Source: Parcubacteria group bacterium (lineage in GTDB: Bacteria > Patescibacteriota > Minisyncoccia > Phycocordibacterales > 21-14-all-47-15). From it: 64,000 bases of DNA. Below, in pieces: positions 1 to 64,000 of this stretch. Every line of letters starts with the position of its first letter. The stretch's first letter is position 1. A program made the translations under genes and the position numbers. The notes beneath the pieces are model-generated. The model searched no databases and had not been told where the DNA came from. It worked only from the letters and a program-made list of their open reading frames with translations. The stretch spans positions 33,133 through 97,132 of the forward strand of contig JACOYO010000001.1 in assembly GCA_016181845.1 (NCBI GenBank). The letters are read 5' to 3'.

Positions 1-2
1 AA

Positions 3-410
3 TTGAAAAAAAATCCGAACGTCAAACTAATCAAGCCGAATATCAGCGGTCTTGATATCGTCGCGAAAGCAAAATTGATAATCACCATCACGAGCAGCGC
101 CGCATGGGAAGGAGTGATGTTAAAAAAACCGGCTATCGCGTTTGGCGATTGGTTTTATAATTTTCTCCCGATGGTGAAAAGATGCCGCAATATTGAAGAG
201 CTGCCTTCTTTGGTAAAAGAACAGCTTGAACATCACCAACACGATGAAGACGCTCTCTTGCTTTTCTTGGCGGCTATCTTTGAAGACTCCATATCCATAG
301 ACATGGTTCGCATCTGGGAACAGGAGCAGGATGAGGCAAAAAAGCGCGAGCTACTTGAACCGCTTGCGGATTTATTGGCAAAAAAGATTGGTTTGGGTTT
401 AATAAATTGA
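3..410 (+). CDS. C-terminal fragment of a capsule-polysaccharide-biosynthesis-like protein (KpsS/LpsZ-like family); 5' end cut by the window edge
   Basis: ORF runs from the window start with no upstream start codon. Family assignment by weak recall only; position in a polysaccharide locus. Confidence 0.35.
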   Translation: MKKNPNVKLIKPNISGLDIVAKAKLIITITSSAAWEGVMLKKPAIAFGDWFYNFLPMVKRCRNIEELPSLVKEQLEHHQHDEDALLLFLAAIFEDSISIDMVRIWEQEQDEAKKRELLEPLADLLAKKIGLGLIN

Positions 411-546
411 ATTACAAAACTCGCCGAAATCATAGTTTTTGAGAGACATTGCGGAGTGTCGCAACGCGAGCATAGCAAATTCTGCTCGCAAGCAGAATTA
501 TGCGCGTCTATCAAAAACTTATGATGAGGAAAGAGTTTTGTAATTA
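409..546. repeat. MITE-like intergenic repeat element, copy E1 (family also at 22994-23132, 31938-32168, 39235-39362)
   Basis: Shares the 5' module CATAGTTTTTGAGAGACATTGCGGAG and a 3' module ATGCGCGTCTATCAAAAAC..ATGATGAGGAA..GAGTTTTGTAATT with the other copies. Terminal inverted repeat ATTACAAAACTC / GAGTTTTGTAAT. Internal 9-bp hairpin AATTCTGCT-cgca-AGCAGAATT. Confidence 0.7.
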
Positions 547-563
547 AAAGTTAATACAAAAAA

Positions 564-1439
564 GTGGAAATCGTTAATACCATACGAAAAATATACAGAA
601 GACATATCCGCCTGCCGTGGTTGGATGCTTTTATCTACATAGTGCTTGATGCGCTTACAAATACGTACGCTTTTCTTGCACGCTTTGCTTTCCCGTCAAA
701 TTACATACGAAGGTGGAAATTAAACATGCTTTTTGGAAAATACGAGCCGGAAACGTATTCTTTTTTTAAAAGACTAATAAAACCGGGAATGATAGTGGTT
801 GATATCGGCGCGCACATCGGATACTTCACCCGCCTATTCTCTCGGTTAGCCGAACGCAACGGTTTTGTATACGCTCTGGAAGCCGACCCGGAAAATTTTT
901 CTCTTTTGAAAAAAAACACCGGACATTTGAAAAATGTAACGCTTCTCCAATTGGCGGTTTCAGATAAAACCGGAAGTATCAATTTTTATCGCAGTGAAAA
1001 AACCGGATGCCATAGCACCATAAAAGACACGGCGCAACACAAAGAAACCATCACCGTTGCATCTTCCGATTTGGACAGAATTTTGGACGAGAGACAAGTC
1101 CAAAAAGTGGACGTGATAAAAATGGATATAGAGGGTGGAGAATTAAACGCATTAAAAGGAATGCAAAAAACACTGAGCGCAAATCGCAACTTATCTCTCA
1201 TCATTGAATTTAACCCGAGATGTCTCAAGCAAACCGCCATCACCCCGAGAGCATTTATAATCTACCTATCGGACTTGGGATTTTATATCTACGCCATTCA
1301 TCAAGACGCACTCATCCACATAACAGCCACCGAACCCGAGCCCGAAAAATATCTATTGCCTGGGGCGACCTTTGTAAATTTGTATTGTAAAAAAAATAAT
1401 AACCAATTACTTGCGGGGGTTGACAAAACAAAAATATAA
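564..1439 (+). CDS. FkbM-family SAM-dependent methyltransferase
   Basis: Motifs VVDIGAHIGYFT and IKMDIEGGE are typical of the FkbM family. The true start may be an internal Met near position 727. Confidence 0.7.
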   Translation: MEIVNTIRKIYRRHIRLPWLDAFIYIVLDALTNTYAFLARFAFPSNYIRRWKLNMLFGKYEPETYSFFKRLIKPGMIVVDIGAHIGYFTRLFSRLAERNGFVYALEADPENFSLLKKNTGHLKNVTLLQLAVSDKTGSINFYRSEKTGCHSTIKDTAQHKETITVASSDLDRILDERQVQKVDVIKMDIEGGELNALKGMQKTLSANRNLSLIIEFNPRCLKQTAITPRAFIIYLSDLGFYIYAIHQDALIHITATEPEPEKYLLPGATFVNLYCKKNNNQLLAGVDKTKI

Positions 1440-1459
1440 ATGTACATAATAGACTAGAT

Positions 1460-2302
1460 ATGTATTCCCCAAAATATAATCAGGAGGGTCCCATGAAACA
1501 GACATCTCTTTCATCTCAAGAGGAGTTATTTGACAATCAAAAGAAGCGCTATTTTACGAATCTTTCGATACAGATGCGCGATGCTTTTAAACTACATCGC
1601 AACGCCGGACTTTGGGAGCGAGTAAATGGCAAACGAGACTGGGGTAATGTTTCGGAACACTGCTTGGTGGAAACCGCGCGTGTGGAAATATTAGCCGCAT
1701 GGTTGCGTCTGGACGAACAAATGAAAAGCCACCTAAAAACCGCTGCGGCCTTACATGATTTTTTCAAAAAAAGAGAAAAGGAGATAGCCGCATCGGAAGA
1801 ATATAGTTGGCATGGTTTTGAAAAGGCTGAGGCAGAATCGGAGCGCCTTTTGAAAGAGGCGGGGTTTGACAAGAGTATTGTACGTATCGCCGGATCGGTC
1901 GGGCACAGTTCATTGCTTGATATGCAAAAAATAATGGCACAAGCAAGGCCATCTGGAGAAGACATCGCCTGCATGATTATGCATTATGTTGATGATTATA
2001 CGTCCGGCAGTGTATGGGTAAAACCAGCAGAAATGTCCAACGGCGAAAATATCAATGATTTGGATAAACGCATAGCAAGCGCTGAACAAAACCAACGATA
2101 TACAAAAATAAATCTGTACGGGAAAGAAAATAATCTCTTCGAGAAAGGCGAGACCACCTATCAGGCGCAACGGCGGATAGGGCATCTGGTAGAATCAAAA
2201 TTAGCCAAACTAATGAGTGCCACTACAGGCAAAACTATAGCGCCACTTGATTTGCCTGAACTGATAGATAACGCGATACGTGAAAAAATCACCTCTAATT
2301 AA
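1460..2302 (+). CDS. HD-domain phosphohydrolase-like hypothetical protein
   Basis: His ... His-Asp spacing (SEHCL ... AALHDFF ... GHSS ... HYVDD) consistent with an HD domain. No firmer assignment. Confidence 0.4.
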   Translation: MYSPKYNQEGPMKQTSLSSQEELFDNQKKRYFTNLSIQMRDAFKLHRNAGLWERVNGKRDWGNVSEHCLVETARVEILAAWLRLDEQMKSHLKTAAALHDFFKKREKEIAASEEYSWHGFEKAEAESERLLKEAGFDKSIVRIAGSVGHSSLLDMQKIMAQARPSGEDIACMIMHYVDDYTSGSVWVKPAEMSNGENINDLDKRIASAEQNQRYTKINLYGKENNLFEKGETTYQAQRRIGHLVESKLAKLMSATTGKTIAPLDLPELIDNAIREKITSN

Positions 2303-2311
2303 CCTCTTTGT

Positions 2312-2341
2312 AAAAAACCGCGAGGTATCGCGGTTTTTTTA
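2312..2341. terminator. Bidirectional rho-independent terminator
   Basis: AAAAA-ACCGCGA-ggta-TCGCGGT-TTTTTTT hairpin between convergent genes (1460-2302 plus strand, 2351-2842 minus strand). Confidence 0.6.
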
Positions 2342-2350
2342 TACAACCCT

Positions 2351-2842
2351 TTAAAGAAGCTTTTTAATTTTTTTGATAATGCCCATAGTGGAAATATTTT
2401 CAAACTCAGTGGGACATTGTCTATCTAAAACAACCATCCTTATTCCGCGCTTGCTTGTTGCTTCTTCCCGCATTTCTTTATACGGGGCATCCTTATTTAT
2501 TATGTAAATATCGGGACGAAGAAGGTCTAATATTTTTTCGTCCAACCAAACATGCTCGGGTGTTAATGTATCCAAAAAACAATAATCAACTGATTTCAAC
2601 GAATCTACACTCTTTAGTCTTATATGTTCATTTAAAATCGGTCGGTTTGCACCTTTATATTTTTTAATTATAGCGTCACTTCCAACCGCGACAACCAATA
2701 TATCTCCGTACTGTTTACAATCTTCAAAAAATAGAGCATGCCCGGCATGTGTCAAATCAAAAGTACCGGTGCATAAAACTATTTTTTTATTTTGTGATTG
2801 TTGCCGTATGATAGGCAAATCATCATAACTAATGTAAGCCAT
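2351..2842 (-). CDS. Cytidylyltransferase-like nucleotidyltransferase (TagD / HldE-domain-II family)
   Basis: CTGTFDLTHAGH (HxGH nucleotidyltransferase signature) near the N-terminus; ~160 aa. Confidence 0.7.
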   Translation of the reverse strand: MAYISYDDLPIIRQQSQNKKIVLCTGTFDLTHAGHALFFEDCKQYGDILVVAVGSDAIIKKYKGANRPILNEHIRLKSVDSLKSVDYCFLDTLTPEHVWLDEKILDLLRPDIYIINKDAPYKEMREEATSKRGIRMVVLDRQCPTEFENISTMGIIKKIKKLL

Positions 2843-2843
2843 A

Positions 2844-4013
2844 TCAAATTACGCCAACAATAACTTTATTTAATTTCCGCCCCAAAACGCGATAATCCAA
2901 ACGCTTCGCACGAGTTAAAATATCTTTGGATAATTTGGTCCTCAAACGCTCATCCTCTCCGAGCCGATGGAGCTTTTCCGACAAATCTTTTGCGTCATCG
3001 GGCTTAAAAGTCAGCGCGGAACCTTCAGTCAACCATTCAAGCGCCCCTCCTCCTGGAATAATGCAGGGCATGCCAAACGCCATCGCTTCGGTCAGAAGCG
3101 CCGAGCCGTATTCAATCCACCATTTGGGGAAAATAAAAATCTGTGACGCGAGGAAAAAGTCAAACATTTTGTCTCTTGCCACCCAACCGGGAAATGAAAA
3201 ATATTTTCCCAAACCTGTCTCGCGCACCATTGCCTCAAGGCGTTCTTTGTCCGGCCCCCCGCCGCTCATGACAACACGATATTTTTCTTTATCCGGCAAA
3301 TCCGCAAAAGCCTTGATAACCAAATCAAATCCTTTTTCTTTAAACATCCTGCCGGTGCAAAATATGTTTACCATATCACTGGAATGCTGACGTTTTTCTA
3401 ATACCGCATCGGTAATATGGTTTCGTTCAATAATTCCCTCCATATCGACAAAATCTTCTATGACCGAGCATTTTTTGCCGTCTATGCCGAAATCTGTATA
3501 CATTTTTTGCACCATCGGCGTATTAAAAATGAACGCATCAAGATAATTGGCTATTGGGATACCAAATAGATGCTCCAAAAAAACTCTCATTTTCTTTTTC
3601 ACCGATTTCAGGAAAGACACCCGCTCCGGATTCCCCGTCATGTCCGCCCAGCAATTAAGCCTGATGTTAAAAAACGCCACTACCGGCTTTTTGCCGCCGA
3701 GCATCCGATACAGCCCGCCTCCGTACAAAAACATGTGCCCGTCTATATAAAAAGCGTCCGCGTCTTTTTCGTATTTTTTAAGCAAGCCATAGATGCCCTT
3801 CTGCATACTGAGTAAATTCCCTTTGGGCGCAATGTTTTCCTTTTTAACCGGATACGGTAAGTCAATCGTAATATTATTGGCACGAGAAAAAGCGGTCACG
3901 ACGGTGACCTCGTGCCCATGGTCAAGCAGACTTTTTGCTTTCCAGTGCAAATCCAGCACCGAGCCGCCCGCGGTTTCAAAATTCAGTTTTGAGGTAATTA
4001 AAATAATTCTCAC
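2844..4013 (-). CDS. Glycosyltransferase family 1 (GT4)
   Basis: GT-B C-terminal domain with an E..PL..EA-type motif region (EYGSALLTEAMAFGMPCI); ~390 aa. Confidence 0.75.
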   Translation of the reverse strand: MRIILITSKLNFETAGGSVLDLHWKAKSLLDHGHEVTVVTAFSRANNITIDLPYPVKKENIAPKGNLLSMQKGIYGLLKKYEKDADAFYIDGHMFLYGGGLYRMLGGKKPVVAFFNIRLNCWADMTGNPERVSFLKSVKKKMRVFLEHLFGIPIANYLDAFIFNTPMVQKMYTDFGIDGKKCSVIEDFVDMEGIIERNHITDAVLEKRQHSSDMVNIFCTGRMFKEKGFDLVIKAFADLPDKEKYRVVMSGGGPDKERLEAMVRETGLGKYFSFPGWVARDKMFDFFLASQIFIFPKWWIEYGSALLTEAMAFGMPCIIPGGGALEWLTEGSALTFKPDDAKDLSEKLHRLGEDERLRTKLSKDILTRAKRLDYRVLGRKLNKVIVGVI

Positions 4014-4390
4014 AAATTTACTTTGTCATTCATAAACGGTCCGTTTTTAATCTCAAAAATTTCCGAGTCTTCAAGCATCGTTATCGCGTGTCCGCCGGAA
4101 ACAAAAAGAAACGCCTCTCCGGCTTTTATGGGTACTGACGCCAGCCATTTTTTATTCGGAGTGTATAAATCGATTTTGACTTTACCTTTCCTGACAACCA
4201 AACACTCTTGGAGACTGGCGGTCGTTCTCTTTTTTGGAATGTGGGTATGCGGTTTTATTGAAACTCCCTTTTTATGCTTGAGGGTTAAAACCTGTAGGGC
4301 TTCAGAATCTCTGGTGATTGGGGTTACGTCCTGATTAAATTTTTGAATATGAATCCCTATGATTTCCTTTTTGTTTCTAAATACTTTCAT
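4010..4390 (-). CDS. Small cupin-fold protein (WbuC/FdtA-like), function unclear
   Basis: 126 aa; a His cluster (KPHTHIP) and beta-rich sequence typical of small cupins found in O-antigen loci. Overlaps neighbouring genes by 4 nt (operon). Confidence 0.35.
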   Translation of the reverse strand: MKVFRNKKEIIGIHIQKFNQDVTPITRDSEALQVLTLKHKKGVSIKPHTHIPKKRTTASLQECLVVRKGKVKIDLYTPNKKWLASVPIKAGEAFLFVSGGHAITMLEDSEIFEIKNGPFMNDKVNL

Positions 4391-4394
4391 GCGG

Positions 4395-5462
4395 CTAATC
4401 TATGCTAATACGTCTCCCTGGAGCAATCGAGGTGTGCAGTTCGGATTCTCGCTCGGCATGTTTTAAATCCGCTTCCGCCATCATTTGTGCCAATTTTTTA
4501 AAAGTAATTTTTGGTTTCCAACTCAAGACTTTCCGCGCTTTTCTTGGGTCTCCCAACAGTAAATCAACCTCGTTTGGTCTGAAATGTTTCGGGTCAATCT
4601 TGATAATAGTCTTGCCTGTTTTTCGGTCAACTCCCGTTTCTTTCAAGCCCCTGCCACGCCATACAATATCCATACCTAAATGATTCGCCGCCTCTTCGAC
4701 AAATTCCCGCACCGTGTGAGTCTCGCCGGTCGCAATCACGAAATCATCAGGCTTTTTGTGCTGTAAAATCTTCCATACAGCCTCCATATAATCTTTCGAG
4801 TATCCCCAGTCGCGTTTTGCATCAAGATTTCCAAGCATAAGCACCGGCTCAAGACCAAGCCTCACGCGCGACAAGCCAAGAGTGATTTTTCTTGTCACGA
4901 AATTAAATCCACGCCGCGGTGACTCGTGGTTAAAGAGAATCCCATTTGAAGCAAAGATGCCGTATCCATCACGAAAAATTTTTGTAATATGAAACGCAAA
5001 TACTTTTGAAAGCCCATACGGCGATTGAGGATTGAACTTGGTATTTTCATTTTGCGGAGTAGCGAGCACCTTGCCAAACATTTCAGAAGAGCTCGCCTGA
5101 TAGTATTTTGCCGGTAAATCAAAATTACGAATGGTTTCCAAAATGCGAAGTGGCCCGAGCGCATTCACATTCGCCGTATACTCCGGTTTATCAAAACTGA
5201 TTCGCACATGGCTTTGCGCCGCAAGGTTATAGATTTCATCCGGCTCTATTTTGTGAATAATACGGACCAAGTTAGAACTGTCAGATAAATCTCCGTATGC
5301 CATAAAAAGATTCGGGTCGGACAAATGGTCCAAGCGAATAGTATTCGGCATGCTTGAACGCCGCTGAATGCCATACACCTGGTATCCCTTCTCCAAAAGA
5401 AGCTCGGTCAAATATGAGCCGTCTTGTCCTGTTATGCCTGTGATTAATGCTTTTTTTGCCAT
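4395..5462 (-). CDS. gmd: GDP-mannose 4,6-dehydratase
   Basis: N-terminus ALITGITGQDGSYLTELLLEKGYQVYGI..RRSS and overall length ~355 aa match Gmd closely. Confidence 0.9.
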   Translation of the reverse strand: MAKKALITGITGQDGSYLTELLLEKGYQVYGIQRRSSMPNTIRLDHLSDPNLFMAYGDLSDSSNLVRIIHKIEPDEIYNLAAQSHVRISFDKPEYTANVNALGPLRILETIRNFDLPAKYYQASSSEMFGKVLATPQNENTKFNPQSPYGLSKVFAFHITKIFRDGYGIFASNGILFNHESPRRGFNFVTRKITLGLSRVRLGLEPVLMLGNLDAKRDWGYSKDYMEAVWKILQHKKPDDFVIATGETHTVREFVEEAANHLGMDIVWRGRGLKETGVDRKTGKTIIKIDPKHFRPNEVDLLLGDPRKARKVLSWKPKITFKKLAQMMAEADLKHAERESELHTSIAPGRRISID

Positions 5463-5495
5463 TTGCAGAATGAAACTAAAGATTGGCTAATAATA

Positions 5496-6044
5496 TCACT
5501 TGTTTTTAATGAAGGCAATAATATCCTTTGCGCCTTGCCGTATAGCGGAATGAAAATCGGAATGACTGACGTGCTCTGGAGATACCCATTGCAATGCAGC
5601 GTATTCGTCATTTGGCTTAAGCGCTGCCATTTCCTTATCGGTAATCGTTGCAGTCATTGTTATAGAAACCGTGTGTGAACCATTCTCAATCGGCTCTTGC
5701 GCCCTTTCTCCCCAGACCAAAGAGTACGTTCCGATATAAGACAGGCGCGACACTTCAATATCCAAACTAAGTTCTTCTTTTAATTTTCTAGAAGCCGCTT
5801 CTTCAAAACTTTCTCCCGGCATCATCCGCCCGCCGATAATCCACCAATCGGGCCATGGGGCTCTTGTTCTTTTTCCAAGCAATATTTCTCCGCGATTGTT
5901 GATAACCGCAATATCGGCAGTGGCAACCACCACACTATCAAGCACTTTTGCATACTCCTCAGCACTTAAAGACGCAGCATGACGATTAAACGCGCCAGTT
6001 ACAAAATGATGGTAATTCATTTTCATATGATAACATCTCCGCAT
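5496..6044 (-). CDS. NUDIX hydrolase (GDP-mannose mannosyl hydrolase-like)
   Basis: Nudix box GGRMMPGESFEEAASRKLKEELSL. Adjacent to gmd. Start overlaps the upstream stop codon. Confidence 0.7.
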   Translation of the reverse strand: MRRCYHMKMNYHHFVTGAFNRHAASLSAEEYAKVLDSVVVATADIAVINNRGEILLGKRTRAPWPDWWIIGGRMMPGESFEEAASRKLKEELSLDIEVSRLSYIGTYSLVWGERAQEPIENGSHTVSITMTATITDKEMAALKPNDEYAALQWVSPEHVSHSDFHSAIRQGAKDIIAFIKNK

Positions 6045-6850
6045 TAAACAAAGTCACTTTTGAGTAACCCGGTATCTGTTTCTTCCAATCTCCATCCGAC
6101 CGCTCCGCAAATTTCCTTCAAGTGTCCCGCGTTAGCGGTTTTTGGTATCACAACGATATCTTGGCTGATTAACCAATTGAGCGCTATTTGAATTGGCGTT
6201 TTTTGATATTTTTTACTCAAGGTATTGAGTATTTCTTTTTGCTCGAGCGCCAGCTTTCCTTTTGCAAGCGGGCGGTGCGCAATTACTTTTATATTATTCT
6301 CTTTGCAAAACGGAATAATTTCTTTCTCCGCCGAACGTTCGAGCAAGCTGTATTCGATTTGATTTGCCGCAAGAGTCGTCTTGCTCAAATACGATTGCGC
6401 CTCCTCCATAATCGGCACGGAAAAGTTGCTGACGCCGATATGGCGCACTTTTTTATTTGATACCAATTCCTCAAGCGCCCGCATAGTCTCCAGCAAAGGC
6501 GCCGCTTCGTTCGGCCAATGAATTAAATATAGATCAATATAATCGGTCTGTAACCGTTTCAGACTTTTCTCTGCCGCTGCCAAAACAGCATCATGGCGCA
6601 GATTGGTCTTCCAGACTTTTGTAATGAGAAAAATATCTTCTCTGTTGTGTCCTTTTATGGCTTGCCCTACTATCTCCTCGGTCAACCCTTCCCCATACAA
6701 TTCTGCCGTATCAATAAGCCTTATGCCGAGAGCAAGTCCTTGTTTCAAAATAGAAATTGATTGTTCGATATTGCTTTCGTCTCTTTCATATTTTCCGCCC
6801 ATGCCCCACGTACCCATGCCAAGCGCCGGAATGTTCATTTCTTTACCCAT
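6044..6850 (-). CDS. Aldo-keto reductase
   Basis: LGMGTWGMG ... IDTAELYG ... LITKVW motifs typical of aldo-keto reductases. Confidence 0.8.
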   Translation of the reverse strand: MGKEMNIPALGMGTWGMGGKYERDESNIEQSISILKQGLALGIRLIDTAELYGEGLTEEIVGQAIKGHNREDIFLITKVWKTNLRHDAVLAAAEKSLKRLQTDYIDLYLIHWPNEAAPLLETMRALEELVSNKKVRHIGVSNFSVPIMEEAQSYLSKTTLAANQIEYSLLERSAEKEIIPFCKENNIKVIAHRPLAKGKLALEQKEILNTLSKKYQKTPIQIALNWLISQDIVVIPKTANAGHLKEICGAVGWRLEETDTGLLKSDFV

Positions 6851-6855
6851 GTTTC

Positions 6856-8094
6856 TTATACAATGATTACTGCAGGCGTTGGTATGATAAATTTCCCCTT
6901 ATATCCGGCACCCCTTATTTTCGGAATCAATTCATCTGCAATGTTCCAGGAAAGGAGGAGCGCGTATTCCGGTTGGTCAACAAATAAACGGCTTTCCGGC
7001 ACGACGGGGATGCGTGTGCCGGGCGCAAAAAGACCGATTTTTAATGGGCTTTTTTCAACCAAATAATCAACGAGGCCAGGATTTGATGCGCAAAAATTGA
7101 GAAGCGTATTGCCTTTTGCCGGCGCGCCGATACCGACAACCCGCTTCCCCATACCCCGCTGTTCGGAAATGAATTTTTGAATGGAAATTTTATTTTGATT
7201 TGCCTTTTCGGCAAAATCGGCATATGTTTCTTTTTTATACAACCCCGCCGCTTCTTCTTTGTTGATAAGATGTTCAACAGTATCAAGCACTTTATGAGCC
7301 CCCTTTTTTGCTGCATAGATGCGGATTGAGCCGCCATGGGTAGAAATTTTTTCCGCATCAAACATTTCCAGCCCGTGAGCCGCAAACAACATCTTGAGCG
7401 GTTTCAATGAATAATACCGCAAGTGCTCATGATACACGGCGTCATATTGCAGTTTGGTAATCATATCGAGCAAATACCCCGATTCCGATACAAACACTCC
7501 ATCCTGAGTAAGCAGTTCCGCAACGCCGGCCAAAAAATCATTCAGTTTATTAACATGAGCAAAAACATTCGTTGCAGTTATTATTTTCGCATTGCCGTAT
7601 TTTTTCTCCACTTGCATAGCCACTGTCTTGGAAAAAAAATCAACGAGAGTCGGTATGTTATTTTTCAAAGCCAATTGAGCCGAGCTTGACGGGTCAATTC
7701 CTAAAATTTTCACACCGTACGGCACATAATTCGATAAAAGTGTCCCGTCGTTTGAACCGATATCAATTGCAAAATCGGTATTTTTTAATTGGAAACGCTC
7801 TATCAAGGTCTCAACGAGATTGTAAAAATTAACCTTGAGACTGTTGTTGGTCGCAGTATTGTATACATAATCCACAAACAATTTTTCCGGCGGAACAATA
7901 TGGTTTAGCTGAACCAAACCGCATGTCTCGCAAAAACAAAGTTCAAGCGGATATGTCGCTTCCGGTTTGCAAAGGTCTTCTGATTTCAAAAAAGCATCGC
8001 TTGGCGGCTGGTGCCCCAAATCAAGGAAATTAAAGAAGGTTGTGTTGTCGCAAATAAAACAATGCATGCCATTACTTATCAAATCGATAGACAA
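6856..8094 (-). CDS. SAM-dependent C-methyltransferase (TylCIII/NovU-like; N-terminal Zn-binding domain, C-terminal C-methyltransferase domain)
   Basis: N-terminal C-x2-C ... C-x2-C (CFICDN ... CFCETCG). Central DIGSNDG SAM-binding motif. ~410 aa architecture of NDP-hexose C-methyltransferases. Confidence 0.7.
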   Translation of the reverse strand: MSIDLISNGMHCFICDNTTFFNFLDLGHQPPSDAFLKSEDLCKPEATYPLELCFCETCGLVQLNHIVPPEKLFVDYVYNTATNNSLKVNFYNLVETLIERFQLKNTDFAIDIGSNDGTLLSNYVPYGVKILGIDPSSSAQLALKNNIPTLVDFFSKTVAMQVEKKYGNAKIITATNVFAHVNKLNDFLAGVAELLTQDGVFVSESGYLLDMITKLQYDAVYHEHLRYYSLKPLKMLFAAHGLEMFDAEKISTHGGSIRIYAAKKGAHKVLDTVEHLINKEEAAGLYKKETYADFAEKANQNKISIQKFISEQRGMGKRVVGIGAPAKGNTLLNFCASNPGLVDYLVEKSPLKIGLFAPGTRIPVVPESRLFVDQPEYALLLSWNIADELIPKIRGAGYKGKFIIPTPAVIIV

Positions 8095-9895
8095 ATAAAT
8101 TATTATCCTGAAAAACTATGTTCGGCCCATGAAGTTCATTCAATATCTTTTGGGGTAATGTCCCTTGAGACACGATGTAGTCAAGACGATAGGTACGGAG
8201 CATGTCTTCAAGATTGATAGCCGCCAATCGCCGATATATGTCGGCAAAATTGCCTATGCGTTCGTCCAATGACCGGCTTACGAAATCGGGAAAATCTGAA
8301 ACACCATATAAATCTTTCCAATCTGAAAAAATAAAATCCCTCGCCTCCACTATATGCTCTTTTACATATTCTTCAATGTGGTCATCGGTAATACCCCGCA
8401 TGCGAAGCTGAACTGCGTAATTATAATATGACCGCTCAATCGGCATGAGTGAAAATGACCATGGGGAAGCATAAACGTCGCAATGGGTAAACGCCGGTAT
8501 CAAACCAATTATTACATATGGTTCTTTCTCATTCTCGTTGGCCAAAACAACGCAATTTTTTTCTTGTTCATCAAGCCACTTGAGCGTCGGCCAAAATAGC
8601 TGGAGATTCGCGTCGTATTGATAAAATCGATTGAACGTACCTGCTTGAATATATACGCCATACACTAGAGGAACAGCCACCGCAAAAAAAACACCGATTG
8701 CCCATATAGCCCGCAACTGATGCCTTACTATGCGATACCAAAGCACCATTAACACGATCATGGCGAGCGGGATAGAATACTGCACAAAATGATAGGGCCA
8801 GACCGTTTGTCCGGTGATAATCTGCTGGCTATATGCCCAGAGCGATCCCAAAATAAAAGCAAGGGTAAACAAATGCCAATCCTCTATAAACCCTGTTGTT
8901 TTTTGTTCTACTAACTTTGTGTTTTTTCTATCTCGTATAAATTGCCATCCTACAAAAACCGCATACACAATCAAAACCAGAAAGAGCAATTTGTTCATAA
9001 GCGGGTAATGTGTATAAAAAATACCATTCCGTAAAAGAGCTTCTGCGTACCATGGACTTTTGCTTGCTTGCCAAACAAGGTACCAATACGGAAGGGTCAT
9101 CAAAAAAGCATACCCCGCAAGAACTCCCATGCTTTTGACAATCGTATATTCTTTTTTAAGAACATACATCAGGGCAAGCATAACAAGAATGGATACTGCT
9201 ATCCCCCAGCTGAAAAAATAACTCCCCACCATCAGTGCAAGAAAAATAGCCGCGCTTAAAAGCGCTCTTTTGTGCGGTCTTTCGTTTCTTATATTCGCTA
9301 TCATACGCCACAGAGAACCGAGAAAAGCCATGAGCAGAAGCGCTCCTAAAACAGGGTTAATGGGCCGAGCCCAAATCAAGAAACCGGCTGGGCTTGCGGA
9401 ACCGCTAAGAAAAGCAAGAAGACTTCTGTAATCAATCAGGTCATAACCGAGAGTAACGAGCAACGCGCCGGCAATCGCATTGATTTTTGCAAAAAAGGAA
9501 TCATCGTCTTCAAAAAGTTTGAGTAGAAGCGCATAAACCAAAAGAAACAAAATGAGCGGTAAAAAAAATTGGCTCGCAACAATAACGGCGGCTGGTTTTA
9601 CTTCAAATAACATCGCTGGGACCGCATACAGCATTTCTCCAACCGGCGGGGCAAGAGGAGTTTGGTTTTTGTATTCATAGAAAGCCTGTGACCCAACGAG
9701 CGGATGCCCATCGAGAATTTCTTGTATTCTTGCTATATAAAAATCATCATTCGCCGTATGCATCATCGGTATTCCGCGATACTCATCTCCCAAAGATAGT
9801 ATGAAAAAGATATTTGGTGCTACGTAAACAAACCCCACAAACAACGCCACCAAAATAGCTATATGATGTTCTTTGAAATAATCTTTGATGCTCAT
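8072..9895 (-). CDS. Polytopic membrane protein, possible GT-C-type glycosyl transferase/polymerase (function unknown)
   Basis: More than 12 predicted transmembrane helices followed by a ~200-aa soluble C-terminal domain. Embedded in a glycan operon. Overlaps the flanking genes. Confidence 0.35.
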   Translation of the reverse strand: MSIKDYFKEHHIAILVALFVGFVYVAPNIFFILSLGDEYRGIPMMHTANDDFYIARIQEILDGHPLVGSQAFYEYKNQTPLAPPVGEMLYAVPAMLFEVKPAAVIVASQFFLPLILFLLVYALLLKLFEDDDSFFAKINAIAGALLVTLGYDLIDYRSLLAFLSGSASPAGFLIWARPINPVLGALLLMAFLGSLWRMIANIRNERPHKRALLSAAIFLALMVGSYFFSWGIAVSILVMLALMYVLKKEYTIVKSMGVLAGYAFLMTLPYWYLVWQASKSPWYAEALLRNGIFYTHYPLMNKLLFLVLIVYAVFVGWQFIRDRKNTKLVEQKTTGFIEDWHLFTLAFILGSLWAYSQQIITGQTVWPYHFVQYSIPLAMIVLMVLWYRIVRHQLRAIWAIGVFFAVAVPLVYGVYIQAGTFNRFYQYDANLQLFWPTLKWLDEQEKNCVVLANENEKEPYVIIGLIPAFTHCDVYASPWSFSLMPIERSYYNYAVQLRMRGITDDHIEEYVKEHIVEARDFIFSDWKDLYGVSDFPDFVSRSLDERIGNFADIYRRLAAINLEDMLRTYRLDYIVSQGTLPQKILNELHGPNIVFQDNNLFVYRFDK

Positions 9896-10977
9896 GTAAT
9901 GTTATTCAAAATTGTCGCTATCTTTTTTATTTCTTGTTTTTTTAGATACGGGTACATCGGCAGTGAGAATATCTCTCGGGCGTAGCGTTCCGCCACAGGA
10001 AAGCTATTTTTTTCCTGTTTTGCGTAAAATGGGTGGCGATGGAGCGGGGTTCTATAATGGATGAGTGTTTGAATACCATGCTCTTTCAAGAGCTTCATTA
10101 TAGCATCCCTTTTTGGGGCGCGCACCACAAATAAATGATACACGCACTGGCTATCCCCCTGCGGGGTCGGTAATACAATCTTTGGATTCACAATTAAGTT
10201 CCGATACTGGAGAGCAAGCTGCTGTCTTGTTCGATTCCATGTATCTACATACTTTAATTTTACACTGAGTACAGCCGCTTGTATTTCATCAAGACGGCTA
10301 TTCATCCCCGGTATTGAACACACCTGCCTGTCTTTCTGCCCGTAAAAACGCTCCGCTAGAAGTTTTGTGTAATTTTTTTTGCTTTTTGTGATAATGGCGC
10401 CGCCGTCCCCATACGCGCCGATATTCTTGGTCGGATAAAAAGAAAAACATCCAAAATCTCCAAAACTTCCCACCTTTTTACCTTTCCACATTGCACCGGT
10501 CGCTTGGGCGCAATCCTCTATAAGCGTCAGGCGAAAACGCCGTGAAATTTTCTTTAGGGCGTCCATATCGCATGCTTGACCGTACAAATGTACCGCGATA
10601 ATCGCTTTGGTTTTTTTATTTATACGCCGAACAATCTGTTTACTATCAATTAAAAATGACTCATCGCAATCAACAAAAACGGGGCGCGCGCCGCTCATGG
10701 ATACCGCCATGGCAGTCGGCAATGCCGTGTTTACCGGCACAATCACCTCATCTCCTTGCCCGATACCCGCGCATAGAAGACTTAGGTAGAGCGCGTCGGT
10801 CCCGGAATTTACCCCCACGCAATATGGGGCATCGCAGTATTCGGCAAAACGTTTTTCAAAATTCTCTAATTCAGGCCCCAGGACAAACCACCCGCGCCGT
10901 AAGACACGATGAATTGCCTCATCAATTTCCTTTTTCAAGGATTTATATTCACGCGTAAAATCAACAAATGGGATCAT
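9892..10977 (-). CDS. DegT/DnrJ/EryC1/StrS-family PLP-dependent sugar aminotransferase
   Basis: FVLGPELENFEKRFAEYC ... GVNSGTDALYL, with the conserved Lys region; ~360 aa. Confidence 0.85.
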   Translation of the reverse strand: MIPFVDFTREYKSLKKEIDEAIHRVLRRGWFVLGPELENFEKRFAEYCDAPYCVGVNSGTDALYLSLLCAGIGQGDEVIVPVNTALPTAMAVSMSGARPVFVDCDESFLIDSKQIVRRINKKTKAIIAVHLYGQACDMDALKKISRRFRLTLIEDCAQATGAMWKGKKVGSFGDFGCFSFYPTKNIGAYGDGGAIITKSKKNYTKLLAERFYGQKDRQVCSIPGMNSRLDEIQAAVLSVKLKYVDTWNRTRQQLALQYRNLIVNPKIVLPTPQGDSQCVYHLFVVRAPKRDAIMKLLKEHGIQTLIHYRTPLHRHPFYAKQEKNSFPVAERYAREIFSLPMYPYLKKQEIKKIATILNNIT

Positions 10978-10978
10978 G

Positions 10979-11410
10979 TTACTTTTTTATATATTTTAAA
11001 AATTCATCATAATCACGTAGGTAATCGCTCTCGTCATGATGGTCGTTGGCAATCACCAGGATCACGCAATCCGGAGAAAATTTAGTCATGGTGTGCCACA
11101 CTTTTGGCCTCAGCAGCAGCCCTACCGAAGGATTATCCATGGGAATTTTCTGCTTATTTTCACCGTCATCCAACATCATCTCAAAAGAGCCATTCACGCA
11201 AAAAATAATTTGCTCTAATTTTTTATGCGCATGCTTCCCACGAATCGCTTTAGGGTTTTCTAATTGGTTAATAAAATAAAATCTTTTGATGGCAAAGGGT
11301 ATTTGTTTAAATTCTTCGCCAATAAATAACTGGCCATTCGGAGCATTGGAAAAGGCCCTGAGATAAACCATGTCTGCGTCAAAATAATTTTTATCACCAT
11401 TCGTATTCAT
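10979..11410 (-). CDS. dTDP-4-keto-6-deoxyhexose 3,4-ketoisomerase-like cupin (FdtA/QdtA/WxcM-like)
   Basis: RGKHAHKKLEQIIFCVNGSF motif of the FdtA family; ~143 aa. Immediately upstream of the aminotransferase. Confidence 0.7.
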   Translation of the reverse strand: MNTNGDKNYFDADMVYLRAFSNAPNGQLFIGEEFKQIPFAIKRFYFINQLENPKAIRGKHAHKKLEQIIFCVNGSFEMMLDDGENKQKIPMDNPSVGLLLRPKVWHTMTKFSPDCVILVIANDHHDESDYLRDYDEFLKYIKK

Positions 11411-11424
11411 AGGTATACTATATG

Positions 11425-12045
11425 CTATTTACCAAGAATAAAAACTTGGTATGGAGAGAGTCCGCTTTGCATATTAAAAGTCCTTTTTACGAGGAACCTC
11501 TCGGACAACAGCTTTTCGTATCCTTCTTTATCGCGTATGAATTCCCCATTATCAAGACGATGTAATAGACGTGTAATAACATTATTATCTGACCGATTGA
11601 CGTCCTCCATGATAAGTAATTCCCCATTTGGCGCAAGCACCCGTGACATTTCTTTTAAAACACGGCCGCTTGTCTCGTCGTCCAAATGATGCAGGACGCC
11701 AACAATAACAATTTTTTGGAAACTCCCGTCTTTAAACGGCAATGTTGTCGCGTCGCCCGCAAGAAAAGTTCCTTTGTAATTTTTCTTCGCGTAATCAATA
11801 TATTTTTTTTCAATATCAACGCCAGTATACATTTCCGGATTAAAAAAGACGGAAAATTCTCCAGTGCCACATCCGATATCAAGCACGCGCTCATCCGGCG
11901 CGCATACAAAATATTTTTTAAGCACTGATCGCTCACCCTTAAAATTATTCTCTAAAATCCGCCTCAAAAAGATAAAAATGCGCGGATTTTGCGATAGCGC
12001 GTGTATTGCTTGTTTAACCGTATCCATAGTTTTTACCGTATACAT
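11425..12045 (-). CDS. Class I SAM-dependent methyltransferase
   Basis: VLDIGCGTGEF motif I; ~200 aa. Confidence 0.7.
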   Translation of the reverse strand: MYTVKTMDTVKQAIHALSQNPRIFIFLRRILENNFKGERSVLKKYFVCAPDERVLDIGCGTGEFSVFFNPEMYTGVDIEKKYIDYAKKNYKGTFLAGDATTLPFKDGSFQKIVIVGVLHHLDDETSGRVLKEMSRVLAPNGELLIMEDVNRSDNNVITRLLHRLDNGEFIRDKEGYEKLLSERFLVKRTFNMQSGLSPYQVFILGK

Positions 12046-12112
12046 CTATTGTTTATATTTCCTAGCGAGGCCACGCGAAAATTTATTTTCGTGATGACCG
12101 AGCGACGGAAAT

Positions 12113-12865
12113 TCAAGAAATGCCGCGGCATTTCTTATTTTTATTCCCTACAAGCCTCTTCATCTTTAAAAAGAGTTTCAAATCACCAATAAACTTTTCT
12201 TTCAAAAGACCGATGGCGGTATAGTTTGATGTGCCATATTCGCGTTTGTAGTGGTTCACTGGAATTTCCACAAATCTTGCTCCGACCAATTCTAATTTTT
12301 TCACCAACTCTGCAAGAATGGAGGAATCTTTCGCCTCCAGAGAAACCCTATTTAAAACACTCCTCCGTATGAGACGAAAATCACAGTCAACATCACGAAT
12401 GGGAATTTGAAAGAGACGATGGACAAGAAAAGCATACCCATTCCCCAGAAAAACTCTTAAAAAATTATCCCCTCTCTTTTTTTTGTAGCCATTCACCACA
12501 TCAACTCCCGTTTGTGTCTGTTTCTCAGCCAAGAGCACCAGGTTTTCTTCCAGATGATACTGGGCATCCCCATCAGTATAAAAAATCCAGTCCTTTGTGC
12601 ACGCGGCAAATCCATATTTGATGACCGCGTATCCTTCAGTGTTATCTTTTTTGTCAACAATTTTGAGTTCCGGATATTTCTTTTTCATTTCCAAAATTTT
12701 TTGAAACGTCCAGTCTTTAGAATTGCCGCCGTGAAGCGCGATTACCTCAAGATTGTCTGTTAATGTTTCTCCGACCGCATACGCATACGTAAGTTGTCGT
12801 TCTACCGTCCCCTCATCATTATAGAACGGAAAAAAGATTGACAATGATGTTAATTTTTTTGTCAT
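12113..12865 (-). CDS. Glycosyltransferase family 2 (DPM1/GtrB-like polyprenyl-phosphate sugar synthase type)
   Basis: LSIFFPFYNDEGT N-terminus, DGD motif (FYTDGDAQ). Start taken at MTKK; the ORF track extends to 12910. Confidence 0.75.
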   Translation of the reverse strand: MTKKLTSLSIFFPFYNDEGTVERQLTYAYAVGETLTDNLEVIALHGGNSKDWTFQKILEMKKKYPELKIVDKKDNTEGYAVIKYGFAACTKDWIFYTDGDAQYHLEENLVLLAEKQTQTGVDVVNGYKKKRGDNFLRVFLGNGYAFLVHRLFQIPIRDVDCDFRLIRRSVLNRVSLEAKDSSILAELVKKLELVGARFVEIPVNHYKREYGTSNYTAIGLLKEKFIGDLKLFLKMKRLVGNKNKKCRGIS

Positions 12866-12878
12866 ACAGCGATTGATG

Positions 12879-14327
12879 CTATGATTTCCCGCCAAACCAT
12901 ACGATTGCAATCCATAACTTTGCGAGGCGTGCCACGATAACCATAATTCTCGGAATATTTAACGCTTGTGATTTCCCGTACATTCTAAAATAATGAGATA
13001 CGCCAACTTCCGCAAATTTGAATCCTTTGTTTTGGGCTTTCTTCAATAATTCAACTGAAATAACTCCCGACTCACTTTCCAAATTTAGATTATCCAAGAC
13101 AGCGCGTCTCATCAATCTAAAATCACAATCTGGGTCCTTGACGGATAGCCAAAAAATCAACTTCATTAAATGCCGATAGATAATGTCAATAATAATTCTA
13201 TGGAATGGTTCCACATTTCCTATCTTGTACCCACTAACAATATCAATACGACTATCTAATTGTTCTAATAATTTTGGCAATTCTCGTATATCATACGATG
13301 CGTCTGCTTCAGTATAACAAACAATATCTTTTTGGGTTGCCGCGAAACCGCTTCGGAGTGTAGCGCCATACCCTTGCTTTTTATGGTGAAAAATGAGTTT
13401 TAATTCAGGAATTGAATTTTTTAATTCCAAAAGCAATTCCTGGCTTCCGTCGGTAGAATAATCATCAACGACAATAATCTCAAAATCATTAGTAAGAGAA
13501 CGTGCGACTTTTTTTGCTTCTACTATCATTGTGGCAATTGTCCCCTTATCATTAAAGCATGGAAATACAATTGATAATGATGGCACACGCGCGCTAATCT
13601 GTTTTTTATATTGCATAAATTTCCCCGCTTCAAGCAGACTGTCCGTGGTCCCAATATCAAACCAGTTTTTTTCAAGTATTATTGCTTGCAACGCGCCATC
13701 CTCAATGTATTTATTATTGATATGAGTGATTTCATATTCTCCCCGTCCTGATTTCTGTTGTCCTAGCATTTTTTCAAAAACCGTATTGTCATAAAGATAA
13801 ACACCAGTAACCGCCTTGTTTGATTTCGGATTTTTTGGCTTTTCTTCAATCTCAATAATATTGTTGCTTCCATCAATAGTCGCGACACCAAACCGTTCCG
13901 GGTCATTTACTTCTTTCAAAAAAACAAGCGCCCCTTTCTTAAAATTTTCAACATATTCGCTTATATCATCTTCAAAAATATTATCACCTAAATATAAAAC
14001 ACAATTATCGTTGCCGACATACTCTTTGGCAATATGCAGTCCGTCGGCAATACCAGATGGCTTATCCTGAATCCCGTATACTATCTGAATACGTTTGCCC
14101 GTTTTGGGGGAAATAAAATTTTGACCGGAACCCACTAATTGAACAAAATGATGCTGATACTCCGGCGGAGTAACAATCATGATGTGGTCAATTCCAGCCG
14201 ATACCAGTTTTTCAATCGCGTAAAAAATAACCGGCTTATCATATATCGGCAAAAGATGCTTATTTGTAATGTGAGTAAAGGGCGCCAATCGTGTACCGCT
14301 CCCTCCGGCTAAAATAACTCCTTTCAT
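12879..14327 (-). CDS. Fusion protein: N-terminal RmlA-like sugar-1-phosphate nucleotidyltransferase + C-terminal GT2 (DPM1-like) glycosyltransferase
   Basis: N-terminus MKGVILAGGSGTRLAPFT..K..LP (G-x-G-T-R nucleotidyltransferase signature, ~240 aa). Then SIVFPCFNDKGT ... VVDDYSTDGS ... YTEADAS (GT2 DxD). Confidence 0.75.
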   Translation of the reverse strand: MKGVILAGGSGTRLAPFTHITNKHLLPIYDKPVIFYAIEKLVSAGIDHIMIVTPPEYQHHFVQLVGSGQNFISPKTGKRIQIVYGIQDKPSGIADGLHIAKEYVGNDNCVLYLGDNIFEDDISEYVENFKKGALVFLKEVNDPERFGVATIDGSNNIIEIEEKPKNPKSNKAVTGVYLYDNTVFEKMLGQQKSGRGEYEITHINNKYIEDGALQAIILEKNWFDIGTTDSLLEAGKFMQYKKQISARVPSLSIVFPCFNDKGTIATMIVEAKKVARSLTNDFEIIVVDDYSTDGSQELLLELKNSIPELKLIFHHKKQGYGATLRSGFAATQKDIVCYTEADASYDIRELPKLLEQLDSRIDIVSGYKIGNVEPFHRIIIDIIYRHLMKLIFWLSVKDPDCDFRLMRRAVLDNLNLESESGVISVELLKKAQNKGFKFAEVGVSHYFRMYGKSQALNIPRIMVIVARLAKLWIAIVWFGGKS

Positions 14328-15346
14328 GATAATTTAAGATGCGAGTTTATCTCTTTTTTTCGTTTTAAGATATTTTCAACCCAATCATTATTTTCTTTAT
14401 ACCATTGCAATACGTCTGGCAATTTATTTTCCAGAGAATATTTTGGCTTCCAACCAAGCCGGCGTAATCTTGATGAGTCAACAGCATATTTCCGATCATG
14501 CGCCGGTCTGTCTTTTACAAATGTGATCAGAGTTTGCGGTTTCCTTAACGCCGAGAGTATTTTTTGAGCAATAATTTTATTGGAATATTCTTTTCCTTCT
14601 GAAATTCCAAAGGTGTCCCCGCTTTTTGATTTTTGCAAAAGAAGAAGCAATGCATCGGTATGGTCATCAACATACAGCCAATCGCGCATATTTCGACCGT
14701 CTCCATACAACGGTAGTGATTCATCGTGCAAAGCGCGCACTGTAAAAAATGGTATCAATTTTTCCGGAAATTGTCGCGGTCCAAAATTATTGACTGAACG
14801 AGAGATAACTACCGGTACTCCATAGGTATGTACATACGCACGAATAAGCAATTCGGCAGCCGCTTTTGACGCGGCGTATGGCGAATTCGGTTTCAGGGGA
14901 GAATCTTCATTGAACTTTTTTTTAGAAGCAAGCGGCAAATCCCCCCACACTTCATCGGTTGAGACATGTACCATTTTTTTCACACGCGGAGATTTTTGAA
15001 GCGCTTTCATAAGCGAGTGCACGCCGATGATGTTTGATTGAATAAAAGCGTCGGCTCCTCCGTGAATAGACCGGTCCACATGCGTTTCTGCGGCAAAATT
15101 AACCACAAAATCAACCGAGCTCATGAGTTTTTCCACGAGCGCCGTATCGCAAATATCGCCTTTCACAAAAGAATACCTCGCTTGCGGCACGCCGAGAAGA
15201 TTATCTTGATTGCCGGCATAGGTGAGCGCGTCAAGGTTAATCACAGACGCATTTTTAACAACGCTTAAAAAGCGGTGGATAAAATTAGAGCCCATGAAAC
15301 CGGAGCCGCCGCAGACAAGAATCTTTTTGTGTTTGAAATAATTCAT
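14324..15346 (-). CDS. rfbB: dTDP-glucose 4,6-dehydratase
   Basis: ILVCGGSGFMGSNF Rossmann motif, YAASKAAAELL (Y-x3-K). ~340 aa, typical RfbB/RmlB. Confidence 0.8.
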   Translation of the reverse strand: MNYFKHKKILVCGGSGFMGSNFIHRFLSVVKNASVINLDALTYAGNQDNLLGVPQARYSFVKGDICDTALVEKLMSSVDFVVNFAAETHVDRSIHGGADAFIQSNIIGVHSLMKALQKSPRVKKMVHVSTDEVWGDLPLASKKKFNEDSPLKPNSPYAASKAAAELLIRAYVHTYGVPVVISRSVNNFGPRQFPEKLIPFFTVRALHDESLPLYGDGRNMRDWLYVDDHTDALLLLLQKSKSGDTFGISEGKEYSNKIIAQKILSALRKPQTLITFVKDRPAHDRKYAVDSSRLRRLGWKPKYSLENKLPDVLQWYKENNDWVENILKRKKEINSHLKLS

Positions 15347-15384
15347 AATATTTTGCTATTCAAAATTGTACACCCCATCCACCT

Positions 15385-17235
15385 TTATATCGCATCCCGC
15401 CCATGGTGTGTAAAAACAAAAATCTTATACCCAAAAAAATTACCGAAAAATGCGATTGGGATTTCTATGGCAAGAGCTATATTTACCCATATCTTAGGGT
15501 CTATGCCATTAGGCGCGCCGATAACATTAACGATAATATGAAGCAAAAATATATTCAAGAGAGATGTGGCGCTCGTTATGGTAAAAAATTTAATGTACTC
15601 TGCTCTTCCGTTGTCGGTATTGTGCGCACGAAATGTCCAGAATTTATTCCAAAAAAAACTGTGCGTGATGGTAATTATTGAAGAAATGATCGTAAAAAAA
15701 ATCACCTGCCAGCCGCGCGCTATGTCGGTAAACCAAATAAAAAGATTGGTAATACCGGCAAAAAGAAACGTATTTAAAAGCCCTATCAATCCATATTTCC
15801 CAATTTGGAAAATTGAGGAACGCCACCGCATGCCCAATAGATATGCGCCGTATAAACCGGCAACGGTCATAAACGGAAGCAAAAAAAGCCAGAGTCCAAT
15901 TACAAAAAAGGAGAGCCCATGATTGTAGCGCGCTAATATGTCAAACACTTTTATATTTTGAAACACAGGAATAGAAAGCAGAGCGATGGCTTCCCCAATA
16001 ATAAGCGTCCGCCAAAAATCGGTTTTGGTGAACACTAAAATTTCTCCAAGTTCTTTATACGTGTTGCCTGACGTCTGGCGTAAAACAGTCCCATTATTAT
16101 GTAGGATGTTTTTCATAAAATGAATAATATTCGCGGCCCTGTTGCTCCAAGAATATTCCACCACGGTCTCTCGCGCTTTTTTTGAGAATGTTTTTAGAGC
16201 CGCGCAATCAGACAATCCGAAAACAGTCTTTTTTGCCAAATCGTTCGGGTTATCCGCATCAAAAAATATGGCCGTTGTTTCATGCAGTATCTCGCGTACA
16301 GCAGGCGTATCAGAAGCAATAATCGGCGTGCCAGAAGCCATATACTCAAAAAGTTTCATTGGTGAAGTGTACTCCCTTCCTATTTTCTCTTTTCCGCTTG
16401 TTGGCAAGACTAGCACATCCGCTGCTCTAAGCCACAACGGAATTTCCTGATGCTGGCGATGCCCGACAAAAATAATGTTTTTATATTTTATATTTTGTAT
16501 TTTGTATTTTGAAACTTCTTCTGCAGTGCCGCCGACGAGATATACGAGCATATCTGCATCCAATTTTTTTGCCGCCTCAATCAAAGTGTTAACACCCTTC
16601 CACTTGTAAAGATGTCCAGCGTAAAGAATGATTTTTTTATCAAGCGGAAGATTAAGCGTTTTTCTCGCGGCTTCTTTTGATATAACAATATCAAAACGCC
16701 TCAAATCAACGGCATCCGGCGCACAAAGTATTTTATCTTCAGAGACTCCAAAGCGCATGAGGTCTTTTTTTATGCCGTTGCTGATGACGACCAATCCCAT
16801 ACTTTTGCGCAAAACAAAATTGTGAAGAAACGATGACTTTTGAGGAAGTGTATGAAGCTCATAAAATATAGGCTTATGGAATAAAGCGAACAGAAACGCA
16901 ACCAAAAAATCACGGGTATAAAATACTGCGTCTTTTTCAAAAACCGCTCGCGCAATTGCCGACACGGAAAACGTAACGCTTTCAATCCAAAACCAAAGGG
17001 GTTTAAAAAAAGGAATCGGAATCAAATCCAAAACTGGCAAACGTTTGATATTGAATACTGCATCAACGCCATAATACAGAAAAGGGTCCTGTTTTATCGG
17101 GTTAAGCCTCCACGGCACAACAAGCGTAATTTCAATATCTTTCCCCTGTTTAAAGGCGCGTGCGGTATTCATAATCTGAACCCCGTGTGCTTTCTCCGTC
17201 GGCAAGCGAATATTTGCAATATATAAGAGTTTCAT
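15385..17235 (-). CDS. Fusion protein: N-terminal GT4 glycosyltransferase + C-terminal GtrA-like 4-TM membrane domain
   Basis: GT4 body (residues ~1-380) followed by hydrophobic helices ending YIKFFTITSATSLLNIFLLHIIVNVIG ... FFGNFFGYKIFVF (GtrA-like). Contains a heptanucleotide tract at 16484-16511. Confidence 0.65.
   Translation of the reverse strand: MKLLYIANIRLPTEKAHGVQIMNTARAFKQGKDIEITLVVPWRLNPIKQDPFLYYGVDAVFNIKRLPVLDLIPIPFFKPLWFWIESVTFSVSAIARAVFEKDAVFYTRDFLVAFLFALFHKPIFYELHTLPQKSSFLHNFVLRKSMGLVVISNGIKKDLMRFGVSEDKILCAPDAVDLRRFDIVISKEAARKTLNLPLDKKIILYAGHLYKWKGVNTLIEAAKKLDADMLVYLVGGTAEEVSKYKIQNIKYKNIIFVGHRQHQEIPLWLRAADVLVLPTSGKEKIGREYTSPMKLFEYMASGTPIIASDTPAVREILHETTAIFFDADNPNDLAKKTVFGLSDCAALKTFSKKARETVVEYSWSNRAANIIHFMKNILHNNGTVLRQTSGNTYKELGEILVFTKTDFWRTLIIGEAIALLSIPVFQNIKVFDILARYNHGLSFFVIGLWLFLLPFMTVAGLYGAYLLGMRWRSSIFQIGKYGLIGLLNTFLFAGITNLFIWFTDIARGWQVIFFTIISSIITITHSFFWNKFWTFRAHNTDNGRAEYIKFFTITSATSLLNIFLLHIIVNVIGAPNGIDPKIWVNIALAIEIPIAFFGNFFGYKIFVFTHHGRDAI
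16484..16511. repeat. Heptanucleotide simple sequence repeat (TATTTTG)x3-4 inside the GT4-GtrA CDS
   Basis: Reads tatttta tattttg tattttg tattttg. Coding strand (CAAAATA)n encodes KYKIQNIKYKN in frame. Confidence 0.8.
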
Positions 17236-17901
17236 TTATTTTGATGCGCTAAAAAACAATCCGAGTGCGAATTTTTCACGCGGCAGTTTCGGCTTTATTA
17301 AAAAAACTATCCAATCAGCAAAAAAGGAACCGGGCAGAATCAAAAACCTGAGCACTCTTGGCAGAACAAACTCAACCTGCGAATATGCTGCCGAAAAAGG
17401 TCCACGGCCAAGCACCGTCACTTTTACATCGCGAAGTAAGGCGGTTTCATACGCCGCCGCAAGAGTTTCACTTGTATACCGCCAAAAATCATGCGGGTCC
17501 GGATGATACCCGACCAAAAAAGGAACAGCGCCAATCATGCGTCCACCGGGTTTTAAAATCCTATGTATCTCTTTGAGCAAAAAAGAGTACCGATAGACAT
17601 GTTCAAAAATATTGAACACAAGAACCGTGTCGATGCTATTATCTTGATACGGCAGCGCGTCTTTCTCGAAATCAATTGAAACATTTTTTTCAGACGGCTG
17701 ACTTCCAAAACCGACATCAAGCGCAGCAATTTCCATGGTCTTTCCTTTTTGAAAAAAACGATAGTAGCTCGCTTGGTTAACGCCACTCCCCAAATCAACC
17801 ACCTTTCCTGAAAGCGTATAATGCGCGCATTCATTGTTCATGAATATGCGGTATAGATCTTTCCCTCGCCATATTTCTTTTATATAATTCCATCCGCTCA
17901 T
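17236..17901 (-). CDS. Class I SAM-dependent methyltransferase
   Basis: VVDLGSGVNQ ... LKPGGRMIGAVPF motifs. Abuts the neighbouring genes. Confidence 0.6.
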   Translation of the reverse strand: MSGWNYIKEIWRGKDLYRIFMNNECAHYTLSGKVVDLGSGVNQASYYRFFQKGKTMEIAALDVGFGSQPSEKNVSIDFEKDALPYQDNSIDTVLVFNIFEHVYRYSFLLKEIHRILKPGGRMIGAVPFLVGYHPDPHDFWRYTSETLAAAYETALLRDVKVTVLGRGPFSAAYSQVEFVLPRVLRFLILPGSFFADWIVFLIKPKLPREKFALGLFFSASK

Positions 17902-19733
17902 ATTTCTATTTTATATGCCCTTGCCCATATTTGGAAAGTCATGACCGCCCAGAGAATGTTCAGATTGTACACTTTTGAATCTCGGTGTTCTTCCAAAATT
18001 TTTTTGATTTCTTCAAACAAAAAAAGTTGCGCTGTTGGCTTATAATACCCTTCCGACAATATATGCTCTGCCATTCTATAAATATCAGGATGACGGAGCC
18101 ACTTAGCCGCCGGAGAAAACCAGCCACGCTTTGGCTCTTTAAAAAGAAAGCTCGGCAAATCACTTTCAAACGCTTTTTTTAGTATAATCTTCGTATCAAA
18201 GAGGCTGATTTTTTCTTTGAGCGGAATTGTCGCGGCAAACTCCACCACCTCTCTATCAAGCAACGGCACTCGCGCTTCAAGCCCAGCTGACATGCTCATC
18301 TTATCGCTAAGCATGAGGGAAAAATCAACGAGCCAGCTCCTTCGGTCGGTGTCCATAAAAAGCTCTTCGAATAATCTATCCTCATTTCCTTTAAAATATT
18401 TTTTATTAAAAAAAGCTTCTGTCATTCCCTGCGATAAAAACGACTTTTGAATCACCGAGCTCAAAAGCGATTCTTTTTGAAACATAAAAAGTGAGAAGCG
18501 GTTAACCCCGCTCGGAGTATTTAATTTTTTGATATTGCTACTCACCCGAGCTAGCGGATCTCGTAGCCATTTCGGCACCGTTTGCCAATAACGCGCAGCC
18601 AAACTCAATCGATACCGCTCATAGCCGCCGAAAAGCTCATCGCCGCCGTCTCCGCCAAGCACAACATCGGCTTTTTGTTTCGCAAAGCCCGCCAATTTCA
18701 TCATCGCCAAAGCGGTCGGATTTGAGATCGGCTCATCCATGTGCCAGACGGCCCGCTCGAGCGTATCCAGCACATCAGGCACGCCAAGGAGCACTTCGTG
18801 ATGGTTTGTTCCGAAATGCTTTGCCGTACGACGCGCCAAATGAAAATCAGCATTAAACTTTTCCTGCTGTTCTTTTTCACCTAATCGGAACCCGACAGAA
18901 AAGGTATCGATATTTTTTCTTTGACCGGCAAGCGCCGAGAGCACAATACTTGAGTCTATGCCGCCCGATAAATATACGCCAAGCGGCTTGTCTGATACCA
19001 ATTGGCGCGTAACTGAAGAAATAATTTTTTGGCGAAGAGTGTGCGCCAATTCTCCCCTTTCTCCGGAGAAATACTTTCCGTGCGGCGCCCGCCAAAAGGT
19101 TTTGGTTTGCAACATTCCGTTTCTTAACACCAAACTGGTAGCCGGCGGCACTTTGTATATTCCTTCAAACATTGTGAAAGGCTCCGGCACGTACAATGCC
19201 CGAAAATAATGATTGAATGCCTCTCGGTTAAGTTTTCTCGGAACCCCGTGCTCAAGAATCGCTTTTATTTCGGAAGAAAATATAAATTTCTTGCCATCCC
19301 AAAAATAATAGAGCGGTTTTATGCCCACGTGGTCGCGCGCAAGAAAAAGCTCTTTCTTGCGCCTGTCCCAAATCGCAAACGCGAAAATTCCGTTAAATTT
19401 TTTAACGCAGTCATGCCCCCATTTTTCATAGGCGGCCAAAATGACTTCCGTATCACTCGCTGTCTTAAACTGATACGCGGTAGCGAGCTCCTGCTTGAGT
19501 TCTTTGAAATTATATATTTCTCCGTTAAAGACGATCACGAGGTTCCCAGTATTATTTTTCATCGGCTGTCCGGCTTCTTCACGCACGTCAATAATGCTCA
19601 ACCGATTGTGCCCAAAAGAAATGCCTCCATCTAAAAATATGCGGGTTCCGTCAGGCCCGCGATGCTTGGTGATTTGATTCATATTTTGAATCAAACGTTC
19701 GTCTTCAAAATTAAATCCATTGATTGAGCACAT
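17898..19733 (-). CDS. asnB: Asparagine synthase (glutamine-hydrolysing)-like amidotransferase
   Basis: N-terminal MCSINGF (Cys2 nucleophile), SGGIDSS PP-loop; ~610 aa. Common in glycan loci (WbpS-like). Confidence 0.8.
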   Translation of the reverse strand: MCSINGFNFEDERLIQNMNQITKHRGPDGTRIFLDGGISFGHNRLSIIDVREEAGQPMKNNTGNLVIVFNGEIYNFKELKQELATAYQFKTASDTEVILAAYEKWGHDCVKKFNGIFAFAIWDRRKKELFLARDHVGIKPLYYFWDGKKFIFSSEIKAILEHGVPRKLNREAFNHYFRALYVPEPFTMFEGIYKVPPATSLVLRNGMLQTKTFWRAPHGKYFSGERGELAHTLRQKIISSVTRQLVSDKPLGVYLSGGIDSSIVLSALAGQRKNIDTFSVGFRLGEKEQQEKFNADFHLARRTAKHFGTNHHEVLLGVPDVLDTLERAVWHMDEPISNPTALAMMKLAGFAKQKADVVLGGDGGDELFGGYERYRLSLAARYWQTVPKWLRDPLARVSSNIKKLNTPSGVNRFSLFMFQKESLLSSVIQKSFLSQGMTEAFFNKKYFKGNEDRLFEELFMDTDRRSWLVDFSLMLSDKMSMSAGLEARVPLLDREVVEFAATIPLKEKISLFDTKIILKKAFESDLPSFLFKEPKRGWFSPAAKWLRHPDIYRMAEHILSEGYYKPTAQLFLFEEIKKILEEHRDSKVYNLNILWAVMTFQIWARAYKIEI

Positions 19734-20925
19734 TGAGAATAATGTTATCTATTTTTTCTTGCGAAAATAGTGTTGACGAAAGCAACCGCGAATTTTTAGA
19801 TAATTCCCGTCGAAGCTCCGTGTCTCGGAGCCGTACTAGCGCATCTGCAAACTCTTTGGGCGTTCGCGCAAAAAGCACGTGAATATTTTCTTTAAACTGA
19901 TACCCGGCCATTCCTCTTGGAGAAATAACCGCGGGAATACCGCGCGCAAGCGGCTCAAAAATTTTTTGCTGCATGCCGGCGCCCATAAGCGAGGGGATAA
20001 GAGCAATATCCATTGTGTCCAAGAAATCATCTAATTCTTTACCGAGTTTGCGCCCTGCATATATGACGTATTCATTAAAATATCCGTTAAATTCTTGCGG
20101 TACTTTGGTTCCTAAAATATGAAACTTGAAAGATCTGGGATACGTGCGCATGACGCGCGGAGCAATATCTCTTAAAATAGAGCGGAGCGCTTCTTTGTTG
20201 TGGTGCACATTGTATGTTGAACCCATAAAAAAAACATTGAGTGGTTCTTTTTGTGAAAACATATGCCGTTCGCGCAAACACATAGGAAGCCCGCGAAGCG
20301 GCAGTATTTCCACTTTTTTTGCTCCGTATTTTTTATAGACTTTTTCCTCATCCGGCGTAATGGCAAAAAGAAAATCACTCTTTTTTATCGTAATCAGTTC
20401 GCTTATCAATTTCGGCAAAAATTTTAAATAATTGCCAAACGTGCGGCCGTCTTCTTCCAAAAAGTGCGTCGGCTCGACATTGATCGAGCGGGTAATAATC
20501 GGAATATGTCTTTTTTGAAAAATAAAATACAGCGGCCACAGATACGTGTAATCAAACCATACAACATCAGGTTGCCATTCATCGGTAATTTTTTTTACCG
20601 TTTCAATAGTTTCTTTGTGAGCATATTCATACGCGGCTCCATCCCAATAGAGCGGATTAATGAATCTTTTAAGATAGAAGAAAGCACGCTGGGCTCCGTT
20701 CTTCGCCTTTTGAGACTCATACGGAAGAAGCGTAATCGGAATATCATATTGACGCGAAAAATCTTCGATGTTCTTCGTACTCTGAAAATCAAATACTTTG
20801 CCAACAATGTGCATGTCAAAGCCGAGCCGCTTTAATTGCTTGATGCCTTCGAAACGGTCTTTCTCACAGGCGCCAAGTGCTGGCAATGGAAATCGCGGAG
20901 TAATCACTAAAATCCGTTTGCTCAT
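19711..20925 (-). CDS. Glycosyltransferase family 1 (GT4); first gene of the ~18.6-kb minus-strand glycan operon
   Basis: C-terminal GT-B domain with KIFEPLARGIPAV; ~400 aa. Long hairpin-rich leader upstream. Confidence 0.7.
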   Translation of the reverse strand: MSKRILVITPRFPLPALGACEKDRFEGIKQLKRLGFDMHIVGKVFDFQSTKNIEDFSRQYDIPITLLPYESQKAKNGAQRAFFYLKRFINPLYWDGAAYEYAHKETIETVKKITDEWQPDVVWFDYTYLWPLYFIFQKRHIPIITRSINVEPTHFLEEDGRTFGNYLKFLPKLISELITIKKSDFLFAITPDEEKVYKKYGAKKVEILPLRGLPMCLRERHMFSQKEPLNVFFMGSTYNVHHNKEALRSILRDIAPRVMRTYPRSFKFHILGTKVPQEFNGYFNEYVIYAGRKLGKELDDFLDTMDIALIPSLMGAGMQQKIFEPLARGIPAVISPRGMAGYQFKENIHVLFARTPKEFADALVRLRDTELRRELSKNSRLLSSTLFSQEKIDNIILNVLNQWI

Positions 20926-21049
20926 AAGGCAATACTATACTATTTAGTACTTCTTTGGAAATAAGGGCACTTTTTGTCTTCGCCTGTATACCGACAGGCA
21001 GGCTCTGACGAAACAAGAATCACGATTCTCATTTCGCTATCAGCTCAGC

Positions 21050-21090
21050 AGAAATAAAACACCCCGCTCAAAACAAGCGGGGTGTTAAAC
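21050..21090 (-). terminator. Rho-independent terminator for the epimerase gene (21105-22175)
   Basis: CACCCCGCT-caaaacaa-GCGGGGTG hairpin, followed on the minus strand by TTTTATTTCTG. Confidence 0.6.
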
Positions 21091-21104
21091 AACAAGATAA
21101 AAAA

Positions 21105-22175
21105 TCACATATTATTTCGAAGCAAGTCAAGATTATCTTTCGTCCAGTGTATCATTTTGTCGATACCATCTCCCATGTCTGTTTCCGGAAACCAACCTAG
21201 ATCATTCCGCGCTTTGCCGATGCAAGAAATATAAATTTTCTGATCTCCTGGCCGCCAATCAGAAAACGAGTAGTCGATTGTTTTGCCCAATTTTTTACCA
21301 AGCAAGCGGATAAAATCAACGACTGAAGTGATATTTCCTGGACCGCCGCCAATATTATAAATCTGCCCGGCAGTTTTTCCAATGTGCTCAATCGCCTGGT
21401 AAAAAGCACGGCACAAATCACTCATAAAAAGAATATCACGTACTTGTTTGCCATTGCCATAGATGGTAATCGGCATATCAAGCATGGCACGGGCAGTCAG
21501 ATACGCAACCCATCCTTGGTCGACAATTCCAAACTGCCGTTCACCGTATATACACGATTGACGAAACACAACGGTACGTAAGCCGTATATGCGATGATAA
21601 TCCCGCACATACTGGTCTGCGGCGCCTTTTGAACAACCATATGGTGAATGAAAATCAAGCGGATATGTTTCAGGGATCCCCAGCTTCAATTCTCCATCAT
21701 AAAAAGCGTATCTGTTGTCGTATTCATCTATGATTTCTTGCTCCATGCCGCCATACACTTTGTTCGTTGACGTGAAAATAAAGATTGGGTTTTTACAAGA
21801 TAATCTAGCCGCTTCAAGCACATTGAGAGTACCGAGCGCATTGACTTTAAAGTCGTGCATCGGGCTGGAAACAGAGCTTGTCACCGCCACTTGCGCAGCC
21901 GCATGCAATATCACATCAGGTTGTGTATCTTGCATCAATTTATTCAGAAAATATCCGCCTTTATCAACTATGTCTAACATCACGCAACGCAACGGATAAT
22001 CCTTTGGAGGACACTCGCTCAGTAACCACATCAAATTGACATCTGATCCTTTGCGCGACAAGTCATCAACTATTATCACGCGCCATCCTTTTTCCAAAAA
22101 ATATTTTGCGGCATTGACACCGATGAACCCGGCACCGCCGGTTATCAAGATAGTTTTCAAGATCTCTCCTTTCAA
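21105..22175 (-). CDS. NAD-dependent sugar epimerase (extended SDR; CDP-paratose/tyvelose 2-epimerase-like)
   Basis: ILITGGAGFIGVNAA Rossmann motif, YGCSKGAADQY (Y-x3-K); ~356 aa. Confidence 0.75.
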   Translation of the reverse strand: MKGEILKTILITGGAGFIGVNAAKYFLEKGWRVIIVDDLSRKGSDVNLMWLLSECPPKDYPLRCVMLDIVDKGGYFLNKLMQDTQPDVILHAAAQVAVTSSVSSPMHDFKVNALGTLNVLEAARLSCKNPIFIFTSTNKVYGGMEQEIIDEYDNRYAFYDGELKLGIPETYPLDFHSPYGCSKGAADQYVRDYHRIYGLRTVVFRQSCIYGERQFGIVDQGWVAYLTARAMLDMPITIYGNGKQVRDILFMSDLCRAFYQAIEHIGKTAGQIYNIGGGPGNITSVVDFIRLLGKKLGKTIDYSFSDWRPGDQKIYISCIGKARNDLGWFPETDMGDGIDKMIHWTKDNLDLLRNNM

Positions 22176-22283
22176 AAATTATACTTCGCGTAATCTGCTT
22201 TTTCTCTCACTCATTTGATTATAAAAGATCTCTTTGCCATCAAAGATAGTCTATTTACTTCAATTGTGCAACAGGCGGTGCAA

Positions 22284-22976
22284 TTATTTAAACACATTAA
22301 ACCGCACGATGTGCCACATGGCGGCCAGCCCGTCTTTCCAGTTTATTTTTTTACCTTCTTCGTAGGTGCGTCCGTAGTAAGAAATGCCGATTTCATACAC
22401 TCGCCATTTCCCTTTCGCAACATACGCCGTCAATTCCGGCTCAATACCAAATTTTTTTGACACTAATTTATTTTTAAAACTGTCTGCCACTTCGCGGCGA
22501 AATGCTTTGTAGCACGTTTCCATGTCGGAAAGATTGAGCCCTGTGAAAATATTTGAGAGCGCGGTCAAAAACTTATTCGCCATGTAATGCCAGATATAAA
22601 GCACCCGATGCGGTTCGCTTCCGATAAAACGCGAACCATATACCACGTCGGCATGCCCCGACAACATAGGCGCGAGCAATCTGTCGTATTCAGACGGGTC
22701 GTATTCCAAATCGGCGTCTTGGATAAGCAGTATATCGCCGGTCGCATTCTGAAAACCGGTTTTTATTGCCCCTCCCTTGCCTTGATTTTTCTCATGAAAA
22801 ATATAGCGTATCCCTTTTATGTTTTTCAGAATATCGCGCGTGCCGTCAGTTGAGCCGTCATCAATAACCAAAATCTCTTTTTCTACCTGCGGCAAAGATA
22901 CCGCTTGCACCTGCGAAATAAGCTCTTTGATTGTCAGCTTTTCGTTGTAGGCCGGAATGATAATAGATAGTTTCAT
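22284..22976 (-). CDS. GT2 polyprenyl-phosphate sugar synthase (DPM1/ArnC-like)
   Basis: LSIIIPAYNE ... VIDDGSTDGT ... QDADLEYDP motifs; ~230 aa. Confidence 0.8.
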   Translation of the reverse strand: MKLSIIIPAYNEKLTIKELISQVQAVSLPQVEKEILVIDDGSTDGTRDILKNIKGIRYIFHEKNQGKGGAIKTGFQNATGDILLIQDADLEYDPSEYDRLLAPMLSGHADVVYGSRFIGSEPHRVLYIWHYMANKFLTALSNIFTGLNLSDMETCYKAFRREVADSFKNKLVSKKFGIEPELTAYVAKGKWRVYEIGISYYGRTYEEGKKINWKDGLAAMWHIVRFNVFK

Positions 22977-22993
22977 AAATAAGTAATGACGAA

Positions 22994-23132
22994 TTATGAA
23001 ATAGTATTTTTAGCAGAGCCTTGCGGACCCCGACAGTTATCGTCGTGGGAGCAGAGCATCCGCCCTGGGCGGAAGCATCCGCCCTGGGCGGAATGCGTGC
23101 TGTGCGAGAAATACTATTTCGTAATTTATAGT
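22994..23132. repeat. MITE-like intergenic repeat element, divergent copy E4, containing a 19-bp tandem duplication
   Basis: GAAATAGTATTTTTAGCAGAGCCTTGCGGA aligns with the E1-E3 5' module. (GCATCCGCCCTGGGCGGAA)x2 at 23056-23093 matches the E3 hairpin. Ends with the family terminus TTTCGTAATTTATAG. Confidence 0.6.
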
Positions 23133-23141
23133 AATAAAATA

Positions 23142-24506
23142 TTAACTAAACAAATGTCCTATTCGTTCCCGAATCCTATCAAGATTTCTTAGCGCGTCAA
23201 ATAAGGTATTGCTGAAAAGAAGCAGTGTAACAAGAGCCAAGACTTTCAATTCCCTGCGACCGCGCCATAAATCAAACAACCCATAACTGGCAAATATCGC
23301 AAAAAACGGATACACAAGAAATCGATACCTCGTTTCCACAATGATACCAATAATAGCGATGGGCATCATCACAAGCATCCAGAGTAACATTTTTGCGCGT
23401 TCTTTTTCATCCGCGGAAAGCTCTTTCATACGATAGATGCCCCAAAAACCGAAAATAAAAAGAATGGCGGAGTAAACCGCAGACAATGTAAGTGTTAAGG
23501 CCTTGCTCATTCCTTCCAGATGAAACCAAAATCCGGTCGGGCGAGCGAAACTAAAATAAATGGAAATTCGCTTAAAAGTAATTTCCAAAAATTCTATCGG
23601 ACGAGAGAAAATAAAGCCAAGCGATTCTTTGAGCGCGAGCTTATTCCCTTCTATCCTTCCCTCTTTCATAAATATTTCATTACCCTCGTACGGCTCAAGT
23701 TCGCCAGAGGCACCAGGATGATTTCCGGCAAGCAAATCATACCCAAACGCAAGGTTGGTCGGGATAAAGGTGTGATACATGCGATAATTGCGGACCGTCC
23801 ACGGAGTAAAGACAAGCGTAAGTACGATAAGAAACACGCCTAGTTCTTTCCAAAATTTTTGCCAGATAAAATAGCCCGCCAGCGGAAAGATTAAAAAAAG
23901 CGCCGGAGTGCGCACCAAGACCGCAAAACCAAATACCACGGCCAACAACATCAACAACCATATTGATGCATTGGCATTTCTTTCGATATATCGAAAGAAA
24001 ATATATACGCTTAAAATAATAAAAAATATCCCGAGTGTCTCTGTCATGAGCATGCCGTTTATCGTAATTAAATCGGGAGAAAAGCCGATAAGCCCAGCGG
24101 CAACGAGCCCGATTGGCAAGCTCCAATGTTCTTTGAATATTTGTTTGCTGATAAGAAAAATAAAAAACGCAGAAAATGCCGACAAAAGCGCATTAATAAT
24201 CCACACGACTTGATAGTGATGCCCGAACAAATAATAAACGCCAGCCAAAAAAAATTCATAACCGGGTCCGACGCGCAAAATGGCCAAATCTTCATCGTAT
24301 GAAAGATCCGCCTGCTCTTTATATCCGTTCCCCTGCACAAGATTCCATGCAATGTTGTCATATGCTCGCGCGTCAACCGCAGGTGCAATGTAAAAATAAA
24401 GAGAGTACGCATAGGCAACCAGAAAAATACCGAGAACGAGAAGGCCGATTATTTTTTTCTCCATATCGTCTTGATACAAACGAGAGAACATATTCTGCAA
24501 GGACAT
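23142..24506 (-). CDS. GT-C-family membrane glycosyltransferase (PMT/ArnT-like, GT39/GT83-type)
   Basis: ~13 transmembrane helices. N-terminal loop motif DARAYDNIAWNLVQGNGY resembles the first extracytoplasmic loop of PMT/ArnT enzymes. Sits next to a DPM1-like GT2. Confidence 0.55.
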   Translation of the reverse strand: MSLQNMFSRLYQDDMEKKIIGLLVLGIFLVAYAYSLYFYIAPAVDARAYDNIAWNLVQGNGYKEQADLSYDEDLAILRVGPGYEFFLAGVYYLFGHHYQVVWIINALLSAFSAFFIFLISKQIFKEHWSLPIGLVAAGLIGFSPDLITINGMLMTETLGIFFIILSVYIFFRYIERNANASIWLLMLLAVVFGFAVLVRTPALFLIFPLAGYFIWQKFWKELGVFLIVLTLVFTPWTVRNYRMYHTFIPTNLAFGYDLLAGNHPGASGELEPYEGNEIFMKEGRIEGNKLALKESLGFIFSRPIEFLEITFKRISIYFSFARPTGFWFHLEGMSKALTLTLSAVYSAILFIFGFWGIYRMKELSADEKERAKMLLWMLVMMPIAIIGIIVETRYRFLVYPFFAIFASYGLFDLWRGRRELKVLALVTLLLFSNTLFDALRNLDRIRERIGHLFS

Positions 24507-24526
24507 ACGCCAATCTTACCGATATC

Positions 24527-24576
24527 TCAAAAAAACAGCAAGAAAAAAGCGTTCTGCTTTGTTGCAGAACGCTTTA
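24527..24576 (-). terminator. Rho-independent terminator for the epimerase/dehydratase gene (24587-25528)
   Basis: AAGCGTTCTGC-tttgtt-GCAGAACGCTT hairpin with a T-run on the minus strand. Confidence 0.5.
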
Positions 24577-24586
24577 AAAATAAACC

Positions 24587-25528
24587 TCATCCTTTATTAT
24601 GTTCTCTTGCCCAATCAATATACCGAGCAATCCCATCAAAAAGATTCATACGCGGAGAAAATCCGAAACTTTTTGCCAGAGATATGTCCGCAGGGAAACG
24701 CGACACTTCGCCCGGACGCGGCTCACCGCGCACAATATCTACTTTCAACACATGCGCAATATATGCGGCAATGTCACAAACTCTAGTTTCACAGCCACTT
24801 GCAAGGTTGATTGCCTCTCCCCGTAGCGCTTCAGTATCGTTTTCTAAAATCAAATTATATCCATCAACAATATCGCTGACATGCGAATAATCGCGCGTTG
24901 CCGTCCCGTCTCCAAAAACAGTCAGGTCTTGCCCGATGAGCGCCCGAGACACAAGAATGGGTATCAGCGCCCCAAACGTACCGCTTTTTTGGCGTTCGCC
25001 ATACACATTAAACGGTCTGACAATTGTCACGTTTACACCGTATGTTTTGAAGTATGCATGACACATCCTATCGGCCGCCGCTTTTGACGCGGCATAGGGG
25101 CTATTCGGGCGAAGTTCTGCATTCTCTCGCAAACCTTCTCTTTCAGACAATACATGCCCGTCTCCATACACTTCACAAGTAGAGGCATAAATGAGCCGAG
25201 CCTGTTCTTTCCGCACTGCCTCCAAAATATACATCGTGCCTAACACATTCGCGTGGTAAAACGAAAACGGATCTTTCCTAGACTCGTCCACGTTAACGCG
25301 CGCCGCCAGATGAAAAACCACTTCATGCCCGCGAATGCTTTTTTCTATCAACTCTTTATCCGTGACGCTTCCCCATATCAGATTTATGCTAGACAACACA
25401 CGAGCAAGATTATTTTTTGCCTGTTCCGAATAGGTATTCAGAACAGAAACGTGATGTCCTTTTGCAAGCAACAATTCCACCAAATGACTACCCTGGAACC
25501 CGCCACCGCCGGTAACTAAAATTTTCAT
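24587..25528 (-). CDS. NAD-dependent epimerase/dehydratase (SDR; UDP-GlcA decarboxylase / dTDP-glucose dehydratase-like)
   Basis: ILVTGGGGFQGSHL Rossmann motif, YAASKAAADRM (Y-x3-K); ~313 aa. Confidence 0.75.
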   Translation of the reverse strand: MKILVTGGGGFQGSHLVELLLAKGHHVSVLNTYSEQAKNNLARVLSSINLIWGSVTDKELIEKSIRGHEVVFHLAARVNVDESRKDPFSFYHANVLGTMYILEAVRKEQARLIYASTCEVYGDGHVLSEREGLRENAELRPNSPYAASKAAADRMCHAYFKTYGVNVTIVRPFNVYGERQKSGTFGALIPILVSRALIGQDLTVFGDGTATRDYSHVSDIVDGYNLILENDTEALRGEAINLASGCETRVCDIAAYIAHVLKVDIVRGEPRPGEVSRFPADISLAKSFGFSPRMNLFDGIARYIDWAREHNKG

Positions 25529-25650
25529 TTGCTTATCCTTATGAGGGTTTTGTTAATTTCTAAAAGAACCGATTCGCCACGAATAGTAACACGCAAGACG
25601 TAAGGAGGTCAATTTCTTGATTTATTCCGACGGAACAATATGATATATGT

Positions 25651-26289
25651 ATGTCATTTATCAAAACATTCGCGAAACTCCCCATTGATTTAGGTCAGGG
25701 ACAATTCCGCCACACCACAAAAGCAAAGCTCATCGCTTTTGACAGCGTCCCCAAAAATACAGCAGATCATACGGCACTTGATGTCGGATGCGGTGACGGA
25801 TATTGGTCTGAAAAATTAAAAAGTATCGGATATCGAACAACTTCGGTCGACATGAACAGACCATACCCGAATATAGACTGGGAAACCCCATACAAAGATA
25901 CTATTTTTACAGACCTCAATAAGAAACTGCCGTTTCAAGACGCTTCTTTTGATTTGGTTTGGTGTTCGGAAGTCATTGAACACCTGGAAAATCCTCAAGC
26001 GATAATAAAAGAAATCGAGCGCGTGATAAAACCCGGGGGAAAATATATTCTTACTACGCCAAACTCATTTTTTTGGCTTCATTATTTTTTGAAACTGTTC
26101 GGGTTCTCCCATAAAGATTGGCAAAATGAGGGACATAAATATTTCTTTCATATAGATGATATACAAAGTCTTTTCCCAAAGGCCAGTATTTACGGTTATT
26201 TCCCTTATCTAATATTAAAATTCAAAATTAAACACTTGATAGGCCTCCTCTCTCCAAACTTTGTTATCGTTGTGGAAAAAGCAAAATGA
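25651..26289 (+). CDS. Class I SAM-dependent methyltransferase
   Basis: LDVGCGDGYWS motif I, DLVWCSEVIEHL motif; ~210 aa. Overlaps the downstream GT-C gene start. Confidence 0.7.
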   Translation: MSFIKTFAKLPIDLGQGQFRHTTKAKLIAFDSVPKNTADHTALDVGCGDGYWSEKLKSIGYRTTSVDMNRPYPNIDWETPYKDTIFTDLNKKLPFQDASFDLVWCSEVIEHLENPQAIIKEIERVIKPGGKYILTTPNSFFWLHYFLKLFGFSHKDWQNEGHKYFFHIDDIQSLFPKASIYGYFPYLILKFKIKHLIGLLSPNFVIVVEKAK

Positions 26290-27770
26290 TTGAACGATTC
26301 AATACCATATTTGAAAAAGCAACCGGACAATACCTGCTTCAACTTACGTCAGGCAAAGCGGGCCTCTGGATTTCCGTATTGTTCATTTTTGTATTTATAA
26401 ATATTTTTTCCCTCTCGACACTTACGACAAAACCGGCGCTTTGGTATGACGAGGGAATAAATATAGAATTGGCGCGAAATTTTTCCGAATTTGGGAAACT
26501 TGATTTGATGGTTCGGCCGATGCAATTCTCCGGACAAGGCGCGCTTATCGGCTCAACTGGATACACAACCACGATTCCTCTTGCGGCATTTTTTAAACTG
26601 TTTGGCTTTGGACTGTCGCAGGCGAGAGTGTACATGCTCCTCTGGATGAACATCATGCTTTTCTGCTTATTTTATTTCGCGAGAAAAAAATGGGGCGTGA
26701 GTGTCGCTCTCGCCACATTATTTCTAGTCGCCACTTTCGCTCCTTTTTTTGGAAATGGCCGCAGTGTTATGGGAGAAATCCCCGGTTTTACGTTTTTGCT
26801 GCTTTCTCTTATTTGGTATACAGAAAAAAACAATCTATTTGGTGCGGGCTTTTTTCTTGGCTTGGCTGTGATAAGCAAGCCGTCCGTGTATGTTTTCTTT
26901 ATCCCAGCTTTTGTCATCTTGTTATTATTTGAAAAAAAAGATTTCTTTGCGCGCATTATTCGATCGGGTGCTGGCGCGGTATTGCCGCTTCTCATTTGGG
27001 CAGGCATATATCCCGACACTGCATTCTCCCCATCAACATGGAAAAGTTTGAGCGATCATGCGAGCAACCCATACGAGCAGGCGCAGGTCACTTCTTTAAT
27101 AAACATAAAAAATAATTTGGCGGCATTTTTTGAATCGCCAACCTTACTTTATTTCTTGCTGTTTGCAATCATAATCATAAGCGCCCTATACATAAAAAGA
27201 GATTTTTATGAACAGAACAAACAGATTATCATACTCACCGCCTCATACGGAATATTGGAATTTTTTTACTATTTAAAAAGCCTGGGCTATCTTCGGTATC
27301 TTATCGCCCTGCAATTCTTAATCTTCATACTCCTTGTCCCCGCTCTAGAGACGCTCGCGAGACGCTTCGCTCCTCCGCCATACGGCAGTATTGCCATACG
27401 CGCGTGCATAGCGATACTCGTATTGTTCCAAGCCGCGTATCTTTTTTCGGGGGCAAAACTTTTTTATTCGGACAGTTCACAAAAAACATTTCAATATCTG
27501 GAAAACAATTTTGAGGGGCAAATAATCGGTATCGTCAACCTGCCAACAATAGCAAGCCTTATTCCCTCAACCCAAAGAATGCAGACTATTTCTACATATG
27601 GGCTTGACAATGTGGGGGAACATCCTTTATCGCTTGTGGCGGAGGCCTTGCCGCCAGTTATTGTTTTTGAAAATAATCATGTCTTTGAACCCCAATACGC
27701 CGAGGTGTTAAAACAACATTATTTGCCGGAGAAAACAATCGGAAATATTTTGATATATCGAAAATATTAA
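26286..27770 (+). CDS. GT-C-family membrane glycosyltransferase (PMT-like)
   Basis: 12 or more transmembrane helices. First-loop motif LWYDEGINIELARNF (DE motif typical of GT39/PMT-like enzymes). Convergent with and overlapping a DPM1-like GT2. Confidence 0.5.
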   Translation: MIERFNTIFEKATGQYLLQLTSGKAGLWISVLFIFVFINIFSLSTLTTKPALWYDEGINIELARNFSEFGKLDLMVRPMQFSGQGALIGSTGYTTTIPLAAFFKLFGFGLSQARVYMLLWMNIMLFCLFYFARKKWGVSVALATLFLVATFAPFFGNGRSVMGEIPGFTFLLLSLIWYTEKNNLFGAGFFLGLAVISKPSVYVFFIPAFVILLLFEKKDFFARIIRSGAGAVLPLLIWAGIYPDTAFSPSTWKSLSDHASNPYEQAQVTSLINIKNNLAAFFESPTLLYFLLFAIIIISALYIKRDFYEQNKQIIILTASYGILEFFYYLKSLGYLRYLIALQFLIFILLVPALETLARRFAPPPYGSIAIRACIAILVLFQAAYLFSGAKLFYSDSSQKTFQYLENNFEGQIIGIVNLPTIASLIPSTQRMQTISTYGLDNVGEHPLSLVAEALPPVIVFENNHVFEPQYAEVLKQHYLPEKTIGNILIYRKY

Positions 27771-28483
27771 AAGTAAATATCAAAAAAAATCACGACGAAG
27801 TCTTTTATAATCCTCGGGATGTGCCCGAAGATACCGTAGACACTTTTTCTTTTCTCTTCACAAGTAACCGGAATTTCTTTTATTTTTAGGCCGGCACGAT
27901 TCGCGCGAATCAAAAATTCAGTATCAAGCAAATCGCGATGAGTCTTGCATTGGCTGAACACGGGGGCCGCTTTCTCTCGGTTAAAAATCTTGATGCCGTG
28001 GGTATCAGTCCCCGGATACCGAAAAAGCGCCCGCAACGCGAAATTAAATATTCGGTTGAGCATCCTTCTTGAAAGCGGCCTTAGGTCATGGGCTCCCGGC
28101 ATAGATTTAGAGCAAACGACAATATCGCTCTGCTCCTTTTCAAAAGAAACAAGCGCTTTTTTTACTGCATCCATGTCCCAAAAATCAATATTGAACACGG
28201 CAATATATGCGCCACTGCTTTTCAAAACACCTTGTTTAAGGGCGTTCCCGTATCCGGCAACCGGCAGAGATATGAGGCGTATTTGCGAATATAGAGAGGC
28301 AAGTTCTTTTGCAATCAATACCGTATTGTCAGTGCTGCCGTTTTCCACTAAAATAATTTCGTAGTCAGCACGGTACAAAAAAGTCTCCACCGCCACGATA
28401 ATCTTTTCAATTTCGGTTTTTAAAATTTCTTGCTCGTTATAAACGGGAATAACGATGGATAATTTCTTAGTGTCATGTTTCAT
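27767..28483 (-). CDS. GT2 polyprenyl-phosphate sugar synthase (DPM1-like)
   Basis: LSIVIPVYNEQE ... LVENGSTDNT ... DxD motifs; ~238 aa. Confidence 0.8.
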   Translation of the reverse strand: MKHDTKKLSIVIPVYNEQEILKTEIEKIIVAVETFLYRADYEIILVENGSTDNTVLIAKELASLYSQIRLISLPVAGYGNALKQGVLKSSGAYIAVFNIDFWDMDAVKKALVSFEKEQSDIVVCSKSMPGAHDLRPLSRRMLNRIFNFALRALFRYPGTDTHGIKIFNREKAAPVFSQCKTHRDLLDTEFLIRANRAGLKIKEIPVTCEEKRKSVYGIFGHIPRIIKDFVVIFFDIYF

Positions 28484-28511
28484 GTCTTTTTAATATTTGC
28501 TTATCATAGCG

Positions 28512-29561
28512 TCATTTTTCTCTATTGAGAAGGTCGGTCATTTTTTTTATGACAGAGACGCCGCTGTGGTTTTGTATCACCAGAGACTGAAGCTCGCGGA
28601 GTTCATATTTTGAGGCCGTCTTGATTTCTAATATTTTTTGGACAATATAATCTGCGTTGGTATTCCGCAAAAGATGTTTTTCTGGCAACATTGCAAAAAA
28701 AGCTTCGTTTGAAGTGAGCACGTTAACCCCTGACGCCATCGCTTCAAGGACCGCCTTATCAAGACTTCCGGTTTCGCTCAAATTGATAAAGAGATCGCTT
28801 TTTTGATAAAAGGAGTGGATATCGGAATACGAAACCGCGCCAACAAAAAACACGCTGTCATCTATCCCCTTCGCTTGTATCTCTTTTTTTAATCGAATGA
28901 AATAGTCATAATCCGCATTTGTAATCGGCGCCCCGACAATTTTCATTTCAAAAGAAACGCCTTCTTTTTTCAAAAGTTCTGCCGCTTCAAGCATCATGTG
29001 AATATTTTTTGCCGGCGTAATTCTACTGACAGAAAGAATATTCAATTTTTCGTGCGGCCACTTGTCCACCGGATGAAAACGCTCCGTATCAATCCCATGT
29101 CCTACTACATGCACCTTGTCGCTTTTCAAACGAAAACTTTCTTTTGAGGCGGTAAAGATAATATCGGATAATTTTTCCGCGACGCGCAATTTCATATCAA
29201 CCTGTTTGTGCGTATACCATAGCGCAATTTTTTTAGACAAAAGTTTCCAAAACACACCTCCGAGCAAAATATATATCGGATTCATGTGCACGAAGACCGT
29301 ATCGTAATTTTTTTTCTCATTCCAGATATATCTATAAAACCTTGCGATATATCGAAAGGTTTTTATTACAGTGGCACCAGCAAATTCTTCTTTGCCGAGC
29401 GATAATACGGAAACATTCTGCGGCAAATGGTATTTGCCTTTTTGCAAACAAATAACCGTAACTTTTTCAGCATGCTTGGCAAATTCTTCAATCCACCGGA
29501 CAAAAAAACCGAGGTTGTCGTCCTGTTCGTCCACTTTTTGAGTTATGATAAGCAGTCGCAT
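28512..29561 (-). CDS. Glycosyltransferase family 1 (GT4); contains the 28-bp palindrome, copy A, in frame
   Basis: C-terminal GT-B domain (GSLDKAVLEAMASGVNVL); ~349 aa. The palindrome encodes KTFRYIARFY. Confidence 0.8.
   Translation of the reverse strand: MRLLIITQKVDEQDDNLGFFVRWIEEFAKHAEKVTVICLQKGKYHLPQNVSVLSLGKEEFAGATVIKTFRYIARFYRYIWNEKKNYDTVFVHMNPIYILLGGVFWKLLSKKIALWYTHKQVDMKLRVAEKLSDIIFTASKESFRLKSDKVHVVGHGIDTERFHPVDKWPHEKLNILSVSRITPAKNIHMMLEAAELLKKEGVSFEMKIVGAPITNADYDYFIRLKKEIQAKGIDDSVFFVGAVSYSDIHSFYQKSDLFINLSETGSLDKAVLEAMASGVNVLTSNEAFFAMLPEKHLLRNTNADYIVQKILEIKTASKYELRELQSLVIQNHSGVSVIKKMTDLLNREK
29334..29366. repeat. 28-bp near-perfect palindrome AAAACCTTGCGATATATCGAAAGGTTTT (copy A), inside the GT4 CDS
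   Basis: Same palindrome at 42936-42966 and 49363-49393. Confidence 0.85.
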
Positions 29562-29567
29562 AAAAAA

Positions 29568-30677
29568 TTACAAATAAATAGCGCATGACTCCCACTGTTT
29601 TTTATATACCCGAAGATACTCTTCTTTTGAAATTTCATTTGATGCGCGTGTGAATCGCCCGCCGCTTGAAAGAGCCGCTGACAACGAGTCCGCGAGGCAG
29701 ATGGAATTGCCGACAGAGCATATAAAAACACCATCTCCTGAAACGACATCTCCCGCAATCCCCACATCAGTGGTTACTATGGGCAACCCTGCCCTATACG
29801 CCTCCACAAGCGAGAGCCCGTATCCTTCATAAAATGATGTGTGAAGATACACGTCGGCGGCGGCATAATAAGATGCAATTTCTTTTTGAGAGCCGACAAA
29901 TATAGCGCTGTCTTCCAATTTGAGATTTGAGATTTGGGACTTGAGATTTTTTCTCTCGCTTCCGTCACCAACAACAAGAAGCCCAGCTTTGGGATATGTT
30001 TTAATAATTTTTTCAAACACCTCAATCGCACGGGCAACATTTTTTTCCGGCTCAAGTCGCGAGACAACAAGAACGATTTTTTCAAACTGTGGAAACTCTG
30101 CGCGGACACGGCTGCCGTCCGCATTTTTGAATTTTTGAACATCGGTGAAAATCGGCAGTACGGCAATCGGCGCATTGGTGAATCCACTGATAGATTTTTT
30201 AATTCGCTCCGACACCACGCGGACACAATCGGCTTTGGGCAATAAAAATTTCGCAACCATCACCCGAATTTTATTTTTGATATTTTCCGCGGCAAAATAG
30301 TGGCTCATGAAATCGGTATGTACCTGCAGCTCAAGCCGCGCGCCAAGAGCGCGCGAGACGCGCCATCCGGCAAAACCGGTTTCAAACGGGTTTTGGCAAG
30401 TAACCAGGAAATCATGAGTCATGAATAATGAATCATGATTGATGCGCTTCGCGATTTTGTATGCGTCAAAAATATACAGCCAGCGGCTCAAAGAATTTGT
30501 GGAATAAATGAAAACATTGTCTGAAATCTTGATTCTTGATTCTTGATTCTTGATTCTTGCGCGGAAAATTATAATATGCAATTCTTCACACAATCTTCCA
30601 TACTCAATCATCCTCGCGCGCACCGCCGAGTCTTTTTCAAAAATTTTTGAATCAGTTGATAGCATTAGTACTCTCAT
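29568..30677 (-). CDS. Glycosyltransferase family 1 (GT4), paralogue 1 of a tandem pair, with two heptanucleotide tracts
   Basis: GT-B C-terminal domain (YGLSLVEAYRAGLPIVTT). Shares the peptide ERKNLKSQISNLKLE with the next gene. Confidence 0.8.
   Translation of the reverse strand: MRVLMLSTDSKIFEKDSAVRARMIEYGRLCEELHIIIFRARIKNQESRIKISDNVFIYSTNSLSRWLYIFDAYKIAKRINHDSLFMTHDFLVTCQNPFETGFAGWRVSRALGARLELQVHTDFMSHYFAAENIKNKIRVMVAKFLLPKADCVRVVSERIKKSISGFTNAPIAVLPIFTDVQKFKNADGSRVRAEFPQFEKIVLVVSRLEPEKNVARAIEVFEKIIKTYPKAGLLVVGDGSERKNLKSQISNLKLEDSAIFVGSQKEIASYYAAADVYLHTSFYEGYGLSLVEAYRAGLPIVTTDVGIAGDVVSGDGVFICSVGNSICLADSLSAALSSGGRFTRASNEISKEEYLRVYKKQWESCAIYL
29918..29952. repeat. Heptanucleotide repeat (GAGATTT)n, interrupted (gagattt gagattt gggactt gagattt), in GT4 paralogue 1
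   Basis: Coding strand AAATCTC units encode ..KSQISNLK.. in frame. One unit is degenerated by synonymous changes. Confidence 0.8.
30528..30560. repeat. Heptanucleotide repeat (TCTTGAT)x4.7 in GT4 paralogue 1
   Basis: Four perfect units plus a partial unit. Coding strand (AGAATCA)n encodes RIKNQESRIKIS. Confidence 0.85.
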
Positions 30678-31837
30678 AGTTGTTTAAAAAATTGAGTTAA
30701 ATTCTCAAGCATTTTTTCTTTTGAAAATCCCGCCGCTTTTTCACGCGCCGATTTTTCAAAACGCTGGCGCGCCACTGTCACATCCGCCAGTATTTCAATG
30801 ATTGCTTCTGCAAGAGCTTTTTTATCTTGATGCGTCACCAACCGCCCTGAAACGCTGTCTTCAATCAATTCAGAATTTCCGCCTACACGGGTCGTAACCA
30901 CGGGCACTCCCAAAGCCATCGCCTCAAGAATAGTGTGCGACAACCCTTCGTATCCGGTATTTAGCACGAATACATCCGCCACCATTAAATAAAGCATAGT
31001 GTCGTCGTGCGACAATTGCCCGATTAAGAATACGCTATTCTCCAATTTGAGATTTGAGATTTGAGATTTGAGATTCTTTCTTTCCGGCCCATCTCCGATA
31101 ATGTAGAGTTTTGCCTGCGGATATTTTTTTACTATTTCAGAAAACATTTCTATTAATGTTTCAAATCCTTTCCACGAAACAAGCCGCCCGATAGACACTA
31201 GTATCTCTCCTGGCCAGTCCCGCCCTTCAACGCGAGCCGGGGCGGACAAAAGAAGTCTCGCGCGAGCTTCATCGTGAGTGATATTTTGTTTCGGTAATTC
31301 AAACGCGTTATAGATAACTTCTACTTTTTCTGGAGCAACCCCCCATCCGTACACAATAATTTTTTTCAAATATTCGCTCGGCACAACTATCTTGTCCGCA
31401 TAGCGCGCCACATATTTTTGTATAGACCTACGCATTTCAATCCCAAGAGAATATTTTTTTCCCTGAAATTCATCCAACAAATCATATTCCTGATTTCTGA
31501 TTCCTGATTCCTGATTCACATATTCTTCCCACGCGCGGTCTCCTACAATTTTTACCACAAATTTTTTACCAAGTATTTTGGCGGCGCACAATGCGGGCAA
31601 GCCGACACCGAGCGGGTCTTGCGCGAAAATAATACCCGCCTCGGCTCCAGCGCGAAGCAGTTTGAAAAAATAAAAAAGATGTTTTACGCCAAAAGGCCAT
31701 TTTTTTACATCGCTCAATTTCACCACGGCAACCTGAAACCCACGGAGCGAGAGCTCGCGTTCCAAAAGAGCGGTGTATGTGGCCGGTCCGCCGATTTCGG
31801 GCGGATAGAGCGGTGTAGCAATAAGTATTTTTTGCAT
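30674..31837 (-). CDS. Glycosyltransferase family 1 (GT4), paralogue 2 of the tandem pair, with two heptanucleotide tracts
   Basis: GT-B C-terminal domain (YEGLSHTILEAMALGVPVVTT). Start taken at MQKILIATPLYPPEIGG; the ORF track extends to 31870 through a palindromic site. Confidence 0.8.
   Translation of the reverse strand: MQKILIATPLYPPEIGGPATYTALLERELSLRGFQVAVVKLSDVKKWPFGVKHLFYFFKLLRAGAEAGIIFAQDPLGVGLPALCAAKILGKKFVVKIVGDRAWEEYVNQESGIRNQEYDLLDEFQGKKYSLGIEMRRSIQKYVARYADKIVVPSEYLKKIIVYGWGVAPEKVEVIYNAFELPKQNITHDEARARLLLSAPARVEGRDWPGEILVSIGRLVSWKGFETLIEMFSEIVKKYPQAKLYIIGDGPERKNLKSQISNLKLENSVFLIGQLSHDDTMLYLMVADVFVLNTGYEGLSHTILEAMALGVPVVTTRVGGNSELIEDSVSGRLVTHQDKKALAEAIIEILADVTVARQRFEKSAREKAAGFSKEKMLENLTQFFKQL
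31049..31076. repeat. Heptanucleotide repeat (GAGATTT)x3 plus GAGATTC in GT4 paralogue 2
   Basis: Four tandem units. Coding strand (AAATCTC)n encodes NLKSQISNLK in frame. Confidence 0.85.
31489..31516. repeat. Heptanucleotide repeat (CCTGATT)x4, one imperfect, in GT4 paralogue 2
   Basis: Reads cctgatt tctgatt cctgatt cctgatt. Coding strand (GAATCAG)n encodes NQESGIRNQE. Confidence 0.8.
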
Positions 31838-31846
31838 AAGTTTATA

Positions 31847-31869
31847 TGTTGGACATCGGATGTCCAACA
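31847..31869. promoter_or_regulatory. 23-bp perfect palindrome TGTTGGACATC-G-GATGTCCAACA, ~10 nt upstream of the GT4 paralogue 2 start codon
   Basis: Perfect dyad symmetry. Positioned over the expected RBS / 5'UTR. Confidence 0.5.
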
Positions 31870-31902
31870 ATATCGTATGTTTTACTTAACCATCTTCAAC
31901 TT

Positions 31903-31937
31903 CCAAACTGTTGGACATCCGATGTCCAACAGTTTGG
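31903..31937. promoter_or_regulatory. 35-bp perfect palindrome CCAAACTGTTGGACATC-C-GATGTCCAACAGTTTGG, second copy of the same dyad core
   Basis: Shares the core TGTTGGACATC N GATGTCCAACA with the site 34 bp downstream. Abuts the E2 repeat. Confidence 0.5.
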
Positions 31938-32168
31938 AAGAAACTCGCTCTCTATCATAGTTTTTGAGAGACATTGCGGAGCCCACAGGCGAGCATAGCA
32001 AATCCTGCTCGCAAGCAGGTTCTGAAGCGAATATTTGAAGCTTCAGAAAACCTTTTGAGAATTTTTGCAAGTTTTGCGAAGTAAAAAATCCAAAAGGTGT
32101 ACTAATCCTGTAAGGATTATGCGCGTCTATCAAAAACTCATGATGAGGAAGAGTTTCGTAATTCATAG
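31938..32168. repeat. MITE-like intergenic repeat element, copy E2 (longest copy, ~230 bp)
   Basis: 5' module CTATCATAGTTTTTGAGAGACATTGCGGAGCCCACAGGCGAGCATAGCA. Hairpin AATCCTGCT-cgca-AGCAGGTT. About 100 bp of extra internal hairpins. 3' module ATGCGCGTCTATCAAAAACTCATGATGAGGAAGAGTTTCGTAATTCATAG. The 94-aa ORF 31882-32166 within it is treated as spurious. Confidence 0.7.
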
Positions 32169-33371
32169 TAAAGCAAACATTCGCTCAAAAACTTTTTCTT
32201 TCATTTGTTTAGCTATTATGTTCCAATCATATTTTTCTAGAACCATAGCCCGAGCATTCGCACTAATTTTTTCTTTCAATGCTTTATCTTCCATAAGCCG
32301 CTTCACTTGCACGGCAACGCTTTCTGGGTTATCCACCTCGCAAAAAAGCCCCGTCCCTTCGTCTTTCAAAAAGTCGGTAATGCCGCCAACTGGAGTACCA
32401 ATCACCGGCAACCCAGCCGCCATCGCTTCAATAAATGAGTTCCCCATGCCTTCTGAACGTGACGGGCGTACAAAAATATCAGCGATACTTAAATAACGAG
32501 GCACTTCGGCGCTATCCACCGATTTTATAAAAACGATTCGCTCCGACACGTGCTCTCTTTGAGCAAGCGCACGAAGGAACGCTTCATCCGGCCCTGCCCC
32601 CACAACAAGAAATTTCACATGTGAAGGCAAAAACGCGAGTGAGCGAATGACATCATCAACAGCGTTCTTGTGTACCAGGCGCGACGTGGTGATAAGCAAT
32701 ATATCATAACTAGAAAATCCGAGGGTGGCGCGCGCGTTCTGTCTCTCTTCTTTTGAAACATTTTGAGAAAATAGCGCCACATCAACGCCGTTTGGGATAA
32801 CTTCAGTGTGGCTTCTATACTTCATTGTCTTTTTTGCGAATACTTCAATCAAAAATGTGGAGATACCCTGAATGATGTCGGCTCGGTCAAAAATTTCTTG
32901 AAACCACCCACGCGCAAAACGCACGCGCCGCAAAATATGTGCTATCGGGTCACCCTCCTGCAAAGCCAGCACAAATGGCACATGAGGAAACTTCTTTTTG
33001 AAAAAAAGAGCGGCAAATCCGGCGTAATTTGCCATGATAGACCACACGGCATCATACGGATTCTCCCGATGCAGTTTTTTTGCGTATAGCGCCGCCAAAA
33101 AAGGAAATAAATATTTATTGATAGACAGAGGAAACCGAATTACCATATCTTTTACGGAACCTTTTTTTAATTCCGTAAATCCGATTCGGTGGACATTCAC
33201 GTTTCCAATTCTTTCATACCGCGGCAAATCAGAACTCAACCGGAGCGTGATCATATCAAACAGAAAATCCGGAAGCCGGTCCGTAATATTTCGCACCGCG
33301 ACTTCCGCTCCGCCCACAAACGGCTCGTACATGAGAGAAAATATTAAAATTCTTTTTTTATTTTTTTCCAT
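32163..33371 (-). CDS. Glycosyltransferase family 1 (GT4)
   Basis: GT-B C-terminal motif SRSEGMGNSFIEAMAAGLPVIGT; ~400 aa. Confidence 0.8.
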   Translation of the reverse strand: MEKNKKRILIFSLMYEPFVGGAEVAVRNITDRLPDFLFDMITLRLSSDLPRYERIGNVNVHRIGFTELKKGSVKDMVIRFPLSINKYLFPFLAALYAKKLHRENPYDAVWSIMANYAGFAALFFKKKFPHVPFVLALQEGDPIAHILRRVRFARGWFQEIFDRADIIQGISTFLIEVFAKKTMKYRSHTEVIPNGVDVALFSQNVSKEERQNARATLGFSSYDILLITTSRLVHKNAVDDVIRSLAFLPSHVKFLVVGAGPDEAFLRALAQREHVSERIVFIKSVDSAEVPRYLSIADIFVRPSRSEGMGNSFIEAMAAGLPVIGTPVGGITDFLKDEGTGLFCEVDNPESVAVQVKRLMEDKALKEKISANARAMVLEKYDWNIIAKQMKEKVFERMFALL

Positions 33372-33373
33372 TT

Positions 33374-34834
33374 TTATTCTACAATTTTGATGTCATCGGC
33401 GGTTAATTCTTCGCCATCTTTTTTCCTACTGAAAACGATGCCACCGACGGCAGTCAGCGTGATGCCGAGTACGCCCAAACCCCATAACCATGGCGAATAA
33501 CTTGACGCTTTTGGTAACTCCTTGACTGCGGGTAATGTTGCCGCAAGCGCAAGCACCGCCTCCTTTTTTGTTGTTTTGGTTTCCTGCGGTACCGGCAAAA
33601 AATCCTTATTTGAAGCCGTTAATTCTGTTTTTTGCAGCAATGACGCGCTTATCTGCGATTGAGATGAAGAGACTCTGCTCCGCGCAATAGGAGCCGCTTC
33701 TTCCACTTCAGTATACACCACGACGACTTCTCCGTTTGGATACAACAACGAAACCTCTTCTCTGTTCACAATAGGAAGTTTCGTAATTCTAAACGGAAAA
33801 ATTATCTTCGCGCCCGACAAAAGAAATGTATTTTTTGGAAAAGTAAAATATAAGTTCCCGGATTTTAGACGCCACCATGAAAGGTCAAGATCGCGAAGAG
33901 TCTTATTGTAGAGTTCAATAAAAGAATCAGCACCCGATGCGACACGAGAAATAATAATGTCAGCAGGCAACGCGTTGACTGTTAAAAAATCACTCGCGGC
34001 ATATTTTCCGGAAGACACGTCAAGCACGATACGATATTTGCCAGGATACAAAAACGCATGGAGCACTGATGCCCCTTCAATAGACGCACCGTCTCCAAAA
34101 CTCCACACAAACCGCGCGTCCTCAAGCGGTTTTCCAGCCGTGCCAATCGCCTTGCCCGAAAAAAGAGTGTCCGCGCCGACAATCACTTCTCTGTCATTCC
34201 CCGCAAAAGCGGAAATGCTATTGGTGTCAATGCTCCAGATGGAAGCACTTTCTGAAACAGCCGCTGACGATTCCTTTGGCGACTCACCTGCTGTCGTTGC
34301 ATCATTTGTAGTCTGTGCCATCGTATCAAGCGTCGTTGACGCCGCTTGCCATACGCCGTTTATCAATTGGAGAGATTTGCCGTCGCCGTTTGCGCCAAGC
34401 GCAGTGGTGTAGGAAGCCGTGTCTCCTGTTGAACCATCCGGCAAAACAAGCGCGACAGTATACACATTGTCATTCTGCTGTCCTATGTTCATAACAGTAT
34501 CAATCACGGAAATAGAAACCGTGTATTCGGCGACAAATTGCACCGCATCAGAAGCAAGAATTGCATACCCATGTGGAGAAAAAATCATTGAGCCAGTTCC
34601 TCCGTTTTTTGGCGGAGCATTCAACACATGATTGGAACCGTCATTAAATTTCCAGCCGGTTAAATCCACCGACTCTGTTCCATCATTGTATATTTTAATC
34701 CATTCGCGTCCGGCATCAGCACCTGGCAAGTCATACATGATTTCTACAATCCGCACGGAGGCATGCGTACAAAACGGCAAAAAAATTAAGACAAAAAGAA
34801 ATACAATTTTATACATTGTATAGAATTGTAACAA
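33374..34834 (-). CDS. Membrane-anchored surface protein with two lamin-tail-domain (LTD)-like modules and Ser/Thr-rich linkers
   Basis: N-terminal signal/TM segment. VRIVEIMYDLPGADAGREWIKIYNDGTESVDLTGWKFNDGSNH is an LTD signature. Second LTD-like segment IIISRVASGADSFIELYNKT..LSWWRL. C-terminal TM helix plus charged tail. First gene of the GT4 operon. Confidence 0.6.
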   Translation of the reverse strand: MLQFYTMYKIVFLFVLIFLPFCTHASVRIVEIMYDLPGADAGREWIKIYNDGTESVDLTGWKFNDGSNHVLNAPPKNGGTGSMIFSPHGYAILASDAVQFVAEYTVSISVIDTVMNIGQQNDNVYTVALVLPDGSTGDTASYTTALGANGDGKSLQLINGVWQAASTTLDTMAQTTNDATTAGESPKESSAAVSESASIWSIDTNSISAFAGNDREVIVGADTLFSGKAIGTAGKPLEDARFVWSFGDGASIEGASVLHAFLYPGKYRIVLDVSSGKYAASDFLTVNALPADIIISRVASGADSFIELYNKTLRDLDLSWWRLKSGNLYFTFPKNTFLLSGAKIIFPFRITKLPIVNREEVSLLYPNGEVVVVYTEVEEAAPIARSRVSSSQSQISASLLQKTELTASNKDFLPVPQETKTTKKEAVLALAATLPAVKELPKASSYSPWLWGLGVLGITLTAVGGIVFSRKKDGEELTADDIKIVE

Positions 34835-34919
34835 CAGAAAATCGCGCGCGCAAACAAAATACGTTATACTAAATATTAAGCATTATAAAACTCAAACAAA
34901 AGAAATTAATTTAAAAAAT

Positions 34920-35771
34920 ATGTTTGGCATTATTATTGCGGGTATTGCGACTTTTTTTAATGAGATAGCGACCGCCATCGGGAAATACGAGGTATCAGAA
35001 CGCAAAGAAAGTGTTTACACAATGGGTTTCCTAAACATGTTTTGGGCGGCGCTTATTTTTTTTGGCATCGCTCTGTTTATCCGCAAAACATTCGCCTTTT
35101 CGCTTGAATCTCTGCCAACATTTAGTGTTCGCGCTTTTCTTGAGGTACTGCAAGCGCATGTTGCAATCCTCGCTATTACCACGGCCGACCGCAGCACTTT
35201 TAGTTTTATCAGGACAATAACCATTCCGCTTTTGCTCGTGGTAGATATCATACTCGGCTATTCCATAACCACAGGCAATATCATAGGCATCATTGTCATC
35301 GCCTTAGGATTTCTTATTCTTTTCATAAATCACGGCATACAAAAAAGGGGCGCATGGCTCGTACTTTTTACTGCAATCAACGCCGTAGCCACACTTTCTT
35401 TGTATAAATACGACATCACTTATTTCAATTCAATTGAGGCGGAACAAGGGTTAATGACGCTCATTCTCATGTTCTATTTTTTTGGCATGGCTTATTTTTC
35501 AGCAAAAGAAAATCCGTTTTCTTTTTTCAAAAAACGGATTTTTTTCGGGCAATCAATCTCAAGCGGTATTGCCAGCATTATTAGCAGTTTCGCATACGGC
35601 TTTGCGCCAGCGTCCATTATTACCGCGGCGTCACGCTCATTTGAAATCTTTTGGGCGATTATTTCAGGAAAAAAATACTTCCACGAAAAAAGTACGGCAG
35701 TAAAATTTATTTCAATGTTTTTTATTATTATCGGGCTTTTTCTTCTTGCTTATTCCATACAAAACGGGTAA
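34920..35771 (+). CDS. Polytopic membrane protein, DMT/EamA-like transporter fold (tentative)
   Basis: ~283 aa with 9-10 hydrophobic helices. No diagnostic motif. Confidence 0.35.
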   Translation: MFGIIIAGIATFFNEIATAIGKYEVSERKESVYTMGFLNMFWAALIFFGIALFIRKTFAFSLESLPTFSVRAFLEVLQAHVAILAITTADRSTFSFIRTITIPLLLVVDIILGYSITTGNIIGIIVIALGFLILFINHGIQKRGAWLVLFTAINAVATLSLYKYDITYFNSIEAEQGLMTLILMFYFFGMAYFSAKENPFSFFKKRIFFGQSISSGIASIISSFAYGFAPASIITAASRSFEIFWAIISGKKYFHEKSTAVKFISMFFIIIGLFLLAYSIQNG

Positions 35772-35801
35772 TAATCAACCTGCGATATAGACGACGCTCA
35801 A

Positions 35802-37823
35802 TCACGCCTCATCGGTGTAAAGAATCTTTTTGAGCACGTCTTCAGGCACTTCCTTTTTTACCGCATGAACGAGGGATGATTTTTTTGTTTCTAACGAGGC
35901 GGTTGTTTTTGTAACCGAATCATCCGCTTTTTTTTCTGCGTCTGGTTCAGAGACTTTTTTTCCTTCTTTCTTTAGCGCATCAACATCTTTATGAAGCGCG
36001 GACGCAAGCGCTTCGCGCAGACCTTTCAGATTTTCCGGCGAGGCGCTTTTGTCAGACGGCGTCTTGTGCCCAAAACCATTTTTTAATGATGAAAGATGCA
36101 CAGGACGAATTGGCGCCACTTTTTTTTCTACCAATGAAGCTGGGGGTTGTTGTTCAAATTGTTTTTTTATTACAACCGAAGGAAGAGGATTTTTTGAAAT
36201 AGGTTGATGACGTTCAACCGGAGAGAATTTCATCGGTGGGTGTTTCATCGCTGTTGCCGCGCGAAATATGGGTGGTGAAATAGGACGCGGGGACACTGTC
36301 GTTTGTTTTGGAATTTCAATTTTTCGTCTTTCAAAAACAAGCGCCGGCTCTGGCTTGCGCGCTGAAATTTCATGGCGCTCTGTATGCGCTTTTTCACGCG
36401 CTACGACTTGTGGCAATGCTTGTTTTAATGAGGCGGCGCTTTGTTCCGGCTGTCGCGCCATTGTAGAGATAATGAAAGGGCGATAGGCACTTTCTTCGCT
36501 TTTTGGCGCCAACTTCTTGCTTGGAGCCGATTCCTCTGCCAAATGCCATTTTTCAATTTCTGCTTCCACCATCTCGCGCGGCCTGGCATATTGAGTGCGC
36601 GTATAGTCAATGATGCGTGTTTTATATGATACAGGCGGCCTTTCAATTGGAGGCAGTGTTTTTGCAGAAAAAGGATGCGAACCGACGCCGTCAATCATGA
36701 GCCGAAGATAAATCTGCGCGAAACCAAGTGACACGATATCTTCGCTCGTAAACACTTCACCGAATTCTTTTTCAAAAATTTCCGCGTCAAAAGAACCGAC
36801 GCGAAATACCGCCATGGTGCCGACGTTGCCGAATACCGCCGCGCGCACCTCCTCGGGCATCTGTTCCACGTACTGATGCGCGATGGTTAGGTTCAATTTG
36901 TATTTGCGCGCTTCCGACAAAATATCGGCAAATGACTCATTTGCAAATGATTGGAATTCATCTACATAAAAATAAAAATTCGGCAGGCGGGCGAGCTCAT
37001 GCTCAAGCAAATCTGCACGCGACATCGCCGAGAGATATATCTTCGTAATGAGCATACTGCCGATTAGACTCGCGTTCTGCTCCCCCATCCTTCCTTTTGA
37101 CAGGTTGACGATTAAAATTTTCTTGTCATCCAGAACTTTGCGCATATCAAAACTTGAATGCGGCTGGCCGATGATATTGCGAATCAGCGGATTGGAAATA
37201 AACTGTCCGACTTTGTTTTGAATCGCGGCGGTCGCTTCGGTAGCAAATTTATCGGAATACTTTGCAAACTCATCCACCCAAAACGCCTTTACTGACGGGT
37301 CGGTTACTTTTTCAACAACCTTCTTTCTATACGCCTTATCGGCAAACATTCGGTTCACCGACAAAAGCGTCGCGTCCGGATATTCAAGAAGCGCGAGCAG
37401 GGTGTTGTTCAATATATATTCCATGCGCGCAGACCACGCATCCACCCAGATTTTCTTAAACACCGACATGAGACCGTTGACAACCAAATGCCGTTTGTCT
37501 TTGCCGACGTCTTCCATGACGTTAAACGCAATCGGATAATCCAAATCAAACGGCGCAAAATAGACAACGTCTTGTATCCGCTCCTCCGGAATATATTCCA
37601 AAAGTTTTTCGGCAGTGCCTCCGTGCGGGTCAATAAAAGCAAGTCCTTCGCCGTTTTGAATATCTTGAATCGCCATGTTTTCAAGCATGGTACTTTTGCC
37701 CATGCCTGTTTTCCCGATAACATACAAATGCCGCGAGCGGTCGCTTGCTTTAATGCCGAATTTCACATGCTTATTGCGATAGTCGGTTTCGGCAAAATAG
37801 TTGATTGGATTTAGTTTATCCAT
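35802..37823 (-). CDS. TrwB/TraD/VirD4-family (type IV coupling protein-like) P-loop ATPase, soluble, with a ~250-aa Lys/Pro-rich disordered C-terminal tail
   Basis: HLYVIGKTGMGKST Walker A preceded by His (TrwB ATP-binding-domain pattern). YFYVDEFQSF Walker B. No N-terminal TM helices. No other T4SS genes nearby. Confidence 0.5.
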   Translation of the reverse strand: MDKLNPINYFAETDYRNKHVKFGIKASDRSRHLYVIGKTGMGKSTMLENMAIQDIQNGEGLAFIDPHGGTAEKLLEYIPEERIQDVVYFAPFDLDYPIAFNVMEDVGKDKRHLVVNGLMSVFKKIWVDAWSARMEYILNNTLLALLEYPDATLLSVNRMFADKAYRKKVVEKVTDPSVKAFWVDEFAKYSDKFATEATAAIQNKVGQFISNPLIRNIIGQPHSSFDMRKVLDDKKILIVNLSKGRMGEQNASLIGSMLITKIYLSAMSRADLLEHELARLPNFYFYVDEFQSFANESFADILSEARKYKLNLTIAHQYVEQMPEEVRAAVFGNVGTMAVFRVGSFDAEIFEKEFGEVFTSEDIVSLGFAQIYLRLMIDGVGSHPFSAKTLPPIERPPVSYKTRIIDYTRTQYARPREMVEAEIEKWHLAEESAPSKKLAPKSEESAYRPFIISTMARQPEQSAASLKQALPQVVAREKAHTERHEISARKPEPALVFERRKIEIPKQTTVSPRPISPPIFRAATAMKHPPMKFSPVERHQPISKNPLPSVVIKKQFEQQPPASLVEKKVAPIRPVHLSSLKNGFGHKTPSDKSASPENLKGLREALASALHKDVDALKKEGKKVSEPDAEKKADDSVTKTTASLETKKSSLVHAVKKEVPEDVLKKILYTDEA

Positions 37824-38025
37824 AAATGAAGTAAATGCGCTTTTATCCTTTTATAATTGTATAACATCTTTGTCGTAATGACCAGTATACGTTTGTAGGC
37901 GACAGAAACACAATTTTATGTCTTTTTCATAGAGCAACATTTATCCACTCGTGTACACTTGGCTATCATTTCTCGCGTGTTAGCATACAGAAAGATACTT
38001 GCCAATCTTTTCAATGGAGGCAACG

Positions 38026-38538
38026 ATGAAAACACTATGCCGATGTTTTTTGCTTGCAGCGGCGCTGGTGATGTTCACCGTTGCCGCGCCAAAAATAAAT
38101 GCCGAGGATGACGAGCTTGCTGTGCAAAAATGGATACAATGGGTCCAAGACGGCGGGAGATGGGACATCGCGCCAAATGGCGAATTGCTCATTCCGGTCT
38201 ATTATGACCCGATAAAAGAGATGTTCTACTTCACCATCCACACCATGCTTGATAACTATCCAATATCGGAAGGATACCGCCCCAAAGAAAGAACTTTCCC
38301 GGAGCCGTCAATACACCTTGAGTGGATAGCCGAAGACGGAAACGGGCACGCGTATGTCGCGGCGCTACAACCGCGAATAGCGGCGCAAGTGCGCACGACA
38401 TTGGAAAATATGCGGAGAAAAGGCGGCATCTTTTTTGCCGGCACTTGGGAGTACTGTAAAGATTTCGGGAAACCATTTGCCAACGACGAATGCGCCGAAG
38501 TTTTCAAGAAACGACTCCCATTTCTCTTTACTGATTAA
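38026..38538 (+). CDS. Small secreted hypothetical protein
   Basis: Start at MKTLCRCFLLAAALVMFTVAAPKINA (signal peptide), preceded by a GGAGG RBS at 38016-38020. The ORF track start at 37999 is less likely. Confidence 0.4.
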   Translation: MKTLCRCFLLAAALVMFTVAAPKINAEDDELAVQKWIQWVQDGGRWDIAPNGELLIPVYYDPIKEMFYFTIHTMLDNYPISEGYRPKERTFPEPSIHLEWIAEDGNGHAYVAALQPRIAAQVRTTLENMRRKGGIFFAGTWEYCKDFGKPFANDECAEVFKKRLPFLFTD

Positions 38539-38559
38539 GAATGGGCCCATATTTTAAAA

Positions 38560-38615
38560 ACCCGAGTTACTGCCCACAAAATGGAGCGACAACTCGGGTT
38601 TTCTCTATTTTTTTA
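38560..38615. terminator. Bidirectional rho-independent terminator
   Basis: AACCCGAGTT ... AACTCGGGTT 10-bp stem followed by TTCTCTATTTTTTT. T-run also present on the opposite strand. Lies between convergent genes. Confidence 0.55.
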
Positions 38616-39182
38616 TTAGGCTTGCTTTTTCCTTTCTAAAAAATGCTCTGTTAAACACATACCGATTGAAAGCCACAAAGCGCCGACAAGATAGCCGGCA
38701 ATAACATCGCTTACATAATGCACGCCCAAGTAAAGGCGGCTAAATCCTATCAACAAAACAATAAAGACCGCCGCAACAGACACAACGATTTTTTCTTTTC
38801 GCGTCCGGCACATTCGAAACAGTATATAAGCAAGAAATCCGTATAAGGCAACGGCAATGGTCGCGTGTCCGCTCGGAAACGAAAAGGAATTTTCAATGAC
38901 CTCCGCCATTTCAGGCCGCGGCCGCGCAATGATATTTTTTAACAGATAGGTGAAAACTTCAGCGCCGGCAACGCTTGTCAAGAAAGGAAAAATAAAGACA
39001 CGTTTGTGAAAAAACCACAACGCAATGGAAACGGCTACCAAAAAACCGCCTGCAACATACCACTCGCCCAACCACGTTACCGTTGAAAAAACCTGAAGCC
39101 ACGGCGATTCGCGTATTGTTGAAAAAAAATTGAACGCTTGTGTATCAAACGAAAGTATCACATTGCCGAATACGGTAATCAT
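38616..39182 (-). CDS. PAP2-family phosphatase (undecaprenyl-diphosphatase / phosphatidic acid phosphatase-like)
   Basis: K-x6-RP (KNIIARPRP), PSGH, SR-x5-H-x3-D (SRLYLGVHYVSD) motifs. Confidence 0.8.
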   Translation of the reverse strand: MITVFGNVILSFDTQAFNFFSTIRESPWLQVFSTVTWLGEWYVAGGFLVAVSIALWFFHKRVFIFPFLTSVAGAEVFTYLLKNIIARPRPEMAEVIENSFSFPSGHATIAVALYGFLAYILFRMCRTRKEKIVVSVAAVFIVLLIGFSRLYLGVHYVSDVIAGYLVGALWLSIGMCLTEHFLERKKQA

Positions 39183-39234
39183 TATCTCTATAGTATCGTA
39201 ATAGACCGATAAGAGCGAGCGGTTAATGTGTTTG

Positions 39235-39362
39235 AATTACGAAACTCGCCCTGAATCATAGTTTTTGAGAGACATTGCGGAGCCCACAGGCAAGCATAGC
39301 ATCCGCCCTGGGCGGAATGCGTGTCTTTCAAAAACCAACGATGAAGCAGAGAAATACAACCG
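39235..39362. repeat. MITE-like intergenic repeat element, copy E3
   Basis: GAATTACGAAACTCGCCCTGAATCATAGTTTTTGAGAGACATTGCGGAGCCCACAGG 5' module. GC-rich hairpin CATCCGCCC-tgg-GCGGAATG. 3' module ATGCGTGTCTTTCAAAAAC..ATGAAGCAGAG. The 94-aa ORF 39188-39472 is treated as spurious. Confidence 0.7.
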
Positions 39363-39365
39363 TTC

Positions 39366-40709
39366 TTAAGAAATAAACGTATACGCTTGTCCGCCTTTGC
39401 CGGCGCGTCCGGTGCGGCCGATGCGGTGGATATAATCTTCGCGCGTGTTCGGCTGGTCAAAATTGATGACATGGCTTACGTTTGGAATATCAAGCCCGCG
39501 AGCCGCCACATCCGTTGCGACCAAGATATTCACCTTGCCATCTCGAAATGCTCTGAGCGCGCGATCGCGCTGCGGCTGAGATTTATTGCCGTGAATCGCC
39601 TCCGCTTTGAAACCTTCTTTTGAGAGTGTGTCAGCCAATTTTTGCACACTCCGTTTCATTTCTCCAAAAATGAGCACCTTTTCAAAGGCACTATGCGCTA
39701 GCATTTCTTTTAACTTGGCAAATTTCTCTTCTTTTGAGTGCGCGCGAATGACGTCCTGCGCTATGTGCTCGCTTCGCACGTTTGACGTCACCGATACCGT
39801 AACCGGTTCATTCAATATTTTTTCAAGTATTTTTTTAATGTCCGGAGTAATGGTCGCGCTAAAGCAAAGCGACTGGCGATTTTTTGGAATCTTGCCGATT
39901 AAAAATTCAATATCTTTGATGAAACCCATATCAAGCATGCGGTCAAATTCGTCAAGCACGAGAATAGACACGGAATCAAGCGAAAGCGCTTTTCGGTTTA
40001 CTAAATCTTTGAGCCGGCCCGGTGTGCCGATGATGACATGCGGATGCCGAGTCAATTCTCTCATTTGCTTGCCGATAGGCATCCCGCCGACACAGAGCGC
40101 CGAGTAGACATGGAGACCGTGCGCAAATTTTGTGAGCTCGTCGTTGATTTGTCCGGCAAGTTCACGGGTTGGTGCCATGATGAGCGCCGTCTCCCCGCTC
40201 TTCCGCGCGTGCAATTTTTGAATAATGGGCAACGCGAAAGCCGCCGTCTTTCCACTGCCGGTATTGGCGAGCCCGATGACATCTTTTTGTTTAAGAATAT
40301 AATGGATTGCTTCGTCTTGAATACGCGTCGGCGTCGTGAAGCCGATGCGAGTGAGATTTCCTTCAAGGGTTTTGTTCAGCCCAAAATCGGCAAACAGATG
40401 TTTCGGTTTGTATTCGCCCATGGCAACATGCACCGGCGTTTTATTGATAAACGTATCGGGATGAATATATTTCCCTCTTGATTGCGGTCTGCCAAAATGA
40501 GCGCCTCCTCGGTGTGGACGTGGCGCATAGCGGCCGTGTCCGCCGTGTCCGTGCGAAGATGATTGCGGCTTCCCATGAAAATGAGAATCCTGGCGCGAAG
40601 ATGATTTGCCGCCATGAGGACTTCCGTGACTTCCGTGAGAAGAATGCGAGGAATGAGATGATGTGCGCGAAGAACGACGTCCCCCACGTTTAAATGAGTT
40701 ATGATACAT
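39366..40709 (-). CDS. DEAD-box ATP-dependent RNA helicase with an N-terminal His/Ser/Gly-rich low-complexity extension
   Basis: Q-motif region, ANTGSGKTAAF (motif I), DEFD (motif II; DEAD variant), SAT, HRIGRTGRAG (motif VI). Confidence 0.85.
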   Translation of the reverse strand: MYHNSFKRGGRRSSRTSSHSSHSSHGSHGSPHGGKSSSRQDSHFHGKPQSSSHGHGGHGRYAPRPHRGGAHFGRPQSRGKYIHPDTFINKTPVHVAMGEYKPKHLFADFGLNKTLEGNLTRIGFTTPTRIQDEAIHYILKQKDVIGLANTGSGKTAAFALPIIQKLHARKSGETALIMAPTRELAGQINDELTKFAHGLHVYSALCVGGMPIGKQMRELTRHPHVIIGTPGRLKDLVNRKALSLDSVSILVLDEFDRMLDMGFIKDIEFLIGKIPKNRQSLCFSATITPDIKKILEKILNEPVTVSVTSNVRSEHIAQDVIRAHSKEEKFAKLKEMLAHSAFEKVLIFGEMKRSVQKLADTLSKEGFKAEAIHGNKSQPQRDRALRAFRDGKVNILVATDVAARGLDIPNVSHVINFDQPNTREDYIHRIGRTGRAGKGGQAYTFIS

Positions 40710-40750
40710 GAAATATCGATGTTATTTTTAATTTCGCCAATGAACAGCGA

Positions 40751-40802
40751 AACTAAGAGCCTGTTCATAATCTAATACTAACTGCGTTTAGATTATGAAC
40801 AG
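40751..40802. repeat. Inverted-repeat unit AACTAAGAGCCTGTTCATAATCTAA-tact-AACTGCGTTTAGATTATGAACAG (hairpin), downstream of pit
   Basis: Same unit occurs twice in inverted orientation upstream of the phoU-like gene (42619-42644 and 42786-42812). Confidence 0.7.
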
Positions 40803-40961
40803 TTTCCAACAAGCCCGATATTCATCAATGATTATGTATGCTGTATAGCATTTTTCTATTATTTTGTCAAATCGCTCGGCCGTTATATATAAAAGAAAAG
40901 CCCTGCCATTGAAATACAATAGCAGAGCTTGGAAATAAAACTTTTTTATATTGCCAGCAAA

Positions 40962-41945
40962 CTACGAAAGAAACATCTCCGCGCGCATCAGCATGAAAGC
41001 AAAGAGCGCACACACGATGAAAGTGAATATCCACGCGGCAATGATATGTAGCGCGGTCCCCCAATGGACTCGCCCTATACCGCGGCTATACATCGCGCCC
41101 ATGAGAGACGAAAGTGTAGAGTGTGTCGTGGAAAGCGGGATCCCAAACGATGAGGCGAGAAGAATGACGAGCGACCCGGAAGTCTCCGTGGCGCACCCCT
41201 GCCATGATTCAATCCGCCCCATTTTTGAGCAGGTTTTGTGAATAATCTTCCTCCCGCCTAGAGCCGTCCCAAGCCCCATGATTCCTGCGCAAACATACGG
41301 CACCCACCATTCTATATGAAATTCAGAACTTGCGTGCCCAAGAACCATGGCAAGCGCTATGATACCGACAAACTTTTGTCCGTCATTCATGCCATGGTTG
41401 AATGCCATGAATCCGGCCGATAAAACTTGCGCGCGGTCAAAAAATCGCCGCATGGGTGTTACCGGTCTGTTTCCTGCAGTCGCTATAATTGTTTTGCAAA
41501 ACAAAAGCGAAAGAAAAAATCCGCCGATTGAGCAGAGAAACAACCCAAGCAGAACTTTAATCCAGCCAGTCCAAATCAACACTCCCATTCCTGCTTTTGC
41601 CACAGCGGCACCGCCGACGCTCGCGATAAGCGCGTGAGATTTGCTTATGGGGAAACCTTTTACAGCCCCCGCAAGAACTCCCCAGCACACGACCGAGAAT
41701 ATCGCGACTCCGAGCGTGGTCAAATCAATAAGCGCCGGATCTACGATTTCTTTTCCGACTGTTTTTGAAACTTTATCCCCAGCCAAGACACCGATGATAT
41801 TAAAAAATACCGCCATAGCAATGCCCATCGGCAGAGAAATGACACGCGTGCTCACCGATGTTGCGATAGCATTTGGCGCGTCAGTCCATCCGTTCACGAG
41901 CTCTGCGCACAGCGCAAGCACGATAACAACAGTTAAGAGTTCCAT
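40962..41945 (-). CDS. pit: Inorganic phosphate transporter, PiT family
   Basis: N-terminal LVNGWTDAPNAIATSV motif and a second GxNDGQK-type motif (NHGMNDGQKF); ~327 aa. Confidence 0.85.
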   Translation of the reverse strand: MELLTVVIVLALCAELVNGWTDAPNAIATSVSTRVISLPMGIAMAVFFNIIGVLAGDKVSKTVGKEIVDPALIDLTTLGVAIFSVVCWGVLAGAVKGFPISKSHALIASVGGAAVAKAGMGVLIWTGWIKVLLGLFLCSIGGFFLSLLFCKTIIATAGNRPVTPMRRFFDRAQVLSAGFMAFNHGMNDGQKFVGIIALAMVLGHASSEFHIEWWVPYVCAGIMGLGTALGGRKIIHKTCSKMGRIESWQGCATETSGSLVILLASSFGIPLSTTHSTLSSLMGAMYSRGIGRVHWGTALHIIAAWIFTFIVCALFAFMLMRAEMFLS

Positions 41946-41951
41946 GCTCGC

Positions 41952-42602
41952 TCACCGTCCTTCTTTGCGCACCACGCCGACGATAGTGACCGCGAGGTGA
42001 AAGCAGTGATTCGTCGTTTGTTCCAGTTTGGAAATGAGCTGCTCCCAGACATATCGCTCATTTTGAGCGATACCCAACACGAGAGCATCCTGCGACTTGA
42101 CCGCGCTACTGACATTGTCTGCCAATGTTTTGATACATCCCCATCGCAAGTCATCCGCTTCTCTTTCAAGTGCTTTGAGAATGCCGACAATCTCGCTTGC
42201 CCTCTGGGAAGAAAGCTTCGGGATTTGCGCCACCATCGCCTGAAGTTCGGATGTCATTTTTATGATAATCCACACAATCTGTACGCTGTGGGGAGTGAAT
42301 TGTTTTACGGAGTGACTCCGTATCCGGCGCACCACGCCTTCCATGCTGTCCAAAATATCATCCAGATTTTTGAACATGGCTTCAATGTCGCTTTTGTCCA
42401 ATTGGGTGATAAATGTTTTGGACAAGAGCTCATACCCCTGCCTCATACATTCATCGCCATCATGTTCACGGACAAGCACGCGGTCTTCTGCCGCTTGCGC
42501 TTTCTTTTCGTCACTGAAAACTGTATGCAAATGTGTTGCCGCATCAACGGCAAACTCAATTTGCTTTTCAAACAATTTTTGGAACTTATCATCCCTCGAC
42601 AT
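41952..42602 (-). CDS. PhoU-like DUF47-family Pit accessory/regulatory protein
   Basis: All-helical ~216-aa protein immediately upstream of pit in the same operon. Pattern typical of the DUF47 family. Confidence 0.6.
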   Translation of the reverse strand: MSRDDKFQKLFEKQIEFAVDAATHLHTVFSDEKKAQAAEDRVLVREHDGDECMRQGYELLSKTFITQLDKSDIEAMFKNLDDILDSMEGVVRRIRSHSVKQFTPHSVQIVWIIIKMTSELQAMVAQIPKLSSQRASEIVGILKALEREADDLRWGCIKTLADNVSSAVKSQDALVLGIAQNERYVWEQLISKLEQTTNHCFHLAVTIVGVVRKEGR

Positions 42603-42618
42603 TGCGCGCCTCCATTTA

Positions 42619-42812
42619 GAGCCTGTTCATAATCTAAACGCAGTCAGTATAAGACTAGACAATCGCTTGCCTGCCGAAATATTCAAAATTCTGCTGCAAA
42701 TTGCATATTTTTCGTCAGCGTATCTTGATATGCTTCCTCAAAATCCGCAATTTTCGCAACGAATTTTGAACATTCCGCCTAGGCATTAGATTATGAACAG
42801 GCTCTTAGTTTT
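42619..42812. repeat. Pair of perfect 19-bp inverted repeats (GAGCCTGTTCATAATCTAA ... TTAGATTATGAACAGGCTC) flanking 141 bp upstream of the phoU-pit operon
   Basis: Left arm 42619-42644 is extended by ACGCAGT. Right arm 42786-42812 is extended by TTAGTTTTTT. Same unit as at 40751-40802. Confidence 0.7.
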
Positions 42813-42935
42813 TTCAATTTTTCAAAGAATCGCCGCAAAAAAGCTTTACTAAAAGTAGCACGCGTAACCGTTTTTGTCAAAAAAAGTTTGGTATGCGAAA
42901 GCCGAATGATAAATTTTGCAAAGGAGGAATTCTTG

Positions 42936-42966
42936 TAAAAACCTTTCGATATATCGAAAGGTTTTA
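42936..42966. repeat. 28-bp perfect palindrome AAAACCTTTCGATATATCGAAAGGTTTT (copy B), intergenic
   Basis: Perfect dyad. Copies at 29334-29366 and 49363-49393 differ only by T to G at one position. Confidence 0.85.
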
Positions 42967-43002
42967 TGGGTAAAAAATTTGCTACGCGAAAGCAAAGTGA
43001 CT

Positions 43003-44672
43003 TTATAAAAACAGACGCGCGAGACGTAAATCATCAAATGAGTACTCGCCCTTGAGTTTGCGGTGCGCGGGAGTTAATTTCATGTCTTTTGTCGCGGCAA
43101 ATGCCTCTTTTATTTTTTTGAAATCGCGCGCATCCGGCCTGAATCTGATTAAATCGCAATCTGGAAAAAGTGCTTTTATTTTTTCCAAATGTGAAATAAT
43201 TGTCCCCGGCGTCATGCCGCGCTCCTTCGCGATTGCTTGCAAAGAAAGTCCTCGCGCCACATACTCACGTGTCTTTTCGTAAGTTGAGACGCGCTGTTTC
43301 GGCGATTCTTTTTCTTTTTTGTGTTTCTCTCTGTTTTTCGCGATTTCTTTTTTATTGAGCGTCCCTCCGCAGGCGATAATAAATTTTTCATGCATCGCTT
43401 CAAGCTCTTTTTCTGAAAATTGCCGGAGTGAGCGCTCCCATTTGGAAGAATCAGCGAGCAATCTTTTATCAAGTACCGCGACATCGGGATACACGGCAAG
43501 CGCCATGTCGTTCATGCCGCGAAGAAAAAGCCCCGAAAGCGAGCGGAGCCGCGAGAGCGCCACATATCCCTGCCCTGGCACAAACGCTTGCGAGAGATCA
43601 ATCTCCGCCGCGTCCATGCTCATCCCCTGACTCTTATGAATCGTTATCGCCCATGCGAGCCGAAGCGGTAATTGGCTCACGGACGCGAGCGTTTTTTCGT
43701 CTTCTTTGATTTCCCATTCCGCTGAAGAAACAGCAATGTCCCTCCCGTCAAACGTCCGCACGACTGGCTGCTCGTCGTCAAAATCTGTCACCGTACCAAG
43801 CGTGCCGTTATTGTATCCTCCTTCTATATTATTTTTTACAAACATAACGACCGCGTCTTTTTTTAATTTCAGCGTTTCCGGAGCCAAAATATTTTTTTTC
43901 AATGTTTCTACCAAATGCAGCTTTCCTTTCGAGCGCATCTCGTACGTTTTCTCCTCGCCCGAAAGTTTACCCAATTCAATTTCGTTTTCGGCATCAACAT
44001 CGGCGTTGTGCGTATAAAGCCGCGTCGGAAGCGCACCGCTCTTCCTCTCTTTATATCCTGAAGCCATGAGAATTTTTTTGGTGTGCGAAGACACGGCGCC
44101 ACCACGTATTTCATTCAAAAGATTTTCCAGCACCGCGTCTCCGTGCCGAAATTGTTCATCAAGATAACAGACGCGGATGTCCGACGCTTTCCACGCGTCT
44201 GATACATGAATAAACTCCACCGCCATATTGCCGCGCGTAATTGGCGGCAGCTGAAAAAAATCGCCAGCAAGCACAATCTGCATCCCACCAAATGGTTTGT
44301 CACTTCGCTTCATCTCTCGGCACACGCGCTCCACCGTATCAAACAAGCGCGGAGAAAGCATGGACACTTCATCAATAACCAATATTTTTGTCTTTTCAAA
44401 CCGCTTCCACAAATATTCTTTTTGCGCGAGCGCTTCCAACTCATATTGCGAGAGCGTATCTCGGACGCCAACGCCCGACCACGAATGGAGCGTCACCCCG
44501 CCCAAATGAGTCGCGGCAATGCCGGTGGATGCCGTTACCGCTATCGGTATGCCGCGCTCTTTGATATATGAAATATATTTGTTCAGGACGTGCGTCTTCC
44601 CGCTGCCGGCGGCACCGGTAAGGTAAACATTTTTCCCCGCTTTAAGCACCTCAAGCGCTTGCGTCTGTTTCA
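43003..44672 (-). CDS. PIF1/RecD-like superfamily-1 DNA helicase with a C-terminal helix-turn-helix domain
   Basis: Start taken at MKQTQALEVLKAGKNVYLTGAAGSGKTH (Walker A). The ORF track extends further upstream. C-terminal ~100 aa has an HTH-like segment LSLQAIAKERGMTPGTIISHLEK. Confidence 0.7.
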
Positions 44673-44768
44673 TAAAAAATATTGTAGCACAACATGGTTG
44701 CTTTAATCTCCAAAAAGACTTTCGGTTTATCACCTTGACATGGCAAGTGATTAGTATACACTTGTAAA

Positions 44769-44858
44769 TACAAATGGCCTTCGGGCTCGGTTCATCGCAA
44801 GATGAACCAGACAAGTTCAAAAACGCGATTATAGCATAGCTTTAATCGCGTTTTTGAT
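44769..44858 (+). ncRNA. Candidate small RNA (~90 nt) with UUCG- and GCAA-capped hairpins and an intrinsic terminator
   Basis: Putative promoter TTGACA (44735-40), N16, TACACT (44757-62). Hairpins GGCC-UUCG-GGCU (44776-87), GGUUCAUC-GCAA-GAUGAACC (44789-808) and AAAAACGCGAUUA ... UAAUCGCGUUUUU (44819-55), followed by a U-run. No ORF. Confidence 0.35.
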
Positions 44859-44892
44859 TTTTATGATAAATACAACCGAAAATCTATTTTTA

Positions 44893-45255
44893 CTATAGTA
44901 AACCAATAATAATTTGAACGACGCCAACAGCAACTCCAATAACAATAGCAGAGATTGCAATGCGCGTTGCTCTTGTACCACTTCTCTCTGCTTCTTTTAA
45001 CATGCGATATTCAATAATAGTGGATACACCCTTGGCTGTTATCGCATAACGATGTTTATCTTGCGCATCTAAATATTCAACATGTTCAATCACTCTGTCA
45101 CTAGATTGATCAGGTTTAAGTATCCTTATGTACCAATTCTTTTCTTTTGGTGTTAAAATAAATTTTTTTATCAAATCTTCTTCGAGAAACCCGCCCTCTT
45201 GTTTTTCATAAGCCCATTCTAGTATTTCCATAAAGATGCCATCTTTAGTTTTCAT
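44893..45255 (-). CDS. Hypothetical small protein with a C-terminal transmembrane anchor
   Basis: 120 aa; C-terminal hydrophobic segment RIAISAIVIGVAVGVVQIIIGLL. No recognisable domain. Confidence 0.3.
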   Translation of the reverse strand: MKTKDGIFMEILEWAYEKQEGGFLEEDLIKKFILTPKEKNWYIRILKPDQSSDRVIEHVEYLDAQDKHRYAITAKGVSTIIEYRMLKEAERSGTRATRIAISAIVIGVAVGVVQIIIGLL

Positions 45256-45266
45256 TGGATTTCAGT

Positions 45267-47075
45267 TTATTTAATCTTAAAAGTAAACGTGATTGGAAGA
45301 CTGGAGACAGCGCGATAGAGACCAGAAGTCTGACCGATCGCTCTCATTTCTTTTATAGTGAAAGTATGAGTGCCAGTTGGCATGCCAGTTGTGTCATATA
45401 TTTTGATTTGATATAGAGTGGTATTCTGATTTAGAGGCGCTCCAGATCCAAAAATATTAAAGTCTAAACTGCCAGCCCAAATGCGTAATTTATTAACATC
45501 AATATCAGATTCAAATTTTATCTCGCCAATTCTAAAAGGCTCATCTGCATTTGAAAGACCAAAGGCGGCAATAGTAGCTCCTTGATAGCCAATTGGATAT
45601 TCTGGTATTTCTATAGTGTAATCAATATTATTTGAATCTTGTTGATAAATAGTTCTTCTCTCAATTTTTGGATCAATCTTTATATATTCCACTGCTTTTA
45701 TATCAACGCTTTTACTTATGCCATTCCAAGAAAAAACTATGTTGTGTGTGCCAACCGTTTTTGGATAATAAGTAAAAGAGCCTCCATCAGAACGAGTCTG
45801 GTTTTGAGTAGAATCAGGAGTAAACATTGAAATATTCTTATTTGTTTGTAGCTGCCCATTTTTAAGAATACTTACTTTCAAAGAAGCGCTATTCCACTCA
45901 TTTGCTTGTACTGATGTTTTATCTGGTTGTATTAAAATATCATATTCATCTGGTTTAGTTAAAAAAGAACCTTCCTTTTTTACAACTTGGACACCTGCAA
46001 TAGATTCAATTTCATATGAATAGGTAGTTCCGCTAACTAAATTCGTGAGATTAACTATGTGGCGAGTAGACAGGCCAGATTCAGAATTGTAAACTTTCGA
46101 AGATAAACTTCCACCGGAAATAAATATTTTTGAGTCAGTTGGAATGTTTGTTTGCCATTCGATTCTTGCCGAGGACAGAGATACTTCCACATTAACTGCT
46201 GATATTTGAATATGAATAACAGTTGTGGGGACTTGAGATTGTGCCGATAATGGTAAAATATGGGTTTGTTCCAATGCTTCCTTGATCGTACGAACAATAT
46301 TCCCATTTGAATCCATTTCCACAACAGCACCGTTGGGCAAATTTACGGTGCTGTTTTTTGGCTCTTCTGTTTTGTCTTTTTTATCATCAATTTTCGCTTC
46401 TTTTTCTTTCGGCTCGCTTACTTTTTGTTTAAGATTTTCTATTTCATCTTTGAGTTTATTGATGGTTTTTATTTGTTCATCTTTTTTATCCTCGCCCACT
46501 TGCGGAGTTGCTTCTTTGTCTTTCAATTCCGCTTTCAAATCTTCAAGTTGTTGTTTGAGTCCCAACACTTCTTTTTTAAGTTCGGTCATTTGTTTCGCCG
46601 CTTCTTCCTGCCCTTTTTTGCTTGCTTCAATGGCTTTTTCAATCGCCGCTTTGGCTTCTTCGGGTACTTTAATCAGGACGGCAGACAATGCTTCATGATT
46701 TTTTGCAGTGGTGTCTTCAATGGAAGTGAACAGGTTTTCCGCTTGTATTTTGTCTTTGACATCTTTTGATTTTTCAATTGCTAGAGCGACATTTTCTTCA
46801 TAACTAGCGAGAGCTATTTTTACTGCGTCTGGGTTTTTGTCTTCCGCGACAGATTCTATTTCCGCCAATCGTTCATTCGCATATTCCAACGCTTTTTTCG
46901 CTTTCTGTTCGGGATTGAATGTGAAGAAAAGCCCGATTTTTTCGAAAGTGGTATCAAAGAGATAAAAGAAGCTCCCTGGTTTTACGCCTGCGCTTGTGGC
47001 AGCAGATACTGGGGCAGGCACTATAAAAGCAATTGAAATAAATAGTATTGATAATATTGTGAGTGATTTTTTCAT
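45267..47075 (-). CDS. Secreted surface protein: signal peptide, N-terminal helical domain, Lys/Glu-rich coiled coil, beta-rich (Ig/FN3-like) C-terminal region
   Basis: Start taken at MKKSLTILSILFISIAFIVPAPVSA. Coiled-coil heptads ELKKEVLGLKQQLEDLKAELKDKE. The ORF track begins 16 codons upstream. Confidence 0.45.
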   Translation of the reverse strand: MKKSLTILSILFISIAFIVPAPVSAATSAGVKPGSFFYLFDTTFEKIGLFFTFNPEQKAKKALEYANERLAEIESVAEDKNPDAVKIALASYEENVALAIEKSKDVKDKIQAENLFTSIEDTTAKNHEALSAVLIKVPEEAKAAIEKAIEASKKGQEEAAKQMTELKKEVLGLKQQLEDLKAELKDKEATPQVGEDKKDEQIKTINKLKDEIENLKQKVSEPKEKEAKIDDKKDKTEEPKNSTVNLPNGAVVEMDSNGNIVRTIKEALEQTHILPLSAQSQVPTTVIHIQISAVNVEVSLSSARIEWQTNIPTDSKIFISGGSLSSKVYNSESGLSTRHIVNLTNLVSGTTYSYEIESIAGVQVVKKEGSFLTKPDEYDILIQPDKTSVQANEWNSASLKVSILKNGQLQTNKNISMFTPDSTQNQTRSDGGSFTYYPKTVGTHNIVFSWNGISKSVDIKAVEYIKIDPKIERRTIYQQDSNNIDYTIEIPEYPIGYQGATIAAFGLSNADEPFRIGEIKFESDIDVNKLRIWAGSLDFNIFGSGAPLNQNTTLYQIKIYDTTGMPTGTHTFTIKEMRAIGQTSGLYRAVSSLPITFTFKIK

Positions 47076-47122
47076 ATATCTATAGTACAGAATAATTAAT
47101 GATTTAGGAACATATCCACACA

Positions 47123-48106
47123 CTACAAAACATCCTTTTCCGCCGCTTCTTTCAAAATGATTTTTTGGAGCGCTTGCACATCTTTGTCGTCGTACAATGA
47201 TACTGTCGTAACTATCGGCGCTAGTTTTTTCAATTTTTGAATATCTTTTTTAAGGCGCGCAACGTCGTGAGTGATGTCGGTTTTTGTGATGACCACGATT
47301 TCTTTTTTCTCAAGCAACACGGGGTCAAATTGTTTCAATTCTTTCCGCACCGTCTTATACGCCGCGAGCAAATCGTCGTTTTCAAGCGAAACAAGGTGCA
47401 CGAGTATCTTGGTGCGGCGAATGTGCCGCAAAAATTTATGCCCGAGCCCTTTCCCTTCTGCCGCGCCCTCCACAAGCCCCGGAACATCGGCGATGATATA
47501 TCCGAAACATTCTCCCAAGTTTGGTTCAAGCGTCGTAAACGGATAGTCGCCCACTTTCCCCCGCGCGTTTGAAAGCGCGTTCAAAATACTCGTCTTGCCC
47601 GCATTAGGAAAACCGATGAGCCCGATGTCGGCGATGAGCTCCACTTCAATATAAAACTCCGCATCTTCGCCCGGTTTCCCCGGCGTCGCTTTTTGCGGCG
47701 AACGATTGACCGAGCTTTTGAACGATTCATTGCCGCGGCCGCCCTGCCCCCCCGAAAGCAAGAGCACGCGTTCTCCTTCTTCGTACAATGAAATTTGCTG
47801 TCCTGTTTTTTTGTTGGTGATAATTGAACCGATTGGAAATAAAATATCAAGGTCTTTTCCGTTGGCGCCGTGCAAACTTTTTTTGCCGCCATTTTCACCG
47901 CGCTCCGCGGCAAATTCTTTGATCGCACGATACCGCGCGAGCAGATGCACATCGCGTACGGCTTTTGCATAGACATGCCCGCCGCGACCGCCGTCGCCAC
48001 CGGCAGGTCCTCCCAATTCAATCCCCTTCTCATGACGCCAGCGCACGACGCCGCCACCGCCGTCGCCCGCTTTCGCGTATATAGTTAATTCATCAATAAA
48101 AGCCAT
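47123..48106 (-). CDS. obg: GTPase Obg/CgtA
   Basis: N-terminal Obg fold with Gly-rich repeats (GDGGGGVV, GPAGGDGGRGG). GFPNAGKTS G1 motif, DVPG G3 motif. Confidence 0.9.
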   Translation of the reverse strand: MAFIDELTIYAKAGDGGGGVVRWRHEKGIELGGPAGGDGGRGGHVYAKAVRDVHLLARYRAIKEFAAERGENGGKKSLHGANGKDLDILFPIGSIITNKKTGQQISLYEEGERVLLLSGGQGGRGNESFKSSVNRSPQKATPGKPGEDAEFYIEVELIADIGLIGFPNAGKTSILNALSNARGKVGDYPFTTLEPNLGECFGYIIADVPGLVEGAAEGKGLGHKFLRHIRRTKILVHLVSLENDDLLAAYKTVRKELKQFDPVLLEKKEIVVITKTDITHDVARLKKDIQKLKKLAPIVTTVSLYDDKDVQALQKIILKEAAEKDVL

Positions 48107-48144
48107 AAAAAAATTATTAAGAAGTCCAACTTCTTGTGTGTGAG

Positions 48145-48222
48145 ACGTCCGACTTCTGCTGTGGTAATTACTTTATTTGTGGCCAATGCCGATGTTTTAC
48201 CACTTCAGAAGTCGGACGTCTA
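48145..48222. repeat. 16-bp perfect inverted repeat AGACGTCCGACTTCTG ... CAGAAGTCGGACGTCT with a ~46-bp loop, between obg and the rlmB-like gene
   Basis: Read directly from the sequence. Confidence 0.5.
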
Positions 48223-48239
48223 AACGGTCAATGCCGATT

Positions 48240-49022
48240 TTATGTTATTTTTTTACTTGGAGGTTGAGCCTCCAAGTGAAGCGCTTTCGGATGTCCCAAG
48301 CTCCATTGGTGGAGCGCCACAGCGGCGGACGCGCCGACATTGAGCGATTCGCATTGTTCGTTCGTGGCAATAGAGAGAAGCACATCACAGAGCTCGCGCG
48401 TCTTTGCGCGGATACCTTTTGATTCGTTGCCCAAAATAAATACCGCCGGCGCGTCAAAAACTTCTTTGGCAATCGGATGTGGCGCTTCTTCATCAAGCCC
48501 GTAAATCCAAAAACCTTTTTCTTTCAAATCACGCACGGTCATATTCACGTTGCCAATTTGCACCAAAGGAATCCGAAATGCCATACCCGCCGACACCTTA
48601 ACTACAGAGCCGGTAATCTGCGCCTGATTGTGTTCCGGCAAAAGCACGCCCGAAATGCCAAATGCCGCGGCGCTACGAATAATCGCGCCGACATTCTGTG
48701 GGTCTTCCAGTTCGTCCAAAAGCACGAGCGCTGTGTCGGGATTGACAGATAGTGTCCGTATAAATTCATCGTATGGCAACACGAGAGCATCAGTAGAAAC
48801 AAGCGCAATAAACCCTTGATGCACCGCGCCAGCATCAATGCCGCGCGGCGGCGTATCGGCAGGAAAGCTCGACATAAGCGCGCCGGCTTTCCGTATCAAT
48901 CCTTTCAGCGCGTCATCGTGTATATGCGTTGCCAAAAAAACCTGCTCCACCGTTTTCGGCGCGTGGGTGAGCGCCTCCATAAGCGCGTGCCGTCCATAAA
49001 TGTATGTTTTGCTTCGTATCAT
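48240..49022 (-). CDS. TrmH/SpoU-family RNA 2'-O-methyltransferase (RlmB-like)
   Basis: N-terminal substrate-binding domain plus SPOUT-fold C-terminus (LVLGNESKGI motif); ~260 aa. Confidence 0.75.
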   Translation of the reverse strand: MIRSKTYIYGRHALMEALTHAPKTVEQVFLATHIHDDALKGLIRKAGALMSSFPADTPPRGIDAGAVHQGFIALVSTDALVLPYDEFIRTLSVNPDTALVLLDELEDPQNVGAIIRSAAAFGISGVLLPEHNQAQITGSVVKVSAGMAFRIPLVQIGNVNMTVRDLKEKGFWIYGLDEEAPHPIAKEVFDAPAVFILGNESKGIRAKTRELCDVLLSIATNEQCESLNVGASAAVALHQWSLGHPKALHLEAQPPSKKIT

Positions 49023-49192
49023 AATTGTTTAGAGTGTAGCAGAAGACTTGCATCTGCGCGAGGTTGCAAAAAGTTGCATACGCAACTTGAAGGCTTAGCC
49101 TCCAAGAGCACACAGCGACAAACTATGCCAGTATACTGGCATAGTTTCATTTGTTGCAGAACGACACAAAAAAAAGATAGTATACAAACACA

Positions 49193-49981
49193 ATGCAAGA
49201 AAAGAGAAGGGAAAAGAAAAAAATGCGGTGGAGAAAACAAAAACGCCAAGCCAGCTCTTTTTGGGAAAAAGAATATAAGAGCGGCGAGCATTTGGCTCTC
49301 TCGACAAGCGCGAGCGAAGACCTGCAAAAATTCACGCGGTGGCTTTCGCGCGAAAATGATAATAAAACCTTGCGATATATCGAAAGGTTTTTACCAGTAA
49401 ATAAATACTCGACGACAAAAGCATCCGTTGCTGATTTAGGCACCGGCAATGGGAGAAATCTTATATACCTTGCAGAAACGTTCGGCATGAAAGGCACTGG
49501 ATTTGATATTTCCCGCGAGGCGATTGAACAGGCAAAAATCGCGAGCAAAAACAAAAATTTGCCGCTTGAATTTTTCGTGCGCTCAATCGCGGAGCCAATT
49601 CCACTGCCCGATAATTCACAAGACATCGTCCTTGATATGATGACCTCGCATTTTTTAAACAACTCCGAGCGAGCGATCCTCCTTTCCGAAATCGCGCGCA
49701 TTTTGAAACCGGGCGGCTTTCTTTTTTTCAAAACATTTCTTCTTGATGAGGATATTCACGCGGCGCGTCTTTTGCGCGAGCACCCAGCGGGAGAACCGGG
49801 CTCATACATTCACCCTGAAATCGGCAAAGCCGAGCATGTATTCACCGAAAATGAAATCGTTGCTCTCTTTTCTCACTATTTCACGATACGAAAAATTACC
49901 AAATCGCACCGCCACAAAATCAAAGGACATGCCGCCAAACGCAGAAGCATTTCCGTATACGCAGAAAAAGAAATCCGTTAA
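49193..49981 (+). CDS. Class I SAM-dependent methyltransferase; contains the 28-bp palindrome, copy C, in frame
   Basis: ADLGTGNGRNLIYLAE motif I, ILKPGGFLFFKTF. Start uncertain (Lys/Arg-rich N-terminus). The palindrome encodes KTLRYIERFL. Confidence 0.65.
   Translation: MQEKRREKKKMRWRKQKRQASSFWEKEYKSGEHLALSTSASEDLQKFTRWLSRENDNKTLRYIERFLPVNKYSTTKASVADLGTGNGRNLIYLAETFGMKGTGFDISREAIEQAKIASKNKNLPLEFFVRSIAEPIPLPDNSQDIVLDMMTSHFLNNSERAILLSEIARILKPGGFLFFKTFLLDEDIHAARLLREHPAGEPGSYIHPEIGKAEHVFTENEIVALFSHYFTIRKITKSHRHKIKGHAAKRRSISVYAEKEIR
49363..49393. repeat. 28-bp near-perfect palindrome AAAACCTTGCGATATATCGAAAGGTTTT (copy C), inside the methyltransferase CDS
   Basis: Identical to copy A. Flanking sequence is unrelated. 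Confidence 0.85.
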
Positions 49982-50413
49982 TTTTTTTGTTGGAACTGAA
50001 AACCCATATTCGCTCAATATTTCCATTTGCTTAAGAAAAGGGTTGCTTTTAAATCAAACGCATGTTTGGTATCAAAAATATGACAATAATTTTGTCGTCA
50101 CTTTTTCAAAGTTGTCCAAAAATTTGGCTTTGAAAAAACGGCTTCATATAATAATATAATATATATATTTCAATGATAAGCGGGGGAATTTTACTAATCA
50201 TGTATTTCAAACGGTAAAAAAATTATCAAAAAATGTTTTGGGCATATAGTTGTAGCAGAAAATAGTTTGATTGAAAATTTTTTATGTACTTCGGTAATGG
50301 TTCAGGAAAGGAGGCTCGGGGAGCATACACCTCTTATGCTGTAAAACATGTTGGCTTTCCCCAGCGCCAACACGCACCAACATTCATATCAAAATTCTAA
50401 ATGGGAGGAGCGT

Positions 50414-51517
50414 ATGAAAAAGATTTTAATTGCGGTTCTATCTGTATTCTTCCTTGTTGCCATGGTTGCAATTGGAATAAATACGGCGAGCGCCGCAGAA
50501 GATCCAAGCGCAAAAAAGGTGGCGTCTTTGTTTGAGGGATGGAAAGCGAGTGGCCATGTATTGTTTGGCGCGAATCTTTCCAATAAACGAGCCGCGCACG
50601 ACGCAGAAATGTATTTTGACCGCGGACGATTGGATTTAAAAAAAGAGGGTCTCTCGTTTTTTAAAGAACATGACGGCGGATTACGGTTTACGTTTGAGAC
50701 CTTCAACGATGCGAATTCAAAAAAGCCGGAATTCTTCCTGAAATATGTATATCCGTGGATTAAATTGACCGATGATATTACATTGCAGGCCGGATATATT
50801 CCGACACCGCTTGTCGGGCCGGAGGAAATGGAAATTCGATGGCTCGGTGAAGAAATCGGAAAATCCCTTATTGATACGCACCTGAAAATGTCCTCAAGAA
50901 CGCTCGGTGCCGGATTAGAATACACATTCCCCATCGGTAAAATATACGCGACCGCCGGCGAAGGTTCGTATAATAGCGGAAACGCAATTGAGGGGATTGT
51001 TGAACTTACGCCATTCAAATCATCGGAAAATTTTTTGAAGTATTTCTTCGCGCATGTAGGCGGTATGTATAACATGACCGCCGAGGAAGCAAATGCTAAT
51101 AGTTCAACTCTGTGGCTGGCGCGCGCCGGTTTTAAAGAAAAAGGCGTCTATAGCATATCCGGCATGGTCTTGACGACAAACGGACCGTCTTCGCGGCTTG
51201 CGAAAGAGTATCCCGGCCTTACAAAATATTTCAAAAACCAAGACATTGAAAACAGCGGTTTTGAACTGCTTGGGCGCGTATATCCCTGGAAAATTATCAG
51301 TGGTGATAGCGTCAGTGAAATGAAGAAGGTGTGGATTATGGCGCGACACAGAAACATTACCGGCGATTTTGATTACACTCAAAACTTGTTCATGACAGGT
51401 TATGACATAAGCAATAACCTGCAAATCGGTATCGGTACCGCCATCTCTTCAGCATCGGCAAATACCAGTATTGCAGACAACGCAAAAGTCGTTGTCGCTC
51501 TCCAATTAAAATTCTGA
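50414..51517 (+). CDS. Secreted hypothetical protein with an alternating beta-strand pattern and a C-terminal Phe (outer-membrane beta-barrel-like signature)
   Basis: Start at MKKILIAVLSVFFLVAMVAIGINTASA, with a GGGAGG RBS 7 nt upstream. Ends ..AKVVVALQLKF. A ~110-nt hairpin-rich leader precedes it. Confidence 0.4.
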   Translation: MKKILIAVLSVFFLVAMVAIGINTASAAEDPSAKKVASLFEGWKASGHVLFGANLSNKRAAHDAEMYFDRGRLDLKKEGLSFFKEHDGGLRFTFETFNDANSKKPEFFLKYVYPWIKLTDDITLQAGYIPTPLVGPEEMEIRWLGEEIGKSLIDTHLKMSSRTLGAGLEYTFPIGKIYATAGEGSYNSGNAIEGIVELTPFKSSENFLKYFFAHVGGMYNMTAEEANANSSTLWLARAGFKEKGVYSISGMVLTTNGPSSRLAKEYPGLTKYFKNQDIENSGFELLGRVYPWKIISGDSVSEMKKVWIMARHRNITGDFDYTQNLFMTGYDISNNLQIGIGTAISSASANTSIADNAKVVVALQLKF

Positions 51518-51586
51518 ATTTTAAAACATAAAAACCCCCATGCAATAAAATCGCATGGGGGTTTAAACTATCTAAAAAAGAACAAA

Positions 51587-54238
51587 CTAAACTTTTTCAA
51601 TGGTGACAATGGTGTCCATCCATCGTTGCTGTCCTCCAATCGGGTCTCCTTTATTTGGAATAATCCAATTGGGGTGCACACCTTTGTCTTTCCACCAAAT
51701 TCTCGCAATGTCTTCGTCTTCCCTTCCAAACGGAGATTTGACAGTGCCGGCAGTCGCGGCTCTTCCATGAGCCCAATGCCCGCAATGATGGGAAATGGCG
51801 ATAACTCCCGGGATAATTCCTTCCCGCAAACTGGCCTCGGTAATAATAGAACCAATTTCAGAAGTTACTCTGATTTTATCGCCGTTGTGAATCTTAAATT
51901 GCCGTGCAGTAAGCGGATGTATCATCGCTGGATTGCGATGATACAGCTCGCTCAACAACCAATTTCCTTGCGTCCTAGAGTGCGTTTGTTCGGCAACTTT
52001 ATAGGTAGTCAGCACGAGCTGACTTTCCTTGAGATTCTCAAATTCCGGAATTGGCATCCACGCCGGTAAAGCGGGGAAACCTTTTTCTTCAAGAAACTTT
52101 GAGTAAATCTCCAACAAACCGCTTTTATTGATTTTATCCGGCGTGAATCCTTTATACGGAGTACCGTCGACTATCTGGCCAACGTAGTTTTTATACGCGT
52201 CTTTTGTCGTCGTATAATCTTCTTCCGATTTGCCTTTCCAGATTACACCGGTTTTTTTATCAACAATGGTTCCTTCCATATCCTCTGGTTTAAGAATTTT
52301 TGCGTGTCCGTCATATGACGGTTTTTGAGCGCGGTCATACCATGCGCCAAACCGTTTCATATATTCAAACCCACTTATTCCAAGCTCTGCGCCGGCATCT
52401 TTCACGCCAGGCGTATTTTCGCACGCATCGCGGACAACTTCTTCCGCGCTTTCTACCACAAACGAGCCATCTCCATCTTTCCCCATTCCGAGACGACGGG
52501 CGAGTTCACAAACAACATTCTGAAAATCGCTGGCTTCGCCAGGTAATGTTTCATACACCGGCTGGCGAATATAGAATTCAGGAATCTGATCCATAGAGGC
52601 CATATCTTCCCATGCCCATCGTTCTAAATAATTGGCATCCGGAAGAACCAAGTCCGCGTACTTTGTTCCTTCGCCATACCCGACATCAACGGCGACGCTA
52701 AACGGAATAATCGATTCATCTTTGAGGATGGCGATATTTTCCCGGCAATTGCCGTTTGCATATGCCGCATTGTAGCAATACGCCATGTATATTTCAGGGC
52801 GTCCGTATTTTCCTTCTTTGATTAAGCGCAAGACATCTTGTCCGGCATGATGGTTTGGAAACGCATATCCTTCGCCATCAAGAACTTTTAGCTTTTTCGG
52901 ATGCCCTTCTGGTTTCTTGAAAGAATTTTTCCACTTCGCGCCGATAGCCATCATTCGTCCGCCTTTGCGATTCGTGTATCCGCAAAGCGCTTCAAGCATG
53001 ATGACGGCGCGTTCCGTCATGACACCGTTGTAATGAGCCACCGCTCCGCGATACGAAATGATTGTTCCCGGTTTTGCTTTTGCATAGCCGACAGCAATTT
53101 CACGAATCGTTTGCGCCGGAACACCGCTTATCTTTTCTGCCCATTCCGGCGTGTAACCGGCTACATGGTCTTTGATTTGAACAATGGTTGTATTCGTCCA
53201 TTTCTCAAAAAATTCTTTGTCATAAAGCTCTTCGGAAATGACGACATTCGCCATCGCAAGCACAACCGCGAGGTCGGTTCCGGGTTTAATCGGAATCCAC
53301 TTCGTTGATTTCGCCGCTGTGTTGCTTAAGCGAACATCAAACGTATACATAGGGACATTTTTCCCGATCGCTTTCATAAGCCGTTGGGCGAGCGGAATAT
53401 GCGAGGTATGCGCTTCAAGCGGATTTGAACCGAAATTCAAAATAAAATTCGTATGCACGACATCGTTGACATCGTAATGTTTTCCCCACGTCAGCTCTTG
53501 CGCTACAAATTTTCCGCCTTCGCAAATCGTCGTATGGTTCCCTATTGTTTTCGTGCCATACGCGGAAAGAAAAAGGTCTTTGATCAAAGTGCTCGTTGAA
53601 CCTTTCATTCTTCCGTATTGGAACATGAAATATTCAGGGCGACCTTCGTCCCGAAGCGTCTTCAAACCTTTCACGGAACGGCCAGCAATTTCTCCGCCGT
53701 TTACTAAAAGATTAAGCGCCTCTTCCCAACCGATACGCTCCCATTGGTCATCGCCGCGCTTGCTTCCGTTTTTTCTTTTCATCGGATACAAGAGACGGTC
53801 CGGATCATAGAGATGCTGCCAGCCGGAACGGCCTTTTGCGCAGAGTCCGCCGTTGTTTCTCGGCAAATTAGGATTCCCTTCAATCCTCTTTACTTTGCCG
53901 GTCTTTGTGTCAACAACGAATATTGCTCCGCACCGAGATACGCATTGCCAGCAAGCGCTTGGGACAAACGTTTCATATTCGTTTGACAAGCCGGCGATAT
54001 TAATCGCCGCGGGTCTGCCCAATACGTTCGTGTCCGTTTTTTGCTCCACTGTCATCAACGCTTTTTCTACCGTAATAAACGGCGACTTTTTGAGCGCGGC
54101 CAAGGCGTCTTTTTTGTTATGAAAGACATGCTCTTCCACCAATTTGAGCGCGACAGCATACGCCGAACCGCTAAAGACAGTCGCTCCGCCAAAAACAATG
54201 CCGCATTTTTTTAAGAAATCTCTTCTGGATGTATCCAT
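51587..54238 (-). CDS. Molybdopterin oxidoreductase catalytic subunit (complex iron-sulfur molybdoenzyme family; TtrA/PsrA-like) with a Tat signal
   Basis: Start taken at MDTSRRDFLKKCG (twin-arginine motif). N-terminal 4Fe-4S cysteine cluster C-x2-C-x3-C (CWQCVSRCG) plus a fourth Cys (GGLCAKGRSG). ~880 aa. Confidence 0.8.
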   Translation of the reverse strand: MDTSRRDFLKKCGIVFGGATVFSGSAYAVALKLVEEHVFHNKKDALAALKKSPFITVEKALMTVEQKTDTNVLGRPAAINIAGLSNEYETFVPSACWQCVSRCGAIFVVDTKTGKVKRIEGNPNLPRNNGGLCAKGRSGWQHLYDPDRLLYPMKRKNGSKRGDDQWERIGWEEALNLLVNGGEIAGRSVKGLKTLRDEGRPEYFMFQYGRMKGSTSTLIKDLFLSAYGTKTIGNHTTICEGGKFVAQELTWGKHYDVNDVVHTNFILNFGSNPLEAHTSHIPLAQRLMKAIGKNVPMYTFDVRLSNTAAKSTKWIPIKPGTDLAVVLAMANVVISEELYDKEFFEKWTNTTIVQIKDHVAGYTPEWAEKISGVPAQTIREIAVGYAKAKPGTIISYRGAVAHYNGVMTERAVIMLEALCGYTNRKGGRMMAIGAKWKNSFKKPEGHPKKLKVLDGEGYAFPNHHAGQDVLRLIKEGKYGRPEIYMAYCYNAAYANGNCRENIAILKDESIIPFSVAVDVGYGEGTKYADLVLPDANYLERWAWEDMASMDQIPEFYIRQPVYETLPGEASDFQNVVCELARRLGMGKDGDGSFVVESAEEVVRDACENTPGVKDAGAELGISGFEYMKRFGAWYDRAQKPSYDGHAKILKPEDMEGTIVDKKTGVIWKGKSEEDYTTTKDAYKNYVGQIVDGTPYKGFTPDKINKSGLLEIYSKFLEEKGFPALPAWMPIPEFENLKESQLVLTTYKVAEQTHSRTQGNWLLSELYHRNPAMIHPLTARQFKIHNGDKIRVTSEIGSIITEASLREGIIPGVIAISHHCGHWAHGRAATAGTVKSPFGREDEDIARIWWKDKGVHPNWIIPNKGDPIGGQQRWMDTIVTIEKV

Positions 54239-54269
54239 AATCAATTCTCCTTTCTTTCGTTGGCAATGT

Positions 54270-55157
54270 TTATGCGAGCGGAAGCGTGAGACCGCCGATA
54301 ACAACGGCATATCTCATCGCGAAAATACCAACCATGACCAGAATAGACGCAATCGTATAGCTTGCTACTGTTTTTTTGGAAAGCAATAGCGCAAGAGGAA
54401 CAAGCGCTCCCAGAAAAATTTCAACTCCCAAAAAGATCGGGGCAAAACTTCCCTGTGTTAAGAAAACAAAAGCCGCAAACGCCTCTTTTGAACCATACGC
54501 CAATGTCAGGAGATCGGTGCCGATTAAAAACATATCAAGCGCGATCATCCACACAAGCATGCCGCCAAGGTCAAAGATTAATTCCTTGCCAAATCGTTTT
54601 TCTTCCGGTAATAAAACATTCGCGAAAGATAAAAGGATAATAACAAGCGCCAATCCTGACACGGTCGCCGAAACTAAAAATAGCGTCGGCATAAGCGCCG
54701 TGTGCCAGAGTACGCGTGATTCAACAAGGCCTAAAATAAAGCCGGTGTAACCGTGTACCGAGATAGCGAGAGGAATGCCGATAGCACCAAACAATTTCGT
54801 AAGCGACCAATTCTTATTCCACATAAAATATCCGTACACAAGACAATTGATCGGATACAGAATCAGAAGAATCGTGCCCCAGCTTATTGCCGATGTTGCG
54901 TTAAAAGTAAAAAATAAATACCAAAAACGCATCGGTTGTTCCAAATCCGCAATAAGAAAAAGTGGCGCGATAACGAGCAATACAAATGCCAATACAAGAG
55001 CCGGCATCGCGATTTTTTTATATTTTTCTACACCGAATACATACGCGAGAGTCGATAACACGAACGACCCGGCGCTTAATCCGGTGAAGTAAAAATACAA
55101 CGCGATAAGCCAGCTCCACGCGGGGCCATTCGCAAAATCAGAGATTACTTCCGTCAT
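54270..55157 (-). CDS. NrfD/PsrC/TtrC-like integral membrane quinol-interacting subunit
   Basis: ~295 aa with 8 transmembrane helices. Positioned between the FeS and molybdopterin subunits. Confidence 0.7.
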   Translation of the reverse strand: MTEVISDFANGPAWSWLIALYFYFTGLSAGSFVLSTLAYVFGVEKYKKIAMPALVLAFVLLVIAPLFLIADLEQPMRFWYLFFTFNATSAISWGTILLILYPINCLVYGYFMWNKNWSLTKLFGAIGIPLAISVHGYTGFILGLVESRVLWHTALMPTLFLVSATVSGLALVIILLSFANVLLPEEKRFGKELIFDLGGMLVWMIALDMFLIGTDLLTLAYGSKEAFAAFVFLTQGSFAPIFLGVEIFLGALVPLALLLSKKTVASYTIASILVMVGIFAMRYAVVIGGLTLPLA

Positions 55158-55200
55158 GGCGTGTCCCTTTCTATAACAAAGGTTAATGAAAATTTCTTAT

Positions 55201-55986
55201 TCATTTTTCCATGTTTATCGGGTCAGTCTTCGCATGGACGGTATACTCATCCAAACCGATATAATAGACCTTCGGTTCAGTGCCGTGTTCCGAACCCAAA
55301 CGTTGTACCGAGTTTTGGCTTATCGTTTTACTGATTTCACTATTCGGGTCATTCAAATCCCCGAATATCCGCGCGCCGTAACGGCACGCGTCAACACAAG
55401 CCGGCAATTCGCCACGAAGAACTTTGTGCATACAAAAAGTGCATTTATCAGCAGTTTCTTTTTTGGGATCCATGTACCGCGCCCGATATGGACAAGCGCT
55501 AACGCACATGCCGCATCCGATACATTTATCGTATTGGATGAGCACGGCGCCAGATTTATCTTTGTAAGTCGCACCTGTGGGGCAATTTTTCTCACAGGGC
55601 GCCTTATCGCAATGCATGCACAATCTAGGCATGAAGTGTCGCGACACATCCGGGAATTTTCCACAGTCAACAACCTTCACCCAAGACCGAAATACACCCG
55701 GGGAAATATGATTTTCAGACTTGCACGCGACGTGGCATGCTTTACATCCAATGCATTTCCGCAGATCAATAACCATTCCCAATCTCTTTCCGGTTTCCTT
55801 GCCATTTTCTGTAAGATTTTTTTCTACAACAGTGGCAATAACCGGTTCAGGTAATGCGGCGCCTCCGACAACGACTCCGGCCGCTATAGCCGCGTTTCTT
55901 AAAAAATGCCTTCGGTCAATATGCCCGGTATCGTCCACGATTGAACATTCCTTAATGTCATTCGCTTCTTTTTTATTTTTTTCCAT
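55201..55986 (-). CDS. 4Fe-4S ferredoxin-type electron-transfer subunit (TtrB/NrfC-like) with a Tat signal
   Basis: RRHFLRNAAIAAG twin-arginine motif. Four C-x2-C-x2-C-x3-CP clusters. Confidence 0.8.
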   Translation of the reverse strand: MEKNKKEANDIKECSIVDDTGHIDRRHFLRNAAIAAGVVVGGAALPEPVIATVVEKNLTENGKETGKRLGMVIDLRKCIGCKACHVACKSENHISPGVFRSWVKVVDCGKFPDVSRHFMPRLCMHCDKAPCEKNCPTGATYKDKSGAVLIQYDKCIGCGMCVSACPYRARYMDPKKETADKCTFCMHKVLRGELPACVDACRYGARIFGDLNDPNSEISKTISQNSVQRLGSEHGTEPKVYYIGLDEYTVHAKTDPINMEK

Positions 55987-56310
55987 AACGTCCCGCTCCT
56001 TTCAAAAGTATACGGCGTTGCATTATTAAGTAACGCTAGTGCCAGAAAAAAATTCCTTCAGGTGAGATTCACCTTATAGCCAAATTCAAGCGAGCAACCA
56101 TTTCTTTCTGTTCAGTAGTTCAGATTGGATAATTCTATATTGTCAAAAAGCTTCTGCCATAACGGCATATTAAAATTCTCATTCTGGCTAACAGAATACT
56201 ACTAAAAAATTTCTTGACAAATTTTATGATTATTTTAAATACTTAATAAAAAATCATCGCGATAATGATCTGAATTATCTAAACAAAACCTATATGCAAA
56301 GCCGTTTTTC

Positions 56311-56345
56311 TTGACAAAAAAATTATTGATACTATCATAAATATG
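56311..56345 (+). promoter_or_regulatory. Putative sigma70-type promoter for the TrmB-like regulator (TTGACA, N17, TATCAT)
   Basis: Hexamer match read by eye, ~25 nt upstream of the start at 56369. Confidence 0.3.
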
Positions 56346-56368
56346 ACGACAAAATTATTGTCATATTT

Positions 56369-57100
56369 ATGCATTTACAACACACCATACAGCAATTGGG
56401 TTATACGCCAAATGAAGTAAGGGTATATCTTACCTCGCTTGAATTAGGTGAAGCGACCATTTCAGAGATTGCAGAAAAGGCAAAATTGCCGCGAACAAGC
56501 GTCCAGTTGATTATTCACGATTTGCATGCAAAGCGCCTTTTGTATTCATACGCCAAGAACCGCCGAAAATGCTATATCGCTGAAAATCCGGAAAAGTTGC
56601 TTATTCAATTGCGAGAACGCGAGGCGGCGCTGAAAGAAATATTGCCAGAATTGCACGGCATAAGGCACGAGACTGGCGTAAAGCCGACCGTACGTTCGTA
56701 TAATGGCACCGGTGGCATTTGGAATATCCTCAACGATATTCTGGAAACGAAACAAAATCTCCGCTCTCTTTCGTCAATTGACGACATGTCTTTGCTTCTT
56801 GGCGATGAATTCAATGATTTTGTTACCCTGCGACATAAAAACAATCTCCGCGTTCAATTGCTCACTCCGCGCTCCAGAGAAACAGAGGCGCTTAAAAAGC
56901 GCGACTCGCTTGAATTGCGGGAAGTGCGTTTTCTTAAACCTGAAGTAAAAATTCACAACGCAAACTTTATTTACGGAGAAAAAGTCGCCATTATATCACT
57001 TAATAAAAAACTGCCCGTTGGAATCATTATTAAAGACAGGGACATCGCCGCCACACAAGCAATGCTTTTTGATACGCTTTGGGAAACAAGCAGAGAATAA
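56369..57100 (+). CDS. TrmB-family transcriptional regulator (N-terminal winged HTH)
   Basis: LGYTPNEVRVYLTSLELGEATISEIAEKAKLPRTSV.LII.DL. Divergent from the ttrBCA-like operon. Confidence 0.55.
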   Translation: MHLQHTIQQLGYTPNEVRVYLTSLELGEATISEIAEKAKLPRTSVQLIIHDLHAKRLLYSYAKNRRKCYIAENPEKLLIQLREREAALKEILPELHGIRHETGVKPTVRSYNGTGGIWNILNDILETKQNLRSLSSIDDMSLLLGDEFNDFVTLRHKNNLRVQLLTPRSRETEALKKRDSLELREVRFLKPEVKIHNANFIYGEKVAIISLNKKLPVGIIIKDRDIAATQAMLFDTLWETSRE

Positions 57101-57569
57101 AAACATCGGGGCATTTTCGTGTGCGCAGAAAAAAAGTGACGCGCCAATTTATAGAAATAGTTCTTTGTGTTAAATCAGCATGTTTTTTGTGCTCAAGACA
57201 CACTGAATTGATGCAGTAGCGTTTTCCTCTCGGTGTGTGGCCGTCGTCAAACACATGCCCTAGATGCGAGCCGCATGTTGCACAAACCACTTCGGTGCGA
57301 TGCATGCCGTGCGAATCGTCGGTGATATATTCCACCGCGCCAGGAAGAGCGCTGTCAAAAGAAGGCCAGCCGGTGCCGGAATCAAATTTTGCATCGGAAG
57401 AAAAGAGTTTGTTTCCGCACACTTTGCACGCATACATTCCCGCTTCGTTTGTCTTTGCATACACGCCCGAAAAAGAGGCTTCGGTACCCTTATCACGCAA
57501 GACGGCATACTCTTCGGATGTGAGCCGTTTTTTCAATGCTTCTTCGTTTTTGATATATTTGTTATTCAT
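57030..57569 (-). CDS. msrB: Peptide-methionine (R)-S-oxide reductase MsrB with an unusual ~55-aa C-terminal extension
   Basis: Two CxxC pairs (CKVCGNKLF ... CATCGSHLGHVFDDG) and the RYCINS motif. Start taken at MNNKYIKNEEALKKRLT. The reading frame continues past the normal MsrB end and overlaps the TrmB-like gene's 3' end. Confidence 0.75.
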   Translation of the reverse strand: MNNKYIKNEEALKKRLTSEEYAVLRDKGTEASFSGVYAKTNEAGMYACKVCGNKLFSSDAKFDSGTGWPSFDSALPGAVEYITDDSHGMHRTEVVCATCGSHLGHVFDDGHTPRGKRYCINSVCLEHKKHADLTQRTISINWRVTFFLRTRKCPDVFILCLFPKAYQKALLVWRRCPCL

Positions 57570-57588
57570 ATAATTTATATCGCGTCTT

Positions 57589-58074
57589 TTATACATGGCA
57601 TGCGCCGCCGCCGTGTTTTTCAAAATACCGCTGATGATATTCTTCGGCACGATAAAACGGACTGGCTTTGGTAATTTCCGTCACGATAGGATTATTAAAT
57701 TTTTTTGACGTATCAAGCGTTTCTTTAGATTTTCGCGCCGCGATTTCCTGTGTCGCGCTATGAAAAAATATCGCCGAACGATACTGCTCTCCAACATCGG
57801 GACCCTGACGGTTTGCTGTCGTAGGATCGTGCATATCCCAAAACGCCTGGAGCAAAACTTCGTATGAAACTTCTTTCGGGTCAAAAAGCACATGAACGGC
57901 CTCCGCATGCCCAGTTTTTCCTCCGCATACGTCTTCATACGTTGGATGTTTTGTGTGTCCACCCACATAGCCGACGATGACGTCTTTCACCCCTTTGATT
58001 TTTCTAAACGCCTCCTCAACGCCCCAGAAACATCCTGCGGCAAACGTTGCTTTTTCAAGATTGATGGTTGTCAT
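57589..58074 (-). CDS. msrA: Peptide-methionine (S)-S-oxide reductase MsrA
   Basis: GCFWGVE active-site motif. Start taken at [18 protein letters not shown]. Confidence 0.85.
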
Positions 58075-58114
58075 GAAATACAGCGCCTTATTAACGACAC
58101 CTGTTTGTATCACG

Positions 58115-58378
58115 CTATTTCAACTCGGAAAACTTCTCTCGCAATTCTTTTTCGGTTGTCCCGCCCATGGCAAACAGCTCATCATTGATGATAATTCCAG
58201 GGCTCGACATAATACCGTATTTCCCAATGAGTTCCTGGCCTTCGGGAGTTGTCATGTCTACTTCCCTGACATCAAGTTCGGGATACTCCGAGCCTATTTT
58301 TTTTAATAATTCCTTGGTTTGCGCGCAGTGTATACATCCTTCGCGAGTTACTAGAGTCATTTTAATTGTTTTGCTCAT
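58115..58378 (-). CDS. Glutaredoxin/NrdH-like thioredoxin-fold protein
   Basis: 87 aa with CIHC (CxxC) near the N-terminus, and [13 protein letters not shown]. Confidence 0.6.
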
Positions 58379-58531
58379 AATGATTTGATTTTTTAATTTT
58401 TTTAATATGCTTGGCTGCGACTATTGCCAAGATGATAATAAGAAACGCCAAAACAGGACCAAGAGCATTGTCAATCGTTACAGTCGTAGCGCCCTCCTCA
58501 TGGGCATATGCAATTTGAATAATAGAAAAAT

Positions 58532-59503
58532 TCATAATGATTGACTTTGTGTTAATTTTTTGCGCTCCACAAACGCGTCACAAATAATAACCGCTCCGAC
58601 CATAAGCCCGATTAGCACCCACGGCAGTATTGTTGCGGTTCCGCCTTGAATGTTTAGCAATACTTCTATGTCCGCGCTCTCAGCGATACTTGGCAATGCT
58701 TTCGTGATTAAATTATTCCATGCGACATGAAATATTGATTCTTCCCAAAATGCCATCTTGAATGGAAGATACTGAAAAAGATAGGCGCCAATGCCGACCA
58801 GCCCCCAGCCCATTGCTCTTTCAATTTTCGTTTGCTGACGGCTTACCCAATCAATTGTGTTAATCCCCAAAATGGCAAGAATGGTTAAGAAAATAAGCGG
58901 CGTGGCTCTACCCAAACCGTGTATCACTCCTAGGGTAATCCCGTCTCCAACATTGCCGACAGTCGCAATATAGGTCAGCAAAACATAAAATGCGGGGTTG
59001 GGACAGCCCACACCGGCATTGCCCAAGAAAAGACCCATAAAAAATGATTTTGAATAATCACCGCTTTTTTGCAAGCGCGTCGGCAGAACCTTCGCCATGA
59101 AAGGCAAGCGTAGGGTGAACAGCCGCAATTCAGACAGCCCGAAAATAAATGCCATTGCTCCGGCAATGCCGAACATGAAACGGATAAGAGTATTCATGCC
59201 GATATATTGCCCGAACCATGAGACAGCCGCTCCATAGATGCTCAAAGTGATTGCGAGCCCAAGACCAAAAAGAATCGCCATCGTAAGCCCCTTCACTGGC
59301 GATTGCCGCATTGCAAGCGGAATAATCACGAATACCAATGGCAGTGTGCATGGCAGAAAAATCATGGAAAGACCGGCCGCGTATGCAAATACTAGACCGG
59401 CTTGCGCTCCGGGCGTGGTGACTAGCCAAAAAATGCCGATGATTGTTATTGAGAGAAGGAGAAAAGAAAAAATTATCAAACCGTTGCGGATTTTGGATGT
59501 CAT
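58532..59503 (-). CDS. DsbD/CcdA-family transmembrane thiol-disulfide electron transporter (cytochrome c biogenesis-like)
   Basis: Polytopic membrane protein; Cys within TM1 (LPCTLPLVFV). Larger (323 aa) than a typical CcdA. Confidence 0.5.
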   Translation of the reverse strand: MTSKIRNGLIIFSFLLLSITIIGIFWLVTTPGAQAGLVFAYAAGLSMIFLPCTLPLVFVIIPLAMRQSPVKGLTMAILFGLGLAITLSIYGAAVSWFGQYIGMNTLIRFMFGIAGAMAFIFGLSELRLFTLRLPFMAKVLPTRLQKSGDYSKSFFMGLFLGNAGVGCPNPAFYVLLTYIATVGNVGDGITLGVIHGLGRATPLIFLTILAILGINTIDWVSRQQTKIERAMGWGLVGIGAYLFQYLPFKMAFWEESIFHVAWNNLITKALPSIAESADIEVLLNIQGGTATILPWVLIGLMVGAVIICDAFVERKKLTQSQSL

Positions 59504-59599
59504 ATTACTTTTTCATAAACAATTTTGCGTTGTTGATAATTTTTTGAATTATTTGGTCAATTTTCTATAGTATAATCAAATTCCATACGCATTCTCATT

Positions 59600-60100
59600 T
59601 TAGCACAGAGTACAAACTTTACTTATCTTTCTTGCCGTCAGATAAATAGCAATGAGCAAAGCCAGGATTATGACAACAACAAAATACAACCGATAGTTCA
59701 GAGCAAAGACAACGCCACCAAATCCAATACCGAAAAATGAGAATAACGGTGCGAGACAAGAAGTGCAAAATGCCGTGCCGGCAATGCCGGCAAACAATGC
59801 ACCAACGCCTCCACTGACTGTGGTTCCTAATCCGTCAATCTTTTTTTTCTGACGCATAACATATATCTGCATCGTCATAAAAAGAGAATATAGTCCTGAA
59901 AGTAATCCGACCACTAAATAATCACGCAAAGTAAATATTTCAAGTTGTGTTGCGACAGTATTCCCAGCCACGGTAAATACAGGAATAAGTATAAAAAGAA
60001 TAAACATCACTACAAAAGCCAATAAAAATAGCACGATATAATTTTTGTCTTTAAATGGCGTTTTGATGCCGAACCAAGTTGTCAAGAAAATATTCTTCAT
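59600..60100 (-). CDS. Small membrane protein with intramembrane CxxC and C-terminal CxxC (possible metal/thiol transport component)
   Basis: 4-5 transmembrane helices; FCTSCLAPLF and a C-terminal ..VCTLC. Immediately downstream of the merA-like gene. No confident family assignment. Confidence 0.3.
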   Translation of the reverse strand: MKNIFLTTWFGIKTPFKDKNYIVLFLLAFVVMFILFILIPVFTVAGNTVATQLEIFTLRDYLVVGLLSGLYSLFMTMQIYVMRQKKKIDGLGTTVSGGVGALFAGIAGTAFCTSCLAPLFSFFGIGFGGVVFALNYRLYFVVVIILALLIAIYLTARKISKVCTLC

Positions 60101-60101
60101 A

Positions 60102-61508
60102 TTAAATACAGCAACTTAGTTGTGAGAGATCTTTGGTGAATGAGAGTGCAACATATTTGACTGCTTCTGACATTGTTGGAAACACTGGTTCAGAGTTAAG
60201 CACATCATCAATGGTATTTTTGTTTTTAACGAGCACCATTGCTTGGGCAATAAGATCAGCGGCGTTTGGAGCAAGAATATGAACTCCTAAAATAACTTTG
60301 GTCTTTGGGTGGATTCCCATTTTAATAAGTCCTTCTGTTCTGCGTGTGATACCTGCCTTTGGTATTACCTCAAAAGGCACGGTGCGACATGCGCATACGC
60401 CGTCTCTTTCCATTTGAGCGTCTTCAGTAAGTCCAACACTTGCATATCCCGGGTCAGTAAATATTGCATATGGAACAGTATCGTAATCAATACTGTTTTT
60501 CTCTTCATTAAGTGCATTTAGAGTAGCAATGGTGCCTTCATGACCAGCGGTTGTCTCTAGTCGTAGTGGTAAATTAGTTACATCTCCCACAGAATAGATA
60601 TACGGCACATTTGTCTTAAAATTAGTATTTACGACAACTGCTTTTCGTTCGTTTACATCAACACCTGGAATATCAAGGTTGAGTGATTCTGTGTTTGCTG
60701 TCTTACCTGCCGCAAGTAAAATTTCATCTACTGCAACTTCCTCGGTTTTTCCATTTATTGTGTACGAGAGAACTTTTTTACCGTTTTCACTTCGGGCGCT
60801 TTTAACTTCCGCGTTGGTTTTAATGATGATACCTTCTTTCTCCAGTAACTCTGCGAGCCTGGTTATAAGCTCAACTTCACCGTGAGGGAATATTCTTTCT
60901 CTGCTTTGTAGAATGGTGCATTTCGTACCAAATCGGGAATACATTTGTGCAAATTCAAGCCCAACTGGACCGGCGCCAATAATTGCCAACTCTTTTGGTT
61001 GTTCTTTCAACTTTAATGCCTCAACGTGCGTTATATATCCTACTTCTTTAATCTTGTCTATTTGCGGCACGTTGGCGGTAGAGCCGGTGGCGATAATGAA
61101 TTTATCTGCTGTAAGTTTTTTTCTATTAACCACCACTTCTTTTTCACCTGAAAACGAGGCTCGTCCTTCTATGTAGGTCACGTACTCCAGACTCTTTAGC
61201 ACTTTTTCATATTTTTCATTTCTAAACCCACCAACCATTTTCAGTTCATCGTCAATAACTTTATTGAAATCAAAGTTTTTTACTTCAAGCTCAATGCCTG
61301 AAACACCGTGGTTTTTCGCCATATAGAGCACTTCTCCCGCATGAAGCAGTAGCTTGGAAGGCACGCATCCAACATTCACACATGTTCCACCTGCGGGTAG
61401 TCCGCTATTAATAATCGCTGTCTTCTTTTTTAATTCGTTTGCTTTTATAGCAGAAGCAAATGCTGACGCTCCTCCTCCTAATATAATAAGGTCGTATTGA
61501 TTATTCAT
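60102..61508 (-). CDS. merA: Pyridine nucleotide-disulfide oxidoreductase, mercuric reductase (MerA)-like core without the NmerA domain
   Basis: FAD motif GGGASAFASA. Redox-active GGTCVNVGCVPSK identical to the MerA active-site motif. C-terminal Cys pair (..LSCCI). Confidence 0.6.
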   Translation of the reverse strand: MNNQYDLIILGGGASAFASAIKANELKKKTAIINSGLPAGGTCVNVGCVPSKLLLHAGEVLYMAKNHGVSGIELEVKNFDFNKVIDDELKMVGGFRNEKYEKVLKSLEYVTYIEGRASFSGEKEVVVNRKKLTADKFIIATGSTANVPQIDKIKEVGYITHVEALKLKEQPKELAIIGAGPVGLEFAQMYSRFGTKCTILQSRERIFPHGEVELITRLAELLEKEGIIIKTNAEVKSARSENGKKVLSYTINGKTEEVAVDEILLAAGKTANTESLNLDIPGVDVNERKAVVVNTNFKTNVPYIYSVGDVTNLPLRLETTAGHEGTIATLNALNEEKNSIDYDTVPYAIFTDPGYASVGLTEDAQMERDGVCACRTVPFEVIPKAGITRRTEGLIKMGIHPKTKVILGVHILAPNAADLIAQAMVLVKNKNTIDDVLNSEPVFPTMSEAVKYVALSFTKDLSQLSCCI

Positions 61509-61831
61509 ATATTGTTTAAGATATTTTTTAAAATTTTATTAAATCCCATATTGGCAAGTTTATAATATACGATTTTGTGGTCTCGGCGTGAATCAACAAG
61601 ATAATTTTCACGTAATCTCTTAAGAGAGTGCGACACAACGGATATAGAAACATCTAATATATCGGCAATTTCTCCTACAGAAAGTTCAGGGTGCTTACAC
61701 AACAACCAGCAAATCTTCATACGCGTAGGGTCGCCAACTAAACCAAACTGTTCAGCACATTGAAGTACTGATTCCTCATTCTCTAGCTCCTTTTTAATTT
61801 TTTTAGTCATATCACTTGAACGTATATTCAA
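61505..61831 (-). CDS. ArsR/SmtB-family metalloregulatory transcription factor
   Basis: wHTH GEIADILDVSISVVSHSLKRLRE. TTG start overlapping the merA-like start (ATGA-type coupling). Confidence 0.75.
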   Translation of the reverse strand: MNIRSSDMTKKIKKELENEESVLQCAEQFGLVGDPTRMKICWLLCKHPELSVGEIADILDVSISVVSHSLKRLRENYLVDSRRDHKIVYYKLANMGFNKILKNILNNI

Positions 61832-61909
61832 ATGATAACATCATTGTGCAATAGTTGTAAATGAGGCTAATGTTGTGGAAAATAAAGGGCTACCCTTTGT
61901 TTTCATACG

Positions 61910-63061
61910 CTATTTCAAATACCGCTCAATATTCGCCTGATGTTCTTTGAGTGTCGCAGAGCAGTGGATATTGCTGTCGCTATCGTGAAGGTAGTAGAAG
62001 CAATTTGTTTCTTTCGGATAAAGCACGGCTTCAATTGCATTGACGCCGGGGTTGGCTATCGGATGTGGCGGTAGCCCCTTATATAAGTATGTATTGTAGG
62101 GAGAATCAATACTTCGCGTATCGCTTCCGCCAATCGGCGCCCACCATTTTTCAATGCCTCGGTATTCCACACTTGGCTGAAGTATTTCAGAATTGAAGCA
62201 AAGATTATTTTTTGGATTACGCGCATAGCTGTCGGGGTCTTCACACGGGTCGTTTTTGTATGCGAGCCGTGTGTCTCGCGCGTACTGAACAGTCGCATCA
62301 ATATCTAGTTTTTGACCATTCAAAAGCCGGTTCCAAAGAATACCTGCGATGAGCGGCATGTCGTCCTTTCCCGCCGCTTCTCGTTGTACAAGCGAAGCTA
62401 TTTTGAGAAGCGTCGGCCATCTGATGTTTTGTTTATTTGCTTCTTTCAAATACGGCGCAAACATTTCGTTAAACTTGGCTCGCAAACGGTCGGCAACTTG
62501 AAGCAGGCCTTCGTCTACCGGAATGAGGTACGTGTCTGGGAAATAGACGCCTTCCACCTCATCAAACTTCATAGAAGTATGCGTGTTCACCCAGCTGTTT
62601 TTTTGCTGACCTGTCCAGCCAAGCGTGTCTCCGATGAGTTCGGCGATTTGTTCTTTCCGTAATCCTTCTGGAATAACCACCCATTTCATGTATGGTCCTT
62701 TCTTTAAAACGCCAGCGACCTCAAAGACATTCATCGACTTGGAGATTTTGTAAGCGCCAGACGCGATGCAGTCCACACAGCGCGATGAAATCCTACCGGA
62801 AAACGCGATACTGAAGCCCAAGGTACTTTTGATAAAGCCTTTTTCCTTAAGAAGTTCTGCGACCTCGCGCGAGTCATCAACGATTTTCTTGTCATGATCT
62901 TCCGCGGTGGTTATGGGAATCGTAAATTGCTCAAGTTCCGCCTGTTTTTGAGGAGCGCCAAAAAGCGATGTATATAGCAAAAAAGCCGCGCCTGTGGCAA
63001 GTAAAAAGCCAAATACGACGATGAGTATCGTCCTGTATTTTGAATCCTGCATAAAAAGCAT
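61910..63061 (-). CDS. mltG: Endolytic murein transglycosylase MltG (YceG family)
   Basis: N-terminal TM helix. YceG motifs NTYLYKGLPPHPIANPG. Confidence 0.8.
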   Translation of the reverse strand: MLFMQDSKYRTILIVVFGFLLATGAAFLLYTSLFGAPQKQAELEQFTIPITTAEDHDKKIVDDSREVAELLKEKGFIKSTLGFSIAFSGRISSRCVDCIASGAYKISKSMNVFEVAGVLKKGPYMKWVVIPEGLRKEQIAELIGDTLGWTGQQKNSWVNTHTSMKFDEVEGVYFPDTYLIPVDEGLLQVADRLRAKFNEMFAPYLKEANKQNIRWPTLLKIASLVQREAAGKDDMPLIAGILWNRLLNGQKLDIDATVQYARDTRLAYKNDPCEDPDSYARNPKNNLCFNSEILQPSVEYRGIEKWWAPIGGSDTRSIDSPYNTYLYKGLPPHPIANPGVNAIEAVLYPKETNCFYYLHDSDSNIHCSATLKEHQANIERYLK

Positions 63062-63265
63062 AACTACATTTTATACTTTTTTGTGTGTAAACGCTCGCCA
63101 CACAACAGAAAAATCCTCTCTGTCTTTTTTCACCATATTTTTTTGACTATCCACAGATTTATTGACTTTTTGTACTCATTTGGTATATACTAACTCTAGT
63201 AAGCATCGGCTTGCACGGATTTTGATCAAGGTCCCACCCGCAATGGTGGGACCTTTGATATTTGT

Positions 63266-63877
63266 TTACCGTCTCTGAAAACGATCCATGTTCAGTCGAT
63301 ACTCAAAATCATCAGCATACAAAATCTCCTCAATAATTCCATCGCGCTTGGCATCTATCACCTCACGTCCAATATGACCACGCGCCCCCATTATTATCGC
63401 TTGTTTTTTATATTCTTCCTTTAGATATTGAATCGCCGTAACCAAATCACCATCGCCAGAGAAAAGTACGACAGTATCATAATTATCCCTTTCACGAATG
63501 AGATCAACTACCATTTCTACATCAAGATCGCATTTTTTCTCAAAACCATATATGTTGTCAGTACTGTGAATATACTTTACTCTTTTATCCACGACATTAA
63601 AGCCATTGAGGTCTGCCGTACGAAGTATGTTTTTTGACCAAGGTACCAAATCTATTGATTTTTCCTTTTGTCCATAGTCTGCCCCATAATAAAATCGCCG
63701 CAAAAATTTTTGCCCAAATGAAAAATTTTTAACAAACGCCGCAAGCTCTCGAATGCCGACACGCCACCCTAGGTTATGTTTCCATTTTTCCACATTGCCA
63801 AAATCAACAATAACAATTGTTCTTTCTCGCCGTGGCATATATCCACTTAAGTATTGTTTGATATTATTCTGATTCAT
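63266..63877 (-). CDS. NYN-domain (LabA-like) protein
   Basis: IVIVDFGNV ... DLDVEMVVD ... VLFSGDGDL pattern of PIN-like NYN nucleases. Confidence 0.7.
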   Translation of the reverse strand: MNQNNIKQYLSGYMPRRERTIVIVDFGNVEKWKHNLGWRVGIRELAAFVKNFSFGQKFLRRFYYGADYGQKEKSIDLVPWSKNILRTADLNGFNVVDKRVKYIHSTDNIYGFEKKCDLDVEMVVDLIRERDNYDTVVLFSGDGDLVTAIQYLKEEYKKQAIIMGARGHIGREVIDAKRDGIIEEILYADDFEYRLNMDRFQRR

Positions 63878-63958
63878 AAAACTATTTTATCAATCCTTAA
63901 TCTCTATGTTCCATCTATCTGCTACACTTACCAACGACAAATAGACTCGAGCTCAAAA

Positions 63959-64000
63959 CTGCGGGACTAGGATTCGAACCTAGATGACATGATTCAGAGT
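63959..64000 (-). tRNA. Partial tRNA gene (3' half: acceptor 3' strand, T-arm, variable loop), truncated by the window end; no CCA encoded
   Basis: Minus-strand read ..GTCAT-CTAGG-TTCGAAT-CCTAG-TCCCGCA-G shows the canonical T-loop GGTTCGAATCC. Anticodon lies outside or at the window edge, so identity is undetermined. Confidence 0.55.

Follow-up and report, generated by a model that had tools for sequence, protein, structure and literature searches.

Perfect palindromes between two glycosyltransferase genes are probably REP-like mobile hairpins of a kind found across the Patescibacteria

Introduction

REPs are hairpin-forming palindromes of 20-40 bp that are over-represented in extragenic DNA, usually species-specific and, in the classical cases, number from tens to thousands of copies. 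In E. coli they stabilise upstream mRNA and can affect translation. The REPtron architecture, in which the same palindrome stands on both sides of the gene for a RAYT-type Y1 transposase, is known from Proteobacteria (PMC3116915, PMC3479197, PMC5581495). The RAYT is present as a single copy per genome and is vertically inherited (PMC5581495), REPs classically have GTAG or CGTC at one of their ends as an unpaired tetranucleotide tag (PMC3733652), and groups of REPs with perfect palindromes are known as well, as is cleavage and strand transfer of single-stranded REPs in an in vitro assay (PMC8266576). Palindromic elements inside coding sequences also have precedents: a published pattern comprises REPs located in genes for repair or replication as well as Rickettsia palindromic elements (RPE), and the intragenic hosts include uvrA, uvrB, recBCD, polA, and dnaE (PMC3733652). 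In the literature that we searched, no paper linking RAYT or REP with the CPR (Candidate Phyla Radiation) or Patescibacteria was found, and the matches listed for the bare sequence were unrelated. Patescibacteria have tiny genomes that are usually thought to be repeat-poor.

Here we describe two perfect palindromes, Pal1 and Pal2, that separate two GT4 glycosyltransferase genes in a 64-kb stretch of DNA (the window, i.e., the whole stretch that was analysed). An initial annotation had interpreted them as a dedicated control point of putatively phase-variable genes, acting either as a tandem operator pair for a dimeric repressor or as stable hairpins in the mRNA. We compare the locus with those of relatives, trace the palindrome in genomes and metagenomes, and argue that a REP/RAYT-type system is the most plausible source of both copies.

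Results

Two perfect palindromes in a glycosyltransferase cluster

All genes around the palindromes lie on the minus strand and form, according to Pfam, a glycosyltransferase cluster, which consists of the two GT4 genes listed in Table 1, two more group-1 (GT4-type) glycosyltransferase genes, and one GT2 gene. Along the mRNA strand the stop codon of the upstream GT4 is followed by a MITE-like repeat, Pal2, the spacer, Pal1, UAUAAACUU, and the AUG of the downstream GT4. Pal1 (TGTTGGACATC-G-GATGTCCAACA) contains the conserved core GTTGGACATC-G-GATGTCCAAC at 31848-31868, and Pal2 (CTTCCAAACTGTTGGACATC-C-GATGTCCAACAGTTTGGAAG) combines the REP-like core that it has in common with Pal1 (31910-31930) with a locus-specific outer stem of 10 bp (CTTCCAAACT / AGTTTGGAAG). 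The centres of the two palindromes are 62 bp apart and the gap between them is 39 nt if it is counted between their common 23-bp cores, each of which is the exact reverse complement of the other down to its central base (G vs. C).

Table 1. Positions of the palindromes and adjoining features in the window.
Feature	Positions	Strand	Description	Basis
Downstream GT4 ("paralogue 2")	30674..31837	-		Pfam Glycos_transf_1 + Glyco_transf_4; translation; junctions
Insertion block	31830..32161	-	332 nt: MITE-like repeat, Pal2, spacer, Pal1, and short tail with the present ATG	
Pal1	31847..31869	.	Perfect 23-bp palindrome, REP-like hairpin copy	Sequence and palindrome scan
Spacer Pal1-Pal2	31870..31899	.	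30 nt	
Pal2	31900..31940	.	Perfect 41-bp palindrome, 20-bp arms, centre C at 31920	Sequence and palindrome scan
MITE-like repeat copy "E2"	31941..32165	.	Genome-specific, terminal inverted repeats	
Upstream GT4	32163..33371	-		Pfam; synteny

The initial annotation had recognised both palindromes and their common core at this place and had the length of Pal1 right, but it gave 35 bp for Pal2, which in fact extends over 41 bp. Its observations that Pal2 abuts the MITE-like copy E2 and that Pal1 ends about 10 nt before the start codon of GT4 paralogue 2 both agree with our data; 9 nt separate the end of Pal1 from the ATG (31837-31835, minus strand). The lack of a Shine-Dalgarno sequence before this gene, to which it had drawn attention, is real but not distinctive, as GGAG, GAGG, or AGGA is present upstream of only 7 of the 49 long ORFs of the window. 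Since most genes of the window have no such motif, its absence before the downstream GT4 means little. TATAAT-like boxes lie a few bases before the ATG in many of the window's ORFs, which suggests short or absent leaders.

Pal1 and Pal2 are far beyond what chance would produce. The window contains 11 perfect palindromes with arms of at least 10 bp vs. 0.35 in shuffled sequences, Pal2 being the longest, and the 11-mer half-site occurs exactly four times where 0.77 occurrences would be expected even for matches with up to one mismatch. Further copies of the palindrome were not found in the 64-kb window, even when four mismatches were allowed.

Folding and scans for known elements

Stable RNA hairpins, another claim of the initial annotation, were recovered on folding: -12.8 kcal/mol for Pal1 and -29.4 kcal/mol for Pal2 (-9.3 and -20.5 kcal/mol, respectively, as DNA). 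Because the two cores are mutually complementary, both copies can also pair into one long REPIN-like hairpin, and the joint RNA fold reaches -47.5 kcal/mol vs. -42.2 kcal/mol for the separate hairpins. The intergenic RNA as a whole has a folding z-score of -10.6. If read-through from the upstream gene occurs, Pal1 and Pal2 would be situated in the 5' region of the GT4 mRNA. Both stems consist entirely of Watson-Crick pairs and contain no G-U pairs.

Several candidate identities were considered and rejected. The terminator scan reported neither palindrome and a T-run is absent after both (the mRNA-strand sequences that follow are UUGAAGAUGG and UAUAAACUUAUG), which speaks against an intrinsic (Rho-independent) terminator. 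A known RNA family was rejected, too, as the window has no match in Rfam 15 at the gathering thresholds; below threshold, 31846-31934 matched only eukaryotic microRNA-precursor models, i.e., generic hairpins, and one more weak match (PK-repBA, 16 bits) fell in the MITE-like repeat. The promoter scan gave nothing convincing in the spacer and only TGGACA-16-TAAACT inside Pal1, a promoter from which transcription would start within the coding sequence. The resemblance to an integron attC site (GTTGGAC to GTTRRRY, GTCCAAC to RYYYAAC) was dismissed as a coincidence: the boxes come in reversed order, some copies are intragenic, and there is no integrase nearby. Insertion of Pal1 into a pre-existing palindrome (CATACGATAT / ATCGTATG) was discarded on account of a mismatched right flank, and the idea that the spacer is the remnant of a deleted RAYT gene (ATG GTT AAG TAA) was dropped, this stretch being too short for a test.

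The palindromes lie in an insertion

The MITE-like repeat is unrelated in sequence to the palindrome family. In addition to E2, copies lie at about 405-545 and at 39233-39350 of the window, and E2 lacks the terminal 7 nt (GAATTAC) on its Pal2 side. BLAST matches to this repeat were obtained only in the window itself and in the Logan contig L001, a contig of the same organism that breaks inside the repeat.

The closest relative found is a contig of Ca. Lloydbacteria (JACROG010000039.1; L112), which has the same gene order and a GT4 that is 88% identical. Its pairwise alignment with the window shows one clean gap of 332 nt, between ...ACTATGAA and AATACTT.... The stop of the upstream GT4 gene and the start of the downstream one overlap as ATGA in this relative and likewise in the more distant L121 (GT4 68% identical). 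As the overlap is also found in L121, it represents the ancestral state. None of the loci fetched from relatives (L112, L113, L121, L122, and L123) contains the core, and for L112 and L121 the palindromes are absent from the entire contigs. The block at the GT4 locus is, therefore, shown to be an insertion relative to two relatives. Since both junctions carry ATGAA / ATGCAA, its boundaries are ambiguous by ~7 nt; this repeat is a candidate for a decayed target-site duplication. The tail of the insertion (TATAAACTTATGC) now provides the start codon of the downstream GT4, the N-terminus of which reads MQKILI here vs. MKILI in the relatives, so that the insertion has remade the context of the start codon.

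A family of hairpins in the Patescibacteria

A scan for the exact pattern GTTGGACATCNGATGTCCAAC, which misses variant cores, through a set in which each bacterial and archaeal species is represented by one genome (596 Gb) yielded the core GTTGGACATC-S-GATGTCCAAC at 30 loci, where simple arithmetic for 20 specified bases predicts ~0.5 matches by chance. All 30 loci belong to Patescibacteria and they are spread over Saccharibacteria, Paceibacterota, Kaiserbacteria, Yanofskybacteria, Minisyncoccia, and other lineages. In the metagenome scan the core was present at at least 80 loci; a core identical to that of Pal1 was found at 110 other loci. Viral contigs gave 0 matches to the core, and a phage origin of the palindromes was rejected on this basis. 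Among the representative genomes a MAG carries 1-10 exact cores, with 4-10 in several of them.

The central base is C in 40 cases, G in 49, and A in 1. It does not reveal the orientation of the element, as C and G centres have no fixed relation to the transposase gene (see below). The core is embedded in flanks with the consensus AAMT-core-AKTT, and these flanks are complementary to each other: the complementarity at positions 1-8 is 0.92, 0.83, 0.82, 0.63, 0.61, 0.47, 0.37, and 0.41, falling to ~0.25 beyond. None of 1000 permutations in which left and right flanks of different sites were paired reaches the observed value at positions 1-6 and 8, although these covariation statistics are inflated by the relatedness of sites from the same genome. 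As the flanks vary from locus to locus and yet are complementary within a locus, the unit of the family is a hairpin whose apex is conserved and whose lower stem is specific to the locus, a pattern that Pal2 with its 10-bp extension matches. The tetranucleotide tags of REPs are at or below random expectation (GTAG in 6 and CGTC in 2 of 180 flanks).

Copies within coding sequences

About 30% of the copies, i.e., 29 of 94 distinct sites, are located in an open reading frame that continues for 60 codons or more to either side. Nearly all host ORFs scanned (19 of 20, the exception being that of L011) match Pfam families, most of them housekeeping; among them are leucyl-tRNA synthetase (LeuRS; six genes), UvrA, UvrB, RecG, an IleRS-like synthetase, a class II aminoacyl-tRNA synthetase, TsaD, a Mur ligase, an HhH-GPD glycosylase, the delta' subunit of DNA polymerase III (HolB), and methyltransferases. 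No frame of the core contains a stop codon, and the translations are VGH[P/R]MSN, LDI[R/G]CP, or WTSDVQ. Comparison with solved structures reveals an in-frame insertion of 18 residues (SEGHPMSRPEVGHRMSNY) exactly at the palindrome in one UvrB (L027) and one of ~30 residues with VGHPMSN at the palindrome in one RecG (L029). In five LeuRS genes, whose proteins are 40-66% identical, the identical core occupies one and the same site and is read in two different frames.

A Y1/HUH transposase as the partner

The only recurrent neighbour of the core that we observed is a Y1_Tnp gene of ~215 aa, which directly adjoins it in 16 of 111 loci (tblastn with one neighbouring ORF). In L023, L039, L104, and L107 the gene is flanked by the core on both sides, and the two copies are 690-750 bp apart. 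One of them precedes the start codon by ~15-25 nt (by up to ~70 nt in L104), in many cases with a TATAAT-like box after it; the other is situated at the stop codon or immediately downstream. The reverse test gave the same picture: all three homologues that were picked by protein search alone (P0200, P0139, and P0193; loci L114, L115, and L118) have palindromes with the apex CATC-S-GATG on both sides. The exact core is present in one of the three, and in the other two the stems are variants with compensating changes, CAGTCATC-S-GATGACTG and GTTAGGACATC-S-GATGTCCTAAC. More compensated stem variants occur beside other members of the transposase family.

The proteins match Pfam PF01797 (Y1_Tnp, IS200-like) with 33-39 bits (cut-off 23), and their sole NCBIfam match is REP_Tyr_transpos (NF047646, REP-associated tyrosine transposase) with 36-48 bits, i.e., below the equivalog cut-off of 80. 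By this measure the Patescibacteria Y1 proteins are distant relatives. The HUH motif (H69, H71) and Tyr129 within YIHLNP are invariant in 44 sequences. A search of the PDB by sequence or profile alone gave marginal ISDra2 matches only; a fold search with an AlphaFold model (pLDDT 87.8) placed 4ER8_A at the top (Foldseek E 1.5e-4, probability 1.00, TM 0.60 on the target), which is E. coli TnpA_REP (RAYT) bound to a REP hairpin, followed by the TnpA proteins of IS608 and ISDra2 (2VJV, 2XMA). The family is large, with more than 7000 proteins at E < 1e-10, and those members whose source name includes a lineage derive from Patescibacteria or Kaiserbacteria, the rest being labelled just "bacterium." Short contigs of 1-2 kb harbour many of the homologues, which is what one would expect of a gene flanked by repeats. 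Among the fetched loci, i.e., those around palindromes, there is one Y1 gene per MAG, and the 64-kb window itself contains no RAYT-like or Y1 gene.

Discussion

We consider it likely, with a probability of roughly 0.8, that Pal1 and Pal2 are REP-like mobile hairpins of a kind found across Patescibacteria and that their partner is the RAYT or TnpA_REP-type Y1 transposase encoded in other genomes. This tyrosine transposase, which has the palindrome on both of its sides in a REPtron layout, would, by analogy with E. coli TnpA_REP and the IS200/IS605 enzymes, recognise the hairpin when it is folded on single-stranded DNA and then cut and rejoin the DNA beside it, by which solo hairpins would become scattered over the genome. 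The low number of exact cores, two in 64 kb and 1-10 per MAG, is a counterweight to this interpretation when set against classical REPs. Further counterweights are the missing GTAG or CGTC tag, the NCBIfam scores below the cut-off, the lack of a RAYT-like gene in the window, and the identity of the core across classes and at the LeuRS site.

At the locus studied here, two hairpin copies and the unrelated, genome-specific MITE-like repeat together make up the 332-bp repetitive block, which landed precisely on the ATGA where the stop and the start of the two GT4 genes overlapped; these genes were presumably translationally coupled before. The insertion would have uncoupled the downstream GT4 from the upstream one and have left it with a start at the ATG of the insertion edge, 9 nt past a stable hairpin, so that its expression may depend on read-through or on a promoter made by the insertion. 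A hairpin ending at -10 could hinder initiation, and Pal2 could serve as a 3' stabiliser of the upstream message in the manner of REPs in E. coli. Any such regulatory effect on the GT4 would be a side effect of the insertion and would not explain why the palindromes exist.

These observations bear on the dedicated control point that the initial annotation had proposed. Since the palindromes are part of an insertion that split two overlapping GT4 genes, they are not a dedicated control site. The orthologous locus of two relatives has no intergenic region at all, the core is present in dozens of unrelated contexts, coding sequences included, and its recurrent neighbour is a REP-type Y1 transposase rather than a helix-turn-helix regulator.

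A further reading, which we regard as unlikely, goes beyond selfish DNA: the hairpin and its RAYT-like partner would constitute a domesticated, phylum-wide system with the core sequence under selection. It rests on the identity of the core across classes and at the LeuRS site and on its recurrence in genes for repair and replication and at the junctions between genes. The core is identical across classes whose RAYT-like proteins share only 42-79% identity, and this identity, together with that at the LeuRS site, is easier to reconcile with selection on the sequence than with a repeat that is purely selfish and decaying. An identical core in such diverged hosts could, however, result either from selection on the hairpin or from continuing re-insertion or homogenisation by the enzyme. 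If the system were indeed domesticated, the core might be, for example, a replication-, recombination-, or expression-control element on which the Y1 enzyme acts, and in the window the element would have rewired the expression of a cell-surface glycosylation operon.

It is also rather improbable that the hairpins, whatever their origin, have been co-opted as cis-acting RNA elements acting mainly on the GT4 mRNA, Pal1 limiting initiation at an AUG without Shine-Dalgarno sequence and Pal2, or the paired Pal1:Pal2 hairpin, shielding the upstream GT4 message from 3' exonucleases or forming an RNase III-type processing site. The folding energies of the hairpins, apart and paired, the z-score of the intergenic RNA, and the short distance from Pal1 to the AUG would all suit such a role, as would the effects of REPs on mRNA stability and translation in E. 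coli. REP arrays beside exopolysaccharide genes have been suggested to modulate the expression of these genes (PMC3733652). The arrangement is, however, absent from the two closest relatives, which argues against a conserved regulatory design; the same core recurs in many unrelated contexts, including coding sequences; and the perfect Watson-Crick stems without G-U pairs point to constraint, or generation, at the level of DNA.

The tandem operator pair for a dimeric repressor, by which the GT4 genes would be part of a regulon, is very improbable. Two perfect dyads with a common core and a centre-to-centre distance of 62 bp are what such a pair could look like, and in the REPtrons the upstream palindrome lies just before the TATAAT-like box of the transposase gene, where binding could in principle repress the promoter. 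The initial annotation had proposed to define the regulon by other copies of the palindrome and to look for a nearby helix-turn-helix regulator. Other copies do exist, none more in the window but 30 loci in genomes and at least 80 in metagenomes; elsewhere, however, no class of genes other than the Y1 transposase lies consistently downstream of the motif, which often follows stop codons or sits inside genes. The site is not conserved upstream of the orthologous GT4, Pfam detects no helix-turn-helix regulator among the nine neighbouring genes, and a perfect palindrome with arms of 20 bp and locus-specific outer arms exceeds what an operator needs. Scarcely credible, finally, is an inverton in which the palindromes act as inverted repeats that flip the 39-bp segment between them and thereby phase-vary GT4 expression: the exact reverse complementarity of the two cores down to the central base and the heptanucleotide repeats in the genes downstream would fit, but the arms are themselves palindromic, so that orientation would be set solely by a centre base that has no fixed orientation in the family, 39 bp is far below the length of known invertible segments, the neighbouring genes include no recombinase, and the spacer has no convincing promoter.

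The REP-like interpretation of Pal1 and Pal2 removes a false lead, as the palindromes mark no regulon or designed switch for the putatively phase-variable glycosyltransferases; they instead belong to repetitive DNA that inserted recently and would have uncoupled two genes. It also points to a REP/RAYT-type system in the Patescibacteria, apparently undescribed so far, with a hairpin core that is conserved across the phylum and often lies in frame inside essential genes. This raises testable questions: by what means can such elements survive in streamlined genomes, has the Y1 enzyme been domesticated, and are the hairpins responsible for the frequent breaks of contigs and the odd insertions in proteins of CPR MAGs?

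Comparison with Known Systems

Three described systems resemble the element of the Patescibacteria to different degrees. Like IS200/IS605 elements (IS608, ISDra2), whose transposases recognise subterminal hairpins on single-stranded DNA, it is associated with a Y1 HUH transposase. The hairpins that flank the gene are, however, the same perfect palindrome, whereas the left-end and right-end hairpins of IS200/IS605 are distinct; moreover, solo hairpins far outnumber the gene, of which the fetched loci have one per MAG, and tnpB is absent.

With intragenic REPs and RPE it has in common that in-frame palindromic insertions occur in housekeeping genes, notably those for DNA repair and replication. 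It is shorter (about 21-45 bp) than RPE-1 and its core is free of stops in any frame. It differs from both in that the same LeuRS site is occupied in five genes, in two frames.

The REP/RAYT system is also set apart by several features: the core of the Patescibacteria element is identical across classes, exact copies per genome are very few and carry no GTAG or CGTC tag, and the protein is longer (~215 aa with a C-terminal extension of ~80 aa) and scores below the NCBIfam cut-off for RAYT. The likenesses to REP/RAYT, in turn, concern the hairpin as well as the enzyme. In both, short hairpin-forming palindromes are scattered and the same palindrome stands at both ends of a Y1/HUH gene; the best fold match of the protein is 4ER8, with the HUH motif and the tyrosine conserved; paired copies fold into a larger hairpin; groups with perfect palindromes exist; and REP and RAYT co-vary by lineage, as illustrated by the variant stems of L114 and L118.

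Translation starts and repeats in the window

A Shine-Dalgarno sequence was present in 7 of 49 long ORFs of the window, most genes being without one, and in many genes a TATAAT-like box is located only 3-10 nt 5' of the ATG. Taken together, these sequence features suggest that leaderless or very short-leader mRNAs may be widespread in this organism. The glycosyltransferase (GT4) genes contain heptanucleotide repeats (AATCTCA on the coding strand), and the orthologous genes of L112, the closest relative found (“Ca. Lloydbacteria” contig JACROG010000039.1), carry heptanucleotide repeats as well, mostly of four units and at one site of three. Judged from these two sequences, the repeats are conserved between the window and L112, with no variation in length visible between the two genomes.

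The window also contains four copies of a second family of palindromes, whose core is TTTCGATATATCGAAA (AAAACCTTKCGATATATCGAAAGGTTTT); two of these copies lie within long ORFs, i.e., a GT gene (28512-29561, minus strand) and the ORF 49193-49981 (plus strand). In L026 and L028, related ACGATATATCGT palindromes were found close to the REP-like core. The MITE-like repeat, which is bounded by the terminal inverted repeats GAATTACRAAACTC...GAGTTTYGTAATTC, is confined to the window's organism among all loci fetched; its copy E2, abutting Pal2, holds an additional internal segment of ~90 nt, and the Logan assembly contig of the same organism (L001) is broken at each end by this repeat.

Coordinates of repeats, palindrome insertions and amplified elements
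Feature	Locus	Position
Heptanucleotide repeats, GT4 genes	window	30527-30554, 31045-31072, 31497-31517
Heptanucleotide repeats, orthologous genes	L112	4463-4490, 4925-4952, 6021-6048, 6896-6916
Second palindrome family	window	23977-24000, 42938-42965, 29334-29365, 49362-49393
MITE-like repeat	window	~405-545, ~31941-32165, ~39233-39350
MITE-like repeat, related	window	22990-23126
MITE-like repeat	L001	1-40, 7111-7164
In-frame insertion, UvrB	L027	2380-2450
In-frame insertion, RecG	L029	1780-1950
In-frame insertion, UvrA	L046	
In-frame insertion, DNA polymerase III delta'	L004	
In-frame insertion, TsaD	L067	
In-frame insertion, Mur ligase	L071	
In-frame insertion, HhH-GPD	L091	
LeuRS gene	L056	3396-6842
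Core in LeuRS gene	L056	4366-4386
Local amplification	L059	6420-6560
Local amplification	L104	~450-534
Local amplification	L107	1469-1510
Local amplification	L005	120-165
Direct repeat around RAYT-like gene	L118	2850-3000, 3655-3800

Palindromes within coding sequences

The identical 21-nt core is found at one shared site, after the ...GAEIDF motif and before VFTTRPD, where the editing domain begins, in five LeuRS genes (L085, L045, L034, L025, and L055) whose proteins share only 40-66% identity. Two reading frames are used (IVGHPMSNIR vs. NCWTSDVQQSE), and the codons on either side of the core have diverged; at this site nucleotide conservation far exceeds protein conservation. In the LeuRS gene of L056, the core overlaps the CPxCG zinc motif, and KWLDIRCPTCGG can be aligned without gaps to the WVNTACPTCGG of other LeuRS. 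On this alignment, the core looks like a native half-site made palindromic, rather than an insertion.

Several Patescibacteria LeuRS genes (ORFs of L056, L085, L034, L025, and L055) also harbor whole additional domains inserted into the synthetase, with a NUDIX domain positioned after the editing domain and, in L056, an alpha/beta-hydrolase domain too; an IleRS-like ORF of L064 contains a histidine-phosphatase domain. In-frame palindrome insertions occur in genes for DNA repair, replication, and other housekeeping functions, and that in UvrB is a tandem of a partial and a full copy, amounting to 18 amino acids.

Local amplification and duplication

The REP-like element has been amplified locally at four loci. 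In L059 a core-containing unit of 69 bp is duplicated in tandem, and at the others full copies are accompanied by partial half-site repeats (GATGTCCAACAGTTGTT x3) or by nested partial copies. A diverged direct repeat of ~70 nt (ggtacgaaatcgagttcttt..cggcgaggcgggcggcggt...gtcgccgag) brackets the RAYT-like transposase gene and both of its palindromes in L118, as also in L119; the flanking sequence appears to have undergone duplication upon arrival of the REPtron, i.e., the gene with a palindrome on either side.

Follow-up and report, generated by a model that had tools for sequence, protein, structure and literature searches.

What is the palindromic sequence that recurs between the genes of this Parcubacteria-group contig, and what maintains it? 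The genomes of Patescibacteria are among the most streamlined of any bacteria, and the usual account is that repeats and mobile DNA are scarce in them. The stretch of DNA analyzed here, which we call the window, is 64,000 nt long and comes from a Parcubacteria-group MAG near Candidatus Lloydbacteria; its proteins carry the name Parcubacteria group bacterium. A preliminary description of the window had reported four intergenic elements with conserved ends and a variable central hairpin, and had proposed either a MITE or a structured RNA. Our analysis narrows this choice towards a selfish element at the DNA level and does not settle it.

Copies of the repeat in the window

The four related intergenic copies are present where they had been reported, and a fifth, degenerate copy lies within another hairpin repeat. 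The features are:

Copy 1, 408..547, plus strand: complete element with outer stem, 8x8 internal loop, second stem and core
Copy 1 core (three-way junction), 441..512, plus strand: 63.7 bits, E 1e-19 with the family covariance model
Copy 2, 22991..23132, plus strand: member of a divergent subfamily; core 23013-23105; 40.4 bits
Copy 3, 31938..32165, plus strand: left terminal repeat truncated, extra hairpins inside
Copy 4, 39233..39362, plus strand: core 39267-39329; 57.0 bits
Copy 5, 42658-42784, minus strand: degenerate; its core-like region spans 42695-42758 and scores 16.7 bits (E 0.005) with the covariance model
Hairpin repeat with nested copy 5, 42616..42811, minus strand: contains the copy as a 127-nt palindromic insertion; fold z -7.4
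Empty paralogue of the hairpin repeat, 40750..40809, plus strand: 15-bp stem, 12-nt loop and a single TAATCTAAT

Module counts, shuffles and a covariance model all bear out the four plus-strand copies. The 26-nt 5' module occurs exactly three times in the window and not at all in dinucleotide shuffles, and the 19-nt 3' module, with two or fewer mismatches allowed, is found three times (mean in dinucleotide shuffles, 0.04). A degenerate core pattern built from the motifs common to the four plus-strand copies matches exactly these and nothing in shuffles. With the family covariance model these copies score 63.7, 57.0, 40.4 and 27.3 bits. Copies 1, 2 and 4 fold with minimum free energies of -54.5, -77.9 and -42.2 kcal/mol (z -8.5, -10.5 and -4.6). 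Copy 3 forms a long branched hairpin like the other window copies (-85.1 kcal/mol).

Copy 1 is bounded by a terminal inverted repeat of 15/13 nt (TGAATTACAAAACTC at 408-422 and GAGTTTTGTAATT at 533-545), for which the preliminary description had given 12 nt. The left repeat takes in the TGA with which the upstream ORF 3..410 ends. Next come a conserved 8x8 internal loop and a second stem (CATAGTTTTTGAGAGAC / GTCTATCAAAAACTTATG). The core consists of P1 (GAGAGAC/GTCTATC), J12 (ATTGCGGAG), P2 (GTGT-CGCA-ACGC), J23 (GAGCATAGCA), P3 (AATTCTGCT-CGCA-AGCAGAATT) and J31 (ATGCGC).

The end modules had been described as common to all copies. This holds except for copy 2, which has only the junction motifs (CTTGCGGAC, GAGCAGAGCA and ATGCGTG) and carries different outer arms (AATTATGAAATAGTATTTTTAGCAGAGC / GCTGTGCGAGAAATACTATTTCGTAATT). 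In its core P2 is enlarged, and the J12-J23 pair is of the C-G type. The P3 hairpin of copy 2 (GCATCCGCCCTGGGCGGAA) is duplicated in tandem at about 23055-23093, and this is the 19-nt duplication that had been noticed earlier. The flanks that abut this copy, AAGTAATGA and TAGTAATAA, are identical at 7 of 9 positions.

Copy 3 holds the roughly 100 extra bases of the preliminary description. Its truncated left terminal repeat adjoins two 19-nt palindromes. The 5' part of the core (31966-32021) comprises P1, J12, P2 (GCC-CACA-GGC), J23 and P3; extra hairpins of about 82 nt follow at 32022-32103, and a last hairpin at 32104-32118 precedes J31 plus P1' (32119-32131) and the right arm. The right terminal repeat (GAGTTTCGTAATTCA, 32151-32165) provides the TGA stop codon of a GT4 gene on the minus strand (32163..33371). 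A contig of an assembly of the same genome breaks off inside copy 3. Copy 4 has an intact left terminal repeat (TGAATTACGAAACTC) and a degenerate right end. Its P2 recurs unchanged in copy 3, and its P3 (TCCGCC-CTG-GGCGGA) in copy 2. A check of the sequences agreed with the central hairpin variants as they had been described.

A conserved three-way junction at the center of the element

Members of the family are imperfect palindromes of 75-230 nt with a conserved 68-nt three-way junction at the center. We derived the structure of this core from 42 distinct cores, taken from the window and other genomes and aligned with MAFFT alone, without structure fitting. The order of its parts is P1, ATTGCGGAG, P2, GAGCAKAGCA, P3, ATGCGYG and P1'. 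P1 has 7 bp and usually reads GAAAAAC / GTTTTTC, for which the window version is GAGAGAC / GTCTATC. P2 has 4 bp and is closed in most copies by a GNCG tetraloop, and P3 is a 7-bp helix whose loop is the tetraloop AGCA in 20 of 52 copies. The joining strands are J12 (ATTGCGGAG), J23 (GAGCAKAGCA) and J31 (ATGCGY, followed by P1'). J12 and J23 partly pair with each other, UUGC with GCAU. The first pair of this short helix, A8-U41, is A-U in 39 and C-G in 3 of the 42 aligned cores and is never mixed; window copy 2 carries the C-G version.

The pairing is supported by covariation. Standard pairs fill 96.7% of the cells in the 42-core MAFFT alignment, and both sides have changed in 17 of the 25 pairs. 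The covariation score of 0.553 compares with 0.160 in shuffles, and none of 500 shuffles reached the observed value. When the 3' partners were shifted by 1 to 3 columns as a control, pairing fell to 25-55%. P3 alone is 98.5% paired, and double changes occur in 9 of its 10 pairs. The statistics for P2 are those of the MAFFT-alignment analysis, since this helix was mis-registered in covariance model R1. The unpaired junction strands are near-invariant across Patescibacteria and amount to about 26 conserved nucleotides, and the sequence itself is conserved in the helical segments TTGC/GCAT and GCA/TGC.

Outside P1 the stem runs on for another 10-35 pairs that differ by subfamily, by lineage and even by locus. 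The left arm of the window type reads TGAATTACRAAACTC - GYCGAAAT - CATAGTTTTT, and the right arm is its imperfect complement. The terminal inverted repeats of this subfamily are TGAATTACRAAACTC / GAGTTTYGTAATTCA. The arms of other subfamilies differ: a second one, to which both Saccharibacteria copies belong, begins with AGCGA and ends with GAGCG. The preliminary description had called the 5' and 3' modules conserved end modules and suggested matching them with IS ends. The modules are not independent ends but the two arms of one stem together with strands of the three-way junction, and the conserved part is not a pair of transposon ends but the central junction, around which the outer arms vary by lineage and locus.

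Distribution of the family

We searched for the family in one genome for each of 185,579 species. The scan returned 30 loci, of which 10 are true members and 20 are chance matches. Seventeen of the 30 are chance matches in Lachnospiraceae-type coding sequence, in records that include the titles Acetatifactor, Bacteroidales, Odoribacter and "uncultured bacterium", and 3 others are also due to chance. All 10 true loci belong to Patescibacteria: 9 are titled as such and 1 is labeled only "bacterium". The titles comprise Paceibacterota, Minisyncoccia, Campbellbacteria, Kaiserbacteria, Parcubacteria, Saccharibacteria and "Patescibacteria group". A metagenome scan added 49 loci, 42 of them true, several from Hainich groundwater assemblies. 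The metagenome contigs with cores carry typical bacterial housekeeping genes. The covariance model gave 63 matches in 366 kb of related DNA and recovered copies that text patterns had missed.

In total we collected 52 distinct cores, and every true member is from a Patescibacteria genome or a metagenome contig. Dozens of homologous copies lie in other Patescibacteria, and the family is restricted to this group (CPR). A species representative usually has a single exact-pattern match, even on a 702-kb contig. No copies were found in IMG/VR, phage records or plasmid records. Across the window, Rfam gave no match at gathering score, and permissive searches (E up to 10 or up to 1) of the window and of 8 loci from other subfamilies returned nothing at the element positions. 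Among the papers searched in full text, none describes such an element from CPR bacteria. The repeat family is apparently undescribed so far.

Copies inside protein-coding genes

Some copies lie within genes. In L005, a locus from the Minisyncoccia, in-frame and stop-free copies are present in a UvrD/PcrA helicase gene and in the adjacent KsgA/RsmA gene, and they add ..LKSIAEADGPSIAISQQGNMCGFQ.. to both proteins. Further in-frame, stop-free copies occur in Fmt (L066) and TsaD (P0167). All in-gene copies have the sense orientation and the same reading frame. When the core consensus was translated by hand, five of its six frames were open, so stop codons cannot explain this restriction. Intron-like excision of the copies from RNA was considered and rejected, as all of them are in-frame and stop-free across diverged lineages. 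An exhaustive peptide-profile search for in-gene copies returned 38 representatives, mostly spurious short ORFs. In-gene copies are therefore either a minority or hard to detect by peptide profile.

The KsgA site offers a comparison among related lineages. KsgA homologues there have an insertion at exactly the L005 site or none, and their lengths range from 249 to 344 aa. The KsgA of P0005, the aligned protein most similar to that of L005 (78%), lacks the insertion. In the four lineages L005, L084, L086 and L087, the cores at this site are intact, and protein identity is only about 65-72%. Differences among the four in P2 and P3 are fully compensated. The outer arms differ by lineage, always as exact reverse complements of each other, and encode KIIKN/IFNNF, KIMRN/IPHYF and IILKD/ILQDY. 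The fold has thus been kept while the encoded peptide changed, and the nucleic-acid fold is better conserved than the peptide.

The in-gene copies are flanked by inverted rather than direct repeats. A second type that encodes ..ERTLGRSDGDGQ.. is also conserved and is found in other genomes at these two sites in KsgA and UvrD/PcrA. The UvrD/PcrA copy of L081 belongs to this type; it scores 19.6 bits with the canonical core model, and its P1 and P2 are unpaired. Because a 23-nt motif is identical in L081 and L085, we regard this type as a sister family and not as a product of random decay.

Filled and empty sites and exchange between copies

Insertion polymorphism, one sign of mobility, is found both in the window and in KsgA. 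The hairpin repeat at 42616-42811 matches its paralogue at 40750-40809 identically in the arms and is interrupted by the 127 nt of copy 5. This copy is flanked by 9-nt direct repeats, TAATCTAAT (42785-42793) and TAGTCTTAT (42649-42657), which agree at 7 of 9 positions. The empty hairpin has one TAATCTAAT and represents the unfilled site. The preliminary description had advised looking for target-site duplications, and copy 5 provides a candidate. A family-wide scan for 9-bp duplications was only weakly positive, with 41% of copies and 26% of shifted controls reaching 7/9. In KsgA, the site filled in L005 is empty and unstructured (-0.5 kcal/mol) in L081, a syntenic locus with about 79% nucleotide identity to L005, and homologues differ in the same way.

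Copies within a genome have identical cores or hairpin modules in common. The two copies of L005 have identical 68-nt cores and unrelated outer arms. Copy 4 of the window has an orthologue in a close relative, L083, whose helicase clusters with that of the window at 90%. Position and orientation agree, as do the flanks and the junction strands, and P2 and P3 are entirely different; the P2 and P3 of the window copy equal those of copies 3 and 2, respectively. Much of the covariation therefore reflects the exchange of whole hairpin modules and not stepwise compensatory mutation. The earlier claim that hairpin changes preserve structure is correct in that the central hairpin covaries, but not with respect to stepwise compensation. 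The swapping of hairpin modules between copies points to gene conversion or recombination. As copies within a genome are alike and orthologues differ, copy-to-copy gene conversion keeps the cores homogeneous.

Genomic context, orientation and search for a partner gene

The window copies are 7-22 kb apart and lie between ordinary operon genes. Their flanking genes encode an FkbM methyltransferase, a GT2, a PMT_2 (GT-C), two GT4 enzymes, a PAP2 protein and a DEAD helicase. The earlier statement that three copies adjoin glycosyltransferase genes is therefore roughly right. The flanking genes are intact and mutually unrelated, so the copies are not a duplicated UTR, and the description of a multi-copy, non-coding, palindromic, MITE-like family stands. 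Neighbors at other loci include ribosomal protein genes and recA. We looked for a recurrent neighboring ORF in 43 loci and found no cluster in more than three; those that recur are housekeeping genes. The element has no long ORF of its own, and no protein gene travels along with it. A search for a transposase with matching IS ends had been proposed, and neither the window nor 88 loci yielded one or any other autonomous partner. Occurrences of the terminal repeat as a potential IS end are confined to the ends of the elements. Copies 1 and 4, the two that were scanned, contain no sigma-70-like promoter or intrinsic terminator. One promoter candidate (TTGAAT-N18-CATAGT) matches at only 8 of 12 positions and was discarded.

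A common orientation had been reported for all copies. It holds for four of the five in the window; copy 5 is on the minus strand, and other genomes are mixed. Relative to neighboring ORFs, about 11 copies across all loci are sense, 12 antisense, 9 convergent and 6 divergent, and relative to local GC skew the split is 18 to 27 (p 0.23, not significant). Since orientation is mixed at other loci, a shared orientation is not a property of the family, and that of the four window copies is best treated as chance.

The two strands of the element itself are not equivalent. For 48 of the 52 copies the plus strand gives the more stable fold, the mean difference being 5.7 kcal/mol, with the qualification that the copies share a core and are not independent. 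On this strand G-U pairs outnumber A-C mismatches by 18 to 5 in the core, by 25 to 16 in the outer arms (p 0.21, suggestive only) and by 6 to 1 in the KsgA arms as counted by reading. Signals of a single strand of fixed polarity thus exist and are modest.

What the element may be

The main rival to a selfish DNA repeat is a structured RNA that functions for the host. Such a multi-copy module would be a platform for a Patescibacteria-specific protein or RNase in mRNA processing or stability, or would act as small RNAs, and the long outer stem would merely present it. We consider this unlikely, yet two observations keep it alive: the strength with which copies at old sites within genes have retained their fold, and the bias towards G-U. 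Near-invariant junction strands set among three covarying helices are what such an RNA should have, as are preferred loops (AGCA in P3, GNCG in most P2) and a plus strand that is the more stable one and favors G-U over A-C. The fold is kept at the old orthologous KsgA site while the peptide changes, and copies lie inside highly expressed operons, near ribosomal protein genes and recA. These points are offset by the random orientation of the element relative to flanking genes, by the lack of promoter-like or terminator-like signals in the two copies scanned and by the lack of any Rfam match. The L081 copy in UvrD/PcrA does without canonical P1 and P2, and its gene is not visibly harmed. The G-U excess is modest among copies that are not independent, and the in-frame, stop-free copies mean that the element is read through as protein. 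In a separate reading, the junction would be the catalytic core of a small self-cleaving ribozyme or of a retrozyme-like mobile element that moves via RNA. The architecture of about 26 conserved junction nucleotides with freely covarying helices is typical of small ribozymes, and the weak plus-strand pairing signals would agree. However, active copies in frame within the essential genes UvrD/PcrA, KsgA, Fmt and TsaD would destroy the mRNAs of these genes, there is no reverse transcriptase gene nearby, and the hammerhead, twister, pistol, hatchet, HDV-like and other Rfam models gave no match at E up to 10. A ribozyme is accordingly very unlikely.

The core might instead serve the host as DNA, by binding a chromosomal protein involved in nucleoid organization, replication or repair, or DNA uptake, as some REP/BIME or uptake sequences do. 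Occurrence in both orientations and in both intergenic and genic positions would suit this role, the conservation of TTGC/GCAT and GCA/TGC suggests sequence-specific recognition, and the distribution is specific to Patescibacteria. The element is nevertheless sparse in most genomes, usually with one exact-pattern match per species representative, and shows no orientation bias with respect to GC skew (18 versus 27, p 0.23). Filled and empty sites and nested copies look parasitic. We judge a host role of this kind to be distinctly improbable, below that of a structured RNA. Chance similarity, or a paralogous UTR duplicated along with one gene family, has practically no standing: the clustering of copies in the glycan locus is all that speaks for it, and it is refuted by the expectation of 0 in shuffles, by the unrelated flanking genes and by the dozens of homologous copies beside different genes in other Patescibacteria.

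We therefore favor, with somewhat better than even confidence, a non-autonomous and selfish palindromic DNA repeat that is defined by its structure, resembles MITEs and RPEs, and has its conserved junction recognized in trans. The near-invariant junction strands (ATTGCGGAG, GAGCAKAGCA and ATGCGYG), together with the preferred GNCG (P2) and AGCA (P3) loops, would form the recognition surface for an enzyme encoded elsewhere. This putative enzyme would act on a folded single strand, as do RAYT on REP, IntI on attC and TnpA on IS200/IS605 ends. If only foldable copies propagate or act as donors in conversion, such a filter would yield covariation without any host function, and templated correction from arm to arm may keep the long stems paired. 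Several observations fit a selfish repeat poorly. No transposase, cognate IS or autonomous partner was found in the window or the 88 loci, a target-site duplication is indicated for one degenerate copy only, and the family-wide scan was weak. The center is conserved and the ends are not, which is the reverse of IS-derived MITEs. Upkeep of the KsgA-site copies in four lineages exceeds what is expected of neutral selfish DNA, and the G-U excess and better folding of the plus strand hint at a single strand of fixed polarity, possibly RNA. On a broader view that we hold only tentatively, and think clearly less likely than not, the 68-nt junction would be a functional nucleic-acid module of an undescribed kind that is specific to Patescibacteria, actively maintained inside essential genes while the peptide drifts, and copied by directed conversion instead of ordinary transposition. 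Such a module could be the recognition fold of a new structure-guided mobilization or homing system, or a new class of ribozyme or protein-binding RNA.

Comparison with known repeats and structured elements

REPs are 20-40 nt long with a GTAG/CGTC foot, and REPs and REPINs are mobilized by RAYT, a Y1 HUH transposase whose single-copy gene has the repeats on either side. The integron attC site has R''/R' boxes (RYYYAAC / GTTRRRY) at the foot of its stem and a variable terminal structure, and forms cassette arrays beside intI. Our family shares a concept with REP/REPIN, attC and IS200/IS605 ends, in which a folded single strand is recognized, stems covary and a few unpaired bases are fixed. Like REP/REPIN-type systems, it reaches high copy number with no linked gene. 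Its members differ from REPs in being branched and 75-230 nt long; GTAG/CGTC is absent, and P1 starts with a G/T-AAAAAC-like sequence. attC conserves the stem foot, whereas the Patescibacteria element conserves the terminal branched part and forms no cassette arrays. P1 often ends in ..AAC / GTT.., but the purine and pyrimidine runs are reversed relative to attC. No RAYT, IntI or TnpA gene was seen in the DNA examined.

IS-derived MITEs such as Correia/CREE, ERIC, RUP and MITEAba12 are likewise small, dispersed and multi-copy, with terminal inverted repeats. They also share with our family the potential for stable stem-loop transcripts, overlap with gene ends and the occasional copy inside a gene, and one pair of filled and empty sites, with its 9-bp direct repeat, fits the same pattern. 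In contrast to such MITEs, the Patescibacteria family has variable termini and a conserved center, and its arms can be locus-specific. No IS with matching ends was found, and target-site duplications are not general. The hammerhead ribozyme and purine-type riboswitch aptamers resemble the core in size (about 70 nt), in having three covarying helices and in their conserved junction strands. Neither shows sequence or covariance-model similarity to it, and unlike them the element varies in position and orientation with respect to genes and occurs within translated sequence.

The closest parallel is with Rickettsia palindromic elements (RPE), sequences of ~100-150 nt that lie in frame in unrelated housekeeping genes and are translated as extra peptide loops (PMC10969869). 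Both families are palindromic and non-autonomous, reside in reduced genomes of host-dependent bacteria, occur in intergenic as well as in-frame genic positions and have no associated transposase. They belong to different phyla, and the likeness is a functional analogy by description and not one of membership. The Patescibacteria copies are mostly intergenic and have a branched 68-nt core common to several classes, with arms specific to a lineage or locus and hairpin modules exchanged between copies.

Implications for Patescibacteria

The family spans several classes of Patescibacteria, retains a precise branched fold and has entered essential genes in frame, which shows that selfish or structural DNA persists even in streamlined genomes. 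It represents a second, independent case of the "protein-coding palindrome" phenomenon of Rickettsia. The element is also a marker that breaks short-read assemblies. Its defined 68-nt fold, with about 26 near-invariant nucleotides, is directly testable for catalysis, protein binding and recombination. If the junction is the substrate of an unknown enzyme, it would point to a new kind of structure-guided transaction on DNA or RNA across a large group of uncultivated bacteria.

Conserved mismatches and a sister type of the element

The Patescibacteria elements of the palindromic repeat family retain non-Watson-Crick positions in P1, the helix that closes their three-way junction. These positions are kept from genome to genome rather than repaired. 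In window copies 1 and 3, P1 is GAGAGAC / GTCTATC, a window type with a single G-A, and the loci L039, L064 and L032 form a subfamily with tandem G-A/A-G, in which P1 is GCGAAGC / GCTGAGC.

A sister element type, CTTGGKAGGAGCGACGGCGACGG..., was found at two loci from other genomes:

L081, 526-593: sister element
L085, about 590-690: sister element

The sister type translates as ERTLGRSDGDGQ(R/K)(E/K)FSAEN, and its insertion sites are those of the canonical element. Its 23-nt core motif has the same sequence in the UvrD/PcrA of one genome and the KsgA of another. Compared with the canonical element, the sister type retains the outer arms and the third helix (P3), but its junction strands differ.

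Other repeats in the window

Several further repeats were identified within the window:

31849-31867 and 31911-31929: the 19-nt perfect palindrome TTGGACATCSGATGTCCAA, present twice
29334-29365, 42936-42967 and 49362-49393: three copies of the 32-nt palindrome ATAAAACCTTGCGATATATCGAAAGGTTTTTA
29893-29974 and 31020-31101: 82-nt direct repeat, 74% identical, within neighbouring minus-strand ORFs

The two TTGGACATCSGATGTCCAA copies are spaced 62 nt apart and lie directly upstream of copy 3 (31938-32165, plus strand), where its left terminal repeat is absent. This pair may mark another small element, by which copy 3 was truncated. The three-way-junction family breaks assemblies, since L080, a short-read contig from the same genome (Logan contig SRR12113430_76649) that we compared with the GT4 gene at window 32163-33371, stops inside copy 3, about 46 nt past that gene.

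The ATAAAACCTTGCGATATATCGAAAGGTTTTTA palindrome is distinct from the three-way-junction family. Two of its copies are identical and the remaining one is 84% identical; together they constitute a second small repeat family of the same genome, REP-like or terminator-like. The 82-nt direct repeat, which includes a heptamer run TTTGAGA / GAGATTT, lies in the ORFs 29568..30677 (-) and 30674..31870 (-), the latter a GT4. This repeat may be coding and paralogous, and possibly slippage-prone. Genes in the window are mostly on the minus strand. Each 4-kb bin of 1-64000 has a GC skew below zero (-0.02 to -0.13), and the entire window therefore lies on one replichore.

Neighbouring and nested copies

Copies of the palindromic family often occur side by side, in tandem, inverted or nested, as in the KsgA protein P0043 and at four loci:

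L028, 1942-2009 and 2034-2102: copy pair
L033, 4320-4391 (-) and 4442-4508 (+): copy pair
L045, 8407-8472 (-) and 8552-8620 (+): copy pair
L062, 548-615: copy, with a second start about 25 nt further on

This grouping may mean that elements insert beside or into pre-existing copies, or that copies are duplicated locally.

Follow-up and report, generated by a model that had tools for sequence, protein, structure and literature searches.

A dispersed palindromic repeat of Patescibacteria and a TrpR-family protein as its probable partner

Introduction

The same 28-nt palindrome is found at three separate places in the 64-kb window that we study here, that is, in the whole stretch of 64,000 nucleotides presented above, which belongs to a MAG of the Parcubacteria group (Patescibacteria/CPR). 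What kind of element is this, and what, if anything, recognises it? The first-pass annotation of the window offered three candidate explanations: that a dimeric protein, such as a global regulator or nucleoid protein, binds to it; that a nuclease or recombinase targets it or has left it as a footprint; and that it is a miniature self-propagating palindrome. We consider it probable, from comparisons among sequences, that the palindrome is the recognition site of a CPR-specific HTH protein of the TrpR/HisR(YerC) family, and that its solo copies most likely act as bidirectional terminator or roadblock sites; its copies spread by copy-paste.

The Patescibacteria (CPR) account for a large share of bacterial diversity, and they combine tiny genomes with very few regulators. 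Since they are, in addition, almost entirely uncultivated, next to nothing is known of how their transcription is controlled or punctuated. The palindrome studied here provides a family of at least 1654 protein clusters with a precisely predictable candidate DNA site, located at tens of gene ends per genome.

Results

Copies of the palindrome in the window

The 28-mer, AAAACCTT[T/G]CGATATATCGAAAGGTTTT, occurs as a perfect palindrome at 42938-42965, and with one T>G mismatch each at 29336-29363 and 49364-49391. In 100 dinucleotide-preserving shuffles of the window we found no match to it, which bears out the first-pass annotation in its judgement that three occurrences are beyond chance. All three full copies have in common an oriented unit of 32 nt, TAAAAACCTTTCGATATATCG[A/C]AAGGTTTTAT, which runs forward at 42936-42967 and in reverse at 29334-29365 and 49362-49393. 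Past about 32 nt their flanks are unrelated. The repeat is therefore point-like, as had been proposed, and is not part of a longer shared repeat.

The copy at 42936-42967, which the annotation described as intergenic, is the only one of the three that is so. A PIF1-like helicase gene (43003-44820, minus strand) ends with its stop 38 nt before this copy, which in turn precedes the start of a DUF47/PHO4 operon (42602) by 336 nt. As RNA, it folds with -14 to -15.7 kcal/mol on either strand (z = -4.5 and -5.2). What had been missed is that the other two full copies lie in frame within genes. The copy at 29334-29365 falls within a GT4 glycosyltransferase ORF (28512-29561, minus strand), where it is translated as KTFRYIARFY; the copy at 49362-49393, which carries the same T>G, falls within a class I methyltransferase ORF (49193-49981, plus strand) and is translated as KTLRYIERFL.

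The count of three stands for the full-length form, and two further members had escaped notice. One is a perfect 24-bp palindrome, TTTCTTTCGATATATCGAAAGAAA, at 23977-24000, which shares the 18-nt core and is read in frame as FFRYIERN within a PMT_2 (ArnT-like) glycosyltransferase ORF (23142-24506, minus strand). The other is a degenerate copy, ATTTTGATATATCGAAAA, at 27747-27764, where two convergent genes, a PMT_2 gene (26286-27770, plus strand) and a GT2 gene (27767-28483, minus strand), overlap at their 3' ends; its sequence is the same in a Lloydbacteria relative (L110). Depending on whether these two are counted, the 64-kb window holds 3-5 copies, and of the five, three lie in frame within ORFs. 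The 32-nt unit contains no stop codon in any frame, and so in-frame copies within ORFs are tolerated.

A repeat family throughout Patescibacteria

Dispersed palindromes of one family occur throughout Patescibacteria (CPR), and the 28-mer is the form that this family takes here. The centre, CGATATATCG, is almost invariant and the arms are lineage-specific; the unit in this genome is TAAAAACCTTTCGATATATCGMAAGGTTTTAT. The nested restriction-site-like palindromes to which the annotation drew attention are merely the conserved centre of this motif. A scan for the 18-nt core in one genome per species yielded at least 109 loci, most of them in MAGs of Saccharibacteria, Paceibacteria, Wolfebacteria and Zambryskibacteria, with several per genome; in CPR genomes the core shows strong enrichment. 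At CPR loci palindromy reaches 22-76 bp, the flanks differing yet staying complementary; at loci that do not carry a CPR label it is mostly 18-20 bp, with few exceptions. Both the centre and the arms AAAAC...GTTTT are kept between phylum-level CPR lineages, and copies within one genome share 26-32 nt. The copies, which are flanked by an A-tract and a T-tract, have a density of about 1 per 16-27 kb, that is, tens per genome.

We did not find CGATATATCG in such a context in the literature searched, nor any link between Patescibacteria or Saccharibacteria and YerC or the Trp repressor; the sole relevant paper concerned HisR (=YerC) of Firmicutes. Two lineages have the form GTTCG-ATATAT-CGAAC, for which we considered a LexA box. 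The LexA box is CGAAC-N4-GTTCG, from which these sequences differ, and this candidate was rejected by inspection.

Among 2.9 million viral contigs only 5 matches to the core were found, and on this ground a phage or mobile-element origin was rejected. The same count bears on the proposal that the palindrome is what a homing nuclease, an Xer/dif-type recombinase or a restriction system acts on or leaves behind. Together with the reading of the intragenic copies as a conserved peptide (KTFRYIERF) of unrelated enzymes, this is an explanation to which we give practically no credence. All three intragenic copies in the window are indeed read in the same frame, and the unit, at 28 bp, has the length of dif. 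However, the window has an intergenic copy too, and elsewhere most copies lie between genes; dif is single-copy, whereas the palindrome has many copies per genome; and no nuclease or recombinase gene is associated with it, so that this part of the first-pass proposal is unsupported. A shared peptide motif (K-T-F/L-R-Y-I-E/A-R-F) was itself rejected: in other genomes the frame mostly reads FDISK, and orthologs lack the peptide.

A TrpR-like protein whose gene is bracketed by the palindrome

In 10 loci found via the palindrome, it abuts an ORF of ~133 aa, on both sides in 7 of them. Three of the encoded proteins match the Pfam family PF01371 (Trp_repressor) with 30.9, 34.8 and 31.5 bits, against a gathering threshold of 27, and the same family is precomputed for most of 120 listed homologs. 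The thresholds of the NCBIfam equivalog models for TrpR and YerC are not reached, and the protein therefore represents a distinct subfamily; no transposase family appears among its Pfam and NCBIfam matches. The subfamily is CPR-wide and comprises no fewer than 1654 protein clusters, whose annotations go no further than YerC, Trp family regulator, HTH or hypothetical. The protein had not been characterised before, and two copies of the palindrome bracket its gene. In the 64-kb window itself, tblastn gave no match to the cognate gene.

The protein is about 128-150 aa long, starts with MPH[IV]SK and has a recognition helix of the form S-x-S-T-[VI]-x-R. Its AF2 model has a pLDDT of 85.3. The top 36 Foldseek matches in the PDB are all TrpR or TrpR-like (3kor, 6f7f, 1trr, 3frw, 3g1c); the best of these have probabilities of 0.99-1.0 and target-normalised TM scores of 0.53-0.68, with E-values of only about 0.1-2.

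We also performed the reciprocal test, in which 80 metagenome loci were picked by the TrpR-like protein alone. In about 65 of the 80 there is a perfect palindrome with CGATATATCG at its centre (or one of the variants TGATATATCA and CAGTATACTG), either 0-40 nt ahead of the ATG, 0-70 nt past the stop, or in both places. The centre of the upstream copy lies 12-29 nt from the ATG of the TrpR-like gene, and in 5 of the 80 loci there are two upstream copies, 55-80 bp apart. The gene's neighbours are housekeeping genes (thrS, glyA, prfB, rbfA, fpg, argS), and transposases are absent nearby.

The sequence of the site follows that of the protein. The DNA-contact residues used for reference are those given in PMC9413887. 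In the recognition helix, residue 76, the counterpart in the alignment of Ile79, a residue with which TrpR touches DNA, varies together with the base 5' of CGATA: proline goes with A in 30/32 cases, threonine with T in 8/10 and serine with G in 5/5, with kinship among the sequences ignored. The mutual information between residue and base is 1.12 bits, the highest of positions 70-85, and it is reached in 0/5000 permutations, kinship again being ignored. In the source genome the TrpR-like protein is predicted to have T or S at residue 76, and its gene to be flanked by copies of the form AAAACCTT[T/G]CG.... This apparent rule of one residue to one base (P/T/S with A/T/G), together with the palindrome-flanked gene in many CPR lineages, makes the annotation's dimeric DNA-binding protein the best supported of its candidates.

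Comparison with TrpR and HisR (YerC/YecD) is instructive. The TrpR-like protein belongs to the same Pfam family, PF01371, and has the same fold; its conserved Tyr and the S/T-T...R residues of its helix align with DNA-contacting residues of TrpR and HisR. Lineage-specific variants of the motif track the protein, as they do for HisR and TrpR. The operators of TrpR and HisR are palindromes of ~20 bp, HisR is often preceded by its own site (PMC9413887), and here, likewise, a palindromic site precedes the regulator's own gene. In contrast, the protein is 30-50 aa longer, with the MPH[IV]SK N-terminus and extra C-terminal helices. The CPR motif, xxxCGATATATCGxxx, is unlike the operator motifs cacTTTAnnnnnnTAAAgtg of HisR and TGTACTnGTnnACnAGTACA of TrpR (PMC9413887). 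Furthermore, the conserved unit is 26-32 bp, sites lie on both sides of the gene, and copies spread by copy-paste; solo copies number in the tens and sit mostly at gene 3' ends or within genes, and there is no amino-acid biosynthesis regulon.

Placement relative to genes and hairpin structure

The annotation had proposed a check of positional bias, which we ran on 81 CPR sites. Of these, 25 are convergent, 27 tandem, 5 divergent and 24 intragenic, compared with 120 convergent, 304 tandem and 119 divergent gaps in the intergenic background. The median distance from a site to the adjacent gene end is 46 nt, and solo copies lie mainly 10-60 nt past stop codons, a position that has statistical support. 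This 3'-end and convergent placement is atypical for repressor operators. Genes whose start adjoins a site have no function in common (RNase Y-like, PrfB, KsgA, glycosylases, ABC transporters). Intragenic palindromes are slightly shorter than the others (29 vs 32 bp, p = 0.04); upstream and downstream of the same gene, the median lengths of 24 and 26 bp do not differ significantly (Wilcoxon p = 0.09). Some intragenic sites have stayed in place even between orthologs that share no more than 48-64% identity.

At positions -6 to -11 the sequence varies, and pairing is found in 40-71% of sites, compared with about 27% in the background. The covariation score of the stem is 0.387, against 0.139 in shuffles (0/500 as high) and 0.12-0.15 in slid controls. 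Both results speak for a constraint on the hairpin or on the symmetry of the site.

With an A-tract, a palindromic stem and a T-tract just past stop codons, and a hairpin on both strands, the repeat resembles a bidirectional intrinsic terminator. It is very unlikely, in our view, that it is an intrinsic terminator or structured-RNA hairpin alone, with no protein to recognise it. Such a reading would account for the stable hairpins on both strands, for A-tract and T-tract flanks like those of the window's ordinary terminators, for the location 10-60 nt past stop codons, and for the stem covariation. As a terminator, the hairpin has -14 to -15.7 kcal/mol and is followed by T4-T5, with an AT-rich stem, and a simple consensus scan flagged none of the window copies. 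However, 16/18 core positions (as set by the search pattern) are invariant across phyla, although a stem needs no fixed sequence; in addition to being fixed, the stem is AT-rich and perfect. G-T and A-C mismatches are equally frequent, without the signature of RNA wobble, and thus there is no sign of selection on the RNA of one strand. Copies occur directly upstream of the ATG of one gene family, sometimes as tandem arrays, and also within ORFs, where a terminator would be harmful. The CGATATATCG centre recurs in loci picked by the protein only, and the half-site covaries with a residue of the recognition helix. Finally, the palindrome belongs to no Rfam family: the covariance models gave no match in the window at the gathering threshold and, when 8 loci were ranked by E-value, only sub-threshold matches to generic long hairpins (miRNA precursors, plastid 3'UTR).

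The sites might instead be bound by the same protein in the service of chromosome organisation or segregation, as with ParB-parS, SlmA-SBS, MatP-matS and Noc-NBS, rather than transcription. Like the first three of these systems, the present one has a conserved palindromic site, a (putative) small dimeric DNA-binding protein, and tens of copies that are often intragenic. The copy density of about 1 per 16-27 kb, the frequent intragenic placement (24/81), the very high conservation across phyla, the lack of a functional theme among adjacent genes, and the sites flanking the TrpR-like gene itself all fit such a role. The protein family and the sequence are different, however (the palindrome is unrelated to the parS consensus TGTTNCACGTGAAACA), and a preference for gene 3' ends and convergent gaps as strong as the one seen here is not a trait of parS, SBS or matS. 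Nor are hairpin-extending flanks known there, and these, with the A-tract and T-tract, point to a role at the level of the transcript or of a cruciform. We therefore regard a purely chromosomal role as quite unlikely, and prefer terminator or roadblock sites recognised by the TrpR-like protein.

Insertion history of the intragenic copies

The copy in the methyltransferase gene is an in-frame insertion, in which 36 nt replace one codon (net 33 nt, +11 aa). None of the aligned orthologs has it, not even those of 80-86% identity; at the DNA level the comparison was made with L199 and L200. As judged from these alignments, the insertion is recent and occurs in this genome only. Written as TA-27 nt-TA, the unit might suggest a TA target-site duplication or a Tc1-like MITE; this is unsupported, the net insertion being 33 nt with no definable duplicated target.

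The GT4 copy is present in three orthologs (P0002, P0003, P0005). In four others (P0004, P0006, P0007, P0008) and in all distant homologs the left arm is absent and the protein is 5 aa shorter; in L111 only the right arm, TATATCGCAAGGTTTTAT, is found. The left arm thus represents a 15-nt gain, patchily distributed over both ortholog subclades. The GT4 and methyltransferase copies have a derived base in common that is absent from the perfect GT4 copy of the relative L110. The 24-bp palindrome in the PMT_2 gene has a different history. At its place an ortholog in L112 (76% aa identity) has the sequence TTT TTT CGT TTG GTT GAG AGT, and this copy therefore arose by substitutions, without an indel. 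The intragenic copies of the window are evolutionarily labile, so that individual copies need not be functional.

Taken as a whole, the sequences clearly point to DNA copy-paste as the source of new copies; we found no mobilising enzyme associated with the palindrome. Could the element be selfish, a REP/RPE-like miniature palindrome that spreads by itself and of which most copies have no host function, with the TrpR-like protein as a partner in mobilisation, taming or copy control and not as a regulator making use of the sites? We consider this unlikely, if less so than a chromosomal role. In its favour are the oriented 32-nt identity among copies of one genome, the recent in-frame methyltransferase insertion, the patchy gain and loss at the GT4 site in both subclades, and the derived base common to two copies. 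The element accumulates where it does least harm, in convergent gaps, and contains no stop codon in any frame; copies also occur at contig ends of a fragmented MAG (L046, L071, L080). REP/BIME sequences and the present repeat have several traits in common: both are short (~30 nt) dispersed palindromes, concentrated past genes and between convergent genes, with near-identical copies within a genome. As REPs flank RAYT genes, so two copies bracket the cognate gene here, and repeat and protein co-vary between lineages.

Against this, the partner is a small HTH protein without a recognisable catalytic domain, not an HUH/Y1 (IS200/IS605-like) transposase as RAYT is, and its gene sits amid housekeeping genes with no transposase nearby. 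The palindromes have no conserved 5' GTAG; they are perfect and loop-less, and about 30% are intragenic. Phylum-level lineages have the centre CGATATATCG and the AAAAC...GTTTT arms in common, which suggests long-term selection instead of the turnover of a parasite; in REPs the centre is species-specific. Some intragenic positions are kept in orthologs of 48-64% identity, and a target-site duplication cannot be defined.

A comparison with Rickettsia palindromic elements (RPEs) leads to a similar mixture. In both cases an in-frame palindromic insertion adds a peptide to a protein, here 11 aa to the methyltransferase and 5 aa to GT4. RPEs, however, are about 100-150 bp long and restricted to Rickettsia, and have no known cognate protein, whereas the present unit is about 32 nt, belongs to the CPR lineage, is mostly intergenic, and is associated with a putative DNA-binding protein. 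The self-propagating mini-palindrome of the first-pass annotation therefore survives in part: copy-paste, a recent insertion and the patchy GT4 site agree with it, while the missing mobilising enzyme and the housekeeping neighbours do not.

Discussion

We return to the reading that we favour, of a site recognised by the TrpR-like protein. We infer that a dimer of the protein sits on the symmetric site, with one recognition helix per half-site, and that it regulates its own gene, the upstream copy probably overlapping the -10 element of a near-leaderless promoter and the second copy lying past the stop. Roughly 25-60 solo copies would be expected per genome, mostly just downstream of genes and especially between convergent genes. 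Given their A-tract and T-tract flanks, these could fold as hairpins, and their most likely role would be that of bidirectional terminator or roadblock sites, with the bound protein strengthening or controlling their effect. Copy-paste or conversion at the DNA level gives rise to new copies.

Two features are not explained by a dimeric HTH protein: the complementarity of the flanks beyond about +/-13 bp, and the 26-32 nt shared within a genome, which exceed the usual contact of a TrpR-type dimer. A bolder reading, which we put forward tentatively and with considerable doubt, is that of a lineage-wide, undescribed pair of a TrpR-fold protein and a co-evolving REP-like palindrome. With the protein bound, the palindromes would mark gene ends, either by terminating transcription in both directions or insulating genes in a protein-dependent manner, or by giving structure to the chromosome. 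The palindrome would spread by a hairpin or template-switch form of copy-paste that needs no transposase, enter genes in frame, and grow outwards into longer perfect palindromes.

The repeat offers an example of how short palindromes may originate and spread, even in frame into enzymes, without an obvious transposase. It also explains odd inserts of 10-12 residues in CPR proteins, and some of the contig breaks in MAGs.

Two minor observations on the window may be recorded. A further palindrome, CCAGTATACTGG, for which a second TrpR-like paralog is predicted, is found at 49120-49147, and ordinary terminators lie at 2312-2339, 44817-44857 and 51519-51577.

Copies of the palindrome in the window

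By sequence match, the perfect 28-mer AAAACCTTTCGATATATCGAAAGGTTTT lies at 42938-42965, and the same sequence with a single T>G change, identical in both cases on the + strand, recurs at 29336-29363 and 49364-49391. The 28-mer appears in none of 100 dinucleotide-preserving shuffles of the window, which confirms that its three copies, as the first-pass annotation held, are not due to chance. When orientation is taken into account, the three full copies share a unit of 32 nt, TAAAAACCTTTCGATATATCG[A/C]AAGGTTTTAT, placed forward at 42936-42967 and in reverse at the remaining two sites; beyond this unit the flanks are unrelated, as had also been claimed. The repeat search that gave this unit also returned two relatives, a perfect 24-bp palindrome, TTTCTTTCGATATATCGAAAGAAA, at 23977-24000, and a degenerate copy, ATTTTGATATATCGAAAA, at 27747-27764. 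The 12-nt centre occurs five times in the window at no more than one mismatch, compared with an expectation of 0.2.

Among the listed copies with context, only that at 42938 is intergenic, as first described; the stop codon of a PIF1-like helicase gene lies 38 nt before it, and a DUF47/PHO4 operon begins 336 nt downstream. The other two full copies turn out to lie inside open reading frames: the copy at 29336 is read as KTFRYIARFY in a GT4 glycosyltransferase, whose nearest relative comes from a Candidatus Lloydbacteria MAG, and that at 49364 as KTLRYIERFL in a class I SAM-methyltransferase (MTase). The 24-bp palindrome is likewise translated, as FFRYIERN, within a PMT_2 glycosyltransferase. 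Read from the sequence, the 32-nt unit contains no stop codon in any frame. The window holds no tRNA genes and no Rfam matches.

Distribution among genomes

A search for the 18-nt core CTTKCGATATATCGMAAG, with each species represented by a single genome, yielded at least 109 loci. The great majority of those listed belong to Patescibacteria (CPR), including Saccharibacteria, Paceibacteria/Parcubacteria, Wolfebacteria, Zambryskibacteria, Kaiserbacteria and Taylorbacteria, and a single MAG often supplies several. Among the listed Patescibacteria loci, the five positions adjacent to the core are conserved and match the window (AAAAC...GTTTT); farther out the sequence varies by locus, with both sides still complementary, so that the perfect palindrome spans 22-76 bp (median 32). 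In the listed loci labelled as non-CPR, most matches extend no farther than the 18-20-nt core and resemble chance occurrences. The exceptions, with palindromy of 26-38 bp, are L029 (Oscillospiraceae), L030 (Tenacibaculum), L044 (Patiriisocius) and L047 (Gammaproteobacteria), which may be CPR contigs binned in error or else independent cases. Only 5 core matches were found in 2.9 million viral contigs.

In fragmented MAGs the palindrome can stand at the very end of a contig (L046, position 14; L080, position 11; L071; L090), and two Wolfebacteria contigs start with an identical palindrome and flank. Apparently, the repeat breaks short-read assemblies.

A TrpR-like gene bordered by palindromes

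In several core loci, two palindromes 456-541 bp apart enclose an ORF of about 133 amino acids that starts MPH[IV]SK. By tblastn, this ORF adjoins the palindrome in 10 core loci, in seven of them on both sides; it is a candidate for the matching DNA-binding protein gene that the first-pass annotation proposed to look for. The protein exceeds the gathering score of Pfam Trp_repressor, without reaching the NCBIfam thresholds for the TrpR and YerC equivalogs; the 36 best PDB matches of its AF2 model (pLDDT 85) are without exception TrpR or TrpR-like structures. The family comprises at least 1654 clusters, all CPR-named, annotated solely as YerC, Trp family regulator, HTH or hypothetical. The neighbouring genes are housekeeping genes (thrS, glyA, prfB, rbfA, fpg, argS, smc), with no transposase or nuclease among them. 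In L032 (274-355, 1141-1343) and L033 (2066-2315), tRNA genes directly adjoin the TrpR-like gene and its palindromes.

The association holds in the reciprocal direction. Of 80 metagenome loci picked by protein profile alone, about 65 carry a perfect palindrome 0-40 nt before the ATG, 0-70 nt past the stop codon, or both, and in five the palindrome is present twice upstream, at a spacing of 55-80 bp. The centre is CGATATATCG in almost all palindrome-bearing loci, and TGATATATCA or CAGTATACTG in smaller groups; beside the centre each lineage has arms of its own, such as CATA-, CTTA-, CTTT-, CTTG-, GTG- or CTA-. Cognate arrays of two to three copies, about 60-90 bp apart, are also seen at L158 (792-980) and L115 (2614-2691), 0.3-2 kb from the TrpR-like gene.

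Protein and site also covary. In the recognition helix, S-X-S-T-V-x-R, the residue at the second position corresponds in alignment to TrpR Ile79, which contacts DNA (PMC9413887), and its identity follows that of the base 5' of CGATA: proline goes with A (30/32), threonine with T (8/10) and serine with G (5/5). The mutual information between residue and base, 1.12 bits, is the highest of helix positions 70-85 and was equalled in none of 5000 permutations, which are uncorrected for phylogeny. The pairing of threonine with T is found again among proteins sharing merely 25-37% identity.

On this evidence, the palindrome is probably the cognate site of a CPR-specific protein of the TrpR/HisR family; this protein would bind there as a symmetric dimer and be autoregulatory. 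The suggestion that the repeat binds a dimeric protein was thus largely right, given the flanked gene and the covariation of helix residue with half-site.

In the loci retrieved around the gene (L113-L192), 12-29 nt separate the centre of the upstream palindrome from the ATG, and the gene lacks a Shine-Dalgarno sequence. In some of them a TTGACA-like hexamer (TTGACA/TTGCAT) occupies positions -23 to -18 relative to the palindrome centre, a spacing that would place the -10 element, TATCGN, within the palindrome and imply a leaderless or near-leaderless mRNA. We infer that the putative operator overlaps the -10 element of a near-leaderless promoter. The conserved N-terminal codons ATGCCNCAYATHTC of the gene resemble the palindrome centre.

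Symmetry and placement of the copies

The palindromy outreaches any plausible protein footprint. With 88 sites aligned without gaps, the arms covary at a score of 0.387, as against 0.139 for column shuffles (0/500 as high) and 0.12-0.15 for slid registers. The copies fold well on both strands, the intergenic window copy at -14 to -15.7 kcal/mol (z about -5). G-T mismatches are as frequent as A-C mismatches, a balance that does not point to selection on a single RNA strand. The A-tract and T-tract flanks resemble those of ordinary bidirectional terminators of the window; the palindrome copies went undetected in a simple scan for terminators. Terminator-like hairpins of this ordinary kind, found by inverted-repeat search at 2312-2339, 44817-44857 and 51519-51577, have the AAAAAC-stem-GTTTTT frame in common with the palindrome family.

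Placement was assessed at 81 CPR sites with usable context, genes being called by a longest-ORF heuristic. Twenty-five sites are convergent, 27 tandem and 5 divergent, against 120, 304 and 119 background gaps in the same loci; the remaining 24 are intragenic. Of the five divergent sites, three coincide with the TrpR-like gene's own promoter. The core lies a median of 46 nt from the adjacent gene end, and no function is shared among genes whose starts adjoin a site. Away from the TrpR-like gene there are 8 extra cognate copies in 218 kb and the window holds about 1 copy per 16 kb, densities which imply tens of copies per genome. Most plausibly, the solo copies would serve as terminators or roadblocks at the ends of genes, or as sites that structure the chromosome.

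Origin of the copies

The GT4 palindrome is present in orthologs P0002, P0003 and P0005; orthologs P0004, P0006, P0007 and P0008 and all distant homologs are five residues shorter and have no left arm. In the ortholog of L111, the exact right arm, TAT ATC GCA AGG TTT TAT, is ordinary coding sequence for Y-I-A-R-F-Y. This patchy presence in both subclades implies repeated gain or loss. No aligned ortholog contains the MTase segment, not even the five that are 81-86% identical, AAT-GAG/CAG-AAT having become AAT-[AAAACCTTGCGATATATCGAAAGGTTTT TACCAGTA]-AAT. The PMT_2 copy, judging from an ortholog with 76% amino acid identity (TTT TTT CGT TTG GTT GAG AGT versus TTC TTT CGA TAT ATC GAA AGA in the window), represents a conversion through substitutions, without indel.

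The GT4 copy of the relative L110 has the perfect form, while the window GT4 and new MTase copies have one derived base in common and are alike in their asymmetric 2-nt ends. Such sharing points to intragenomic copying or conversion, as opposed to independent evolution of sites. A hairpin-templated process (quasi-palindrome or template-switch) would explain the extended palindromy and the copying alike. Not all intragenic copies are ephemeral, since some recur at an unchanged position in orthologs that are 48-64% identical (L036/L052, L019/L037).

Relation to known systems

The palindrome is real, non-random and biologically meaningful. Its closest characterised relatives are TrpR and HisR (YerC), which bind palindromic operators of about 20 bp upstream of amino-acid genes (PMC9413887). 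Family, fold, palindromic site and self-association are the same, but the CPR system differs in protein length, motif, site length and copy number, in the sites on both sides of its gene, and in having sites at 3' ends and inside ORFs that spread by copy-paste. This spread, the near-identical 32-nt copies per genome and the bracketing of the cognate gene by two copies are REP-like, and the idea of a self-propagating miniature palindrome was to that extent partly right. The partner protein is not a HUH transposase, however, and we therefore reject membership of REP/RAYT. The CPR system combines a TrpR-family protein and its operator with REP-like dispersal. Neither Rfam nor the searched literature, which left most subscription journals outside its coverage, describes the motif or its pairing with the protein.

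Other repeats in the window

A second perfect 28-bp palindrome, AAACTATGCCAGTATACTGGCATAGTTT, lies at 49120-49147, in the divergent region between SpoU methylase and methyltransferase genes, and has a near-identical counterpart upstream of the MTase ortholog in L200 (position 69). Its centre, CCAGTATACTGG, matches the palindromes flanking a distinct TrpR-like subgroup (L133, L152, L158, L161) with the helix S-[QHPS]-[TVA]-T-[IV]-[AS]-[KR], which suggests a second paralog-site pair in the genome of the window. Wolfebacteria NORP124 has two TrpR-like paralogs, P0125 and P0169.

An ORF of about 94 amino acids, without Pfam match in the window, occurs three times, at 233-531, 31882-32166 (repeats 31940-32150) and 39188-39472 (repeats 39241-39348), with DNA stretches 93-100% identical; the 23-nt palindromes TGTTGGACATCGGATGTCCAACA / TGTTGGACATCCGATGTCCAACA, at 31847-31869 and 31909-31931, adjoin one copy. 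Finally, an 82-nt repeat that includes tandem GAGATTT heptads (TTTGAGATTTGAGATTTGGGACTTGAGATT) is found at 29893-29974 and 31020-31101, in two neighbouring paralogous GT4 genes.
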